The notes under the pieces are model-generated. The model was not told the origin of the DNA and did no database searches. It saw only the letters and a list, made by a program, of their open reading frames with translations. From the NCBI GenBank assembly GCA_021325135.1, contig JAJPHT010000016.1:1-64000 (forward strand): a stretch of 64,000 nt of DNA, written 5' to 3'. A program made the position numbers and the translations under genes. This document shows positions 1-64,000 of this stretch, one piece after another; the first letter of the stretch is position 1; each line of letters starts with the position of its first letter. Source of the stretch: Pseudomonadota bacterium. Lineage in GTDB: Archaea; Thermoplasmatota; SW-10-69-26; JACQPN01; JAJPHT01.

Positions 1-9139: not shown

Positions 9140-10242
9140 GGCCGGCGCGCATCTTCGCCGACGTGAAGATGAACATCATCCTCCAATCGCGCTTCCGCGG
9201 GCGGCTCGTGTTCAGCCTGGTCCTCCCCGTGGCCCTCATGCTCCTGCTGGGGACGCTTGCGAGCCCCCCGCCCGCGCCGACCATCAAGATCGTCGACGAG
9301 GACCACTCCACGTTCGCCGCAAACCTCACGAGCAGCATCCGGAGCAAGCTTGAGGCCCCCTCGGCCGAGAACCTCACGGTGGCGATGGAAGGGGGCTACG
9401 CCGGCGCGATCCTCCTCATACCGAACGGCACGGAGGCGAACGTCACCGCCGGCCAGCCCACCAACGTGACGCTGATCCACGTCAAGGAGAATGCGATCGC
9501 GATCGTCCTCGCGGAGAACTTCTTCGTGCAGGTCGTCGCCGACGAGGAGGCCGCCAACTCTCTCCACCAGCAGATCCCCGTGCGCGTGGACGCCATTCGC
9601 CTTGGGGCTGAAGATCAGACCATCGAGAGCTACCGCGCCTTCGTCTTCGCGGGGATGCTGGGGCTGAACGTGCTCGGCCTTTCGTTCATGGGAACCGTGA
9701 ACTCGATCGGCGCGGCCCGCCGCGCAGGCGTGCTGAAGAAGCTTGCGACGACGCCCATGTCCAAGGCCGAGTGGCTCGTCGCGAAGCTCATCGTGCAATT
9801 CCTCCTCGTCGCCGCGGGGACCGTCGCCCTCCTGGTGACCGCCTACTTCGCCTTCCCCGAACTCTTCCCATCGGGGCTCGAACCCCTGAGCATGCTCGAC
9901 CTCGGCATCGTGCTCACCCTGGGGACCCTGGCCTTCTCCGCCCTTGGGCTTCTCGTGGCGAGTCTCGTCCGCGACCCGGACACGATGAACCTCGTCGCGG
10001 GATCGGTATATGCTCCGATGATGCTCCTCAGCGGGACCTTCGTTCCGACGACGTCGCTTCCTGTGTGGCTCCGGACCATCGCCCGGGGGCTTCCGCTGAC
10101 GTATTTCACGGACGCTTCTCGCATCGCCCTCTCCGCCGCCAACCCAGCGTCGATCCCGTTGGATCTGGGGGTGCTCGCTGCCACGGTCGCCGTCGGCGTC
10201 GCCGTCGGCTCGAAGTTCTTCCAATGGACCCAGGAAGCCTGA
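9136..10242 (+). CDS. ABC-2 exporter permease with large extracytoplasmic loop
   Basis: GTG start overlaps the ATPase stop; one TM, loop, then several TMs; GVLKKLATTP, LLSGTFVP, LPLTYF motifs. Confidence 0.9.
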   Translation: MRPARIFADVKMNIILQSRFRGRLVFSLVLPVALMLLLGTLASPPPAPTIKIVDEDHSTFAANLTSSIRSKLEAPSAENLTVAMEGGYAGAILLIPNGTEANVTAGQPTNVTLIHVKENAIAIVLAENFFVQVVADEEAANSLHQQIPVRVDAIRLGAEDQTIESYRAFVFAGMLGLNVLGLSFMGTVNSIGAARRAGVLKKLATTPMSKAEWLVAKLIVQFLLVAAGTVALLVTAYFAFPELFPSGLEPLSMLDLGIVLTLGTLAFSALGLLVASLVRDPDTMNLVAGSVYAPMMLLSGTFVPTTSLPVWLRTIARGLPLTYFTDASRIALSAANPASIPLDLGVLAATVAVGVAVGSKFFQWTQEA

Positions 10243-10379
10243 GGGCCCACCCGAGGCGATCTCTCTCCCTTGCGCAGGAACGCGACCGATAGCGGCGGGG
10301 AAAACGCGATTCAGACAACACACATACCCTACCCAGGATGGTTTGAGACTGCGGCAAGCGCCGCAATGGTGATTCAAAG

Positions 10380-10484
10380 ATGCAGATCGAAGACCTGACG
10401 ACGACGAGCGAGGCCGGAGCCCTTGATGGCGAGAAGAGCTGCTGCCACGGCTGGTGCTGGGGCTGGTGCCACAACGCGGTGTAA
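10380..10484 (+). CDS. Putative RiPP precursor peptide, 34 aa (MQIEDLTTTSEAGALDGEKSCCHGWCWGWCHNAV)
   Basis: Not in the ORF track. GGTGA RBS 7 nt upstream of ATG; acidic leader plus Cys/Trp/His-rich C-terminal core; followed by a strong terminator; inside the YcaO/SagB cluster. Confidence 0.88.
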   Translation: MQIEDLTTTSEAGALDGEKSCCHGWCWGWCHNAV

Positions 10485-10513
10485 GGGCTGCTGCTTAACC
10501 ACCCGCCGCGTAA

Positions 10514-10560
10514 GCCGCGGCCTCCACGCTAGCTTGAGTGGAGGCTGCGGCATTTTTTTT
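10514..10560 (+). terminator. Hairpin plus T8 terminator after the precursor gene
   Basis: GCCGCGGCCTCCAC / GTGGAGGCTGCGGC 14-bp stem (one G-U pair) then ATTTTTTTT. Confidence 0.85.
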
Positions 10561-10722
10561 CGGCTAGCCTCGGTCAGCGGTGCTGCGCGCTGCGGCGCCA
10601 TCATCGCAGGTTTCGGGGTTCCTCGACGAGGTGTTTGTTCTCCTCCCGGGCAGCCGCGCGTCGGGCGATGTCCCGGTGCCCAAACTTTGATTCCTCACGT
10701 TGGGCATGTCGGGGAGAGACCT

Positions 10723-11634
10723 TTGACTGCGGTCATCGAAGTCGACCACCTGCGCAAGTCGTACGGTGAAAGGGTCGCGGTGCGGGACGTGAGCTTCGCC
10801 GTCGACCGCGGCGAAATTTTCGGGATCCTTGGACCGAACGGCGCGGGGAAGACCTCCACCGTCGAATGCTTGCAGGGTCTCCGCCGCCGCACGGGCGGCA
10901 ACGTCCGGGTTCTTGGGCTCGATCCCGACACGCATGGGAGCCAGCTGCGCGCGCGGATCGGCTCCCAGCTGCAGTCCAGCGCGCTTCCGGCGCGCATCCG
11001 TGTCGAGGAGGCCATGCGGCTCTTCGCCGACCTCGCGCCCTCCGCGGAATCTCCCGACGTCCTTCTCCAGGAGTGGGACCTCAACGGAGTCCGAAGGCAA
11101 GCCTACCACTCGCTTTCCGGGGGAGAGCGTCAGCGGCTCCTCATCGCGCTCGCCCTTGTCAACAGGCCGGAAATCGTGTTCCTCGACGAGGTCACGACGG
11201 GACTGGATCCCGCCGCGCGGCGAAGCGCGTGGAGCATCATCGAGCGCGTGCGGGACCGTGGCACGACCGTCGTGCTCGTCACGCATTACATGGAGGAGGC
11301 GAGGCGGCTCTGCGACCGGGTCGCCATCGTCAACGACGGGCAGGTGGTGGCGATCGATACGCCCAGTGGGATCATCGCGGGATCTCGGCGTCGGGCCGTC
11401 GTTTCCTTCACCTGCCCGTATTCGACGGACCTTTCGTGGCTCACGCAAGTCCCCCATGTCGCCGGGATCGTCCGCGACGGCGACTCGGTCCGCGTCGAAG
11501 GGACGGGCCCGGTCGCCCAGCACGTCGCCAGCGCTCTTCTCTCCCGCGGCATCGAAGTCCCCGACTTCAGCAGCGAGAAGGGCGAACTCGAAGACGCGTA
11601 CCTGTCCATCGTCAAGCAAGGTGCGATCCCATGA
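10723..11634 (+). CDS. ABC-2 exporter ATP-binding protein (second system)
   Basis: TTG start after GGGGAG; GPNGAGKT, LSGGE, FLDEVT, VTHYM. Confidence 0.93.
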   Translation: MTAVIEVDHLRKSYGERVAVRDVSFAVDRGEIFGILGPNGAGKTSTVECLQGLRRRTGGNVRVLGLDPDTHGSQLRARIGSQLQSSALPARIRVEEAMRLFADLAPSAESPDVLLQEWDLNGVRRQAYHSLSGGERQRLLIALALVNRPEIVFLDEVTTGLDPAARRSAWSIIERVRDRGTTVVLVTHYMEEARRLCDRVAIVNDGQVVAIDTPSGIIAGSRRRAVVSFTCPYSTDLSWLTQVPHVAGIVRDGDSVRVEGTGPVAQHVASALLSRGIEVPDFSSEKGELEDAYLSIVKQGAIP

Positions 11635-12374
11635 GCGCGCGCGGATTCGGGACCTTCTCCCTCATTGAATTCAGGCTGCTCCTCCGCGAGCCCACCGTGG
11701 CCTTCTTCACGGTCGCGCTCCCCATCCTGCTTTTCGTCGTCTTCAGCGAAATCTTTGGCAACGCTCCCAATGCGGACACGCCCGGCGCCGGCCAGATCGA
11801 CGCGCACATGGGCGCCTACCTCGCGCTCATGGTCACGAGCATCGGGCTCGTCGCCGTTCCTGCCCGCCTCGCGGGCTACCGGGAAGCGGGCGTCCTCCGA
11901 CGCTTCCGCGCCGCCAACGTCTCTCGCGGCGCGATCCTGGCGTCCCAGCTCCTCTCGACGGCCGTCCTCGCGACGCTCTCCGCCGTGCTCATGGTCGCGA
12001 TTGCATGGATCCTGTTCCGTCCCGCGGCACCCGACAGCCCCCTCCTCGTCGCGGCGGGTCTCGTCTTCGGCACGCTTGTCGCCTGGGCCTTCGGCTGCCT
12101 GCTCGGGGCGATCATGCCGGGCGCGAGAAGCGCGCAGACGCTTGGGCTGGGCATCTACTTCGTGACGCTGCTCCTCGGGGGAGCCGGCCCGCCACGATCC
12201 ATCCTGCCCGCCTTCCTGCGCAGCGCCAGCGACGTCCTTCCCACGACGCACGTCGTGCCCATCATCCAAAGCGCATGGCTGGGCCTGGCCGGGCAGCCCA
12301 TCGAGTGGCTCATCCTTGCCGCGTTCTTGGCGGGCTCCGCAGCGCTTGCATTCGTCTTCTTCCGATGGGAATGA
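11631..12374 (+). CDS. ABC-2 exporter permease (second system, DrrB-like)
   Basis: ATGA overlap; about 6 TM; YREAGVLRRF, LPTTH, C-terminal FFRWE. Confidence 0.92.
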   Translation: MSARGFGTFSLIEFRLLLREPTVAFFTVALPILLFVVFSEIFGNAPNADTPGAGQIDAHMGAYLALMVTSIGLVAVPARLAGYREAGVLRRFRAANVSRGAILASQLLSTAVLATLSAVLMVAIAWILFRPAAPDSPLLVAAGLVFGTLVAWAFGCLLGAIMPGARSAQTLGLGIYFVTLLLGGAGPPRSILPAFLRSASDVLPTTHVVPIIQSAWLGLAGQPIEWLILAAFLAGSAALAFVFFRWE

Positions 12375-12650
12375 TCGACGCTGCCGGGCCCTCGACGCGC
12401 CGCGACGGCCCGCCTCGCGGGCCTCGTCCTCGCCGTTGCCGTGGAGGGGCCAGCGGCATCGTACGGGTTCAACAAACGCTGCCTGAGGTCTTCGAGGCGG
12501 ATTCCCGCTGATCCACCGGACACTTGGAGCTTTTTCGAGGTGGACCATGGGAATCCCAACGACGCTAACCATCTACGTCCCCGACGAGGCCACGCCGAGC
12601 GCCAACGGGCTTCGGAAGGAACTGCGCGAAGCGTTGCTTGCCGCCTACGT

Positions 12651-12731
12651 GGGGGTGCTGTCCCGTTTGGGGTATTGCGCGAAATTCTCGCCGGGCGAAA
12701 ATGTCTGATACCCCCTATCCGGGACAGCACC
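12651..12731. repeat. ~81-bp MITE-like element, copy 2
   Basis: Inverted copy of 675-756; terminal inverted repeats GGTGCTGTCCCG / CGGGACAGCACC. Confidence 0.9.
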
Positions 12732-12895
12732 CAAACGCGCATCTCCGCGTCCCTAATCGGGGACCCGGAACGCCACCCCGACAGTAGCTCTCACTGTCCC
12801 GAGCAGCCCCGGGACCATCCCGGGGTCGACGGGTCGTTCTGAAGCTTTCCCGGCTTTGGGGAACAACTCCAAGTACGCAGGCGTTCCCCAAGGAC

Positions 12896-12989
12896 GGCGG
12901 ATTCATTGCCCGAGAAAATCATCCAGCCATGGTGCGTGGAATGCCCCCCGACGCGGAACGGCCGACGAGCGGGATTCATAAGCAGAATC
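12896..12989 (+). repeat. Degenerate ~94-bp direct repeat, copy 1
   Basis: GGCGGATTCATTG...GTGGAATGCCC...ATTCAT.AGCAG.ATC; hand alignment with 17251-17343 gives about 18 differences in 94 nt. Confidence 0.85.
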
Positions 12990-13433
12990 CCGGGACCATC
13001 CCGGTAGTTGTTCCCTGCTCTACGAAACCCTTCAAAAGGAAACGCAAGCGTCGCGGTGACGCTGTGAGTTGTCATTGGCCGGCCTGAGATTGCACGGCGC
13101 CACTGACCAACCGCCGCAGGGTGTGGACTTCTTGACGCATTGCGTTTGCAAGACCTCGGCTGCGCGCGCTCTTAAGCGTGTCTGTCAAGCTTGGCACTGA
13201 TGCATCCGCCGGCGGGACGGTCCAATTTTCTCCGCGAGAAAGTGGGTCATCCTCCCTGGATGCAACAGCGTCCCAGGCCTCACTCACCTACGCCCATTAG
13301 ATGGGTGCGCATCAACGTGCGGAGCCAAACAATCTAGTCACAACAACGGAGTTTACGCCGACGCCCACATGAATCAGAGTCGTCTTGTCGAGCAGACAAG
13401 ATGCATGCGGCGCTGCGGGAGGGCCTCTCGTGA

Positions 13434-13661
13434 CTAGCATTCCACAATGGCGACTGATGGTGTGTAGGGATCGATGACAGGACAGGCGTGCTGAGCTTCG
13501 TCAACCACGCCGATGACGAGCGCAACGATGCCCGAGACTGAGACGCAGACGGTGGTCGCCTCCCGCACCGTGACACAAGCACGAGTGCCGGACTCGGTCT
13601 CGCTTCTCGCGGGGCTTGCTGCCCAGGACGTGGGCAGCGAAAGAAGCGCAACCAAGACCAT
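13434..13661 (-). CDS. Possible small secreted Cys-containing protein
   Basis: MVLVALLSLPTSWAA signal-like start; 4 Cys in the mature part; divergent from 13788. Confidence 0.3.
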   Translation of the reverse strand: MVLVALLSLPTSWAASPARSETESGTRACVTVREATTVCVSVSGIVALVIGVVDEAQHACPVIDPYTPSVAIVEC

Positions 13662-13787
13662 GCAGCCAATGCCAAGCCTCAGCCTACCACCAAGAAACGG
13701 CAGGGGCGTAAGAGTGCATAACCTGATGGGTGACGTTTCACAATCTTCCACCGAAACGACCATGTCGCTAGGATTCGTTGGTAACAC

Positions 13788-15296
13788 GTGGGCTGGCGTC
13801 GGTGGCTGGTGGTTTTCGTAGCACCCGTCATCCTGCCCACGACGGTCGCTGAAGCCCCTGTCCATCACGAGTGGGCATTCTCGGCTGGGATCACGCTGGG
13901 GGGAAATGTCACCCTCCAAGGAGAAGGGCTCGGACCCGCGCTCCTCCAGTCCCGCGACGATCTTCAAGACATTCGCATCGAATTCTCGGCTGCCGATGCC
14001 GAAATCGCGGAGCGGATCTACTTCCATGCGGAGAGTCCGATCATCCAGACCGGATGGATTGCCCAGGGGCGCCCGAACGTCACCCAGGAATCCTGGTCCC
14101 GCGGGGAACTCGCCGCACAAACGATGGTGGACGCGCATGGGTTTGTTGCCATCTATCCTGCTTCTGGCGCTTCCTTTGCGATGCTCTCAGACTCGGCCCG
14201 CGTAGCCCGCGGCGACGGCTCCTGCTTCCAAACCACTCTCGACGGTTGCGCCCAGCCCGAGGACCCTACCCTCTATTATTACCGGCAGCAAGTCCCTCCG
14301 AATTCCCTTGTCGTCCTTGCCAGCGGAACGGTGAGCCTTTCAGGGAACTTCTCCCTCAAGATCTTCGGGGCCAGCGTGCACGTCCAATCCGGAAGTGGCC
14401 CTGAAGACATCCGCACCGGCGAAGAGCGTCACCCTGGATACGTGGTCGAGCGAGTCCTTCATCTCACAGTGCGGGCTGGGACCCTCGAGATCCACACTGG
14501 GATCGACAAGATGGAGCTCGCGACACCGCGTGCCCATGGCACATTCACGAGCCTCAACTGGACCCTGGGTGACAGAAACGTCTCAAGTGTGGACTCGGCG
14601 AGGGCCTCAAATGATTCGGAGGGTACGTCCCCCCAGATTTTAGGCCTCTTTGCAGGGGATATGCAGCCCTCCATGCGTGCCGGGGAGATTCAGCTGGCGC
14701 TTGATGACTCCAGCATCAAGGAGAATCCCACCATCCAAGGACGTCTTCTCTCGGCATTGCCTGTGGGAATTACCTGGATGCCCATTGCCATCTTTGGCGT
14801 GGCCCTCTTGGCTGCATTGTGGATCGTCCGTTTGATGATTCAAGCGAGAAGACTTACCCGGCCCCAGCAAAGCGCTGAGGCCTGGATGGAGGCGTCAGTT
14901 CGAGCGGATTTGGATGGCGATGCCTCCGAGACCATCCGCTGCTTGCGACAAGCCACTTACCTTTGCCCCGAGGACGTGCAGCTCCGCTTGGATTTGGCCG
15001 CTTGTCTTGCCCGTTCGGGTCGGTACGAGGAAGCGCTCAAAGAATTGGCGCAAGCCCGAGCCCGGAGCGGGCAGGGGGACGGCCGGGCGGACTTCGAACT
15101 CGGCGTGCTGTACCTTCGTCTGCAGCAGGGAATTGCGGAGGCCGAGGCCCGAATCGTCGACGCTCTGGAGGCCTCCCCCGCCTTGGTGTGGGAGATCCAC
15201 ATGGACGAGTCCCGCTTCGCGGACCTCTACGGTCGTCCCCTCTTCGAGTCCGCGGTGGCTCGGGCCATGCGGCGCAGCGGCAATGCGCGTGCCTAG
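13788..15296 (+). CDS. Single-pass membrane protein: extracellular beta-rich domain plus cytoplasmic TPR repeats
   Basis: Signal-like N-terminus; TM WMPIAIFGVALLAALWIV; TPR-like LRLDLAACLARSGRYEEALKEL and ADFELGVLYL. Confidence 0.75.
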   Translation: MGWRRWLVVFVAPVILPTTVAEAPVHHEWAFSAGITLGGNVTLQGEGLGPALLQSRDDLQDIRIEFSAADAEIAERIYFHAESPIIQTGWIAQGRPNVTQESWSRGELAAQTMVDAHGFVAIYPASGASFAMLSDSARVARGDGSCFQTTLDGCAQPEDPTLYYYRQQVPPNSLVVLASGTVSLSGNFSLKIFGASVHVQSGSGPEDIRTGEERHPGYVVERVLHLTVRAGTLEIHTGIDKMELATPRAHGTFTSLNWTLGDRNVSSVDSARASNDSEGTSPQILGLFAGDMQPSMRAGEIQLALDDSSIKENPTIQGRLLSALPVGITWMPIAIFGVALLAALWIVRLMIQARRLTRPQQSAEAWMEASVRADLDGDASETIRCLRQATYLCPEDVQLRLDLAACLARSGRYEEALKELAQARARSGQGDGRADFELGVLYLRLQQGIAEAEARIVDALEASPALVWEIHMDESRFADLYGRPLFESAVARAMRRSGNARA

Positions 15297-15688
15297 TCCG
15301 TCTGGACGGGCAAAGGGTGCTTGTCCAGATAGCGGTCGAGCGGGAGCAGCAGCTTGGCGACCTCGAAACCTTGGTTGGTGAGGCGAATCTCGGTGATCTC
15401 GATGGCGCCCTGCTTGACGTAGTCCGTTTGGAGCAGGCCCAGGCGTGTGAGCTTCTGGTGGAGCTTGCGGGCGGCGGGTGGGCCGAGGTTGGCGGCGGTG
15501 GCGAAACGTCGCATGTTCATCGACCCTTCGACTCCCAAGCGCGCTAGGACGCCAAGCTCGGGTATCTCGAGCCGGTCGATGGCGGCAATCGGTCGCCACG
15601 CGGGATCCTCTTCAGTTTGACCGTTCACATTCTCAAGAGCATGCAACGCGTACTTGCTGGTTGTGGTTACGAGGTGCATGTGCTGCAC
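15293..15688 (-). CDS. Winged-helix DNA-binding protein (MarR-like)
   Basis: AARKLHQKLTRLGLL...IRLTNQGFEVAKLL wing motif; start uncertain. Confidence 0.65.
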   Translation of the reverse strand: MQHMHLVTTTSKYALHALENVNGQTEEDPAWRPIAAIDRLEIPELGVLARLGVEGSMNMRRFATAANLGPPAARKLHQKLTRLGLLQTDYVKQGAIEITEIRLTNQGFEVAKLLLPLDRYLDKHPLPVQTD

Positions 15689-16002
15689 ATCATTTGGCCA
15701 CGTAAGTTATATACATACAGAAGACACCAGGGGTCTTGCGCCTGCTTGGCACGCGCGAGTTGCGGCGAGGACGGTCTCTTCCTTGTCCCAAAAGCAGCGT
15801 GAGCCAGGCAAAGCGCCCCCCGGGAGTCCCACCTACCACGGCAGACTCCCGGGAGTGCCCTTCGAATGCGCGCAAGCGGATTCGATGAGCCCGGCGGCCC
15901 CGGACAGGGCCAACGAATGAACAACCTGGCTCAACTCAACAGGAGTTGGGGTGAGCCAAGAACGTTTCGACAAACGCGAAAACCAACACAGGAGGAATCA
16001 AG

Positions 16003-16197
16003 ATGAATGACACCCCCAAGACGAAGACGGCTCTGCTCCTTGGCCTCATGCTCCTCATGGTGCCGATCGCCCTGACCGCCCTGCCCGAAGCGAGCGCGAC
16101 CCCCCTGGTGCAGGTCTCGACCAACGGCGCCTTTTCCATGATCAAGTGCCACTGGGACATCCAGAACATCCAGAACGGAACCGTCGAGTGCAGCTAG
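16003..16197 (+). CDS. Small secreted peptide (64 aa; about 32-aa mature part with 2 Cys)
   Basis: GGAGG RBS, signal peptide ending ASA, own terminator downstream. Confidence 0.7.
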   Translation: MNDTPKTKTALLLGLMLLMVPIALTALPEASATPLVQVSTNGAFSMIKCHWDIQNIQNGTVECS

Positions 16198-16230
16198 GAA
16201 ACGGGCGATCGGATCGAAACGCCTCGCATC

Positions 16231-16284
16231 AGGCAGTGCGGCTTCAGGCGGACGCAACTTGAACGCCGCACTGTCCTTTTTTTT
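16231..16284 (+). terminator. Hairpin plus T8 terminator
   Basis: CAGTGCGGC...GCCGCACTG stem followed by a T8 tract. Confidence 0.7.
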
Positions 16285-16466
16285 GAACGAAACGACGGCT
16301 GGGTAGGCACGTCCCACGTTTTGTGGAGCAATAGGGGCCAACCCGCGATCCCGTGCTCGCCGTCGAGGAGCAGCGAACCCCGGCAGCGCATCAGGTGACG
16401 CGTCTCCGGGCAGGCACAAGGCCTATCCTCGCGTCGCGGGCTCGCCCAGGCGGACAGGCGGGACCC

Positions 16467-17135
16467 ATGAGAAGAGTCATCGTCGGCGCGCAGGTCTCCA
16501 TGGACGGCGTGATGCAGGCGCCCGGCGGGCCCGAGGAGGATCCGAGTGGCGGGTTCAGGTTCGGTGGCTGGGTCGCCCCGCTGGCGGACGAAGTCTTCGG
16601 CGAGGAGATTGGCAGGATGTTCGACGAGCCCTTCGACCTGCTGCTGGGGCGCCGCACCTACGAGATCTTCGCCGCCTACTGGCCCTACGCGAAGGGGCCG
16701 TACGACGGCATCGCCCAGGCGTTCAACCGCGTCACGAAGTACGTGGCGACGCGCAAAGGCGTGGAGCTCACCTGGGAGCGTTCGGTGGCGCTCCGCGATG
16801 CCGCGCGCGACGTCGCCAAGCTCAAGCAGCAGGATGGCCCCGCGCTCCTGACCCAAGGAAGCACCGAGCTCGTGCACGCGCTGCTCGCCGCGGGCCTCGT
16901 GGACGAGATTCGGACGTTCACGTTGCCCGTCGTGCTGGGCAAGGGCAAGCGCCTGTTCGACGCGGGCAGCGAGCCGCGCACGTTCAAGCTCACGCACAGC
17001 GCCGTGTCGCCCACGGGCTTGATCGCCGCGACGTACGTGCGCGATGGCGAGGTCAAGACAGCCACCGTCGGAGGCGAGTTCGAGCCCTCGGCCGCCGAGC
17101 TAAGGCGACGCGAGAAGCACAAGCGCGAAGGGTAG
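16467..17135 (+). CDS. Dihydrofolate reductase / RibD C-terminal family protein
   Basis: SMDGVMQAPGG, LLLGRRTYE, QGSTELV, PVVLGKGKRLF. Confidence 0.92.
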   Translation: MRRVIVGAQVSMDGVMQAPGGPEEDPSGGFRFGGWVAPLADEVFGEEIGRMFDEPFDLLLGRRTYEIFAAYWPYAKGPYDGIAQAFNRVTKYVATRKGVELTWERSVALRDAARDVAKLKQQDGPALLTQGSTELVHALLAAGLVDEIRTFTLPVVLGKGKRLFDAGSEPRTFKLTHSAVSPTGLIAATYVRDGEVKTATVGGEFEPSAAELRRREKHKREG

Positions 17136-17250
17136 GCACTCCTCGGGATTGGGATGCAGGCAGTCCCGTTAGATCCCGGGATGAGCGGGCCATCATGCGG
17201 ACAATGGACCAAGGAGGAACGCATTCGGGCGTACGAGGATCTCCAAGAGT

Positions 17251-17343
17251 GGCGGATTCATTGGCCAAAAAATCATCCAACTTTGGCGTGTGGAATGCCC
17301 ACCGACATGGAACCGTCCACGATCGGAATTCATGAGCAGCATC
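17251..17343 (+). repeat. Degenerate ~94-bp direct repeat, copy 2
   Basis: Aligns with 12896-12989. Confidence 0.85.
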
Positions 17344-17630
17344 GTGAGGTCGAACCCCTCGTCCTGCGTGTTCCCCACGGCCCAGCAGTCCGAGGGTGAG
17401 ACGCACGCGACGCTGGAGAGCTCCGTGGGCGCCACGTCCCCGTTGGGCGATGCCACCAGGGACCACGAGGGCTCCGCGCCCGCGGCGCCGCGGACCAGGC
17501 CGGTGGCGGCGGGCGTCGCGGGAAGAAGAGAGAGCGCGAGGCCGAAGGCGAGCCGCCGCAGGGTGGGGGCCGACGTCGTGTCGGGCCACCGACCCCCTGG
17601 CCCACTTGGCAGCTTGCTGGACAGGTCCAC
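17344..17630 (-). pseudogene. Truncated secreted beta-propeller-type protein (signal peptide plus one repeat)
   Basis: LRRLAFGLALSLLPA signal-like segment, then WSLVASPN...LSSVACVSPSDCWAVG; the frame then runs into the repeat at 17343. Confidence 0.55.
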
Positions 17631-17649
17631 GGTCTCGCGACTAACGCAG

Positions 17650-18015
17650 CTACGGGAGCGTGAGCGTGCGCTTCTGCTCGCAGACGAAGTTGTTGGCCGG
17701 CCCGCCGCCGCCCCCGCCGAAGTAGGCGAACTGCGTGCAGGCGTAGGCCGAGACGTGCGTGCAGCCGGACCACTCGACGCCGGCGGCCCAGTTGCCCTCC
17801 TGGAGCGTGGAGCAGGTGGGGACGATCTGGCACACGACGAGGCCGTCGCAGCTCCAGTTGCACAGCAGGCACGCGCAGTCCGCGTTGGGCGGGCAGCAGG
17901 TGCCGGGGAGCGGGCCCGGGTTGCAGGTGGGGGGCGTGGGCTGGGCGGCGGAGAGGGGCGCGGCGAGCGTCGCGAGGGCGATCGCGCCGACGAGGACGAG
18001 GGGGAGCGTCTTCAA
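17650..18015 (-). CDS. Secreted Cys-rich small protein (12 Cys)
   Basis: TTG start, signal peptide ending SAA, 12 Cys in about 97 mature residues, GC-ending codons. Confidence 0.8.
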   Translation of the reverse strand: MKTLPLVLVGAIALATLAAPLSAAQPTPPTCNPGPLPGTCCPPNADCACLLCNWSCDGLVVCQIVPTCSTLQEGNWAAGVEWSGCTHVSAYACTQFAYFGGGGGGPANNFVCEQKRTLTLP

Positions 18016-18112
18016 GGGGGAACCTCCGCTTGCCGCAAGCCCAAGTCGCGGCTTCTCCCTTGCGGCGGAGCAACGGGCGCGCTGTGCGACGTCGCGATCG
18101 CGCCTTGGGCCT

Positions 18113-18589
18113 TCACGCGTCCGCGATGGCGAGGCGCATCTCGCACGCCGCGTCGCCGCGCGTCACGAGCCGCGGGAACGTCACGCCGCGGAGCCGAAGC
18201 CCGTAGGCCTCCTGGGCCGCGAAGGCGTGGAACGCGCGGCACATCTGGCACACGCGCGCGTCCATGGCCGCCTGCGCCGCGACGGGGCACGCGGCCGCGA
18301 GCGTCCGCAGGGTCGCGCCTTCGCGCTCCACCTCCAGCGCTCCGTGCCACGCGCGCAGCGCGGGAAGGAAGGCCGTCTCGAACGTCTCGGGCGTCCACGC
18401 GCGCACGCCGTGGGCCTCCCGAAGGGCGTCCAGCGCCACGGGCACGATGCGGGCCGCGCCCTCCGAGGCGCCCGCGCCGCTGGGCTCCAGGGGCACGTAG
18501 GGCGGCAGGTGGCGCCCATCCAGCGCGCTGGTGATGACGTTGCGGTCGAACCGCTCCAGGGCTTCGGTCTTGGCGAGAGGGGGCTCCAT
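18113..18589 (-). CDS. V4R/methanogen-output-domain-like Cys-motif protein
   Basis: ACPVA...VCQMC...TRGDAACEM pattern; divergent from aquaporin-arsC. Confidence 0.55.
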   Translation of the reverse strand: MEPPLAKTEALERFDRNVITSALDGRHLPPYVPLEPSGAGASEGAARIVPVALDALREAHGVRAWTPETFETAFLPALRAWHGALEVEREGATLRTLAAACPVAAQAAMDARVCQMCRAFHAFAAQEAYGLRLRGVTFPRLVTRGDAACEMRLAIADA

Positions 18590-18711
18590 GGTCCCAGGAG
18601 CGGGGCGCGCGAGGTTGGCGTTTGCGCCGAACCTCTTCGGTCGCGGGAGCGCGCCTCCCCCCGGAGTCTCCGGAGGGAACGCTCAAGAGGGCCCTCCGGC
18701 GCTGCGGCTTC

Positions 18712-19440
18712 GTGGCCCCCGACCTTCGCCCCGCCTTCGCCGAGGCCTTGGGCGCCTTCGCCCTCGTGCTCGCCGGATGCGGCGCCATCATGGCCAACGC
18801 CGAGACGGGCGCCCTGGGCCACGTGGGCGTCGCGCTCACGTTCGCGTTCGTGATCGCAGTCATGGTCTACGCGCTGGGGCACGTCTGCGGCGCGCACTTC
18901 AACCCCGCCATCACGCTGGCCTTCGCCGCCACCGGCCACTTCCCCTGGCGGCGCGTGCCCTCCTACGTGCTCGCGCAGGCCGCGGGCGCGACCGCCGCCG
19001 CGCTTGCGCTGCGCCTCCTCCTGGGCGACGTCGCGCGCGAGGGCGCCACCGCGCTGGGCGCGGGCGTCGGCCCGCTCCAGGGCTTCGTCCTCGAGGCGCT
19101 CGCCACCTTCCTTCTGGCCTTCGTCATCGTCGCGGTCGCCACGGACAGGCGCGCGGCTCCAGGCGTCGCGGGCCTCGCCATCGGCCTCACCGTGGGGCTC
19201 GACGCCCTCGCCTTCGGCCCCTTCACGGGCGCCAGCATGAACCCCGCGCGCAGCCTGGGGCCCGCCCTCGCCAGCGGCTCCTTCGCGGGGCTGTGGCTCT
19301 ACCTCACGGCGCCCATCGTGGGCGCGGTCGCGGGCATGCTCGCCTACGAGGCGCTGCGGCCCGGGCGCCTGGGCATCGAGGCAAAGGAGCCCCTGGGCGC
19401 GCTGGGTCCGGTCCCCGCCCTCTCGGAGGCGCCCGAATGA
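18712..19440 (+). CDS. MIP-family aquaporin/aquaglyceroporin (probable arsenite channel)
   Basis: Two NPA motifs (HFNPAIT, SMNPARS); coupled to arsC. Confidence 0.92.
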   Translation: MAPDLRPAFAEALGAFALVLAGCGAIMANAETGALGHVGVALTFAFVIAVMVYALGHVCGAHFNPAITLAFAATGHFPWRRVPSYVLAQAAGATAAALALRLLLGDVAREGATALGAGVGPLQGFVLEALATFLLAFVIVAVATDRRAAPGVAGLAIGLTVGLDALAFGPFTGASMNPARSLGPALASGSFAGLWLYLTAPIVGAVAGMLAYEALRPGRLGIEAKEPLGALGPVPALSEAPE

Positions 19441-19862
19441 GCGCGCCCCGCTTCCGCGTCCTCTTCGCGTGCGTCGGCAACAGCGCGCGCTCGCAGATGG
19501 CGGAGGGGTTCGCCCGCGCCCTGGCCGGCGACCGGATCGAGGCGCGCAGCGGCGGCAGCCGGCCCCTGGGGCACGTTCTCCCCGGGGCCATCCAGGTCAT
19601 GCGCGAGAAGGGCATCGACATCTCGCGCCACCCCAGCCAGGGGTTCGACGAGGCGTGGGTGCGCGACGCGTGCGACCTCGTCGTGACCATGGGGTGCGGC
19701 GACGACGCCTGCCCGGCGTTCGTCGGCAAGCGGATGGTGGACTGGGACCTGGAGGACCCCAAGGGGAAGGACCTGGCCACGTTCCGCCGCGTCCGGGACG
19801 AGATCGAGGGGAAGGTGACGGGCCTCCTGCGGGAGAGGGGGCTCCTGCCGGCCGCTCCGTGA
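19437..19862 (+). CDS. arsC: Arsenate reductase, LMW-PTP family
   Basis: CVGNSARSQMAEG, VVTMGCGDDACP, WDLEDP. Confidence 0.9.
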   Translation: MSAPRFRVLFACVGNSARSQMAEGFARALAGDRIEARSGGSRPLGHVLPGAIQVMREKGIDISRHPSQGFDEAWVRDACDLVVTMGCGDDACPAFVGKRMVDWDLEDPKGKDLATFRRVRDEIEGKVTGLLRERGLLPAAP

Positions 19863-19925
19863 GGCCGCCGGCGGCACGAGAACCTCACAACAAAGGTTAT
19901 GTCCCCCTTTCCTGGAGTGCCGGCC

Positions 19926-21131
19926 ATGCGCGGGAGCGCCCTCGCCCTCGTCTCGCTTCTCCTGGTGGCCCTCTTCGCCGGCTGCGCCGGCAAGCAGGAC
20001 CCTGGAGGCTCCACGGACCTCTCGGCCACCTCGACCCAGACGGGCGCCAAGGCCTTGGACACGCCGCTCACCCCCCTGGCCACCGCGGTCGCGGTGTCCG
20101 GCGGCGACTGGGTGGCGCCCGGCGCCTCGCTGGACGTCACCGCCACGCCCCCCAAGGACGCCACGGGCGACGTGACCTACACCTGGCTCTACGGCCCCAT
20201 GGGCGGCACCGCGCCCATCACGGTCATGAAGACGACCCAGACGGCCATGATCGACCCCGGCTCCAACGCCAGCATCACCTTCGACCAGGCCGGCGTCTTC
20301 CTGGAGCACTGCCACCCGCACCCGTGGATGCGCCAGAACGTCACCATCCTCGACAACGGCCAGCCCCCGGTCACCGTGGTCACTCATTTCCACGACGGCG
20401 CCAGCGTCGGCGACTTCCGCTTCGTCCCCGACACGCTGGTCCTCCCCAAGGGCTCCACCGTGATCTACCAGAACGACGGCAGCCAGGCGCACCAGACCAT
20501 GCTCATGCAGCAGGACGCGCCCGTGACGCAGCTCTCCCTGAAGGGCGCCTCGGGCCAGGTCAGCGCCAGCGGCTCGGGCTGGATGCGCGTCATGGTCATC
20601 GCCCAGGACGCCGCGGGCCGCTTCGGCCGCGCGGAGCGCGACTTCTACGTGAACCCACTCCCCACGCCCCTCACCGCGAAGTACGACGGCTCCTACAACC
20701 TCACCGCGCCCTCGCCCGTCCCCGCGCAGCCGCCCAGCCCCCTGGGCTCCTCGCCCGACGTGCGCGCGTTCACCTCCGAGCGCGCGGGCACGCTCTTCCT
20801 CAACTTCACCTCCTCCGACGCCGTCGCGGGCACCGCGCCCACGGACCCCGCGGGCGACCAGTCCGCCATCAGCGTGGACGTCACCGGCAAGGGCGGCGCC
20901 CCCAAGGTGGCCTCCACCAGCGCGCCCAGCGACAAGGGGAGCCTCACCGGCCGCGTCGGCGCGGGCGACTACACCGTCACCCTCACGCCCGTCGCGGGCG
21001 AGATGGGCACCTACTCCGCCACGCTCACCATCGTCTACGACCCGATCCCGCCGCCGGCCAACCCGTACAGCGACCCCAGCACGCAGCTCGGCTCGGCGGG
21101 GATGAGCGGCATGAACATGCCCGGGATGTGA
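19926..21131 (+). CDS. Lipoprotein with a (circularly permuted) cupredoxin domain and Met-rich tail
   Basis: Lipobox FAGC; CHPHPWM type-1 copper motif; FVPDTLVLPKGSTVIYQNDGSQAH; C-terminal MSGMNMPGM. Confidence 0.85.
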   Translation: MRGSALALVSLLLVALFAGCAGKQDPGGSTDLSATSTQTGAKALDTPLTPLATAVAVSGGDWVAPGASLDVTATPPKDATGDVTYTWLYGPMGGTAPITVMKTTQTAMIDPGSNASITFDQAGVFLEHCHPHPWMRQNVTILDNGQPPVTVVTHFHDGASVGDFRFVPDTLVLPKGSTVIYQNDGSQAHQTMLMQQDAPVTQLSLKGASGQVSASGSGWMRVMVIAQDAAGRFGRAERDFYVNPLPTPLTAKYDGSYNLTAPSPVPAQPPSPLGSSPDVRAFTSERAGTLFLNFTSSDAVAGTAPTDPAGDQSAISVDVTGKGGAPKVASTSAPSDKGSLTGRVGAGDYTVTLTPVAGEMGTYSATLTIVYDPIPPPANPYSDPSTQLGSAGMSGMNMPGM

Positions 21132-21141
21132 TGTCCAGCCC

Positions 21142-22308
21142 ATGCGCGCGCTCCTCGTCGCCCTCCTCGTCGTCCTCCCCGCGCTGCCCGCCGCCTCGGC
21201 CCACGCGCTGGTCTCCGCCGCCGACCCCCTCAGCCTCAACATCGATGGCTGGCTCACGGCGGACGGCCGCATCACGCCCGAGGGCCCCGCCGCGGGCAGC
21301 GTCTACTTCGCGTCCTACCAGCCCGGAAGCGCCGGCACGCCGCTCACGTTCACCATGACCGCGCCCGTGCGCTTCCTGCCCCAGGGCCTGGACGTCACGA
21401 TCTACCTGCGCGCGGACAAGCCCGTCGTGACGCAGGACAACAACGGCAAGTCGTTCCACGTGGAGCTTCTCGCGGGCGGCGCGCCCATCCCCGGCGCGGC
21501 CATGGACGTGGCCATCGCGCAGCAGGCCCTCAAGCCCACCGACACGGCCGGCGTCTCCCCCTTCACGCTGCCGACACCCACCACGACCCCCATCGACGAG
21601 AACGCGACGGTCACGCTGCGCCTCACGCCGCTCATGCCCGCGCTCCTGGACGGCGCGCTGGCCATCGTCGTGGGCGCCGACACGGGCTCCAGCGCCAACT
21701 TCCCCCTCGCCCAGGTCCCCAGCGTCAAGGACCTCAAGCTCCAGGACACGGACCTCTTCGAGTATGACCTGGCCAAGGAGAACTTCAGCGCGCCCGACCC
21801 CGCGCAGGCCGTCAACGAGATGGACGTCTACCACGACAACGTGACGACCAACTACGTCACCGTCATCGGGACCAAGGCGTACCTCGTGCTCAAGGGCGCG
21901 GAGACCAGCGGCGAGGCGCAGAGCTATCACGACTTCCCCGACCACGCGAAGCGCATCGCGGCCACGCACGACTTCATGGTGGGCGGCACGCTCATGCGCG
22001 TCCACCCGGGCGTCGGCGTCGTCCTCGACATGGACCTCTCCAAGGGGCCCATCGACTTCCGCTGCGTGAAGAACTGCCCCGCTGTGTCGGTCAACATGAC
22101 CATCTACCCCAACCGGTCGCTCCAGGCGCCCGGCCAGATGGGCCAGCCCATCGGAGGGCCCACGGCGACGGGCTCGCCCGCGGCGCCCACCGCGGCCTCC
22201 ACGCAGGCGGCCGCGCCGACCCCCGAGCGCCGCGCGCCCGGCCCGGGCCTCGCGCCGCTGCTGGTCGCCGGGGCGGCCCTCGCCCTGGTGCGCCGCCGCG
22301 CGCCGTAG
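21142..22308 (+). CDS. Secreted surface protein with PGF-CTERM-like sorting tail
   Basis: Signal peptide ending ASA; C-terminal APGPG-hydrophobic-RRR. Confidence 0.8.
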   Translation: MRALLVALLVVLPALPAASAHALVSAADPLSLNIDGWLTADGRITPEGPAAGSVYFASYQPGSAGTPLTFTMTAPVRFLPQGLDVTIYLRADKPVVTQDNNGKSFHVELLAGGAPIPGAAMDVAIAQQALKPTDTAGVSPFTLPTPTTTPIDENATVTLRLTPLMPALLDGALAIVVGADTGSSANFPLAQVPSVKDLKLQDTDLFEYDLAKENFSAPDPAQAVNEMDVYHDNVTTNYVTVIGTKAYLVLKGAETSGEAQSYHDFPDHAKRIAATHDFMVGGTLMRVHPGVGVVLDMDLSKGPIDFRCVKNCPAVSVNMTIYPNRSLQAPGQMGQPIGGPTATGSPAAPTAASTQAAAPTPERRAPGPGLAPLLVAGAALALVRRRAP

Positions 22309-22416
22309 AGCCGTCAACCCCCGCGGGGACTCGTCGAATCGCTTTGTATTCACCGCGGGTGGTTTCTACATGTTGAGTCCTGAGTGACGCCGTTTGACCG
22401 GGGGAAGGTGGGGCGA

Positions 22417-22427
22417 CAATTCTTATC
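22417..22427 (+). promoter_or_regulatory. Conserved upstream motif CAATTCTTATC (second copy at 24426-24436)
   Basis: Identical 11-mer ending 75 and 78 nt before the ATGs of the two paralogues. Confidence 0.55.
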
Positions 22428-22501
22428 TCCATGTTCCGCCTTGCCAGGCGCAGCTAGGGTGAGGGGGAGGCTCTCCACCACTCGGCTTGGAGCAAGTTGC
22501 A

Positions 22502-24331
22502 ATGAATCGTACGGTCGTCATCAGCGCCTCGGTGGCGCTGCTCATGCTTGTCCCCACGGGCCTGGCCACGTGGGCTTCCTACGGAGGCAGCGAGCCCAGC
22601 ACGTCGTTCGACACGCCGTTCATGTGGCCCTCCGGCCCCGGCACCGCGCAGAACCACGTCTACTTCAACGTGGTCGAGGTCCAGGGCGTCGCGGGCACCG
22701 CGTCCGTGAACTCCGCCACCCTCGGCGGCCGCACCCGCGGCGTCGGCGAGACGGCCTTCAACGCCATCCTCGGCGTCTGGGTCGACTGCAACAAGGACGG
22801 CTACGTCGGCCTCGCCGACGGCGCGCTCCTGGAGTACCGCGCCGAGGTCAGCGCCGCGGCCGGCTTCCCCGTGGACCTGGACCTCTGCCCCGTCGTCGCC
22901 GACACCGCGGCGAACGCGGGCCAGATCCACAACGACGGCACCTGGGTCACGGAGCTCATCGCCATCGGCCCCACCGACCAGGCCTCCATGGACAGCAACG
23001 GCAACTACCGCGTCATCGCCGACTCCGCGGCCCAGATCTGGGGCGACTTCGGCGCGCCCGTGACGCCCGCCAGCGCCCCCGCGCCCAGCGACGACTGCGC
23101 GGACTCCACGGTCAACCCGCCCTTCGGCAAGGGCGACACCGGCCACACCGGCGGCATGCTCCAGCACATCGACTGCCTTGACGGCAACCTCCCCTGGCAC
23201 ACCTGGGACCTCATCGTCGCGCAGGACGACACCGGCACCCTCGCCGGCGTCCCCTTCAAGAGCATCCGCGACGCGTACCAGAACGGCGGCCCCGCCGACA
23301 TCAGCACGTTCGGCACGGACCAGAGCTGCAAGTCCGGCCCCAACGGCGAGGACGGCGGCGCCCAGCCCTGCCAGTACGGCAGCAACAGCATCGTCTACGG
23401 CGAGACGGACTGCAGCTCGCAGCCCATCACCGTCACCGACCCCGCGACCGGCACGCCCGCCGAGGGCACGCCCGCGGACCCCGGCGACATCGTCCTCGTC
23501 CAGTCCCCCGGCGTCCCCACCGTGAACCCCCAGGGCTCCATCGCGGCGACCGCCAACGAGACCATCGAGGAGAACCCGCTCCTGGACGACTGCAACAGCA
23601 GCGACGACAGCGGCCACGACGTCTACGGCAACGGCATCACCGAGGCCGGCACCTCCGGCGGCACCAAGGTCGTCGGCAAGACCCAGGCGGAGATGGACTT
23701 CGGCTGGGGCGGCCTCGACTTCCGCTTCGGCTGCGACGACACCTCCTTCGACCCCAACGGCGACCCCCTGCCCACCCTGCCCGTCATCACCGTCCCCGGC
23801 TCGGGCGCGCAGACGTGCGGCATGCCCGAGAGCGGCGGCCTCGCCGAGCCCTGGCTCCTGCTCACCAACGGCATGTGGTGGTCCGGCACGAACTGGATCG
23901 GCACCGCGCCCAACGCGGGCAGCGTCCACGTCGACCGCAACACGCCCAGCGTGACGCCCGACCTCTTCCAGGCGGACTACACGACGTTCTACGCGCAGTT
24001 CGGCGTCTCGGGCCTCCAGACTCCCGGCGCCACCGCGCAGTACGGCGCCGAGTGGTGCACCGCGGGCATCGGCCGCAACGCGGGCATCCAGAACGGCTGG
24101 GACTGCGACCCCGCGGACTGGAACCTCGACCCGCAGTCGGGCGAGAAGCTCGCGGGCTGGGACAACCTCGGCAACGTGGGCGACGTCTACGGCCTGCGCG
24201 ACACGGACTGCTACGACACGACCGTGATCGCCGGCAACGCCAACTACGAGGGCACCAGCCTCAACCCCACGGGCCAGGACATCGGCGGCCGCACCGTCGG
24301 CCCCGCCACCGAGCCCGGCCACGGCTGCTGA
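22502..24331 (+). CDS. Secreted acidic Cys/Gly/Asp-rich protein, paralogue 1
   Basis: Signal peptide, WVDCNKDGYVG (DxNxDG), many Cys; colinear with 24514-26352. Confidence 0.88.
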   Translation: MNRTVVISASVALLMLVPTGLATWASYGGSEPSTSFDTPFMWPSGPGTAQNHVYFNVVEVQGVAGTASVNSATLGGRTRGVGETAFNAILGVWVDCNKDGYVGLADGALLEYRAEVSAAAGFPVDLDLCPVVADTAANAGQIHNDGTWVTELIAIGPTDQASMDSNGNYRVIADSAAQIWGDFGAPVTPASAPAPSDDCADSTVNPPFGKGDTGHTGGMLQHIDCLDGNLPWHTWDLIVAQDDTGTLAGVPFKSIRDAYQNGGPADISTFGTDQSCKSGPNGEDGGAQPCQYGSNSIVYGETDCSSQPITVTDPATGTPAEGTPADPGDIVLVQSPGVPTVNPQGSIAATANETIEENPLLDDCNSSDDSGHDVYGNGITEAGTSGGTKVVGKTQAEMDFGWGGLDFRFGCDDTSFDPNGDPLPTLPVITVPGSGAQTCGMPESGGLAEPWLLLTNGMWWSGTNWIGTAPNAGSVHVDRNTPSVTPDLFQADYTTFYAQFGVSGLQTPGATAQYGAEWCTAGIGRNAGIQNGWDCDPADWNLDPQSGEKLAGWDNLGNVGDVYGLRDTDCYDTTVIAGNANYEGTSLNPTGQDIGGRTVGPATEPGHGC

Positions 24332-24342
24332 GCCAAGCCCCC

Positions 24343-24380
24343 GCCCCCGGCGCGCGCCGGGGGCTCCCCTCTTTTTCTTC
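24343..24380 (+). terminator. Hairpin plus pyrimidine tract
   Basis: GCCCCCGGCGCGCGCCGGGGGC followed by CTCTTTTTCTTC. Confidence 0.55.
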
Positions 24381-24513
24381 CTCTTCCTGCTCCAGCGCGG
24401 GCGCCGCCGCGAGGCTGGCGCCTGGCAATTCTTATCGACTTCCCGGCGCATGCCCCTGCGGGGCTGGCCTGGAGCGAGGCTTGCGCGCCGACCCGCCCGT
24501 GGAGCTTGGAGCC

Positions 24514-26352
24514 ATGACCCGCCTTCTCAGCCTGGCCGCGCTGGCCCTCGCCGCGACGATGCTCGTCCCCCCGGGCGTCGCGACGTGGGCCTCCTACGGG
24601 AGCCTGGAGCCCGACAACAAGTACGACCTCGGAAGCTCGACCACGTGGCAGGACCCGCCGGGCCAGGCCACCAGCAGGGTCTACTTCAACGTCGTGAGCG
24701 GCGAGGCGGGGCTCTCCCTCCTCGCGAGCCCCAACAGCGCGACGCTGGGCGGCCGCGTCTACAACGTGGGCAACGGCGGCTTCGAGGCCATCCTCGGCGT
24801 GTGGGCCGACTGCAACCACGACGGCTACGTGGGCATGGCGGACGGCGCGCTGCGCGAGTACCGCGTGGAGGCGGCCGAGGCGCTGGGCCAGGCCATCGAC
24901 GAGTCCATCTGCCCGCCCATGCCCGACGACGCCGCGGACGAAGGGCGCATCCACAACGGCGGAGGGTGGATCACGGAGCTGCTCCCCATCTCCCCCGTGG
25001 ACCTCCCGCCGGGCGACGCGGAGCACCGCTACCTCAACGCCTCCGCCAGCGTGGACGGGCGGCCGGGCACCGCCATCTGGGGCGACCGCATCGAGCCGCG
25101 CGCGCCCGACGCGCCTCCGGCGTTCGACGCGTGCAAGCAGAGCGCCATCGCGCCCAGCCACCGCCAGGAGGAGCACACCGGCGGCCTGCTCCAGCACGCG
25201 GACTGCCTCGACGGGCGCGCGCCCGACGCGGCCCTCGCCCTCGCGCAGGCGCGCGACCCCACGGGCGCCACGCAGGCGCTCCCGCAGCCCAGCGCCCTCT
25301 GGGCCGACGGCGCGCCGCTGGACGTCGACGAGCCCGGCACGGACCAGGCCTGCAAGGGCGACCCCGCCAACCCGCCCCCGCAGCCCTGCCCGCAGGGAAA
25401 CAACGCCATCGTGTACGGCGAGTTCGACTGCAGCGCCGCGCCCCTCGTGGACCAGACCGTGACCGTTCCCGACGCCACGGGCCTCGTGGGAGGTGATATC
25501 ACGACGCGCGTCGTCGTCTACTCTCCCGGGACCCCGCAGGTCAACCCCGACGGCACTGCGCCCGCGACGGTGAACGAGACCATCGAGGAGAACGCGCTCC
25601 TGGACGACTGCGACGGCACCGACGACTTCGGGCACGACGTCTACCAGGGCACCGACGGCACGGACGCCGTGACGACGGCCGGCAAGAGCGCGCCCGAGCT
25701 GGAGTTCCGCTACGGCTTCAAGTCGCGCGAGGCGTGCACGGACCCCGAGGTCTCCGCGCCCGGCGGTGGCCCCTCGGCCTCGCTGCCCGTGGGCGCGGAG
25801 CGCTGCGGCGCGCCCGACGACCTGGGCGTCGTCCCCGGCTCGCACGCCCTCTCGTTCTTCGAGGTGACGGGCACCAACTTCGTCAGCGGCCAGCAGGAGG
25901 TGGGCAACGACGCGTGGGACGCGAACCACGTCTACGTGAACTCGGCGCCGCGCATCGGCGGCGCGAGCGTCGACGCCTCGGGCCAGACGAAGGCGAGCCT
26001 CGACCTCGCGCCGGCCGACTGGTACACCTTCTTCGCGCGCACGACGCTCTCGGGCGTCGCGTTCCCCGGCGCGGGGGGCCTCTACGGCGCGGAGTTCTGC
26101 GCCGCGGGCATCGGCCGCAACGCCCCCGCGACCAACGGGTGGGTGTGCGACCCCTCGCTCTGGAACCTGGACACCACCACGGGCCGGCAGGACCCGGGCC
26201 TCGCCCAGGTGGGCGATCCGTTCCAGCTGCGCGACGTGGACTGCTACGACAGCAGCGTGGTCTCCCGCGAGTCGAGCCTCAACCCCACCGGCGAGGACCT
26301 GGGGCCGCGCAGCGCGGCGCCGCTCACCGACCCGGCGCACGGGTGCTGGTGA
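24514..26352 (+). CDS. Secreted acidic Cys/Gly/Asp-rich protein, paralogue 2
   Basis: Shares ATWASYG, VYFNVV, NSATLGGR, WxDCNxDGYVG, NETIEEN.LLDDC, LRDxDCYD and the P.HGC terminus with paralogue 1. Confidence 0.88.
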   Translation: MTRLLSLAALALAATMLVPPGVATWASYGSLEPDNKYDLGSSTTWQDPPGQATSRVYFNVVSGEAGLSLLASPNSATLGGRVYNVGNGGFEAILGVWADCNHDGYVGMADGALREYRVEAAEALGQAIDESICPPMPDDAADEGRIHNGGGWITELLPISPVDLPPGDAEHRYLNASASVDGRPGTAIWGDRIEPRAPDAPPAFDACKQSAIAPSHRQEEHTGGLLQHADCLDGRAPDAALALAQARDPTGATQALPQPSALWADGAPLDVDEPGTDQACKGDPANPPPQPCPQGNNAIVYGEFDCSAAPLVDQTVTVPDATGLVGGDITTRVVVYSPGTPQVNPDGTAPATVNETIEENALLDDCDGTDDFGHDVYQGTDGTDAVTTAGKSAPELEFRYGFKSREACTDPEVSAPGGGPSASLPVGAERCGAPDDLGVVPGSHALSFFEVTGTNFVSGQQEVGNDAWDANHVYVNSAPRIGGASVDASGQTKASLDLAPADWYTFFARTTLSGVAFPGAGGLYGAEFCAAGIGRNAPATNGWVCDPSLWNLDTTTGRQDPGLAQVGDPFQLRDVDCYDSSVVSRESSLNPTGEDLGPRSAAPLTDPAHGCW

Positions 26353-26355
26353 GGC

Positions 26356-26676
26356 TCAGAGCACGCGCTCGCGCAGCTTGCCCAGGCGGTCGCCCAGAAG
26401 GAAGAGCAGCTCGTGGCGGAAGGCCTCCACGTCGCGGACGGGGCGGCGCGCGAGCCGCTCGATGCGGCGCGAGAGGGCGGGGTCGCCCAGGATGCGCTCC
26501 ACCCACGGCGCGTAGTCGATGCGGTGGTGCGCGACGAGGTGCCCGCTCTTGGCGCCCACCGCGTGGTGCAGGTCGCCCAGGTCGCGCGCCGACGTGCCGT
26601 CGGCGAAGCGGAACGCCTCGTCGCCCGCGCAGGGCGTGAGCGCGCGCCTGGCGACGGTCTGGAGGTTCTTCGCCAT
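26356..26676 (-). CDS. DUF5752-like small protein
   Basis: FRFADGTSARDLGDL...DYAPWVERILGDPALS pattern. Confidence 0.6.
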   Translation of the reverse strand: MAKNLQTVARRALTPCAGDEAFRFADGTSARDLGDLHHAVGAKSGHLVAHHRIDYAPWVERILGDPALSRRIERLARRPVRDVEAFRHELLFLLGDRLGKLRERVL

Positions 26677-26822
26677 GCGGGGGTCGGAGACGCCAGGAGG
26701 CTTGGCTTTGTCGGCAAGCAGCCCAGGGCCTCCATCGGAACGGTCCGCGGAACGTCCAGCGCGCGCGTTCGTGCGGCCGACGCTCCGGCGGCTTGAAATG
26801 CCCCCGGTGGCGTGCAGCGGCC

Positions 26823-27986
26823 ATGCCAGGCGAGCGCACGACCAGCGTCCACGGCCGCGAGGAGCCCCGCGCGGGCCCGCTGGTCACTCCCATCCACCAG
26901 ACGAGCACCTTCGTCCTCGCCAGCGCGCAGGAGGTGGACGACGTCTACGAGGGGCGCCGCCAGGGCGACGTCTACACGCGCTACTCCAACCCGTCCACCA
27001 CCAGCGTGGAGTCGCGCCTCGCCGCGCTGGAGGGCACGCAGGACGCCGTCGTCTCGGGCTCGGGCATGGCGGCCATCGCGACGGGCGTCCTCGCCTTCGT
27101 CGGCGCGGGCGGGCGCATCGTCTCCACCTCCGACCTGTACGGGGGCACGATCAACCTCTTCCGCACGCTGGAGTCGCGCTTCGGCATCCGCATCGACCAC
27201 GTCTCGCCCACCGACGTGGACGCGCTGCGCGCGGCGCTGCGGACGAAGGCGGACCTCGTCTACCTGGAGACGCCCACGAACCCCACGCTGCGCCTCGTGG
27301 ACCTGGCGCAGAGCGCGCAGATCGCGCGCGCCGCCGGCGCCGTCACGCTGGTGGACAGCACCTTCGCGAGCCCCGTGAACTCGCGGCCGCACGCCCTGGG
27401 CATCGACCTCGTGATGCACAGCGCGACGAAGTACCTGGGCGGGCACAGCGACATCAGCGCGGGCGCCGTCTGCGGCTCGCGCGAGCACGTCGCGCGCGTG
27501 CGCGGCCTGCACAAGCTCATGGGCGCCGTGCTGGACCCGCACGCGGCGTTCCTCCTGGAGCGCGGCCTGCGCACGCTGCCGCTGCGCGTCAAGGCCGCCA
27601 ACGACAACGCGCAGGCGGTGGCCGAGCACCTCGCGCGCCACCCCGCGGTCAAGCGCGTGCACTACCCGGGCCTGCCCTCGCACCCGCAGCACGCCCTCGC
27701 GAAGCGCCAGATGCCGGGCGGCTACGGGGGCCTCCTCTCCTTCGACCTGGCGAGCTTCGACGACGCGAAGCGCTTCCTGGACGGCCTGCGCGTCGTGCGC
27801 AACGCGGCCAGCCTCGGCGGCGTCGAAAGCCTGTGCAGCCTGCCCCTCCAGCAGAGCCACCGCAACCAGCCCAAGGAGGTGCTGGACCGCGCCGGCATCG
27901 TGCCCGGCACCGTGCGCCTCGCGCTGGGCATCGAGGACGCGGCGGACCTCGTCGCGGACGTGGACCAGGCGCTCAAGGGGCTCTGA
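26823..27986 (+). CDS. Cys/Met metabolism PLP enzyme (cystathionine gamma-synthase/lyase family)
   Basis: YTRYSNP, SGMAAI, ETPTNP, HSATKYLGGHSD, SLGGVESL. Confidence 0.95.
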   Translation: MPGERTTSVHGREEPRAGPLVTPIHQTSTFVLASAQEVDDVYEGRRQGDVYTRYSNPSTTSVESRLAALEGTQDAVVSGSGMAAIATGVLAFVGAGGRIVSTSDLYGGTINLFRTLESRFGIRIDHVSPTDVDALRAALRTKADLVYLETPTNPTLRLVDLAQSAQIARAAGAVTLVDSTFASPVNSRPHALGIDLVMHSATKYLGGHSDISAGAVCGSREHVARVRGLHKLMGAVLDPHAAFLLERGLRTLPLRVKAANDNAQAVAEHLARHPAVKRVHYPGLPSHPQHALAKRQMPGGYGGLLSFDLASFDDAKRFLDGLRVVRNAASLGGVESLCSLPLQQSHRNQPKEVLDRAGIVPGTVRLALGIEDAADLVADVDQALKGL

Positions 27987-28305
27987 CCCGGCGCCAGGGT
28001 GGACCGGTGTCCCCGCGGCGCTAACACGCAGGCCCGGGCCTCGAAAGCGATTTGGGGGAGGCGAAAGCTATCGAGGCATCCCGCGGCTCACCTTCAGCGA
28101 CCTCGCGCAATCCATCGAGCACAGCCGGCTGACGCGCTCCACGTTCGACTACGTCTACGAGAGCCCCACGTCGGTCCAGGAGCGCGCGACGTACCTCGTC
28201 TTCGACAGCTCGGAGGCGGGGCTCAACGCGATCGCGCTCCCCGCGAGGCCCCTGGAGGGGGAGACCGACCGGAGCGCCGACGTCGACGGCAAGCCGGCGC
28301 CCACC

Positions 28306-29277
28306 GTGCCCTTCTCCATCGTGCAGCGGCTCGCCATGGGCTTCGCGAAGCGCGTCGGGCTGCGCGAGTCCGCGGTGCGGGCGCTGGGGAGGCTGCTGGA
28401 ACGGGGCGCGGAGGGGCCGCTCGACCTGGAGGCCCAGGCGTCGGACCTCCAGGAGGTGAGGACCGGGATGGGGAAGCTCGACCAGGCCGACCTCGAGGTC
28501 CGGGGCCTCGTGCTCCTCGTCAACGCGGCCGGCGAAGGGCACTACGTCCCGTTCGTCTACCTGGGGAATCCCGTGGGCAAGGGGTTCCGCAACGTCGCGC
28601 TGGTCCGCCAGAGGCACCGCCCCATCCGGTGGAAAGGATATCTCCGCTCGTGGGCGGCGGGGCAGTATCGCGTCTCGCAGGACTTCTACCTCAGCCAGGG
28701 GCACGCGAGCCACCTCTACCTGCGTCCTCCGCCTGGGACGGCGCTGGGGCGCTGCGCGCTGCCGGGGCACTGGCCCAAGGACGCGGTGGACTCGAACCCC
28801 CACGGAAGCGTCTGGTCCGTCTACGTGAGGCAGAGCGCCAAGAGGGAGATCGCCGCCGCGAAGGCCAAGGCCGGAGCCGAGCGGGGGAGCCCCGCGTGGA
28901 ACGCGCAGGCGTCCTTCCTGCTCCCTCCGACGCCCCGCGTGCTGCTGGGATTCGTGTTCCTCCTCCTCTCGGTGGGATCGCTGTGGCTGGGCACGCGGGG
29001 GGACGCCGCGATCACCCAGAAGCTCCTCTCCCTGGACGCCCTCGCGGGCAGCATCACGCTCCCCATCCTGTGGGCGTACCGCGAGAACGACATCGCCATC
29101 CTCCACGTCGGGGGGCGCGCGATAGTCCTGGGCATCATCGCCGGCGTCTGGCTCGCCATCTCCTCCGAGGCGGGCGTCGCCCCCGTCGCGGCGGGGATCG
29201 CCATGGCGGTGGGGCTCGCCATGAGCGCGCTCGACTTCGCGCTCGCCCTGCAGGCAGCCCGCGAAAGCCATAAGTAG
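28306..29277 (+). CDS. Hypothetical membrane protein (about 4 C-terminal TMs); true start may lie further upstream
   Basis: GC-ending codons; frame open and protein-like back to ~28078. Confidence 0.65.
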   Translation: MPFSIVQRLAMGFAKRVGLRESAVRALGRLLERGAEGPLDLEAQASDLQEVRTGMGKLDQADLEVRGLVLLVNAAGEGHYVPFVYLGNPVGKGFRNVALVRQRHRPIRWKGYLRSWAAGQYRVSQDFYLSQGHASHLYLRPPPGTALGRCALPGHWPKDAVDSNPHGSVWSVYVRQSAKREIAAAKAKAGAERGSPAWNAQASFLLPPTPRVLLGFVFLLLSVGSLWLGTRGDAAITQKLLSLDALAGSITLPILWAYRENDIAILHVGGRAIVLGIIAGVWLAISSEAGVAPVAAGIAMAVGLAMSALDFALALQAARESHK

Positions 29278-29408
29278 CGAGAGGCCAGATTGTCGGCTAC
29301 ATAGGGGCGGCTCCGCGCTGCCCCTATTTTTTCTCACCCCGGGCCCCCAGCGAAGCCCTTGTCCGGAGAAGCCCTTAAGATGGAGGAGCGACGAGAACGC
29401 GGCCTGCC

Positions 29409-29951
29409 ATGATGCTGCCCAGCCACCTCCTGGCGAGCCTCCTCCTCGGGCTCGCGCTCTCGCAGTGGCGGCGGCTCACGCCCCGCGACTGGGCGCTGGC
29501 GCTGGGCTTCGGCGTGGCCATCGACGCGGACCACCTCCTGCAGCTTCGCTCGTACATCCTCTCCCACGGGGGGCTCAAGGGCATGCACGCGGCGACCATC
29601 GTCCACTGGGGCGCCTCGTGGCAGGGCTTCATGCACACGCCCCTGGCGCTCGTCCTCGTCGTGCCCGCGTGCCTCCTCTTCCGCACGCTGATCCCGGCGA
29701 CGTTCTGGGGGCTCCACATGTTCCAGGACTTCGTCATCGCCCGGAGCTACGTCGTGTTCGGGAGCGCCGAGGAATGGGCCATCGACGCGGCGATGCTGGC
29801 GCTCCTCATCGCGGGCTTCTGGCTTGACCGTCGTCGCCACGGCGCGCGGGAGCCGCTGCTCCACCACGTCGCGCGCCAGCTCGGCTGGACGCCAGGCGGG
29901 AAAGCCGCCACCGCTCCGCCGGAATCCTCGGGTCGGACGGACGCCCCGTGA
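29409..29951 (+). CDS. Membrane metal-dependent hydrolase-like protein (YdjM-like)
   Basis: SH...IDADH...MHTP...HMFQD His/Asp motifs within TM segments. Confidence 0.7.
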   Translation: MMLPSHLLASLLLGLALSQWRRLTPRDWALALGFGVAIDADHLLQLRSYILSHGGLKGMHAATIVHWGASWQGFMHTPLALVLVVPACLLFRTLIPATFWGLHMFQDFVIARSYVVFGSAEEWAIDAAMLALLIAGFWLDRRRHGAREPLLHHVARQLGWTPGGKAATAPPESSGRTDAP

Positions 29952-29957
29952 GGCGGG

Positions 29958-30674
29958 TCAGCCCCGCGCGAAGCTCGCGCACGCGCCCCGCGGCGTGGCG
30001 GCGCAGCGCGCGGCGCGGGAGCGCGACCCGGGCGCGCCCTCCTCGCGGCCATCCGTGCTGGGCTCCGAGATCGACCCGAAGCCGTGCGCGCGCCCGTGGC
30101 GCGTGGCGGCCGCGGCGACGAGCGCGCCCACGGCGGCCCCCGCGAAGTCGCAGAGGATGTCCGTCATGGTGTCGAAGTTGCCGCCTTGCTCGTGCGTGCC
30201 GAAGAACGTGTCCGTCGTGAACTCGACGATCTCCCAGAACGTGCACACGGTCACGGCCATGGAGAAGAGGTAGACGCCCGCCTCCGCGGGCGTGACGCGC
30301 GTCCACGCCCAGAGCCAGCCCGTGGACTGCGAGAGCGCATAGAAGACCAGCACCAGCGCCAGCGGGACCAGGGTGTGCAGCGCCTTGTCGTAGTCCGCGA
30401 ACCGGGCGTAGAGGCCGAAGGCGTGCCCCGAGACGTGGAGGACGAACGCGAAGAGCACGGCAGCCTCGGCGGCGCGCAGCGTGCGCGGCCGGCGCGTGGG
30501 GATCAGCGTGAAGAGCGCGCTCACGCCAAGACCCAGGAGCGAGGAACCCACCAGCAGGGGGCGCGTCGTGTACTGCGGCTGGACCGTCATGGAGTACGCC
30601 GCGATGACCAGGAGCGCGCCGCGCAGCGCCCACACGGCGTGGCTCTCCAGGGGGCGGGGTCGGAGGGGGCGCAT
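29958..30674 (-). CDS. Membrane protein (DUF2238/YjdF-like)
   Basis: YDKALH, WEIVEF, DTMTDI motifs. Confidence 0.7.
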   Translation of the reverse strand: MRPLRPRPLESHAVWALRGALLVIAAYSMTVQPQYTTRPLLVGSSLLGLGVSALFTLIPTRRPRTLRAAEAAVLFAFVLHVSGHAFGLYARFADYDKALHTLVPLALVLVFYALSQSTGWLWAWTRVTPAEAGVYLFSMAVTVCTFWEIVEFTTDTFFGTHEQGGNFDTMTDILCDFAGAAVGALVAAAATRHGRAHGFGSISEPSTDGREEGAPGSRSRAARCAATPRGACASFARG

Positions 30675-30782
30675 GCGTTCGCCAGGACGGACTCGGCGTC
30701 CCACCTTATGGAGGCGCCACAATGTCCTCATGGGCGGGACCGAGGCAACGAGCCGTCCAGAGCGGATGGATGCCCTCTGGGC

Positions 30783-31970
30783 TCACGTCTCGCCCTTGAG
30801 GATCCCCACCAGCTTCTCCTCCAGCACCCGAGCGGGGATATCGGGAAGCGAGATCAAAGTCGTCGTCCCGACGACGCCCTTGCCGCTGCGCTTGGTGTGG
30901 ATGAAGCCCAGCGAGTCCAGGTCCTTCAAGAACGTCCAGAACTGCGTGTGCGCGCGGGCCTTCTCGCCGAACTCCTCGCACGCGAGGGCGTAGCGCTCCT
31001 CGGCCTCGCCGGTGGTGGCGAAGGCGGCGCCCTTCTTGAGGACGCGCGCGATGGCCAGGAGCGTGAGGGCCTTGTGCCGCTCCAGCTCCACGAGCTTGGT
31101 CTCTGTGACGAAGGGGTGGCTCTCGGCCGCCGCGGCGCGGATGTCCTCGGGCTCGACGTGGTCGCGGCTCGCGTCCTCCGCCAGCTGGCCCGACTTCTGG
31201 AGAAGCTCGATGGCGTAGCGCGCGTCGCCGTAGGGCGCGGCGGTGTCGGCGGCCAATTCCTCCAGGTCCTCGGGGAAGGCGTTCTTGTGGAACGCGAGGT
31301 CCACGCGCTGGTGGATGATGCCCTTCAGCTGCTCGGCGTCGTAGCGCTCCAGCGGGAGGACGCCCGTGCGCTTGAAGGTGGACTGCGCGGCCTCGTCCAG
31401 GAGCGTGCGCGCGTCCTGCTGCGAGACCATGATGAGGCTCACGCTGAACTTCGCCTTGCCGCTCTCCTCGTTGAAGCGCGTGAGGTTGTAGATGAGGTCG
31501 CTCCCGCTCTTCTTGAGGAGGATGTCCACCTCGTCGAGGATGACGATGAGGTGCGCCTCGGCGCGCTCCAGACGCTTCTTGAGGATCTCCAGCATCTCGG
31601 CGTTGCTGAAGCCGCGGTCCGGGAAGCGCTCGTCGAAGTGCGTGAGGATCTTCAGCAGCGCGGCGCCCTCGGTGCTGCGGCGGCGGCAGTTCACGTCGGT
31701 GTACTCGATGTTGACGCCCTGGCTGCGCGCGTGAGCCTTCAGGTCGCGGCAGAAGGCGCGGGAGAGCGCGGTCTTGCCGCTGCCCACGGGGCCCGTGACC
31801 AGGACGTGCTGGGCGGCGCCGCCCTGGAGCAGGGGGCGGAACTGGCGGGCGAGCTTGGCGATCTCCTCCTCGCGGCCCGGGAGCCGGTCGGGGACGTAGT
31901 CGTAGGAGAGCTTCCCGGCGTCCTTGAAGAGCGACGGGCCCTCCATCTCGCCCGCGATGATGTCGCGCAT
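30783..31970 (-). CDS. cdc6: Orc1/Cdc6 replication initiator
   Basis: LSYDYVPDRLPGREEE, GPVGSGKT, VNC, ILDEVD, GDARYAI, C-terminal winged helix. Confidence 0.96.
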   Translation of the reverse strand: MRDIIAGEMEGPSLFKDAGKLSYDYVPDRLPGREEEIAKLARQFRPLLQGGAAQHVLVTGPVGSGKTALSRAFCRDLKAHARSQGVNIEYTDVNCRRRSTEGAALLKILTHFDERFPDRGFSNAEMLEILKKRLERAEAHLIVILDEVDILLKKSGSDLIYNLTRFNEESGKAKFSVSLIMVSQQDARTLLDEAAQSTFKRTGVLPLERYDAEQLKGIIHQRVDLAFHKNAFPEDLEELAADTAAPYGDARYAIELLQKSGQLAEDASRDHVEPEDIRAAAAESHPFVTETKLVELERHKALTLLAIARVLKKGAAFATTGEAEERYALACEEFGEKARAHTQFWTFLKDLDSLGFIHTKRSGKGVVGTTTLISLPDIPARVLEEKLVGILKGET

Positions 31971-32086
31971 ACCGCACCACGAACCCCCCGAACCGGAAGA
32001 ACGTTTCGTAGTTTCGGAGCACGTGGATCGAAGGTGGAAGGCTCCCCCGATTCCCTCGGGGGAGCACTTTCAGGCTTCTGCGCGCC

Positions 32087-33325
32087 TCACCGGCGCCGGA
32101 GGGCCAGGGCGGCGAGGCCCAGGAGGCCCAGCACAAGGGCAAGGCCCGGGGCGGGGACGACGTAGGTGCCCGTCTTGAGGTCCTTGAGGACCGCCGTCGC
32201 GGGCTCCTGGCCGGAGCCGGTCTGGACGAGGAGCGTGTCGCCCTTGGAGACCTTGCCGTCGCCGTCCTTGTCGGTGAAGGTCAGCGTGACGCCGCCCTGG
32301 GTCTTGTGGCCCTCGGAGAGGGTCATGCTCCACAGGGTGGGCTGCGCGCCGAAGCTCATGGAGTCCGCGCTGCCGGAGCCGGCGCCGCTCGCGTCCTTGA
32401 CCTCCACGGAGACCTCCGAGAGGGGGATGCCGCCGCTGCTCTCGAAGGTCCACGTGACGTTGGAGGGCTGGTCGCCGCTGCCGCTGGAGAAGGGGAGCTT
32501 GTCGCTGGTGTAGCGCAGGCCCACCGCGCGGGTCACGGACTCGGGGACCTGGAGCGCGAGCTCGCCGTTGTAGTAGAAGTCGATCTGCGTCGTGGCGCCC
32601 GAGAAGGGGTCCGCCGCGGCGCCGCTGCCGCTCTCCTTGGGGAGGGTGGTCTCCAGGTGGCAGAGGCGCGGGGGCTGCGAGTTGAGCACGTCCGCGGTGG
32701 CGTTGGTGGGCTGGCCCTGCTCCTTGGCGGAGAAGACGACGCGCACCGCGGCCTGGCCGTGGCAGGTGGTGGGCTCGGCGCTCACGACGCTGACGTTGCT
32801 GCCCTGGAAGGCGCCCACGACGTCGGTGGGGCTGAGGAACTGGCCGAAGGGGCTCTTCTCGGGGCTGGGCACCATGCTGCTGCCCTGGCCCGACTCGTTG
32901 GCGGGCGGGAAGACGAACGCCGTGCCGTTGGCGAGGTAGAGGCTCCCCTCCTTCGTGGTGTAGATGCTGAAGCCGCTCTTGAGGAAGGCCGCGGCCTCGG
33001 CGTTGCCCTGGGACTGCGCCGCGAGGGCCTGCGGGTCGCCGCGAAGCTCCACGTAGCTCGTCTTCGTGGAGTTGTCGAAGGTCGCGTTGAACGTGATGAT
33101 CTTGTTCGCGCCGGAGAGGACGCTGGCCGACATGGCGAACTGCTGGGGGATGCCGGCGGCCGCCGCGTCCAGGAGCGCCTTGCCGCCCGCGGGCGTAAGC
33201 TGGTCCGCGCTGGGCGTCGAGGCCGTGGGGGTCGTGTTGCTGGCGTTGTTGCCGGCGCAGCCGGCAAGGACCATGCCCAGGCCCACGACGATGAGGAGAA
33301 GCGTGCGCGACGTCAGTCGTTCCAC
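32087..33325 (-). CDS. Lipoprotein with C-terminal PGF-CTERM-like tail
   Basis: Lipobox LAGC; DKDGDGKVSKGD Ca-binding-like loop; VPAPG-hydrophobic-RRR. Confidence 0.85.
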   Translation of the reverse strand: MERLTSRTLLLIVVGLGMVLAGCAGNNASNTTPTASTPSADQLTPAGGKALLDAAAAGIPQQFAMSASVLSGANKIITFNATFDNSTKTSYVELRGDPQALAAQSQGNAEAAAFLKSGFSIYTTKEGSLYLANGTAFVFPPANESGQGSSMVPSPEKSPFGQFLSPTDVVGAFQGSNVSVVSAEPTTCHGQAAVRVVFSAKEQGQPTNATADVLNSQPPRLCHLETTLPKESGSGAAADPFSGATTQIDFYYNGELALQVPESVTRAVGLRYTSDKLPFSSGSGDQPSNVTWTFESSGGIPLSEVSVEVKDASGAGSGSADSMSFGAQPTLWSMTLSEGHKTQGGVTLTFTDKDGDGKVSKGDTLLVQTGSGQEPATAVLKDLKTGTYVVPAPGLALVLGLLGLAALALRRR

Positions 33326-33385
33326 CGGGGTCGCCGAGGGGGACCCCTGGGTTTGTAGCTTGCGGATTCCCTGTTGAATGCCGGC

Positions 33386-34495
33386 TCAGGCGCGCCCGCG
33401 GCCGGCCAGCGCGGCGGGGTCGTGCCCCAGATCCGCGAGGCGCTGGCGCGTGGCGCCCTCCACGAGGAGCGGCCGGCGCGCGAGGTCCGAGGCGCGCGCG
33501 GAGCCGGTGAGGAAGCACGCCGTCCTCAATTCCAATTCCACCTGCCCCGCGAACGCGATGGCGTCCTTGGCGGAGCGGTTCGCGGCGTGGAGGAACGCGC
33601 TGGCGAAGCCCGCGAGCGTCGCGCCCAGGGCCAGCGCGCGCGCCGCGTCGAGCCCGCTGCGCAGGCCCCCCGTGGCGACCACCGGCAATCCCACCTGCGC
33701 TTCCAGCACGGAGACCGGGGTGGGGATGCCCCAGTCGCGGTAGAGCGCGCCGAGGCGCTCGCGGTCCGCGCGCCCTTCGGCCGCGGCGCGGAACGTCTCC
33801 ACCGCCGCGAACGTCGTGCCCGAGAGCCCGCCCACGTCCAGCGCCGCGACGCCGCACGCCTTGAGCGCGGAGGCCGTGCCGCGCGCCATGCCCGCGCCGG
33901 TCTCCTTGGCGATGACGGGGACGCCCAGGTCCTTGGAGAGGTCGCGGATGGCGTCGCGCACGCCGCGGCTGCGCAGGTCCCCCTCGGGCTGCACCGTCTC
34001 CTGGAGCGGGTTGAGGTGGACGATGAGCGCGTCGGCGTCGAGCATCTTCACCAGCTCGTCGATCTGGGCGCGGGTGAGCGGCCCCTTCTTGGCCTGCGGC
34101 ACCAGCTGGGGCGCGCCGATGTTCGCGCACACGAAGGGCACGGAGTGGTCGCGCACGACGGCGAAGCTGCGCCGCGCCTCCGGTGATAGCAAAGCGGCGC
34201 GCTGGGAGCCCACGCCCATGGCGAGCCCGCGTGCAGCGGCTGCGGCGGCGAGGTTGCCGTTGATGCGCTCCGCGTCGGGGTAGCCCCCCGTCATGCTGGC
34301 GATCATCACGGGCGCGCCCAGGTCCGCGCCCAGGAAGCGCGTGCGCAGGTCGACGCCCTCCAGGTCCACGTCGGGCGCGGCCTCGTGGAGCAGGCGCACG
34401 TCGTCCCAGGCGTTCTCCCGCGCGCGCACGTCCTGGCCCAGGATGATGTCGACGTGCTCCTGCTTGCGGCTGCGGGTCTGCTCGGGCTCGCCCAT
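33386..34495 (-). CDS. fni: Type 2 isopentenyl-diphosphate delta-isomerase
   Basis: RKQEH, SMTGG, GVGSQR, HLNPLQE.VQPEGD, KETGAG, GGLRSG. Confidence 0.96.
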   Translation of the reverse strand: MGEPEQTRSRKQEHVDIILGQDVRARENAWDDVRLLHEAAPDVDLEGVDLRTRFLGADLGAPVMIASMTGGYPDAERINGNLAAAAAARGLAMGVGSQRAALLSPEARRSFAVVRDHSVPFVCANIGAPQLVPQAKKGPLTRAQIDELVKMLDADALIVHLNPLQETVQPEGDLRSRGVRDAIRDLSKDLGVPVIAKETGAGMARGTASALKACGVAALDVGGLSGTTFAAVETFRAAAEGRADRERLGALYRDWGIPTPVSVLEAQVGLPVVATGGLRSGLDAARALALGATLAGFASAFLHAANRSAKDAIAFAGQVELELRTACFLTGSARASDLARRPLLVEGATRQRLADLGHDPAALAGRGRA

Positions 34496-34525
34496 GCGCA
34501 AGGCCCGGAGGCGGGGCGCCGCGCT

Positions 34526-34993
34526 TCAACGTGCCTGTCCCGCCGCGGCGGCGCGCCGGCCCCAAAGGCGCCGCGCGTCGTCCGCGAGGACCCACGCCAG
34601 GAGCGCCAGCGCGACGAGGGGGAAGAACGCCTCCGTGGTCGTCGCGGCCACGACGCGCTGGCGCGGCGGCCCGTCCCACGCCGCCATGGAGCCCAGGAGG
34701 AGAAGCTGCGCCGCGAGCGTCACGACGCGCCCCGCGCGGGGGGCGAGCGCGAGCGTGGCCAGCGACGCGACGCTGGGGAGCGCGACCAGAAGGAGGGCCA
34801 TGAGCGCGATGAGCGCGGGCAGGACGAAGAGGAGCCCGATGACCGTGGCCGCAAGGAAGGACAGCAGGCCCAGCGCGCCGACCGCCGGCGCGAGGAAGAC
34901 GGCCGCCTCGGCGAGCAAGAAGATCAGCAGGGCGCGCTCGGAAAGAGGGCGCTCGCGGTGGAGCCTCCGGCGCAGCCAGCCTCGCACGGCCAC
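34526..34993 (-). CDS. Hypothetical membrane protein
   Basis: Several hydrophobic segments; lies between ipk and fni. Confidence 0.6.
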   Translation of the reverse strand: MAVRGWLRRRLHRERPLSERALLIFLLAEAAVFLAPAVGALGLLSFLAATVIGLLFVLPALIALMALLLVALPSVASLATLALAPRAGRVVTLAAQLLLLGSMAAWDGPPRQRVVAATTTEAFFPLVALALLAWVLADDARRLWGRRAAAAGQAR

Positions 34994-35037
34994 CCAGCCG
35001 AAGGCGGGGAGATGAGCGCTTGGTGCCGACTCTCAGA

Positions 35038-35787
35038 TCAAGAAAGGACGACGGTCCCCACCGTGGGCTTCCCCGCCAGCGTGTCGGCGAGCCTTCCGGG
35101 AACGGCGCCGTTGACCACGTGGACCTCGACGCCCGCCTTGGCGACCTCGCGCGCCCGCGCGAGCTTGCCCGCCATGCCCCCCGTGACGTCGTGCCCCCGC
35201 GCGTGGCCGCCGCCCACGTGGTCGTGGGGCCCGACGCGGGGCAGGAGCGCGCCGTCGGGCCAGCGGTCGTAGATGCCGTCCACGTCGGTCACGAACACGG
35301 CGCGCTCGGGGCGCAGCGCGCGCGCCAGCTCGGCCATGATGACGTCGCCGCTGAGGATGCCCCAGCCGCGGGAGGCGTCCAGCGCGCCGTCCCCTGATAG
35401 CACGGGCACGAAGCCCGCGGCCAGCGTGTCCGCCACCGGCGCGTGCGCGAAGGAGAGGAGCCGCCCCGAGTCCAGCCGCGCCAGGTCATACGTCGAGTGC
35501 GTGATGGCGGGGAGCCCCGCGTCGCGCAGCGCCTCGGAGACGAGCACCGACAGCTCGCGCACGTCGGCGTGGACCTGCGCGAACGCCGCGTCGCGGCGCG
35601 CGTCCCGGTCGCGCCCCTCCGCGAGGCGGAACTCCTTCGCCAGGACGTGGCCGTAGGAGCCCGCGCCGTGGACGACGACCAGCGGACCGGGCGCGGCGCG
35701 AAGCTCCTGCGCGAGGCGCGAGAGGTCCTCCAGGCGCGGCGCGCGGTACGTTGCCTTGTCGGTGATGACGCTGCCGCCCAGCTTCAC
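35038..35787 (-). CDS. ipk: Isopentenyl phosphate kinase
   Basis: GTG overlaps the mvk stop; KLGGSVITDK, HGAGSYGH, DVTGGM. Confidence 0.93.
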   Translation of the reverse strand: MKLGGSVITDKATYRAPRLEDLSRLAQELRAAPGPLVVVHGAGSYGHVLAKEFRLAEGRDRDARRDAAFAQVHADVRELSVLVSEALRDAGLPAITHSTYDLARLDSGRLLSFAHAPVADTLAAGFVPVLSGDGALDASRGWGILSGDVIMAELARALRPERAVFVTDVDGIYDRWPDGALLPRVGPHDHVGGGHARGHDVTGGMAGKLARAREVAKAGVEVHVVNGAVPGRLADTLAGKPTVGTVVLS

Positions 35788-36728
35788 AAGGTGGACGCGC
35801 TCACCCCCGGGCCGCCAAGCTGCACGACGAGCGGGTGCCCGCCGCGCTTCGCGATGGCCGCGGCGCACGCCTCGGGCTCGTCGGTCAAGGCGATCATGCT
35901 CCCGCCGCCACCGGAGCCCGTGAGCTTCGCGCCGTAGGCGTGCTGCCGCGCGGCGTTGCACAGGTCGTCGAGCTTGGGCGTGGAGACGCCCAGGATGGTG
36001 AGGAGGTCGTGGGCCTCGTCCATGGCGACGCCCAGAGCCAGCTTCTCGCGGTCCTGGATCAGCTCCACCGCCTGGCGGCTGATCTTGCCCAGGTCGCGGA
36101 TGACCTCCCGCGCGAAGCCCGTCTTCTTGACGAAGCGGCCCACCTTGGCCACCTCGTCCATGGTGCGCCCGCGCTGGAGGGAGTTCCCGATGACCAGCGT
36201 GAGGGGGGGGATGTCGATGTGATGCAGGTACCAGCGGCGCTCCCCGCGCTGGATGTCCCACAGGAAGCCCGGGCCCTTCTCCTTGTCCACGAGGACCGCG
36301 TGCCCGTGGGTGACGGTGCTGGTGTCGGTGGGGCTCCCGCGGCCGCGCTGGGCGCTGACCTCCGCGGCGTAGGCCTCCCGGGCGCAACGCTCCTCCCCAA
36401 GCTGCCCCTGCAGCTGCAGGAGGGCGGCCGTCGTGGCGACGGAGAGGGCGGCGCTGCTGCCCAGGCCCGAGGCGCTGGGGACGCGGCTGTCGGTGCGCAC
36501 GTCCAGGGGCGGCCCCCCCTTCCAGAGGTTCTCGATGGCGTCCTTGATGTACGCGTGGTGGTAGGGCGCGAGGGGCTGCCCATTGACCCGGTGCTGGTCC
36601 CCCGCTTCCCTCACGGTGACCTCGGTGCGCAGGCTCAGCGCCACGGCCACGGCCGGCTCGCCGTAGACGACCGCGTGCTCCCCGAAGAGGATCACCTTCC
36701 CGGGGGCCGAGGCCCGCGCGCCCGCCAT
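35784..36728 (-). CDS. mvk: Mevalonate kinase
   Basis: APGKVILFGEHAVVYG, GLGSSAA, GAKLTGSGGGG. Confidence 0.94.
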   Translation of the reverse strand: MAGARASAPGKVILFGEHAVVYGEPAVAVALSLRTEVTVREAGDQHRVNGQPLAPYHHAYIKDAIENLWKGGPPLDVRTDSRVPSASGLGSSAALSVATTAALLQLQGQLGEERCAREAYAAEVSAQRGRGSPTDTSTVTHGHAVLVDKEKGPGFLWDIQRGERRWYLHHIDIPPLTLVIGNSLQRGRTMDEVAKVGRFVKKTGFAREVIRDLGKISRQAVELIQDREKLALGVAMDEAHDLLTILGVSTPKLDDLCNAARQHAYGAKLTGSGGGGSMIALTDEPEACAAAIAKRGGHPLVVQLGGPGVSASTL

Positions 36729-36865
36729 GCGTCGCGGGCAACAGGACCGAGCCGGATAAGGGCACCGAAGGGCGCGGCAGGGCGCTGGCCTCGGCAGACT
36801 GACGGGGAACCGCCGGCACGGCCCAGAGAAACTGACTTACCGACCAACGGACAACACCTTCGGGC

Positions 36866-37108
36866 ATGGCCGACCCGGTCCGAGCCCTGCCTGACGCCCT
36901 GTTGGGCCTCGCGCCCACTCGTGGAACCGTCTGCCCCCGATGCGGGTCGCCCACCAGCGCGCTTGCCAACGGCCGGGGTCGGCTGGACATCTGCGCGCGC
37001 TGCGGGACCTTCGACATGACGACGCCCGAAGGGCTCACCCTCTTCTCCCTGAAGGGCCTCGAGCTGCCCCGCGCCGTCCTGAAGCTGAAGGCGGCGGACG
37101 AGCCTTAG
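36866..37108 (+). CDS. Small zinc-ribbon protein
   Basis: CPRC...CARC. Confidence 0.6.
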   Translation: MADPVRALPDALLGLAPTRGTVCPRCGSPTSALANGRGRLDICARCGTFDMTTPEGLTLFSLKGLELPRAVLKLKAADEP

Positions 37109-37905
37109 CTCTCCTTCTCGGTGTCCTCGTCCTTGAGTGAGCCGTCCCCCACGCCGGGCGGCGGCCAGGCGTCCAGGCCGCGCAGCGCACGGCCCAGCGT
37201 GCCCATCACGCGGTGGTACTCCCAGGCGGTGATCCCGGCGCGGCCCATGAGGCGGCGGAACATCTGGTCCCCCTGCTCGACGCGGTGCGGCTGGAAGCCC
37301 ACCACCTCGTTCATGTGCCGCCACGTCGCGAAGAGGACCTCCTTCTCGTGGGGCTTCGCCATGGAGACGTAGGGCGTGGGCGGGTGCGCGTCGCGCTGGA
37401 TCTCGTAGAGCGCCACCGCCACGGCGTGGCTGAGGTTCATGCTGCGGTACTGCTGCCGCGTCGGGATGGAGCAGAGCAGGTCGCACGTCTCCACGTCCTC
37501 GTTGGAGAGGCCGAAGTCCTCGCGCCCGAAGACGAGCCCCACGCGCCCGCCCATGGTGGAGAGGCGCTGCGCGACGTCCTCCAGCCCTTCGGACATGCGG
37601 CGGTGCGCCTTGTTGATGGTGGAGATTCGCGACGCGAAGCCCACCAGCACGTCGAACTCCTTCTTGGCCTCGGCGAGCGTGGGGAAGCGGCGCGCCCTGT
37701 CCAGCACGCCGCGGGCGTGGACGGCGCGCTCCCGCGTCTCCTCGTTCATGGCGAAGGCGTTCACCAGCACGAGGTCCGAGACGCCGAAGTTCAGCATGCA
37801 GCGCGCGACGTGCCCGACGTTCCCGCCGTACTGGGGCTCGACGAGGACCACCGAGAACCGCGACTCCGGCAAGGGGTCGTCCGGCCGCGGGTTCGTGTTG
37901 TTCAC
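37105..37905 (-). CDS. trmJ: tRNA 2'-O-methyltransferase, TrmJ/LasT SPOUT family
   Basis: VVLVEPQYGGNVG, FGREDFGLSNED, SMNLSHAV. Confidence 0.92.
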   Translation of the reverse strand: MNNTNPRPDDPLPESRFSVVLVEPQYGGNVGHVARCMLNFGVSDLVLVNAFAMNEETRERAVHARGVLDRARRFPTLAEAKKEFDVLVGFASRISTINKAHRRMSEGLEDVAQRLSTMGGRVGLVFGREDFGLSNEDVETCDLLCSIPTRQQYRSMNLSHAVAVALYEIQRDAHPPTPYVSMAKPHEKEVLFATWRHMNEVVGFQPHRVEQGDQMFRRLMGRAGITAWEYHRVMGTLGRALRGLDAWPPPGVGDGSLKDEDTEKES

Positions 37906-38022
37906 GCGGCGCGCGATGGGGGGTGCCCTTCTTGGAGGCTTCGGGGCCTGCGGGGAGGCGCCGGGCTGGCGGCGCAGAGATGGAGACGCAAGAAAAGGGG
38001 CGCTCGAAGAAGGGCGAGGGGC

Positions 38023-38421
38023 TCACGCGGAGCGCTTGGAGGTGGCGCCGAACTCGCTCTCCTTCTTGGAGATGCGGTCGCCGAACTTGTCGGGCAGGCG
38101 GCGGGCCAGGTCCTCCAGGTCCTTGCGGCGGCTGCTGAACTCGCTGCGCTTGGGCGTGTCCAGGAGCTTCTCGAAGCGGCGGCGCAGGACGAGCTGCTCG
38201 CCGAAGTAGAAGCCGCCCATGATCAGCAGGATGGGGCCGCCGATGAAGAGGATGAGGTTGTAGTTGCCCTCGGGGCGCTCGACGAGGCTCTTGTAGCTCG
38301 CCAGCAGGTCGGGCGTGGGCTGGACGAAGCTGTAGACCCAGCTGATGACCGTGAGGATGAGCCCGATGATCGCCAGGACCAGCCCGATCTCCAGCAGGTG
38401 GTTCTTCGTCCACTTCGCCAT
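38023..38421 (-). CDS. DUF3198-like membrane protein
   Basis: Two TMs then FEKLLDTPKRSEF...LEDLARRLP. Confidence 0.65.
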   Translation of the reverse strand: MAKWTKNHLLEIGLVLAIIGLILTVISWVYSFVQPTPDLLASYKSLVERPEGNYNLILFIGGPILLIMGGFYFGEQLVLRRRFEKLLDTPKRSEFSSRRKDLEDLARRLPDKFGDRISKKESEFGATSKRSA

Positions 38422-38517
38422 GTTGCCAACCTTGGGCGCCGCAGCGGGCGCGGGCCATTTAAACATTCGGGGCGGCCGCTCCGACGGGCCTGCCCTCTGC
38501 CGGTCCTGCTCCTCGAT

Positions 38518-38587
38518 GCAACCCGAACCCACGAACCACCGGACCAGAGCAAGACCCGTGGTCCGGTGGTTCGTGGGTTCGGGTTGC
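38518..38587. repeat. Perfect 29-bp inverted repeat (12-nt spacer)
   Basis: GCAACCCGAACCCACGAACCACCGGACCA and its exact reverse complement. Confidence 0.95.
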
Positions 38588-38673
38588 TTCTGGGAGCGGG
38601 GCCAGGGAGCCCCGGTTTCAACTTCGCAGCCTTCTTAACCCTCCGCCCGCCATTTCCGGGCCGGGATGCATCC

Positions 38674-38997
38674 ATGACGCTCAGCATCGAGGAACTCTGG
38701 GTCAAGGCGGCCGTCGAGCACCGCTGCGTGTACATCTCGTACAAGAACCCCGAGACGCGGCTCGTCTACAACAACCGCAACATCCGTCCGGAAATCGTGA
38801 CCCAGGACGAGAGCGGCAACGTCACGCTCTGGGGCTTCCTGGACCACAACCCCTTCGTGGGCCTCAAGGCGTTCAGCCCCAAGTACTTCCAGAACGCGCG
38901 CCTCACCAACGACGGCTTCAAGCCCCAGCCCAACTCGCGCTGGCAGGAGCTCGTCCCCATCTACGACCAGATGGGCCTGAAGGTCAAGGACTCCTGA
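38674..38997 (+). CDS. Stand-alone WYL-like domain protein (107 aa)
   Basis: AAVEHRCVYISY...RNIRPE...LWGF...LKAF...F.NAR.T..GF.P resembles a WYL fold; GC-ending codons. Confidence 0.6.
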   Translation: MTLSIEELWVKAAVEHRCVYISYKNPETRLVYNNRNIRPEIVTQDESGNVTLWGFLDHNPFVGLKAFSPKYFQNARLTNDGFKPQPNSRWQELVPIYDQMGLKVKDS

Positions 38998-39078
38998 GGC
39001 CTCTCTTCTTCCTGGGCTCTCCCGCGGCCCGCCCCTGTCGGATGCCCCCAGCGTCGGCTCCGCGCGTCTCTCGCTTTC

Positions 39079-39191
39079 GTCACCACTTGACGCGACGACG
39101 CCACGGCGCCACGACGCGACGGACGAGGGAAACCCCTGTTTCTCCGGTCGTCGCGTCGTGGCGCCGTGGCGTCGTCGCGTCAAGTGGTGAC
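39079..39191. repeat. Perfect 43-bp inverted repeat between convergent genes
   Basis: GTCACCACTTGACGCGACGACGCCACGGCGCCACGACGCGACG and its exact reverse complement. Confidence 0.95.
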
Positions 39192-39219
39192 AGAAGACGA
39201 GAGCTACCTCAGGGAGGCG

Positions 39220-40680
39220 CTACCCGACGAGGTTCACCAGGGGGGGCACGACGATGGGAAGCAGGATCAGCGCCAGGATGAAGAGGCCCAGCGCGGCGGT
39301 GGCGCGGCTGACCTGCTTCTGGACGCGGTCGAGCTTCTCCTGCGTCTCGGCGTCCTTGCCCTTGACCTTGAGGGCGCCCATCTCCTCGCGCTCCACGGCG
39401 ACGCGGGCGCGGTCCACCTGATAGCGCTTCATGAAGTGGTCCGAGAGGGTGGCCTTGAACATCTGGCCGCCGTCCAGAGGCCCCGCGGGGAGCGCGTTGA
39501 AGGTGCCCAGCATGAGGTTGATCCAGACGATCCAGTAGAGGAGCGTCGCGAGCCCGAAGAACGCCGGCGCACCCAGGACCGCCAGCGGGCCGTGGAGGGT
39601 GAAGAGGCCGTTGTAGGGCGCGGCGAGCACGTCCACGCCCTGGCTGAAGATGAAGAAGGGGTACGCGACGTAGAAGAGGAAGCTGCTGAGGCTCCCGAAG
39701 GGGTGCTGGATCGCGTCGCGCATGGAGTCCAGCGTGTCCAGCCCGATGCCGGCGACGCCCAGGAACCCCTTGCCGCGGTTCTCGGGCACGTTGGAGGAGG
39801 GCGCGACCTTCTGCACGTAGTCGTACTTGTCCGTGAGGACCGCCTGCGTGCTGAGCGCCTTGCCCCCGCGCAGGTACTCGATGGGGATGGTCTGTCCCGC
39901 GTGCGTGCCGTTCATCACCGTGGTGTACGAGTCGCGGTCGGTGATGGCGACGCCGTTGACCTTGGTGAGCACGTCGCCGTTGCGCAGGCCCGCGGCCTCC
40001 GCGCCGCTGCCGGGCTCCACCGAGCCGATGACGACGCCGTGGCCGTCGTTGGCCAGCGTGAGGCTCCCCATGAACGCCACGGAGAGCAGGCCGCCCGCGA
40101 CCAGCGCCAGCACGATGTTGCTGGTGGGGCCCGCGGCGAAGACGCGGTTCTTCTCCCGCGTCGTGGCCTTGAGGAGGTCCTCCTCGTCGGGCTCGACGAA
40201 GGCGCCGATGGGGATGATGAACGTGACGAGGCCGAGGCTCTTGACCTTCATGCGGCCCACGAACGCCATGACGCCGTGGCTCCCCTCGTGGATGAGGAGC
40301 GCCACCAGCAGCGCCAGCAGGCCGTAGCCCACGGGGATGAGGGGGTTGACGCCGGGCACGCCGATGAGGAACTCGGGGGGAGGCGCGTTGGCCGCCGCCT
40401 CCTTGGGCGCGCTCACGTACTTCCAGAGGCTCGCCACCAGGAGCACGAACACCAGGATGCCCATGGCCCACGTGAGCACGATGCCCGCGTCGGCGACGAC
40501 CATCCAGAAGCGCCGCGGCGTCGCGACCTTCTGGATCGCCTTCTTGCCCAGCTGCGTGCGCCAGAAGAGGAACGGCCCGTTGAGCTCGAACCCGCCCTTG
40601 AGGGGCCCTCGCCCGCGCAGGAGGAGGACCAGCGCGGCGTAGGCCGCCAGCAGGATCAGGAAGACGAGCCAGCCGTTCAT
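39220..40680 (-). CDS. Site-2 protease (M50) with PDZ domain
   Basis: HEGSHG, GAFVEPDEE, PDZ GSGAEAAGLRNGD, FNALPAGPLDGG. Confidence 0.95.
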   Translation of the reverse strand: MNGWLVFLILLAAYAALVLLLRGRGPLKGGFELNGPFLFWRTQLGKKAIQKVATPRRFWMVVADAGIVLTWAMGILVFVLLVASLWKYVSAPKEAAANAPPPEFLIGVPGVNPLIPVGYGLLALLVALLIHEGSHGVMAFVGRMKVKSLGLVTFIIPIGAFVEPDEEDLLKATTREKNRVFAAGPTSNIVLALVAGGLLSVAFMGSLTLANDGHGVVIGSVEPGSGAEAAGLRNGDVLTKVNGVAITDRDSYTTVMNGTHAGQTIPIEYLRGGKALSTQAVLTDKYDYVQKVAPSSNVPENRGKGFLGVAGIGLDTLDSMRDAIQHPFGSLSSFLFYVAYPFFIFSQGVDVLAAPYNGLFTLHGPLAVLGAPAFFGLATLLYWIVWINLMLGTFNALPAGPLDGGQMFKATLSDHFMKRYQVDRARVAVEREEMGALKVKGKDAETQEKLDRVQKQVSRATAALGLFILALILLPIVVPPLVNLVG

Positions 40681-40753
40681 GGTCGGAAGCAGACTCGGGG
40701 GCTCCTCATTTAAGGGTTGTCGGATCGGACGGCCGGAGTCCGCCAGCGGGCGA

Positions 40754-41371
40754 TCAGACCGCGGCGACGCGCAGCCCCGCGAGCCCCTGCTTGACCAGGG
40801 CCTCCACGTCCAGGCGGGACTCCTCCTTCTCGACGCGCTCCAGCGCCGCGCCCGTGCTGGGGTTCGAGGGGCCCAGCACGTCGCAAAGCTCGGGGCCCTT
40901 GCTGATCTCGAAGGTGCCCCACTCCCGCGCGAGGTCGATGATGTCCACCTTGTCGTAGGCCAGCAGGGGGCGCAGCACGGGGAGGGGCGCCGCGCGGTCG
41001 ATGCTGGCGAGGTTGGGGAGCGTCTGGCTGCTCACCTGCCCGAGGTTCTCCCCGGTGGCGATGGCCGCGCAGCCCAAATCCGGCGCCATGGCGCCCGCGA
41101 TGCGGGCCATGAGGCGCTTGCTGAGCACGAAGTAGAGGCGCTCGTCGGCGCGCTTCACCAGCTCCCCGAAAAGGGGGCCGGCGGGCACGACGTGGAGGCG
41201 CGCAAGGCCCAGGGCTTTCGCCAGCGCCTTGGCCTTCTCCTCGCCGCCGCCGTCGGTGAAGGGCTCCAGCGAGAAGTGGACCGCCTCCAGCGCGAGCCCC
41301 TGCTCCTGGAGGAGCTTGCCGGCGACGGGCGAGTCGATGCCGCCCGAGAGGAGCAGGAGGGCGCGGGGCAC
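40754..41371 (-). CDS. thiI: ThiI-like PP-loop catalytic domain only (no THUMP)
   Basis: LLSGGIDSPVA, TGENLGQVSSQTL, RPLLAYDK; 205 aa from GTG. Confidence 0.8.
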   Translation of the reverse strand: MPRALLLLSGGIDSPVAGKLLQEQGLALEAVHFSLEPFTDGGGEEKAKALAKALGLARLHVVPAGPLFGELVKRADERLYFVLSKRLMARIAGAMAPDLGCAAIATGENLGQVSSQTLPNLASIDRAAPLPVLRPLLAYDKVDIIDLAREWGTFEISKGPELCDVLGPSNPSTGAALERVEKEESRLDVEALVKQGLAGLRVAAV

Positions 41372-41450
41372 GAGGCCCCCAGGCCGCCTCCTCAAGAAAA
41401 GCCTAGGCCCGGGCCGGACGCCTCCAAAGGGCCCGGGGCGAAGGGTGTCC

Positions 41451-41873
41451 TCAGCAGACGCCGCTGACGACCTGGCAGAGGGCGCGGGGGGTCCCGACGA
41501 CCACGCTGCCGGTGCCCACGGTCTGGCCCGCCACGCTGACGGTGACCGCGTTGGGGTCGATCGCGAGGGAGGTGCGGCCGCTGCTGTCGACGTTGGCATA
41601 CACGCCGGTCACGCCGACGGGCAGGCCGAAGGTCTGGGGCTGCGTCGCGGGCAGGCCCGTGCCGCAGAGGGGCGTCACGCCGGCGCCGTTGTTGCCGATG
41701 GTCAGCAGCGTGCCGTTGAGCTGGATGCCGGTGGGGTTCACGTCGGTGCCGCCGGTCTGGCCGGTGCCGCCGCTGTAGTAGTAGAAGCCCTGGCCGGCGT
41801 TGTTGTAGTAGAAGCAGCAGCCGGCGGACTCGCGGTCGTTGGTCACGGGGGCGAAGAGGGGCTTGGAGTACAT
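41451..41873 (-). CDS. Hypothetical Gly/Thr/Tyr-rich protein
   Basis: 140 aa with very strong GC3 bias; no signal peptide. Confidence 0.65.
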   Translation of the reverse strand: MYSKPLFAPVTNDRESAGCCFYYNNAGQGFYYYSGGTGQTGGTDVNPTGIQLNGTLLTIGNNGAGVTPLCGTGLPATQPQTFGLPVGVTGVYANVDSSGRTSLAIDPNAVTVSVAGQTVGTGSVVVGTPRALCQVVSGVC

Positions 41874-42001
41874 GGTCTCAACTCGCCGGGCGCAAGGTCC
41901 GGCGCCCCCACGACGCGCCCCCACGTCAAGTCCCTATGCTGCCGATGATGGCTGAAACGGGCGGCCGATGCCCTGATGCCCGCGGGCGGGGCTCCCGGGG
42001 C

Positions 42002-42598
42002 GTGGACGCAGAGCCCCGCTTCTTCGCCACGCCTGCCGCCTTCCGCCGCTGGCTGGAGCGGAACCACGATCGCGCGTCGGAGCTCCTCGTGGGGTTCCGG
42101 AAGGTGGGATCGGGGAAGCCCAGCGTCACGTGGCCCGAGGCCGTGGACGAGGCGCTCTCCTTCGGCTGGATCGACGGCGTCCGCCGGCGCGTGGACGACG
42201 AGACGTACTCCATCCGCTTCACGCCGCGCAAGCCGGGGAGCCACTGGAGCCGCGTCAACGTCGCGCACGCGGCGCGCCTGGAGCGCGAGGGGCGCATGAC
42301 GCCCGCGGGCCGGCGCGCGTTCGAGGCGCGCAAGGAGGGGCGCACCGCGCAGGCCTCCTACGAGAACCGCGAGACGGCGAAGCTTCCCGCCGCCGCGACG
42401 AGGCGCCTCAAGGCCGACCCCCGCGCGTGGGCGTACTGGACCGCGGAGGCGCCCAGCTACCGCCGCGCGGCCGCGTGGTGGATCGTGAGCGCGAAGAAGG
42501 AGGAGACGCGGGAGCGGCGCCTCGCGACGCTGGTGGCCGACTGCGCGGCGGGCCGCCGCATCAAGCCCCTGAGCTACGGGAAGCCCCGAAAGGGGTGA
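42002..42598 (+). CDS. YdeI/OmpD-associated family protein
   Basis: FRRWLERNH, ALSFGWIDG, FTPRKPGSHWS.VN, AKKEETRERR. Confidence 0.92.
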   Translation: MDAEPRFFATPAAFRRWLERNHDRASELLVGFRKVGSGKPSVTWPEAVDEALSFGWIDGVRRRVDDETYSIRFTPRKPGSHWSRVNVAHAARLEREGRMTPAGRRAFEARKEGRTAQASYENRETAKLPAAATRRLKADPRAWAYWTAEAPSYRRAAAWWIVSAKKEETRERRLATLVADCAAGRRIKPLSYGKPRKG

Positions 42599-42652
42599 GG
42601 CCCCGGGCGCCCTTTGGGAAGGCTCAAGGCGCGCCCTGGCTACCGCGCCAGG

Positions 42653-43954
42653 ATGAGCGGCCCCACCTTCGGCTCCTCCGGCGTCCGCGGCCCCTTCGCC
42701 ACCGTGGCGACGCCCGAACTGGCGCTGCGCCTGGGCCGCGCGGTGGGCGCCACGCGCCGCCGCGTCGTCGTGGGCCGCGACGCGCGCACGACGGGGCCCC
42801 TGCTGGAGCGCGCGCTGGTGGCGGGCCTCCTCGCCGGCGGCGCCGACGTCGCCACCTGCGGCGTGCTCCCCACGCCCGCCCTGGCGCACGCGGCGCGGCG
42901 CTTCGACGCGGGCGTCGTCGTCACGGCGAGCCACAACCCCGCGCCCGACAACGGCTTCAAGCTCTGGGAGCCCGACGGCAGGGCCTTCGGAAGGGCGGAG
43001 CGCGCGGAGGTCGAGCGCCTGCTGGCCGCGCCGCCCGCCAGCGCCGCGTGGGACCGCGTGGGCGCCGTCTCCGAGGAGCCCGGCGCCGTCGAGGCGCACG
43101 CGCGGCGCGTCCTTGATATCACAGGCCCCCTTCCGCGCCGCCTGCGCGTCGTGCTGGACTGCGGGAACGGCGCCGCGAGCCGCGAGTCGCCGGCCCTCCT
43201 GCGCGCGCTGGGGTGCGACGTGATCACCCTCAACGCGCAGCCCGACGGCCACTTCCCCGGCCGCCCCAGCGAGCCCAGCGAGGAGAACCTCGCCGCGCTG
43301 AGGCAGGCCGTCGTGGCGGCGGGCGCCGACCTGGGCCTCGCGCACGACGGCGACGCGGACCGCTGCATGGCCGTCACGCACGCGGGCCGCTACGTGCAGG
43401 GGGACGAGCTTCTCCTCCTCTTCGCGCAGGACCACGCGGGCAAGACCATCGCGTGCCCCGTGGACGCGAGCCGCGCCATCGAGGACGCCTCGGGCTGCCG
43501 CGTGGTGCGCACGCGCGTGGGCGACGCCTACGTGAGCGAGCGCCTCGCCGAGGTGGGCGGCGCCTTCGGCGGCGAGGCCAGCGGCGCGTGGATCTTCCCC
43601 GAGATGAGCTGGTGCCCCGACGGGCCCCTCGCGGCCGCCATGGTGTGCCGCATGGTGGCGACGCGCGGTCCCCTGGAATCCCTCGTGGCCGCGCTGCCCC
43701 GCTACCCCCTGTGGCGGCACTCGTGGCGCATGGCGCCCGAGGAGATCGAGCCCACGATGCGGCGCTTCGCCGCGGCGCTGGCCGACGGCAAGGTCACGAC
43801 GCTGGACGGCGTCAAGGCCGACTACGACGAGGGGTGGGTCCTCGTGCGCCCCAGCGGCACCGAGCCCAAGGTGCGCGTGACCGTGGAGGCCACCGACGCT
43901 GCCGGGCTCGAGGCGCTCAAGGCGAAGGTCGCGCGAGTCCTGCCTTTCCGATAG
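42653..43954 (+). CDS. glmM: Phosphoglucosamine mutase / phosphohexomutase
   Basis: FGSSGVRG, TASHNP, DGDADR, GGEASG, RPSGTEP. Confidence 0.9.
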   Translation: MSGPTFGSSGVRGPFATVATPELALRLGRAVGATRRRVVVGRDARTTGPLLERALVAGLLAGGADVATCGVLPTPALAHAARRFDAGVVVTASHNPAPDNGFKLWEPDGRAFGRAERAEVERLLAAPPASAAWDRVGAVSEEPGAVEAHARRVLDITGPLPRRLRVVLDCGNGAASRESPALLRALGCDVITLNAQPDGHFPGRPSEPSEENLAALRQAVVAAGADLGLAHDGDADRCMAVTHAGRYVQGDELLLLFAQDHAGKTIACPVDASRAIEDASGCRVVRTRVGDAYVSERLAEVGGAFGGEASGAWIFPEMSWCPDGPLAAAMVCRMVATRGPLESLVAALPRYPLWRHSWRMAPEEIEPTMRRFAAALADGKVTTLDGVKADYDEGWVLVRPSGTEPKVRVTVEATDAAGLEALKAKVARVLPFR

Positions 43955-44169
43955 AGCCGCCGCGCGATGCGGATGGCGGCGAGGGCCTGCCGCGCCTCGT
44001 CGTCCGCGTGCTGCGGAGGCTCCACCGTCGCGGGCGTCATCAGCATCTTGGCGGCGAACGCCCCCGAGAGGGCGCCCGGCGCGCCGGCCAGCGCGAGCAC
44101 GTACCAGGTCGCGCCCCCCGCCGCGAGCCAAGGGGCGAGCTGCACGGCCACCGACGAGTTGCCGGCGGC

Positions 44170-45135
44170 CTACGCGCGGCGCTGGAGCAGCTGGATCCCC
44201 GTGACGAGCCCCCACACCCACGCGCCCACCCACATGAGGACGCTCAGCGGCGCGCCCAGGAAGAGCGTCGCGAAGAGGACGACGAAGCCGCCCAGGAAGA
44301 GGAAGCCTTGCGCCCACCCTTCCTGGCGCCCCGCGACGAGGGAGCCCAGGCCGGGCCAGATGAGGATGTTGAGGAGGAGCGCCGCGACGGCCACGCCTTC
44401 GGAGACGGGCGGCTGCGCGTGCGCCTGCGCGGGCGGAGGCGCCATGGCGGGCGGCGCGGCGGCGCGCACGGGGCGCCCGCACGCGGGGCAGAACGCCGCG
44501 CCCGCGGGGAGCGAGGCGCCGCACGACGTGCAGAACGCGTGCAGGGGTGGCGCCGCCACCGCCGGCGCGACGGGGGGCGGAGGCGGGGGCGCGCTCCACG
44601 CGAGGGCGGGCTGCGGCGGCGTCGGGGCCTCGACGCGGGGCGCGCCCGTGGCATACGCGTCGAGGAGCTTGCCGTAGTGCATGCCCGTGCGCTCGCGCTG
44701 CATGCCGAGGCGATGGAGCACGGCGACGGAGCGCGCGTTGGCGGGGTCGACCACGGCGACGACGCGCGGGAGGTGAAGCTCTTCGAAGCCCCAGCGGACG
44801 AGGCGGCGCGCGGCCTCCGTGGCGTAGCCCTTCCCCCACGCGTCGCGGCGCAGGCCGTAGTAGACCTCCACGTCGGGCGTCCCTTCCAGGGGCATGAGGC
44901 CCGCCCAGCCGACGACCTGGCCCGACGCCTTCTCCACGAGGGCGAAGTGGCGCCGCTGCGGGTCCGCGCCCGAGAGGCGGCGCTGGAACGCGGCGCGCCC
45001 TTGCTCCTCGCTCATGGCCTGGCCTCCGGGGAGGTGACGCATGACCTCGGGGTCGCTGACCATGGCGAGGTAGGCGGCTTCGTCCGCGGCCTCGTAGGGG
45101 CGCAGCAGGAGTCGGTCGGTCTCGAGGGTCGTCAA
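44170..45135 (-). CDS. RimJ/RimL-type GNAT fused to Pro-rich linker, zinc ribbon and TM tail
   Basis: TTG overlaps the rad50 stop; LETDRLLLR, WGKGYATEA, NARSVAVL; CTSC...CPAC; about 3 TMs. Confidence 0.82.
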   Translation of the reverse strand: MTTLETDRLLLRPYEAADEAAYLAMVSDPEVMRHLPGGQAMSEEQGRAAFQRRLSGADPQRRHFALVEKASGQVVGWAGLMPLEGTPDVEVYYGLRRDAWGKGYATEAARRLVRWGFEELHLPRVVAVVDPANARSVAVLHRLGMQRERTGMHYGKLLDAYATGAPRVEAPTPPQPALAWSAPPPPPPVAPAVAAPPLHAFCTSCGASLPAGAAFCPACGRPVRAAAPPAMAPPPAQAHAQPPVSEGVAVAALLLNILIWPGLGSLVAGRQEGWAQGFLFLGGFVVLFATLFLGAPLSVLMWVGAWVWGLVTGIQLLQRRA

Positions 45136-47558
45136 GGCTCCACGCTCACGGTGGACGTGCCGTCGTCCAGCGCCTCCACGCGCAGCACGGTCTCGGCGGC
45201 GTCCTTGACGTCGGGAATGTGCGTGACGAGAAGGATTTGCCGGAAGTGGCCGGAGAGCCCCTTGAGCGCCTGGAGGATGTTGGCCTTGCGGATCTCGTCC
45301 TGGCTGCCGAAGATCTCGTCGAGGGCGAGGAAGCCGAAGCCGTCGGTGCCGGCGCGCTCGGCGACGACCTGGGAAACCGCGAGGCGCAGGCAGAGGTTCG
45401 CGAGGTCGCCCTCGCCGCCGCTGAAGCGCGCCAATTCGAAGGCCTCGCCCTCGTCCAGCACGCGCAGGCCATAGTCCTCGCCCACCTCCAGGTCCGCGTA
45501 GCGCCCGTCGGTCATCTCGCGGAAGAGGCGGCCCGCGTGGCTCGACAACAGCGGGCGCAGGCGGCCGATGAGGTGGTCCTTGAACTCGGGGAGGAGCCCC
45601 TGGTCGCGGTCGCCGGCCAGTTGCTCCAGGAGCGTCAGGCGCGTCTCCAGCGCCTTCGCGCGGGCGGCGAGGTCCTGCTGGTGCGCGATCTCGGCCTCCA
45701 GCGCCTTCGCGGCGTCGGCCTGCCGCGCGAGGTCGCCCTGCGCGCGCTCGCGCTGGATGCGCGCCTCGGTCAAGCGCCCCTCGGCGACGTGCGTCGCGGC
45801 CTCGGCGGCCTCGTGCGCGGCGGCGTCGAAGCCCAGCGCGTCGCGGCGGGCCTGCGCCTGCGCGACGGCCTCGCGCGCCTCGGCCTCGGAGAGGCGAAGC
45901 TCCTCCAGGAGCGCGAGGAGGTCCTTCTCGCGGTCGGCCTGCGCGGCGAGCGTGGCGTGCCGCCGCGCGCCGGCCTCCAGGTCCGCGACGAGCCTGCGCG
46001 TCGCGGCCTCCGCGGCGGCGTCGTAGGGCTCCTCGCCCAGGGCCGTCGCCTGGTCGGCGAGCCGCGCGACGCGCGCCCTGGCGTCGCCCTCCCGCGCGCG
46101 GGCGGCCGCGAGGCGCGCCTCGTCGCCCGCGAGGCGCTGGAGCTTCTGGGAAAGCTCCTCCGCGCGCGCGGCGAGGTCGGAGAGCGCCTTGCGCGCCGCC
46201 GCCTCCTCGGCGCCCAGCGCGGCGAGGCGCGCGGAGCCCTCCGCGATGGCCGCGCGCTCGCGCGCCATCTCGGCGTCGAAGCCGTGGAGAAGCTCGCCGT
46301 GGTGCTCGCGCAGGGGGCGCGTGCAGGTGGGGCAGGGCGTCTCGGGGCCCATGTCGCGGATGCGCTTCGCGCGCGTCTCGACCTCGTGCAGGGCGCGCGC
46401 CCGCTCGCGGACGCCCGCGTCCACCGCGCTGCCCGCCTTCACGGCCGCGTCGAGGCGCGCCTGCAGCACGGGGCGCTGCGCCGCGACGCGCTCGGCCTGC
46501 GTGCGCACCGCCGCGAGGGCGGGGAGGCTCTCCTGGAGCGCGGCGGCTTCGGCGGCGGCGCGCTCGGCCTCCGTCTGCGCCTTGGCCATCTCGGCGCGCG
46601 TGCGCGACAGCTCCTCGTGGCGGACGCGCCGCGCGGCCAGCGCCTCCAGCCGCTCGCGCGCCTCGGGGAGCGACGCGAGGCGGGGCGCGATCAGCGCGGC
46701 CTCCGCGGCGGCGGCGCGCGCCTGCGCAAGCTCCGCCTGGCGCCCCTGGGCCTGCGCGACGACGTGGCCGAGGCGCTGCTCCGCGAGGCGCATCGCGGCG
46801 AGGACGAGCTTGTGCTCCTCCGCGCGCTTGCGCCCCTCGTCGCGCCGCGCGCGCAGGTCCTCCACCTCCTCCACCAGGGCCAGGATGCGCGCCTCGGCGT
46901 CGGCGAGCCGCGCGCGCCCCGCCTGCGCCTCGGCGCGGCCGCGCTGGAGCGCCTCTGCGAGCGCGGCGGGGTCCTTGAGCGCGGCGCGCAGCCCGCCAAG
47001 CTCGGCCTTGGCGTCGCGGCGCCGCGTGCGCGCGCCCGCGATGGCGCCGTCCACCGCGTCCAGGCGCAGCAGGGATATCAAAAGCCGCTTGCGGTCGCTG
47101 GCTTTGGCGTCGCTCAAGGCGGAAAGCTCGCGCTGGCGGGCGACCAGCGTCGTGAAGAACGCGACGCGGTCCATGTGGAAGAGGCGCTCGACGTAGGACG
47201 CGGCCTCCGCGTGGCTGCCGGCGCCGGGCGGCACGACGAGCCGGCCGTCCACCTTCACCGCCGCGACGTGGCTCTCCCCCTTGCCCAGCAGCTCGCGCGT
47301 CACCTCGTAGGCGTGCGCGCCCAGGCGGAACTCCAGGTGGACGCGCACGTCGTCCGAAGGCGCGGCCCCGCGGCGCTTGATCAGGTCCTTTCCGGTGCGC
47401 GCCGCCTCGTGGCCGTAGAGGCACCACCCGATGGCCTCCAGCAGCGTGGACTTCCCCGCGCCGTTGCGGCCCACGAGGGCGATGACGCCGTCGGGAAGCT
47501 CCAGGTCGACGAACCGCAGGCGCCGGAAGTTCTGGATGCGGACGCGGTCGATCCTCAC
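45132..47558 (-). CDS. rad50: Rad50 DNA double-strand break repair ATPase
   Basis: GRNGAGKST, coiled coil, zinc hook CPTC, FSGGE, LDEIFGSQD. Confidence 0.95.
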   Translation of the reverse strand: MRIDRVRIQNFRRLRFVDLELPDGVIALVGRNGAGKSTLLEAIGWCLYGHEAARTGKDLIKRRGAAPSDDVRVHLEFRLGAHAYEVTRELLGKGESHVAAVKVDGRLVVPPGAGSHAEAASYVERLFHMDRVAFFTTLVARQRELSALSDAKASDRKRLLISLLRLDAVDGAIAGARTRRRDAKAELGGLRAALKDPAALAEALQRGRAEAQAGRARLADAEARILALVEEVEDLRARRDEGRKRAEEHKLVLAAMRLAEQRLGHVVAQAQGRQAELAQARAAAAEAALIAPRLASLPEARERLEALAARRVRHEELSRTRAEMAKAQTEAERAAAEAAALQESLPALAAVRTQAERVAAQRPVLQARLDAAVKAGSAVDAGVRERARALHEVETRAKRIRDMGPETPCPTCTRPLREHHGELLHGFDAEMARERAAIAEGSARLAALGAEEAAARKALSDLAARAEELSQKLQRLAGDEARLAAARAREGDARARVARLADQATALGEEPYDAAAEAATRRLVADLEAGARRHATLAAQADREKDLLALLEELRLSEAEAREAVAQAQARRDALGFDAAAHEAAEAATHVAEGRLTEARIQRERAQGDLARQADAAKALEAEIAHQQDLAARAKALETRLTLLEQLAGDRDQGLLPEFKDHLIGRLRPLLSSHAGRLFREMTDGRYADLEVGEDYGLRVLDEGEAFELARFSGGEGDLANLCLRLAVSQVVAERAGTDGFGFLALDEIFGSQDEIRKANILQALKGLSGHFRQILLVTHIPDVKDAAETVLRVEALDDGTSTVSVEP

Positions 47559-48676
47559 GAGGACCCTCCCGCGGCGGCCTCGGCGAGGAGCGTCTTCGCC
47601 TCGGCGAGGAGCGCGTCCCGGTTGTCCCCCTGGAGCGTGCGCCGGGAGAGGAAGCCCTCGAACTCGTCCTCCAGGCTGCCCAGCGCGGCGCTCGCCACGC
47701 CCTGTGCCTCGCGGCGGATGATGTCAGGCTGGAGGTCGAAGTGGAACGCGGCCTCGGTGAGGCTCTTCACGCGGCGGAAGTCCAGCGTCGCGTGCACGTG
47801 GGCCGGGATGCCCGTGACGCGGAGGCGCGCGATGGCGTCGCGCAGGTCCGCGGAGGCGAGGCGCTCGTAGAGCGCGCCGGGGATCGTCGCCTCGTCCACG
47901 CCCTCGCACGAGAGCGTGGGCAGCATGCGCATGGGGCGCGAGGGCAGGATGCGCGGCTCCACCGCCCCCTTGCGCAGGTCCACGAGGTTGACGCCCTTCT
48001 CCTCGCCGCACTCCTTGAAGGAGCACCGCTCCGTGCTGCCGGCGTACCACGCGCGCGGCGCGACCTCCACCGCGCGGTGGTAGTGCCCCAGCGCGACGTA
48101 GTCCATCCCCTGGGGGAGCTCGTTCTGCGGGACGACCTGCTCGTGGAACTCGCCGGTCCTGAAGTCGCCCACACCCACGACGCCCGCGTGCAGCGTGGCC
48201 ACGTTCCAGCGCGCGTCCGCCAGGGGCCGCACGTCGCGAAGCTGGGCCAGCAGCGCGTCGTTGTCCGCCGCGTGCGGCGTCGCGTGGATGGCCAGGTCGC
48301 CCACGCGCACCACCTCGGTCCTCCCCTTGTAGACCGCCCGCACGCCCGGCACGAACTCCAGGAGGCGCAGCACCGCCCCCGTCTCGCGCAGCCGCGGCGC
48401 CTCGTGGTTCCCCGAGATGACGACGAAGGGGATGCGCGCCTCGTGGAGCCTCCGGCACTGGTCCATGACGTGGTGCAGCGCGCGGTTCGTGGGCCTCACG
48501 CTATCAAAAAGATCGCCGCTGTGGAGCACGACGTCCACGCGCTCCGCGATGGCGAGGTCCACCACCCGGCGGAAGGCGTCGAAGAAGTCCTGCTCCCTGG
48601 CGTTGAGGCCCTCCGGAGTGACGCGGCTGTACGCGGCGAACCCGACGTGGGTGTCGCTGACGTGGAGGAGCCTCAC
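47555..48676 (-). CDS. mre11: Mre11 nuclease
   Basis: SDTH, GDLFD, GNHE, ALGHYH. Confidence 0.95.
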   Translation of the reverse strand: MRLLHVSDTHVGFAAYSRVTPEGLNAREQDFFDAFRRVVDLAIAERVDVVLHSGDLFDSVRPTNRALHHVMDQCRRLHEARIPFVVISGNHEAPRLRETGAVLRLLEFVPGVRAVYKGRTEVVRVGDLAIHATPHAADNDALLAQLRDVRPLADARWNVATLHAGVVGVGDFRTGEFHEQVVPQNELPQGMDYVALGHYHRAVEVAPRAWYAGSTERCSFKECGEEKGVNLVDLRKGAVEPRILPSRPMRMLPTLSCEGVDEATIPGALYERLASADLRDAIARLRVTGIPAHVHATLDFRRVKSLTEAAFHFDLQPDIIRREAQGVASAALGSLEDEFEGFLSRRTLQGDNRDALLAEAKTLLAEAAAGGSS

Positions 48677-48693
48677 GGGGGCCCTCCTGCTGC

Positions 48694-48807
48694 CGGGCCG
48701 CCTCCGGCGGGGAAATTCCTGGATCTCCGAATCTCGGAATCTCCGCTTTCGGAAGGGCCTGATTCGGAGATCCGGAGATTCGCGGCTCCCCCGCCGGAGG
48801 CGGCCCG
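48694..48807. repeat. Nested palindrome between herA and mre11
   Basis: Outer 19-bp perfect IR CGGGCCGCCTCCGGCGGGG; inner GGATCTCCGAATC/GATTCGGAGATCC with GAATCTCN octamers. Confidence 0.88.
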
Positions 48808-48809
48808 CG

Positions 48810-50369
48810 TCAGTAGAAATCCTCCCCTGGGGCCACCCTCACCGGGGCCGCCACCTCGGCGACGCGCGCGGACTTGGAGAGCCGCTCGACGTAGTCCTCG
48901 TAGAGGTGGACCTGCGCGGGGATGGCGAAGGGCGCGTAGGGGGAGGTGATGAGCACCTCGCCGGGCATCAGCGTCTGGATCTCGTTCTCCAGGCTGGCGA
49001 CGTCCTGCTTGGCGCTGTCCTTGAGCGTCTCGCGGTCCTGCTTGTCGGCGAGGCCCATGATGAAGAGGGTGTTGAACTGGGAGAGGCACTCGCGGTCGAC
49101 GAGCTTGGGCTGCTGCGTGATGGCGCAGAGGCCCGTCTTGAACTTGCGGCCTTCGCGGCAGATGCTCGCGAAGACGTTGGCTCCGGAGGCCTTGCCCAGG
49201 ACGCGCTGCGCCTCCTCCAGCGTGATGAGCACGGGCGGAAGCTTGTCGAAGGCGGGCTCGCCGAAGGCGGCCTTGTTGGCGTCGAACACGGCGCGGGCGA
49301 GGACGCTGGTGACGAGAAGCTCCTCCTTGTCGGAGAGGCCGCCCGAGTCGACGAGGACCACCTTGCCCGCGTGAAGCTCGGAGACGATGCCGCAGCTCAC
49401 GGTGACCTTCTCGTCGCGGTGGACGAGGCCCGTGCGGAAGAGGCGCTCGATGCGGCGCTTGACCACGCTCACGGTGCCCTCGTGGAAGTGCGGGATGTCC
49501 TGGTGGATCTCCGCCGCGGTCTTGTCGTGGACCTGGGCGAGCCAGCCGTTGCCGTAGCGCCAGCGCGCGGCGTCGAGAAGCTCCCCCTGGGGTCCGGAGA
49601 ACTCGAAGAGCTGCTTGAGGTCGGCGATCTCGATCTCGTGCGCGCTGATCTGGAGCTTCGAGTGCGGGCCCTTCAGCGAGCGCGTGCTGTAGACGCGCAG
49701 GTTGCGCTCCGCCAGCGGGTGGTGCCTCAGGCCCATCTGCTTCGCGCGCCCGCCGCCGTCGTGGTACTCGCCGTGGGGGTCGACGATGAGGAGGCCGTAG
49801 CGGCCCGTGGTCATGACCGACGCGGCCAGGACGCGCATGAGGTTCGACTTGCCCATGCCCGTCGTGGCGAAGACGCCGACGTGGTACGGGAAGCTGACGT
49901 CCCCCTTGATGCCCACGGGGAACTCGACGGTGGTCTCGCCGCTGCGGAGGTAGCCCACCTCGACGTCGCCCATGTCCTCGGCGAGGAAGGCGTAGTCCTC
50001 CTCGGAGGCGCGGCGCACGCGCGCGAAGTGGGCGGGGAGCGTCTTCGCCTTGCGGAAGCGGCCCCCCTTGACGTAGCCCAGGGGAACGGCGATGCCGACG
50101 CGGTAGAGGCGCGTCTTCTGGTCCCAGAAGCCCGCGGGGTCCCAGCGCCCCTCCTCCTCAAGCGCCATCATGCGGCCCGCCATGCGGGCGGCCAGCTCGG
50201 GCTCCCCTTCGAGGCCGAACCGGACGTCGGTCACGCGCATGAGAAGCGGGACCGAGCCCTCCCCTTCCGCCACCAGGAGGTCGCCCACGCACACCTCGGC
50301 GTCGTGGGGGCAGCGGAAGGCCAGCTCCAGGACGGAGTTCCCGACGATTCGCCCCTGGACGTCCGACAT
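48810..50369 (-). CDS. herA: HerA bipolar helicase/ATPase
   Basis: N-terminal HAS barrel, ATTGMGKSN, DPHGEY, EEAQ, REGRKF, TQQP, SQFNT. Confidence 0.93.
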   Translation of the reverse strand: MSDVQGRIVGNSVLELAFRCPHDAEVCVGDLLVAEGEGSVPLLMRVTDVRFGLEGEPELAARMAGRMMALEEEGRWDPAGFWDQKTRLYRVGIAVPLGYVKGGRFRKAKTLPAHFARVRRASEEDYAFLAEDMGDVEVGYLRSGETTVEFPVGIKGDVSFPYHVGVFATTGMGKSNLMRVLAASVMTTGRYGLLIVDPHGEYHDGGGRAKQMGLRHHPLAERNLRVYSTRSLKGPHSKLQISAHEIEIADLKQLFEFSGPQGELLDAARWRYGNGWLAQVHDKTAAEIHQDIPHFHEGTVSVVKRRIERLFRTGLVHRDEKVTVSCGIVSELHAGKVVLVDSGGLSDKEELLVTSVLARAVFDANKAAFGEPAFDKLPPVLITLEEAQRVLGKASGANVFASICREGRKFKTGLCAITQQPKLVDRECLSQFNTLFIMGLADKQDRETLKDSAKQDVASLENEIQTLMPGEVLITSPYAPFAIPAQVHLYEDYVERLSKSARVAEVAAPVRVAPGEDFY

Positions 50370-50584
50370 TCGGCGACCCCTACGGCGCAGCGTAGGGCGA
50401 TCCCCTTCTTGATGATGGAGGGCTGGCCGAAACAAGGGGCCGATTGCTGGTGGAGCCGGTGGAGCAGAGTCCTACCGCGCACGCTTCGCCTTGGGGGCGA
50501 GGCGGTCCTTCGCGATGATCGCGGGAGGGAACGGCTCGACGTCGGCAATGCGCTTGGCCTTGGCACCCACGGAAACCAGGAAGA

Positions 50585-51082
50585 TCACCCCAATAAATAA
50601 AGAGCCGTCCCTCCGGCGAGAAGCGTGGAGACGGCCAAGGCCGCCAACCCCACCTGGCGCGACCGGCTTGCGTGCATCATGATGCGCGCGTTCCCTTCGA
50701 AGTAGAGCGCGTAGCCGCGGAGCACCGAGAGCAGGTGCCGCTCGCGGGACCACGACGGGTCGTTGGCCACCTCGGCGAGGCGCGCAAGGTTCGGCCCCGC
50801 CTGGACCTGCCCCCGCCGCCGGATGCCCAGGTAGGCGTCGAGGAACGCCAGGACGGCGAAGAACGCCGCGCCCAGCGCGCAGCCGAAGGCCGCCCGGACG
50901 GGCAGGCCCAGGTCGTGCCGCTCGGCGACGTAGGCGAGGATCGCGACCTCGCCCCCCAGGGTGGAGACGGCCAGCGTGAGCATCTGCTCGGTCTTGTCGT
51001 CCAATTCCTCCGCCGCGCGAAGCTGCGTGTCCAGCGTCCGCTCCGCCTCCCGGAGCATCTCGGCGAGGAGCCGGCGTGGCAC
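50585..51082 (-). CDS. Hypothetical membrane protein
   Basis: About 3 TMs; LDDK motif before the first TM. Confidence 0.6.
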   Translation of the reverse strand: MPRRLLAEMLREAERTLDTQLRAAEELDDKTEQMLTLAVSTLGGEVAILAYVAERHDLGLPVRAAFGCALGAAFFAVLAFLDAYLGIRRRGQVQAGPNLARLAEVANDPSWSRERHLLSVLRGYALYFEGNARIMMHASRSRQVGLAALAVSTLLAGGTALYLLG

Positions 51083-51136
51083 GCCCCTGACGAACGTCGT
51101 CGAAGAGATAACCGTTGTCCCGGGATCGCTCCACGA

Positions 51137-51754
51137 TCACGGCTCGGCCATGAAGCGGCGGAACTCCTCCAGGGTGCGGGGCTGCATGGTGTGGTTGTGG
51201 GCCTTCTCGTGCCCCAGCGTGGAGGTGGGCGTCTTGCCGTAGTCGTGGCCGGGCAGCACGACGAGGTCGTCGGGCAGCGAGCGCAGGATCCCCGTCAGCG
51301 ACCGGTGCATGTCGTCGACGCTGCTCCCGGGCAGGTCGACGCGGCCGCACTCGCCCACGAAGAGCGTGTCGCCCGTGATCAGGTGCGTGCCCTCCACGAG
51401 ATAGCAGACGGAGTCGAAGCGGTGGCCCGGCGTGTGGAGGACCTCCGCCTCGACCGCGCCCACGCGGAAGCGCGCGCGGTCCGCGTGGCGCGCGTCCACG
51501 GGCGCGTGGTCCGCGCTGACGTGCGCGTGGACGGGGGCCCCGGTCAGCTTCTGGACGCGCGGGATGCCCTGCACGTGGTCCGGGTGGCCGTGGGTGGCCC
51601 ACACCTGCGCCACGCGCAAGCCGCGGGCCTTCGCCTCGTCCACCAGGCGCTCGGGCTCGAAGCCGGGGTCCACCAGCGCGGCCTCGCCCGCGTCGTCGGC
51701 CACGAGGTAGGCGAAGTTCTGCATGGGGCCCACGCGGATCTGGTGGACTTGCAC
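51137..51754 (-). CDS. MBL-fold hydrolase (glyoxalase II-like)
   Basis: THGHPDH, HTPGH, TGDTLF, LPGHDY. Confidence 0.93.
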   Translation of the reverse strand: MQVHQIRVGPMQNFAYLVADDAGEAALVDPGFEPERLVDEAKARGLRVAQVWATHGHPDHVQGIPRVQKLTGAPVHAHVSADHAPVDARHADRARFRVGAVEAEVLHTPGHRFDSVCYLVEGTHLITGDTLFVGECGRVDLPGSSVDDMHRSLTGILRSLPDDLVVLPGHDYGKTPTSTLGHEKAHNHTMQPRTLEEFRRFMAEP

Positions 51755-51908
51755 GCGCGACGCAGCGGCCGGATCGGGGATGAAGGTGCGCTCCCGATGC
51801 GGAACCCGAAATCTCCAAGCGCCTCGCGGAGGATGGCCCTTCGCGCAGCGAGGAGGATTGGCTCCCGCTGGACCGGGGTAGATGCGCTGCGCCCGAGCGT
51901 GCGTGCGC

Positions 51909-53141
51909 ATGGCCGTGGCCCTGGGCGTCCTCCTGCTGAAGCTCCTCATCCTCCTCGTCGCGGCGAAGCTCGCCGGCGAGGCCGCCGAACGGCTGCGCCA
52001 GCCCGCCGTGCTGGGCGAGCTGCTGGCGGGCGTCCTCCTGGGGCCCAGCGTCCTGGGCCTGATCACGGGCGTCTCCTTCACCGGGGACGCCGGGGGCGGC
52101 GAGGTCGTCCGCTTCGTGGCGGAGCTTGGCGTGATCCTCCTCCTCTTCGAGGTGGGCCTGGAGACGCGCCTCAAGGACATGGCCAGGGTGGGCGCGTCCA
52201 GCTTCCTCGTGGCGCTCCTGGGGATCGTGGGCTCCTTCGCCGCGGGCTTCGGCGTCTCCTTCCTGCTGGGCGTCGCGGGCTTCTGGAGCGCGAGCGCCCT
52301 CTTCCACGTCTTCGTGGGCGCGACGTTCACCGCCACCAGCGTGGGCATCACGGCGCGCGTGCTCAGCGACTCGGGCCGCCTCGCCACCGCGGAGGCGCGC
52401 ATCATCCTGGGCGCGGCCGTGCTCGACGACGTGGGCGGCCTCCTCATCCTCGCCTTCGTCACGGCCCTCGCGGCGGGCGCCGTCTCGGCGGGCGCGCTCG
52501 CCTTCACGGGCCTCGTCGCGATCCTCTTCCTGGCCGCCGCCGTGGGGCTCGGCCTCTGGATCATGCCGCGCGTCATGGACGCGCTGGCCGACCTTCGCGT
52601 GCGGGGCGCCGTCCTCACGGGCGCGGTCGCCTTCTGCCTCCTCCTCGCGTGGGGCGCCGAGTCGGTCCACCTCGCCGCCATCGTGGGCGCCTTCGCCGCG
52701 GGGCTCGTCCTCGCCGCCACGCGCCAGCACGCCGCCCTCTCCGAGCGCGTGCGCCACGTCGCGGACCTCTTCGTGCCCTTCTTCTTCGTCTACGTGGGCC
52801 TCCAGGTGGACCTGCGCGGCGCGGGCGCCGAGGCGGGCCGCATCGTCGTCGCCGTCGTGGCGCTCCTCCTCGCCGCCGTCGCGGGCAAGCTCGTCTGCGC
52901 GTGGGGCGTCCGCGAGAAGGGGCTCAACCGCTACGCGGTGGGCGTCGGCATGGTGCCACGCGGCGAGGTGGGCCTCATCTTCGCCCTCGTGGGGCTCACG
53001 ACGATGGTCCAGGGCGCTCCGCTCATGCAGCCGTGGGAGTACACGGCGATCCTCCTCGTGGTGGCGCTCACGACGTTCGTGACGCCGCTGTGGCTGAAGG
53101 CGGCGATGCGCGCGTCACCCGAAGATACTGCCCAGCCCTGA
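51909..53141 (+). CDS. CPA2 cation:proton antiporter
   Basis: LLFEVGLE, ATSVGIT, AAVLDD, MVPRGEV. Confidence 0.93.
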   Translation: MAVALGVLLLKLLILLVAAKLAGEAAERLRQPAVLGELLAGVLLGPSVLGLITGVSFTGDAGGGEVVRFVAELGVILLLFEVGLETRLKDMARVGASSFLVALLGIVGSFAAGFGVSFLLGVAGFWSASALFHVFVGATFTATSVGITARVLSDSGRLATAEARIILGAAVLDDVGGLLILAFVTALAAGAVSAGALAFTGLVAILFLAAAVGLGLWIMPRVMDALADLRVRGAVLTGAVAFCLLLAWGAESVHLAAIVGAFAAGLVLAATRQHAALSERVRHVADLFVPFFFVYVGLQVDLRGAGAEAGRIVVAVVALLLAAVAGKLVCAWGVREKGLNRYAVGVGMVPRGEVGLIFALVGLTTMVQGAPLMQPWEYTAILLVVALTTFVTPLWLKAAMRASPEDTAQP

Positions 53142-53405
53142 GGCCGCCGCGTCGTCCTCGGCCTGCATGATATCATGAAGCCTCTGCGCGTCGGGCGCGC
53201 GCTCCGCGAAGTCCAAGAGCAGCGCGTCCGCGCGGAGGATGCCCGCGTCGCTGCCGTCCACGAACAGGTAGAGCCAGTCCCCCGGCTGCCCGAAGTGCCG
53301 CGCGTCGCGCACCTGGAGGCTCTGCCGTGACAGGGTGTCGTCGCCCAGGGCCTCGTCGAGGCGCGCGCGCTGCGAGGCTTTCAGCCGGTAGACCTGCCAG
53401 GCCAT
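53115..53405 (-). CDS. Conserved archaeal hypothetical protein
   Basis: DDTLSRQS...RDA...AEDDAAASGLGSIFG; coding-like codon use. Confidence 0.7.
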   Translation of the reverse strand: MAWQVYRLKASQRARLDEALGDDTLSRQSLQVRDARHFGQPGDWLYLFVDGSDAGILRADALLLDFAERAPDAQRLHDIMQAEDDAAASGLGSIFG

Positions 53406-53469
53406 CGCTCCAGGATGGGGGGCGCAGGGGCTTGAGGGTTCGCCTCTTGCTGGGCCCTCTGCTCCTTCC

Positions 53470-53622
53470 TTGGGGGACTCCGTCCCCCAAACCCCCACAA
53501 CACCCGAATCTCAGAATCTCCGAATCAGCGCCACGACAAACACTCGCGGGTGGTTTCCTCCCCGGTGATTCCGAGATTCGGAGATTCGGGTTTCGCGGGG
53601 GCCTGGGGGCGGCAGCCCCCAG
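53470..53622. repeat. REP-like palindrome cluster with octamer-periodic central hairpin
   Basis: TTGGGGGAC..GTCCCCCAA; 26-bp IR (24/26) at 53502-53591 built of GAATCTCN; CTGGGGGC..GCCCCCAG. Confidence 0.8.
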
Positions 53623-53653
53623 CGGAGGCGGAAGCCCAAGGAGCCCCTCCCAC

Positions 53654-56600
53654 TCACTCCCGCGGCAGCGTCAGCCGGAACGTCGCGCCGCGCCCGGCCC
53701 CCTCGCTCTCGCACCAGATGCGGCCGCCGTGCTCCTCGACGATGCCGCGGCTGATGTAGAGGCCGAGGCCGGAGCCGCCCGCGGTCACGCGCATGGGGTC
53801 GTGGACCTGCGTGAACGGCTGGAAGAGGCGCGCGATCTGCTCGGGGGCGAGGCCGGCGCCCGTGTCCTCGACGGCGATGCGCGCGGCGGCCTCGTCCGCC
53901 TCGACGCGCAGCGAGACGCGGCCGCCCGCGGGCGTGAACTTGAGGGCGTTGGAGACGAGGTTGAACAGCACCTGCGTGACGCGCTCGGGGTCCGCGACGA
54001 CCACGGTGGCGGGGGCGTCGGCGAGGAGGAGGGAGACGCCGGCCTGGCGGGCGGCCTCCTCGAAGGAGGCGCACGTGTCGCGCAGGAGCGCCGCGAGGTC
54101 GACGCGCGTCTTCTCCAGGCGCAGCCGCCCGCTCTGGATGCGGGAGACGTCCAGGAGGTCGCGCACGAGGCCGTGGAGGCGCGCCGTGTTGCGGCTCAGG
54201 ACGCCCACTGCGCGCTGCTGGCGCTCCGCGAGGGGGCCCAGCCGGCCCGTCTCCAGGAGGTGGATCTGGAGCATCATGGGGGTCAGCGGCGTGTTCAGCT
54301 CGTGGGACGCGGTGTTGAGGAGGAGCGTCTTGAGGTTGCCCACCTGGACGAGCTGCTCGTTGGTCTCGCGCAGGCGCGCCTCGGCGCTCTTGAGCGAGGT
54401 GATGTCGCGGAAGAACCACACGCGGGCGCGGGCCTGCCCCTCCGCGGTGAAGATGGGCGCGGAGTAGCGGTCCAGCACGCGGCCGTCCTTGAGGCGCACC
54501 TCCTCGCGGCTCTCCTCGTCGGGCCGGGCGTAGAGCTCGCGCACGCGGCGGAGGAACTCCTCGGGGTCCTCCAGGAGGTGCAGCACGGCGCGCAGGGCCG
54601 TCTCGTCGGAGGCGAGGTCCTCGTCGCGCAGCTTCCAGATCTCGGCGAAGCGGCGGTTGGAGGAGAGGATGCGCCCCTCGGGGGAGACGACGAGGATGCC
54701 GTCGATGGCGGCGTCGCCCTGCCGCTCCAGGAGCACCTTCTGGAAGTGCAGCCGCTCGTTGGCGGACTTGAGGGCGGCGAAGCCCTCGGCGTTCTCCAGC
54801 GCGGCGCCCGCGATGGCGGCGACGAACTCCACGATGGCGGCCTCCTCCTCGCGGAACGCGCCGCTCACCTGGGGCTGCTCGGCGTAGAGGCAGAGGACGG
54901 CGCTGCCGCGGACGTGCACGAGGCACGCCGCGGCGGAGCGCGCGCCCATGGCGAGGAGCGCCTCGGCGCCGGGGCCTGGCGCGTCGGCGCGGAACGTGAC
55001 GGCGCGGCCCGCGGGCGCGCCCTCCAGGAGGGCCTGCGCGGCGCGCGCCTCGCGCGAGTCGCCCGCGACGCGCCCCTCGGGGCCCACCTCCAGGAGGGCG
55101 CACGCGTCGGTCCTCAGGAGCTCGCCCGCGCCGCGCAGCGCGGCGGCTCGGATGCCCGGCGCGTCAAGCTCGGCCACGATGCGGCGGCCCGCCTCCAGGA
55201 CGCCGTGATATCGATCCGCGAGGGCGAGGCTGGGCTGCTGCGCGGGCGCGGCGAGGGGCGCGGCGCCCTCGTCGGGCTCGTCGGCGCCGCGCGGCCAGCC
55301 CAGGTCGCGGGCGAGGCGCGCGCGCATGCGCATGGTGAGCGCCATCTCGTGGGCCGCGCCCTGCACGCGCGCGGCCAGGAGGCTCTCGTCCAGGAGGGCG
55401 CGCGCCTTCGCCTCGCGGCCCAGCACGGCCTCGAACCAGGCGCGCTCGCGCAGTGCATGGGGGAGGTTGTTGCGGTAGAAGCGCGCCCACGAGACGGCCT
55501 TGCGCGCGGCGCGGAGGCCCTCGTGGGCAAGCTCGCGGTCGCGGGGGAGCAGGCGCGCGGAGGCGTCGAGGCGCGCGCGCATCGCGGTGGCGAGCCAGGG
55601 CAGCACGGGCGCCACGTACTCCTGGCGCAGGCCGCGGCCGCTCACGAGCCCCCACGCCGTCTGGAGGCGCGCGACGGCCTCGTCGGGCCGGTCGGCCTTG
55701 AGCGCGACCAGGGCCGAGGCCATGAGCACCTCCGCGGTGGTGTGCACGTCCTCGCTGGGCGTCTCCCGCGCGGCCTCCACCAGCGCCGCGGGCAGCGCGC
55801 CCTCGGAGGCCTTCGCCCAGATGCCCAGCGCGATGCCCGAGGCCTGCGCGTCGCCGATCTCGGTGGCGGACTCGTGGACGGCGCGCGCGGTGGCGACGGC
55901 CGCGGCCAGGTCCCCCAGGCGGTACTGGCAGAACGCGACGTGCCAGCGCGCGGTGTTCTCCTCCCACATGTCGCCCGTCTTGGAGAGCAGGCGGATGGCC
56001 TCGCGGGAGTGCTGGAGGCACTCGTCGTAGCGCGAGGCGGCGTAGAGGACGACCGCGAGGAAGTGGAGCGACTGGCCCTGCCCCCAGATGTCGCCGAAGC
56101 CCTTGCGGATCTCCAGCGAGCGCCGCGCGTAGCGGATGCCGCGCGAGCACCAGGGGATCATGGTCATGACGGGCGCGTGCTCGGAGTACGCCTGCGCCAA
56201 TTCCAGGCTCGCGGGGTAGCGCTCGGCGAGGTTCATCTCGCGCAGGTGCGCCCACCCGCAGGCGGCGAGCCCCTTCTGGAACCAATACGCGTAGGCGAGG
56301 CGGCTGTAGAGGCGGATGGCGATGAGCTCCTCCTCGGCGCCCTCGCGCTTGCGCCGGGCGAGGAAGAGGCGCGGCAGCAGCGTGTGGAGGACCTGCACGA
56401 GCGCCTCGAAGGCGGCGCGCATCGCGTAGCCGAGGCTGGAGCGCGGCACGGTGCGGCCCAGCGTGCGCAGGCCCGCCTCCAGCGCCTCGCTGGCGCTCCT
56501 CATGTCGCCGCGCTTGAAGGCCAGCTCGCCCGCCTTGGCGAGGATCTCGGCGCGCGCGACGGGGGACTCGGCGAGGCGCTGCGCCTCCTCGAAGCAGCGG

Positions 56601-58846
56601 GACGCCTCCGCGTAGCGGCCGCGGAGCATGAGCACGTCGCCCAGCCCTTCGCGGACGCGCTTGATCATGGCCGCGTCGTCCGGGGGCGCCCCGCGCAGCG
56701 CGATGCGGTAGTGCTGCTCGGCCAACTCCAGCGAATGGCGGCGTCGCGCCTCCTCCGCGGCGCGCAGCGCGTAGGGGAGCGCGCGGGCGGCGTCGCGCGC
56801 GGCGTCGAAGTGGTAGGCGATCTCGAAGGCGCGCTCCTGGAGCGTGCGCTCCAGGTGCTCGGCGGCGCGGCGGTGCAGGCGCTCGCGCTCCTCCTCGGTG
56901 AGCATGGCGAGGAGCGTCTCGCGCAGCTTGTCGTGGACGAAGGCGTAGCGGCCCGACTCGGCGCGCGTCCAGACGATGTGCCGCTGGCGGGCGACCTCCA
57001 GGGCGGGGATGGTGCGCGTCGCGGCCTGGCCGGAGAGCTCGCACGCCATGGCGAGGTCGAACTCCTTGCCCAGGACCGCGCCCACGGTGAGCGCGTGGAG
57101 CGTCTCCACCGGGAGCAGGCGCAGGCGGCGGGCGAGGAAGGCCGCGCTCTGGGTGGAGGACTGCATCTCCGCCATGCGCGAGGGGTCGACGAGCCAGCCC
57201 GAGGGGCTCGCGACCAGGGCGCCCGACTCGACGAAGCCGCGCAGCACGGCGGAGGCCATGAAGGGGCTCCCCTCGGAAAGCTCGGCCACGGCGTCGACGG
57301 CACCGCGCGGCAGGGGGCCGGCCATGGACTCGCAGAGGCGCGCGACGTCCTCGCGGCCGAAGGGCGGAAGCGCCATGCGCAGGGACGCTGCGGCCGCGCG
57401 CAGCGGGTGGTCGGCGTCGACCTCCTCGGTGCGGAAGGCGGCGATGACCACCGCGCGGCGCCCCTTCGGGCTCTCCTCGCGGGCCCACGCGGCGAGGAGC
57501 TTCACCGTCGCCTCGTCGGCCCACTGGCAGTCGTCGAGGATGACGAGGGCCGGGCGGCCCGGGAGCCCCGCGGCGTCCAGCATGCGGGCGAAGGCCTGGA
57601 TGCTGCGCCGCTCGCCGTGCGCCTCGGGGCCGAGCTCCGCCGCGTCGCCGCCGCCAAGGGCCTCGCGCAGGTCGGGCGCGGCCAGGAGGAGCGCGTCGCG
57701 GTCCTCGCCCAGGGCGGAGTCGAAGAGGGGCGCGAAGGAGGCGTCCTCCTCCAGGGCGCGGGCGAGGTCGGCCGCGACGCCACGGAGGACCTGGAAGGGC
57801 TGGCGCGCCGCCTGGTCGACGCCCTGCCCGCGCAGGACGAGGGCGCCCATGGCCTGGGCGTGGTGCGCGAACTCGTCCAGGAGGCGCGTCTTGCCGCCGC
57901 CCGACTCGGCCTCCAGGAGGACGAGCCCGCCCTCGCCGCGGCCGGCGCCCGCGAGGCGGGCCTCCAGCGCGGCGAACTGGCGCGCGCGCACGACGAAGGC
58001 CGGGTCCGCCAGCGACGCGCGGGCGTCGTGCGCGCCCAGGACCAGCGAGGGCTCCTGCTGGCCGCGGGAGAGGGCGTCCAGCATGGCCTCCAGGTCGCGC
58101 TCGACGCCCGCGGCGGTCTGATATCGTTCCCGCGGGTCCTTGCGCAGGAGGCGCTGCACCAGCTCGTCCGCGACGCGGGGCACGCGCACGCCCCCCGAGC
58201 GCAATTCCGGCGGGCGGGCCGCGATCTGGTCGCGCAGCACGTCGCGCATGCGCTCGCGCTCGAAGGGCCTCCGGCCCGCGAGCGCGTGGAAGAGGAGGAT
58301 GCCCAGGGAGTAGAGGTCGGCGCGCTCGTCCACGGGCACGTCCAGGAGGCCGCACTGCTCGGGGGCGAGGTAGGAGGCGCGCAGCGCGGCGCCCTTCTCG
58401 TCCTCCAGCGTGGCGGGGCGCGCGAGGCCGAAGTCCACGAGCAGGGCGCCCGAGGGGGTGAGGATCACGTTGGCCGCGCAGACGCCGCCGTGGAGGACGC
58501 CTCGCTCGTGGGCCTCGCGCAGGCCCGCGGCGACGCGGGCTCCGACGCGCAACGCCTCGGAGAGGGGGAGGGGGCCGCGCCGGAGCCGTTCGGAGAGGGG
58601 CTCGCCTTCCAGGAAGGGGCGCGCGATGACGATGGCGTCCTCCTCCAGCGCGACGGAGGCGGGCGCGCCGGCCTGAAGCGTCGGGCAGGCGCGCAGGAGG
58701 GACGCCTCGTGCTCCAGGCGGAGACGCAGGCTGGCGCCCGCCGGCCCCACGGCCATGCGCCGCAGGAGGACGCGGGCGCCTTCCGGCGTCTCCGCGAGGT
58801 AGGTGCTGGCTCCGCCGGCGGCGGCCAGCGGGCGCAGGACGCGCAT
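53654..58846 (-). CDS. Hybrid sensor: (pseudo)Ser/Thr kinase - STAND/AAA ATPase - TPR - GAF - PAS - histidine kinase
   Basis: DFG/APE kinase fold; AESGGGKT, ILDDCQWAD; SHELNTPL, NLVSNALKF, DTGAG, GSGLGL. Confidence 0.92.
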   Translation of the reverse strand: MRVLRPLAAAGGASTYLAETPEGARVLLRRMAVGPAGASLRLRLEHEASLLRACPTLQAGAPASVALEEDAIVIARPFLEGEPLSERLRRGPLPLSEALRVGARVAAGLREAHERGVLHGGVCAANVILTPSGALLVDFGLARPATLEDEKGAALRASYLAPEQCGLLDVPVDERADLYSLGILLFHALAGRRPFERERMRDVLRDQIAARPPELRSGGVRVPRVADELVQRLLRKDPRERYQTAAGVERDLEAMLDALSRGQQEPSLVLGAHDARASLADPAFVVRARQFAALEARLAGAGRGEGGLVLLEAESGGGKTRLLDEFAHHAQAMGALVLRGQGVDQAARQPFQVLRGVAADLARALEEDASFAPLFDSALGEDRDALLLAAPDLREALGGGDAAELGPEAHGERRSIQAFARMLDAAGLPGRPALVILDDCQWADEATVKLLAAWAREESPKGRRAVVIAAFRTEEVDADHPLRAAAASLRMALPPFGREDVARLCESMAGPLPRGAVDAVAELSEGSPFMASAVLRGFVESGALVASPSGWLVDPSRMAEMQSSTQSAAFLARRLRLLPVETLHALTVGAVLGKEFDLAMACELSGQAATRTIPALEVARQRHIVWTRAESGRYAFVHDKLRETLLAMLTEEERERLHRRAAEHLERTLQERAFEIAYHFDAARDAARALPYALRAAEEARRRHSLELAEQHYRIALRGAPPDDAAMIKRVREGLGDVLMLRGRYAEASRCFEEAQRLAESPVARAEILAKAGELAFKRGDMRSASEALEAGLRTLGRTVPRSSLGYAMRAAFEALVQVLHTLLPRLFLARRKREGAEEELIAIRLYSRLAYAYWFQKGLAACGWAHLREMNLAERYPASLELAQAYSEHAPVMTMIPWCSRGIRYARRSLEIRKGFGDIWGQGQSLHFLAVVLYAASRYDECLQHSREAIRLLSKTGDMWEENTARWHVAFCQYRLGDLAAAVATARAVHESATEIGDAQASGIALGIWAKASEGALPAALVEAARETPSEDVHTTAEVLMASALVALKADRPDEAVARLQTAWGLVSGRGLRQEYVAPVLPWLATAMRARLDASARLLPRDRELAHEGLRAARKAVSWARFYRNNLPHALRERAWFEAVLGREAKARALLDESLLAARVQGAAHEMALTMRMRARLARDLGWPRGADEPDEGAAPLAAPAQQPSLALADRYHGVLEAGRRIVAELDAPGIRAAALRGAGELLRTDACALLEVGPEGRVAGDSREARAAQALLEGAPAGRAVTFRADAPGPGAEALLAMGARSAAACLVHVRGSAVLCLYAEQPQVSGAFREEEAAIVEFVAAIAGAALENAEGFAALKSANERLHFQKVLLERQGDAAIDGILVVSPEGRILSSNRRFAEIWKLRDEDLASDETALRAVLHLLEDPEEFLRRVRELYARPDEESREEVRLKDGRVLDRYSAPIFTAEGQARARVWFFRDITSLKSAEARLRETNEQLVQVGNLKTLLLNTASHELNTPLTPMMLQIHLLETGRLGPLAERQQRAVGVLSRNTARLHGLVRDLLDVSRIQSGRLRLEKTRVDLAALLRDTCASFEEAARQAGVSLLLADAPATVVVADPERVTQVLFNLVSNALKFTPAGGRVSLRVEADEAAARIAVEDTGAGLAPEQIARLFQPFTQVHDPMRVTAGGSGLGLYISRGIVEEHGGRIWCESEGAGRGATFRLTLPRE

Positions 58847-59114
58847 GGGCGAGTCTGCCTCGGGCAGGCGAGATAAAGCTTCGGAGAGGCCGGGAAGGAA
58901 CAAAGGTACATGGTCGAAGAGCCTGGCCGGGGGGTTCGGGGGGCTTCGCCTGGCGCTGTCAACTTAAGTGAAGTGATTTTGAGTCGCAGGCGGCTTGAGG
59001 GATTGCTCTCGTGGGCTCGGTCCGCCGAGGGATCCGCCTCCCAAAAGGCGGGATCCCGCGCGCCGAGGGACCTTGCACCTTCTCGCAGGAACCCCCAGGA
59101 AAAAATCCCTTACC

Positions 59115-59513
59115 CTAGGCCCGGGCGCGGCGGCGCGTGGCCAGCACCGCGTCGGCGACGTCCAGGAGGGCGGCCACGTCGGGCTTGAGGACCACGGCGT
59201 TGGCCCGCCCCTGCTGGAGCGAGGAGGAGATGCTCTCGTCGTGCCCCGTGAAGACGACGCGCAGCGCGTCGGGGTGCATGATGGCGACGCGCTCCAGGAG
59301 ATCGGCCCCCGTGAGGCCGGGCATGGTGTGGTCCGTGATGACGAGATCGAAGGGCTTTCCCTCCGTGGCGCGCGCGTCGATGAGGTCCAGGGCCTCGTGG
59401 GCGGACGAGGCGCGCGCGACCTCGGTGTGCGGGAGGGCGAAGTGGAGGAAGACCTGCAGGCCCTCCGCCAGGTCGAGGTCGTCGTCGACGACAAGGACGC
59501 GTCGGGGCTCCAT
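59115..59513 (-). CDS. Single-domain response regulator
   Basis: VLVVDDD, ITDHTMP, FTG, KP. Confidence 0.92.
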   Translation of the reverse strand: MEPRRVLVVDDDLDLAEGLQVFLHFALPHTEVARASSAHEALDLIDARATEGKPFDLVITDHTMPGLTGADLLERVAIMHPDALRVVFTGHDESISSSLQQGRANAVVLKPDVAALLDVADAVLATRRRARA

Positions 59514-59536
59514 GGACCCCTCCTTGCGCGCTGCCC

Positions 59537-60997
59537 CTATTCGTAGGGGTGGGAGTCTCCGCGGGGCGGGCGGGGCGCCTTCCGGAGGCCGGGGGTCGCG
59601 TGGCGGCGCTTGGCGATCCACCACGCGAGGCCGGCGAAGAGGCCTTCGCTGCGGGCCAGGACGCTCTGCGCGCTGGGGTGGCGGTGGAGCAGGCGGTGGC
59701 GCAGCGCGTGGTGCCGGCGGCGCGGCTCGTAGAGGCGGTGGAGCGGCGCGCCCAGCGCGACGAGGGCGAGGCCCAGCAGGATGGCCTTCCAGCCGCACGC
59801 CAGGAGGAGCGCCAGCGAGGCCGCGACGCCCAGCGCGGGAAGCAGCGGCGTGCGCAGCGTGCCGAAGGGGTCCTTGCGCGCGAGGCGCCACGCGGCCAGC
59901 GAGGTGGAGAGGAACGTGACCGAGACGAAGACGACGGTCGCGCCGATGAGGAGCGTGAGTCCCCCCGCCAGCGCGGCGGCCAGGGCGAGGGCGCTGAGCA
60001 GCAGGAGCGCGCGCAGGGGCACGCCGCCCCGCGTGAGCTTCGCCAAGGGCGCGGGGAGATAGCCGTCCACCGAGAGGGCGTGCGCGAGGCGCGAGGCGCC
60101 CAGGAGGTTGGCCTGGTCGGCGCCCAGGATGGAGAGGAGCGCGCCCGCGCCCAGGAGCGCCGCGCCCACGGGGCCCAGGATCGCGCGGGCGGCCTCCACC
60201 AGGGGCGCGCTGCTCGACGCGATGGCGCCCTGGGGGAGGATGGCCAGGAGCGCGGCGTTCACCAGGAGGTACGCCAGGAGGCTGAAGGCGAGGCCCGCCG
60301 CGATGGCGACGGGGATGCTGCGGCGCGGGTCGCGCACCTCGGCGGCGGGGAGCGTCGCGACCTCGAAGCCGGTGTAGGCCCAGAAGATGACCATGAAGGC
60401 GGTGGCGAACTCGAAGGGGCCCCCCTTGACCAGGGGCTCGAAGTGCTCCACGGCGTCGGCGGGCGCGCGGGCGTAGGCGTAGACGCCCAGCGCGGCCAGG
60501 AGCGCGAGGGGGGCCAGCTTGAGGAAGCCCACCACGGCGCCCAGGCGCGCGCCGGACTTGGCGGGCGCGAGGTTGAGGGCGAGGACGAGGAGGACGAAGG
60601 CGGCCTTCACCAGCGCGTCGGCCCACCACGCCATGCCGGGCACGAAGCCGTGGAGGTACTGCACGAAGGCGCTGGGGAACACGGCGGCGCCCACGAGCTG
60701 CGCGAGGAGGATGCTCCACCCCACGAGGAAGCCGGCGCGCTCGCCGAACGCGTCGCGGGCGTAGGCGTAGGCGCCCCCTTCGCTGGGCGCCATCTGGGCG
60801 CACGCGCTGAAGTTGAGGGCGATGACGAACGCGACGAGGCCCGCCAGGAGCCAGAGGGCGAGGCTCGCGGCGCCCACCAGGGGCGTGGTCAGGTTCGCGG
60901 CGACGTAGATGTCCGCGCCCACGACGGCGCCCACGACGAGGGCGGTGAGGTCGAAGGCGGTGAGGCTCCTGCGGCTGGCGAGGGCGGGCTCGGGCAT
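59537..60997 (-). CDS. APC-family amino acid permease
   Basis: GAVVGADIY, GGAYAYA, WAYTGFE, EVRDPRR. Confidence 0.92.
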   Translation of the reverse strand: MPEPALASRRSLTAFDLTALVVGAVVGADIYVAANLTTPLVGAASLALWLLAGLVAFVIALNFSACAQMAPSEGGAYAYARDAFGERAGFLVGWSILLAQLVGAAVFPSAFVQYLHGFVPGMAWWADALVKAAFVLLVLALNLAPAKSGARLGAVVGFLKLAPLALLAALGVYAYARAPADAVEHFEPLVKGGPFEFATAFMVIFWAYTGFEVATLPAAEVRDPRRSIPVAIAAGLAFSLLAYLLVNAALLAILPQGAIASSSAPLVEAARAILGPVGAALLGAGALLSILGADQANLLGASRLAHALSVDGYLPAPLAKLTRGGVPLRALLLLSALALAAALAGGLTLLIGATVVFVSVTFLSTSLAAWRLARKDPFGTLRTPLLPALGVAASLALLLACGWKAILLGLALVALGAPLHRLYEPRRRHHALRHRLLHRHPSAQSVLARSEGLFAGLAWWIAKRRHATPGLRKAPRPPRGDSHPYE

Positions 60998-61165
60998 CCC
61001 GCGGGCGGAGGGCGCGCGGCACCCATAAGAAACATACGAATCGTGAATGCCGCGCCGGCCCGCCCGTTTCGGCGCAACGAGGCGCCCCTCCCTGAGGGGC
61101 GCGAATGATAGCTTCGGGGCACTCCGGCGCGCAAGGCCTTGCCTGGGAGGCGGCTCGGGTGGTCC

Positions 61166-61330
61166 ATGGCCCAACTCCTCCTCAACAAGGGCATCCTCGC
61201 CCGCGCCACCGCCGCCTGCCCCGTCTGCGGGAACCCCGTGGAGATGACCCACGCCTTCAACGGCGCCCGCCTCCGGGAGAGCTACGGCTGCTACCGCTGC
61301 GGCCCCACCACGTACACCGTGCGCGTCTGA
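61166..61330 (+). CDS. Small CPxCG zinc-finger protein
   Basis: CPVCG...CYRCG, 54 aa. Confidence 0.7.
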   Translation: MAQLLLNKGILARATAACPVCGNPVEMTHAFNGARLRESYGCYRCGPTTYTVRV

Positions 61331-61331
61331 T

Positions 61332-62663
61332 TCAGCCGACGCTCTGGATCTCCAGCTCGAAGACCAGGTCCTTCCCCACCACGGGCCGCTGGTAGACGTT
61401 GCCCTGCGCGTAGGCGTCCTGCACCGGGATCAGCGCCGTCACCGTCTCGCCCACCCGCGCCGTCTTGGCCAGGTTCGTGAACCCGGCGATGACCCCGCTG
61501 CCCACGGTGAAGCCGAACGGCTGGTACTGGTCGTCCGCCCGCGCGTGATAGCCCCCCGTGGTGTTGAAGAGGGGCTGCTCCGGGTCCTTGGCCACCGCCA
61601 GCATGCTCGTGTCGAAAAGGCGCCCGTCGGTGAGGACGCCCGCGTAGTTCCCGGTGACCTTGTCGCCCTCCTTCACCTGCGCGCCCAGCCGGCCCAGCTT
61701 CACGGTGACGCTGGCCGTCGCCGGGGGCACGCCGGGCCAGGCGCTCGCGGCCGTGAGGGTCACGTTGGCGCCGTCGGTGGCGTTGGCCGGGGGCGTGAGG
61801 GTGAGGAACGCGACGTGGCCCGTGGAGGCCGGGATGGCGGCGAGGCCCGCCAGGCTGCACGTCCACCCCGCGGGCACCCGGGCGGCGAGGCCCGGCGCGT
61901 CGCGGACGTTGCCCCGGTTCTCCACCACCACGGCGAAGGTCGCGGCGCGGCCCGCCTCGGTGGTCTTCTCGCGGACCACCGGGTGGACGCCCACGCCGTG
62001 CGCGGCCTCGTAGGCGACGGGGTCGAGGACCTCGGCCTTCTGGATGCGGACGGCGGGCTGCGGCTGCTGCTGCGCGTTGACGCGGGCGCTCCCGATGGCG
62101 TTGACCACGGCCATGCCGTCGCTGACCTCGCCGAAGACCGAGTGCCGGTCGTCCAGGGTGGGCTGGGGCGCCAGGGTGATGAAGAACTGGCTGCCGCCGG
62201 TGTTGGGGCCCGCGTTGGCCATGGAGAGGATGCCCGCGCCCGCGTGGCGCAGCGAGGGGTTGAACTCGTCGGGAATCTGATAGCCCGGGCCTCCGGAGCC
62301 CCACGTCGCGGGGGCGCCGCTCCTGGTGTTGGGGTCGCCGCCCTGGATGACGAAGCCCGCGACGACGCGGTGGAAGAGGACGCCGTCGTAGAAGCCCTGC
62401 GAGGTGAGGTTGAGGAAGTTGGCCACGGTCACGGGTGCGGCCTCCCGCTCCAGCGTGAGGGTGACGTTCCCCTTGTCGGTGGCCAGGAGCACGCGGGGCT
62501 TCTCGGCCTTCCACCCGGGGTCAGGCGCCGGGGGCGCCGCGCCGGCGGGGCAGAGGGTGTCGCCCGCGACGACGCGCCCCGAGGGGGTCGGGACCGCGGG
62601 ACCGGAGCCGCCCAGGCAGCCGGCGACGAGGAGGGCCAGGAGGAGGAGCGCGACGAGCCGCAT
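61332..62663 (-). CDS. Lipoprotein PPIase: cyclophilin, Ig-like domain and FKBP-like domain
   Basis: Lipobox VAGC; FHRVVAGFVIQGGD, SMANAGPNTGGSQFF; GDKVTGNYAGVLTDGRLFDTS, VIAGF, DLVFELEI. Confidence 0.92.
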   Translation of the reverse strand: MRLVALLLLALLVAGCLGGSGPAVPTPSGRVVAGDTLCPAGAAPPAPDPGWKAEKPRVLLATDKGNVTLTLEREAAPVTVANFLNLTSQGFYDGVLFHRVVAGFVIQGGDPNTRSGAPATWGSGGPGYQIPDEFNPSLRHAGAGILSMANAGPNTGGSQFFITLAPQPTLDDRHSVFGEVSDGMAVVNAIGSARVNAQQQPQPAVRIQKAEVLDPVAYEAAHGVGVHPVVREKTTEAGRAATFAVVVENRGNVRDAPGLAARVPAGWTCSLAGLAAIPASTGHVAFLTLTPPANATDGANVTLTAASAWPGVPPATASVTVKLGRLGAQVKEGDKVTGNYAGVLTDGRLFDTSMLAVAKDPEQPLFNTTGGYHARADDQYQPFGFTVGSGVIAGFTNLAKTARVGETVTALIPVQDAYAQGNVYQRPVVGKDLVFELEIQSVG

Positions 62664-62701
62664 GGCCGGCCGCACCCGAAGGCCGGCTCTTGAAGCTGCC
62701 C

Positions 62702-62736
62702 AGAATGCGCATTCTTGAGCAACGAGGCCCTAAATA
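62702..62736. promoter_or_regulatory. 14-bp perfect palindrome plus TATA-like box between the divergent PPIase and trpE genes
   Basis: AGAATGCGCATTCT at 62702-62715; TAAATA at 62731-62736, about 30 nt before the trpE ATG. Confidence 0.55.
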
Positions 62737-62764
62737 GCGGAATGCACACTCACTTCTGTCCATC

Positions 62765-64000
62765 ATGCTGCTCCGGGAGCTGGCGATCCCCTTCGCCCCC
62801 ACCGAGACGTTCGCGCGCCTCTTCGCCGCCCACGGTGATGGCTTCCTCCTGGAGTCCGCCGAAGGGCCCGAGCGCCTCGCGCGCTACAGCATCCTGGGCC
62901 TCGACCCCGTGGGCAAGGTCGCCTTCGTCGACGGCAAGCTCCAGACCACCGGAGCCCTGGATGCGCCGCGCGACGGCGAGGCCCCCTTAGACTACCTGCG
63001 CCGCCTCCTGGCCCAGCACCCCACCACGGACCAGGGCTATCGTTACCTCGGCGGCCTCGTGGGGCACGTGGGCTACGAGTTCACGCAGCGCCTCGAACGC
63101 CTGGAGCCGCGCGCCTCGGGGCCCTTTCCCGAGCTGGAGTTCGGCCTCTACCTGGACGGCCTCGTCTTCGACCACCTCACCCGCCGCACCGTCTACTTCA
63201 GCCACGGCAAGGACCGCAGCGCCGAGCTCGCCGACGCCGCCAAGCGCGCCGTCGACCTCGCGCCGCCCCGCTTCGGCGCGCCGCGCGTGAACGTCGACTC
63301 GCCCCGCTTCGAGAAGATGGTGGAGCAGGCCAAGGCCCACGTCCACGAAGGCGACGCCTTCCAGGTCGTGCTGTCGCGCCGCTTCGACCTCGACGCCCAG
63401 GGCGACCTCCTCCCCTACTACGAGGCCCTCAAGCGCGCCAACCCCAGCCCCTACATGTATTACCTCAAGAGCGGCGAGCGCCGCCTCGTGGGCGCCAGCC
63501 CCGAGATGCTGGTGCGCGTGGACGGGGGCCGCGTGGAGACCTTCCCCATTGCGGGCACGCGCCCCATGGGGCGCAACCCCACCGAGACGGAGCGCCTCGC
63601 CGCCGAGCTCCTCGCCGACCCCAAGGAGGCCGCCGAGCACGCGATGCTCGTGGACCTCGCGCGCAATGACGTCGGCCGCGTCGCCGAGTACGGCACCGTC
63701 AAGGTCAGCGAGAGCCGCAAGATCGAGCGCTTCAGCCACGTCCAGCACATCGTCAGCAAGGTCGAAGGGCGCCTGCGCCCCGGCCGCGGCGCGCTGGACG
63801 CCTTCGCCGCCCTCTTCCCCGCCGGCACCGTCTCGGGCGCGCCCAAGGTGCGCGCCATGGAGATCATCCGCGACCTCGAGGCCGACGCGCGCGGCCCCTA
63901 CGCGGGCGCCGTGGGCTACTTCTCCTTCAACGGCAACGCCGACGCCGCCATCTGCATCCGCACGCTGGCCTCCTCCGGGCGGCGCGCCTCCGTGCAGGCC
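62765..64000 (+). CDS. trpE: Anthranilate synthase component I (partial, runs off the window)
   Basis: Manual translation: FLLESAEG..RLARYS, GDAFQVVLS, NPSPYMY, ASPE, PIAGT, EHAMLVDLARND, PAGTVSGAPK. Confidence 0.9.
   Translation, partial: MLLRELAIPFAPTETFARLFAAHGDGFLLESAEGPERLARYSILGLDPVGKVAFVDGKLQTTGALDAPRDGEAPLDYLRRLLAQHPTTDQGYRYLGGLVGHVGYEFTQRLERLEPRASGPFPELEFGLYLDGLVFDHLTRRTVYFSHGKDRSAELADAAKRAVDLAPPRFGAPRVNVDSPRFEKMVEQAKAHVHEGDAFQVVLSRRFDLDAQGDLLPYYEALKRANPSPYMYYLKSGERRLVGASPEMLVRVDGGRVETFPIAGTRPMGRNPTETERLAAELLADPKEAAEHAMLVDLARNDVGRVAEYGTVKVSESRKIERFSHVQHIVSKVEGRLRPGRGALDAFAALFPAGTVSGAPKVRAMEIIRDLEADARGPYAGAVGYFSFNGNADAAICIRTLASSGRRASVQA

What the first reader, a model, noticed from the sequence alone, without database searches (positions are those of the whole stretch)
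10368..10560. Unannotated 34-aa precursor with a Trp/Cys/His core (SCCHGWCWGWCHNAV) and its own terminator
Seen: GGTGA RBS, ATG at 10380, TAA ending 10484, then a 14-bp hairpin plus T8. The acidic leader begins MQIEDL. The core has 4 Cys, 1 Ser, 3 Trp, 2 His and a repeated GWC unit. Inference: up to 4 thiazoles (plus perhaps 1 oxazole) interleaved with indoles and imidazoles would give a flat aromatic, possibly metal-binding or nucleic-acid-binding product. The stable 3' hairpin could raise precursor mRNA above that of the downstream genes. The leader/core boundary is unknown.
Basis: partly seen in the sequence, partly recalled or inferred. Interest (0 to 1): 0.85.

Follow-up and report, generated by a model that had tools for sequence, protein, structure and literature searches.

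The report
Archaeal azole-peptide precursor, Trp/Cys-rich core
A 34-residue unannotated gene in an uncultured Thermoplasmatota archaeon is very likely the substrate peptide of a neighbouring thiazole/oxazole-forming enzyme set. Its leader recurs in the few related clusters known, and its tryptophan/cysteine/histidine core is so far unique.

Summary
Protein P0001 has an acidic leader and a core with 4 Cys, 1 Ser, 3 Trp and 2 His.

The ORF lies on the coding strand of a complete azole-peptide operon. That operon holds an E1-like leader-binding protein, a SagD-type YcaO, a SagB dehydrogenase and two ABC-2 transporter pairs. It sits on a lower-GC island bracketed by inverted 66-nt repeats. The host is a non-halophilic Thermoplasmatota archaeon.

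The key test was whether homologous clusters carry equivalent peptides, and they do. All three clusters with about 50% identical YcaO carry small ORFs, two of them (four ORFs) showing the same N-terminal motif M-x-[I/V]-E-[D/N]-L; the third is cut at its contig end. In this 3.77 Mb genome the motif occurs twice in all six frames, and only once at the head of a short ORF, which is this one. Their cores differ: they are Asn-His-Gly-rich heptad repeats, though the three-unit layout is shared.

I read it as a real precursor of a linear azole peptide (about 0.7). Three things are untested: modification, expression and the aromatic or metal-binding idea. The YcaO clade also lacks the canonical C-terminal PxPxP motif. 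The scan has not found this peptide on other DNA.

The parts
10368..10372 (+). Shine-Dalgarno GGTGA, 7 nt before the start codon
   Evidence: The E1, YcaO, SagB and ABC genes of the operon carry the same GAGGTGA-type element at 4-7 nt.
10380..10484 (+). 34-codon precursor ORF (P0001), stop codon included
   Evidence: GC3 is 0.88 and preferred codons are used. It is the only copy in the genome.
10380..10397 (+). Leader recognition motif M-Q-I-E-D-L (residues 1-6)
   Evidence: The motif is conserved in four peptides of two related clusters, with synonymous codon changes at Ile and Leu. It occurs twice in the six-frame genome.
10437..10481 (+). Predicted core, residues 20-34 (4 Cys, 1 Ser, 3 Trp, 2 His), built of three degenerate units
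   Evidence: The boundary is inferred; an alternative core starts at residue 16 (10425).
10514..10551 (+). 14-bp GC-rich hairpin with a 10-nt loop
10553..10560 (+). T8 run, the likely archaeal termination signal
   Evidence: only 18 such runs in 3.77 Mb, both strands.
4641..5810 (+). E1/ThiF-like C protein with an N-terminal leader-binding (RRE-like) region
   Evidence: PF00899. TIGR03882 scores 54.7 against a cut-off of 36.9. A PDB profile search hits LynD, TruD, the MusD RRE region and PaaA.
5815..7242 (+). YcaO cyclodehydratase (D protein)
   Evidence: PF02624, 1.7e-59. TIGR03604 scores 220.3 against a cut-off of 219.25. The C-terminus lacks the canonical PxPxP motif.
7253..8152 (+). SagB-type FMN dehydrogenase (B protein)
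   Evidence: PF00881. TIGR03605 scores 130.2 against a cut-off of 78.4.
8153..10242 (+). First ABC-2 transporter pair (ATPase 8153-9139, permease 9136-10242)
   Evidence: Gene calls of L146.
10723..12374 (+). Second ABC-2 transporter pair (ATPase 10723-11634, permease 11631-12374). It is not present after the first pair in the L008 cluster.
   Evidence: (37% identity to the first ATPase).
3167..4644 (+). Pair of proteasome-beta-like (Ntn) proteins, candidate leader peptidase. Subject of another finding.
   Evidence: Weak PF00227 hit. Conserved in L008, L009 and L010.
675..740 (.). Left arm of the inverted repeat that brackets the island
   Evidence: 66 nt, 95% complementary to 12666-12731. A third copy lies on contig C39.
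12666..12731 (.). Right arm of the inverted repeat that brackets the island

Best explanation
The ORF at 10380-10484 is the structural (A) gene of a linear azole-containing peptide (LAP/TOMM) pathway. The pathway lies on a mobile, lower-GC island in an uncultured Thermoplasmatota archaeon.

Proposed mechanism:
1. The peptide is translated from the distal end of the operon transcript, using its own Shine-Dalgarno sequence.
2. Its N-terminal M-Q-I-E-D-L segment binds, as an added strand, to the RRE-like N-terminal region of the E1-like C protein.
3. The YcaO, using ATP, cyclodehydrates the four Cys, and possibly Ser20, to azolines.
4. The SagB flavoprotein oxidises the azolines to thiazoles and an oxazole.
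5. The leader is removed, perhaps by the conserved proteasome-like pair, after a hydrophobic residue.
6. The ABC-2 pumps export the product and protect the producer.

Shown here: the ORF, its translation signals, its coding signature, the enzyme families, and conservation of the leader in related clusters.

Inferred: binding, heterocyclisation, the cleavage site, export, and any bioactivity.
For: Enzyme context:
- All enzyme families of an azole pathway sit on the same strand directly upstream. The YcaO matches PF02624 at 1.7e-59 and TIGR03604 above its cut-off. The SagB matches TIGR03605 at 130 bits against 78. The E1-like protein matches TIGR03882, 'TOMM precursor leader peptide-binding protein', at 54.7 against 36.9.
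- The E1-like profile matches the RRE region of MusD and PaaA, and the cyclodehydratases LynD and TruD.
- YcaO ATP/Mg-type motifs are invariant in the clade.

Conserved equivalents:
- The only close YcaO relatives known (about 50% identity; L008, L009, L010) have the same gene order.
- Each carries small ORFs upstream of the proteasome-like pair. L008 has three, and L009 has one starting M-Q-I-E-N-L after a GGAGGTGA site.
- L010 has one whose N-terminus is cut off by the contig end, so its leader is not visible; it shows the same core repeats.
- The invariant Leu uses CTG, CTC and CTT, and Ile uses ATC and ATT. Selection therefore acts on the amino acids.
- The motif is found twice in 7.5 million codon positions of this genome.

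Coding signals:
- GC3 of 0.88, preferred codons, and a Shine-Dalgarno sequence like the rest of the operon.
- The three-unit core layout, one or more cyclisable residues followed by His/Trp-Gly-x, is shared with the relatives.

Complex prediction, E1-like protein with the peptide:
- Verdict weak support, score 0.36, best of 3 controls 0.00.
- The mark was reached by 58 of 80 solved complexes and 2 of 110 mismatched pairs. At 0.60 or under it was reached by only 7 of those 80 solved complexes and by both mismatches that passed.
- The runs agree in at least 56% of contacts, and the partner's pLDDT is at least 41.
- RRE-leader complexes have been solved, so this may reflect likeness only.

Other precursors: I-E-D-L also occurs in leaders of two actinobacterial TOMM precursors listed by Cox et al. 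2015 (PMC4603692, supplement).
Against: - There are no expression or mass data. The genome is a MAG.
- The Cys/Trp/His core has no second occurrence anywhere searched. The relatives' cores are Asn/His/Gly/Ser/Thr-rich with 0-2 Cys, so only the leader and the unit layout are conserved.
- The gene sits downstream of the first ABC pair here, but upstream of the proteasome-like genes in the relatives.
- The YcaO clade ends in x-[H/Q]-P-[H/Y]-[S/T], not the P-x-P-x-P motif that next-nearest YcaOs keep. That motif is associated with azoline-forming enzymes (bioRxiv 10.1101/2025.07.11.664356).
- TIGR03604 is passed by only 1 bit.
- The E1-like protein keeps a MoeB/MccB-like G-x-G-x-x-G loop, so additional or different chemistry cannot be excluded.
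- The complex score is weak.
Confidence: 0.7

Rival explanations
1. The peptide is real and is recognised by the cluster's machinery, but the chemistry is not plain azole formation. The YcaO might stop at azolines, or make thioamides, amidines or a macrocycle. Alternatively, the E1-like protein, which keeps a nucleotide-binding loop, might adenylate the peptide as MccB or PaaA do.
For: - The YcaO clade lacks the canonical C-terminal PxPxP motif.
- The best solved relatives of the E1-like protein are the active adenylating enzymes MoeB and MccB.
- G-x-G-x-x-G and two C-x-x-C motifs are invariant in the E1-like alignment.
- The relatives' cores have few Cys.
Against: - A SagB-type dehydrogenase, whose only known role is azoline oxidation, is conserved in all four clusters.
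- No TfuA or other sulfur-delivery partner was seen among the called genes.
- The C-termini of the five peptides are not conserved, which argues against MccB-like C-terminal chemistry.
Confidence: 0.12
2. The peptide is made but is not a YcaO substrate. It acts unmodified, or disulfide-bonded, as a small Cys/His/Trp metal-binding or antimicrobial peptide that came in with the second ABC transporter pair.
For: - Four Cys and two His in 15 residues could bind Cu or Zn, or form two disulfides.
- The gene sits beside an extra ABC-2 pair that the L008 cluster lacks.
- The core is unlike those of the relatives.
Against: - The first six residues are those of the precursors in the homologous clusters. 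That is hard to explain unless the same leader-binding protein reads it.
- There is no signal peptide.
- No other such peptide exists in the genome.
Confidence: 0.1
3. The ORF is not expressed. It is either a chance ORF in GC-rich DNA or a decayed remnant of a former precursor gene.
For: - Chance ORFs are very common here.
- Trp/Cys strings of this type arise off-frame in simple GC-rich repeats in metagenomes.
- No expression data exist.
- The peptide is displaced from the position seen in relatives.
Against: - The ORF has an intact start and stop, and a Shine-Dalgarno sequence at correct spacing.
- GC3 is 0.88 with preferred codons.
- The leader is conserved, and a rare hairpin plus T8 is placed 29-76 nt after the stop.
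- The antisense and overlapping ORFs lack a coding signature and any family match.
- It is the only candidate substrate within the island.
Confidence: 0.08

Closest known systems
Linear azole-containing peptide precursors of bacterial BCD pathways (microcin B17 McbA, plantazolicin PznA, klebsazolicin, phazolicin)
   Same: - A short peptide with an N-terminal leader and a C-terminal core rich in cyclisable residues.
- Encoded with a discrete E1-like protein, a YcaO, a SagB dehydrogenase and ABC export/immunity genes.
- Adjacent Ser-Cys-Cys could give contiguous azoles, as in plantazolicin or the fused bis-azoles of microcin B17 (from established knowledge of those families).
   Different: - No sequence similarity, and no Pfam or NCBIfam precursor family.
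- The core is one-third Trp/His rather than Gly/Ser/Thr.
- The recognition motif starts at residue 2-3 of a leader of only about 15-19 aa.
- The host is an archaeon.
- The candidate protease is a proteasome-like pair.
- The YcaO lacks PxPxP.
Precursors of the sister clusters L008, L009 and L010 (uncharacterised, found here)
   Same: - Leader M-x-[IV]-E-[DN]-L, followed by a Ser/Thr-rich linker.
- A small-small-hydrophobic triplet before the first cyclisable residue.
- A core of about three units, each with His or Trp followed by Gly.
- The same enzyme set at 39-51% identity.
   Different: - Their cores are near-perfect heptad repeats of the T-S-N-H-G-V-N type with 0-2 Cys.
- They are 36-48 aa long, lie upstream of the proteasome-like genes, and come in up to three tandem copies.
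- Here there is one copy, downstream of the first ABC pair, with Cys and Trp replacing Asn, Ser, Thr and Val.
Predicted archaeal TOMM families of Cox et al. 2015 (haloazolisin, thermoacidophisin; PMC4603692)
   Same: - Archaeal YcaO clusters with bioinformatically proposed precursors.
[quoted passage not shown]
   Different: - Haloazolisin clusters have a truncated fused cyclodehydratase and mostly Ser-rich precursors. Their YcaO is present in all haloarchaea.
- Thermoacidophisin precursors are Tyr/Gly-rich.
- None of the listed precursors contains the core strings tested.
- I could not compare the enzymes directly.
Gallolytisin-type and orphan actinobacterial TOMM precursors carrying I-E-D-L in the leader (Tetrasphaera australiensis, Streptomyces bingchenggensis; PMC4603692 supplement)
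   Same: The same four-residue leader string ahead of a Cys-rich core. This suggests a widely used strand-forming recognition element.
   Different: - The motif is internal there, not N-terminal.
- The cores are poly-Cys or Cys/Ile/Thr, without Trp or His.
- The relationship of the enzymes was not tested.

Membership tests
LAP/TOMM (azole-forming YcaO RiPP pathway) | YcaO cyclodehydratase of the SagD type with ATP/Mg-binding motifs | tested here: met
   PF02624 at 1.7e-59. TIGR03604 scores 220.3 against a cut-off of 219.25, so it passes only marginally. The acidic E-x-x-E-R and E-x-x-E-R-D-type motifs are invariant in the clade alignment.
LAP/TOMM (azole-forming YcaO RiPP pathway) | C-terminal PxPxP motif characteristic of azoline-forming YcaOs | tested here: not met
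   The four clade members and P0012 end in x-[H/Q]-P-[H/Y]-[S/T]. Of the five next-nearest YcaOs, four end in P-H-P-F-P and one in P-H-P-F-S. The motif's association is cited from bioRxiv 10.1101/2025.07.11.664356. It is a characteristic feature, not an absolute one.
LAP/TOMM (azole-forming YcaO RiPP pathway) | E1-like partner protein with a leader-binding RRE | tested here: met
   TIGR03882 scores 54.7 against a cut-off of 36.9. Profile hits reach LynD, TruD, the MusD RRE region (query 53-107) and PaaA. The AlphaFold model of the N-terminal region is of low confidence.
LAP/TOMM (azole-forming YcaO RiPP pathway) | FMN-dependent SagB-type azoline dehydrogenase | tested here: met
   TIGR03605 scores 130.2 against a cut-off of 78.4, and PF00881 matches.
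LAP/TOMM (azole-forming YcaO RiPP pathway) | Co-located short precursor with a leader and a Cys/Ser/Thr-bearing core | tested here: met
   P0001 lies on the same strand, 137 nt after the first permease. Five of its 15 core residues are cyclisable. The leader is shared with peptides of homologous clusters.
LAP/TOMM (azole-forming YcaO RiPP pathway) | Azol(in)e heterocycles actually installed on the peptide | not testable with these tools
   This needs co-expression and mass spectrometry. Expected masses are given under next steps.
Leader peptide bound by the cluster's RRE | Physical binding of residues 1-6 to the E1-like protein | tested here: inconclusive
   Complex prediction gave weak support: 0.36 against a best control of 0.00. 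The tool's stated calibration is that passes at or under 0.60 are more often wrong than right unless the guess was likely beforehand.
Haloazolisin (Cox et al. 2015) | Truncated fused cyclodehydratase of halophilic archaea, with Ser-rich precursors | tested here: not met
   Here the C and D proteins are discrete and a B protein is present. The host proteome has a median pI of 6.5, and its TBP is nearest to those of Thermoplasmatota.
Known precursor families in Pfam and NCBIfam | Match to any curated precursor model | tested here: not met
   There are no NCBIfam hits at E <= 1 for P0001 or three relatives. In Pfam the only hit is a sub-threshold conotoxin match, 13.6 bits against a cut-off of 25.1.

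The most novel reading that the evidence does not exclude
This peptide and its sisters define an undescribed archaeal class of azole peptides. In them, three azole units alternate with His/Trp-Gly elements. The product would be an azole-imidazole/indole array that chelates a metal or stacks on nucleic acid. The YcaO lacks PxPxP, the E1-like partner still binds nucleotide, and a proteasome-like threonine peptidase pair would remove the leader. This copy would be a Cys/Trp-substituted offshoot with its own extra immunity pump.
Probability: 0.15. Interest if true: 0.75.

Novelty: new variant of a known kind. Interest (0 to 1): 0.48.

Why it matters
As far as the papers I read show, no azole-containing ribosomal peptide from any archaeon has been isolated. 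Archaeal YcaO RiPPs are still described as predicted and silent (PMC12144867; PMC9953058).

This locus offers a compact, complete and apparently intact pathway with an identified substrate. It also offers a six-residue recognition motif that mutation can test, and a natural series of very different cores read by sister enzymes. That makes it a practical entry point for expressing an archaeal azole peptide. It could also show how far a YcaO without PxPxP tolerates bulky Trp and His neighbours.

It also shows that gene callers miss the key gene of the cluster.

Tried and rejected
- The search for homologous proteins refuses queries under 40 aa, so the peptide could not be searched there.
- A single-sequence scan for the YcaO in genome contigs found nothing. 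The alignment scan recovered only the L008 contig plus distant Bdellovibrio-type YcaOs.
- A scan of JGI metagenomes with the YcaO alignment found nothing.
- A back-translated pattern for seven core residues (G-W-C-W-G-W-C) hit more than 119 JGI contigs. All were off-frame readings of simple GC-rich repeats, and none showed the leader motif in the up to 40 residues printed before the match. This gives no evidence of a second copy of this core.
- The peptide profile across 401 genomes of the phylum found only this genome and the L008 genome. All other hits had E > 0.001.
- In G006, of the same family with a 37% identical YcaO, the contigs are under 3 kb and no peptide was found. The P0012 contig is 1.9 kb. 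The P0013 cluster is a different, radical-SAM type.
- P0002 and P0162, 98% identical fragments, have no retrievable contig. Strain-level dN/dS on the peptide was therefore impossible. L146 is identical to the window.
- The 137-nt upstream spacer has no significant structure, z = +1.11. I saw no clear TATA box in it by eye.
- Rfam gave no match near the gathering scores.
- The AlphaFold2 model of the E1-like protein is too uncertain in residues 16-54 (pLDDT 31-50) to confirm the RRE fold, so no fold search was run.
- The idea that the host is a haloarchaeon, prompted by the NCBI title of L008, was rejected. The proteome is not acidic. The TBP is nearest to Thermoplasmatota. The L008 genome falls in the same phylum as this one.

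Full report
**1. The observation**

- GGTGA lies at 10368-10372, the ATG at 10380 and the TAA at 10482-10484. The product is the 34-residue protein P0001.
- Residues 1-19 carry five acidic residues and one basic residue. Residues 20-34 hold four Cys, one Ser, three Trp and two His, with a duplicated Gly-Trp-Cys unit.
- Twenty-nine bases after the stop, a 14-bp stem begins (10514-10527 paired with 10538-10551). It has one G-U pair and a 10-nt loop. One A follows, then T8 at 10553-10560.
- The tail folds at -40.4 kcal/mol, z = -3.45.
- No in-frame start codon lies upstream of the ATG.

**2. Is it more than chance?**

An ORF of 34 codons means nothing in 71% GC DNA: 183 ORFs of at least 25 aa overlap 18 kb. 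Four other things do carry weight.
- The codon-position GC is 0.53/0.56/0.88. That matches the cluster genes (GC3 0.85-0.88), and the codons chosen are the preferred ones of those genes.
- The Shine-Dalgarno sequence is of the same GAGGTGA type, at the same 4-7 nt spacing, as those before the E1-like, YcaO, SagB and ABC genes.
- Runs of eight or more T occur only 18 times on both strands of the 3.77 Mb genome. One directly behind a strong hairpin, 29 nt past a stop codon, is not accidental.
- The leader is conserved elsewhere (section 4).

An independent assembly of the same population (L146) is identical over 13,242 bases. It has no gene called in this gap, so 'unannotated' is also correct.

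**3. Context**

The peptide lies on the + strand inside an operon-like row of genes:

| Window coordinates | Gene |
|---|---|
| 2634-3170 | winged-helix regulator |
| 3167-3922, 3919-4644 | two proteasome-beta-like proteins |
| 4641-5810 | E1/ThiF-like protein (TIGR03882, 'TOMM precursor leader peptide-binding protein', above cut-off) |
| 5815-7242 | YcaO (PF02624, 1.7e-59; TIGR03604 just above cut-off) |
| 7253-8152 | SagB-type dehydrogenase (TIGR03605, well above cut-off) |
| 8153-10242 | first ABC-2 ATPase and permease |
| 10380-10484 | the peptide |
| 10723-12374 | second ABC-2 pair (ATPase 37% identical to the first) |

- A profile of the E1-like protein hits the solved cyclodehydratases LynD and TruD. 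Over its N-terminal part it hits the leader-binding region of MusD and PaaA.
- The block has lower GC (0.60-0.70) than the rest of the window (0.72-0.78).
- It is bracketed by inverted 66-nt repeats at 675-740 and 12666-12731. A third copy lies on another contig.
- The genome encodes TBP. Its TBP is 83-91% identical to proteins named Thermoplasmatota or Thermoplasmata archaeon, and its proteome is not acidic (median pI 6.5).
- The host is therefore an uncultured, non-halophilic, high-GC Thermoplasmatota archaeon.

**4. The decisive comparison**

The YcaO belongs to a very small clade.
- Among 1.84 billion representative proteins, only one cluster at about 50% identity and one at 373 bits stand out. 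Scores then fall to 235 bits.
- The three contigs that carry the ~50% relatives are L008 (an NCBI MAG of the same phylum but another class), L009 and L010. All have the same gene order: proteasome-like pair, E1-like, YcaO, SagB, ABC.

Each contig carries small ORFs just upstream of the proteasome-like genes.
- L008 has three in tandem: 6302-6436, 6558-6701 and 6914-7033.
- L009 has one, at 1844-1951, starting M-Q-I-E-N-L after a GGAGGTGA site.
- L010 has one cut off by the contig end.

All four complete ones begin x-x-[I/V]-E-[D/N]-L, as P0001 does (alignment A2).
- The invariant Leu is encoded by CTG, CTC and CTT, and the Ile by ATC and ATT. The constraint is therefore on the protein.
- In this genome the motif M-x-[IV]-E-[DN]-L occurs twice in 7.5 million six-frame codon positions. 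Only once does it head an ORF of 25-60 residues, and that ORF is this one.
- No other candidate substrate exists in the island or the genome.

**5. What is and is not conserved**

After the motif comes a Ser/Thr-rich linker and a small-small-hydrophobic triplet. The first cyclisable residue falls at positions 16-21.

The relatives' cores are near-perfect heptads of the T-S-N-H-G-V-N type. L009 has an N-W-G-N-W variant. They hold 0-2 Cys.

The core here can be read as three degenerate units of the same plan: cyclisable residue(s), then His or Trp, then Gly or Asn, then a hydrophobic residue. Cys and Trp replace Asn, Ser, Thr and Val.

So the family trait is azole-forming positions alternating with His/Trp-Gly. 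The Trp/Cys richness is peculiar to this copy.

I found that core nowhere else.
- The back-translated pattern hits only off-frame simple repeats in JGI metagenomes.
- The peptide profile finds only this genome and the L008 genome among 401 genomes of the phylum.

The cluster itself is sporadic. It is in 2 of 21 genomes searched in the host's class and 1 of 197 in the class of L008. This fits a mobile island.

**6. Mechanism**

Steps 1-3 below rest on family membership, step 4 on conservation of the gene pair, and step 5 on analogy with bacterial LAP clusters.
1. Translation from the distal end of the operon transcript, by way of the Shine-Dalgarno sequence.
2. Binding of the N-terminal motif to the RRE-like region of the E1-like protein.
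3. ATP-dependent cyclodehydration of Cys21, 22, 26 and 30, and perhaps Ser20, by the YcaO, followed by oxidation by SagB.
4. Leader removal, possibly by the proteasome-like pair after a hydrophobic residue.
5. Export and self-protection by the ABC-2 pumps.

The complex prediction for step 2 gave only weak support.
- The score was 0.36, and the best of three controls was 0.00.
- The mark was reached by 58 of 80 solved complexes and 2 of 110 mismatches. At 0.60 or under it was reached by only 7 of the 80 and by both mismatches that passed.
- The runs agree in at least 56% of contacts, and the partner's pLDDT is at least 41.
- Because RRE-leader complexes are solved, this may reflect likeness only.

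On the terminator: in an archaeon the T8 run is itself the probable termination signal. The peptide ends the enzyme operon rather than preceding it.

The second ABC pair starts 162 nt later with a weak Shine-Dalgarno sequence. An AT-richer patch lies about 30 nt upstream, so it may have its own promoter. That last point is my reading and is untested.

**7. Caveats that keep this from being a plain member**

- The YcaO clade ends in x-[H/Q]-P-[H/Y]-[S/T], whereas four of the five next-nearest YcaOs end in P-H-P-F-P and the fifth in P-H-P-F-S. That PxPxP motif is associated with azoline-forming enzymes.
- TIGR03604 is passed by one bit.
- The E1-like protein keeps the G-x-G-x-x-G loop and two C-x-x-C pairs. 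Its best solved matches are MoeB and MccB. From my own knowledge, this is unusual for LAP C proteins.
- Different or additional chemistry is therefore a live rival.
- There are no expression data.

**8. Comparison with what is known**

- The system works like a bacterial LAP pathway of the microcin B17 or plantazolicin type. The precursor matches no curated family.
- It is not a haloazolisin, which has a fused truncated cyclodehydratase and Ser-rich peptides in haloarchaea.
- Its architecture resembles the predicted thermoacidophisin clusters, but those precursors are Tyr/Gly-rich.
- The string I-E-D-L also occurs in leaders of two actinobacterial TOMM precursors in the supplement of Cox et al. 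2015. This points to a common strand-forming recognition element.
- Papers on archaeal RiPPs still treat YcaO products as uncharacterised.

**9. Verdict**

The precursor reading is supported. The product properties are untested. The terminator's role needs restating for an archaeal operon end.
- This is a new variant of a known kind. It is of moderate interest as a tractable entry into archaeal azole peptides and as a natural test of YcaO substrate tolerance.

Noticed in passing
L008:6302-7036: There are three tandem precursor genes with near-perfect 21-bp (heptad) repeats. The third has a strong GGAGGTGA site but ACG where the others have ATG. A run of N in the assembly lies just upstream. 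It could be a pseudogene, a non-canonical start or an assembly problem.
   Followed up: partly
L009:1502-2146 (minus strand): The 214-aa gene called here has no Pfam hit and overlaps the conserved precursor ORF at 1844-1954 on the other strand. It is probably a miscall that hides the precursor.
   Followed up: no
window 5815-7242 (C-terminus) and relatives P0003-P0005, P0012: The whole YcaO clade has replaced the canonical C-terminal P-x-P-x-P with x-[H/Q]-P-[H/Y]-[S/T]. The next-nearest YcaOs keep P-H-P-F-P.
   Followed up: partly
window 4641-5810: The E1-like C protein keeps an intact G-x-G-x-x-G nucleotide loop, a following Asp and two C-x-x-C pairs. Its best solved matches are MoeB and MccB. 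It may still bind ATP, unlike typical LAP C proteins.
   Followed up: no
window 675-740, 12666-12731; genome contig C39:25606-25678: A repeat element of about 70-85 nt brackets the whole RiPP island in inverted orientation (95% match). A third copy (88-92% identical) lies on another contig. It looks MITE-like.
   Followed up: partly
window 16236-16284: This is the second hairpin-plus-T8 element in the window: a 9-bp stem (16236-16244 paired with 16264-16272), 4 nt, then T8 at 16277-16284. It lies upstream of the RibD_C-like gene in the neighbouring low-GC block. Only 18 T8 runs exist in the genome, and two of them sit in this 6-kb stretch.
   Followed up: no
window 10561-10722: The spacer before the second ABC ATPase (TTG start at 10723) has an AT-richer patch (AAACTTTGATT) about 30 nt upstream of the start. 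It may be an archaeal TATA element for a near-leaderless transcript.
   Followed up: no
L008 / L011 record title: NCBI titles the L008 contig 'uncultured Halobacteriales archaeon'. Yet the genome search places it in the same phylum as this Thermoplasmatota-like genome, and in a class of 197 species, the 21 listed being mostly small (0.6-2.9 Mb). The name may be wrong.
   Followed up: partly
L008:14564-16429: In the sister cluster a 622-aa protein with no Pfam match follows the first ABC pair, where this window has the peptide and a second ABC pair.
   Followed up: no
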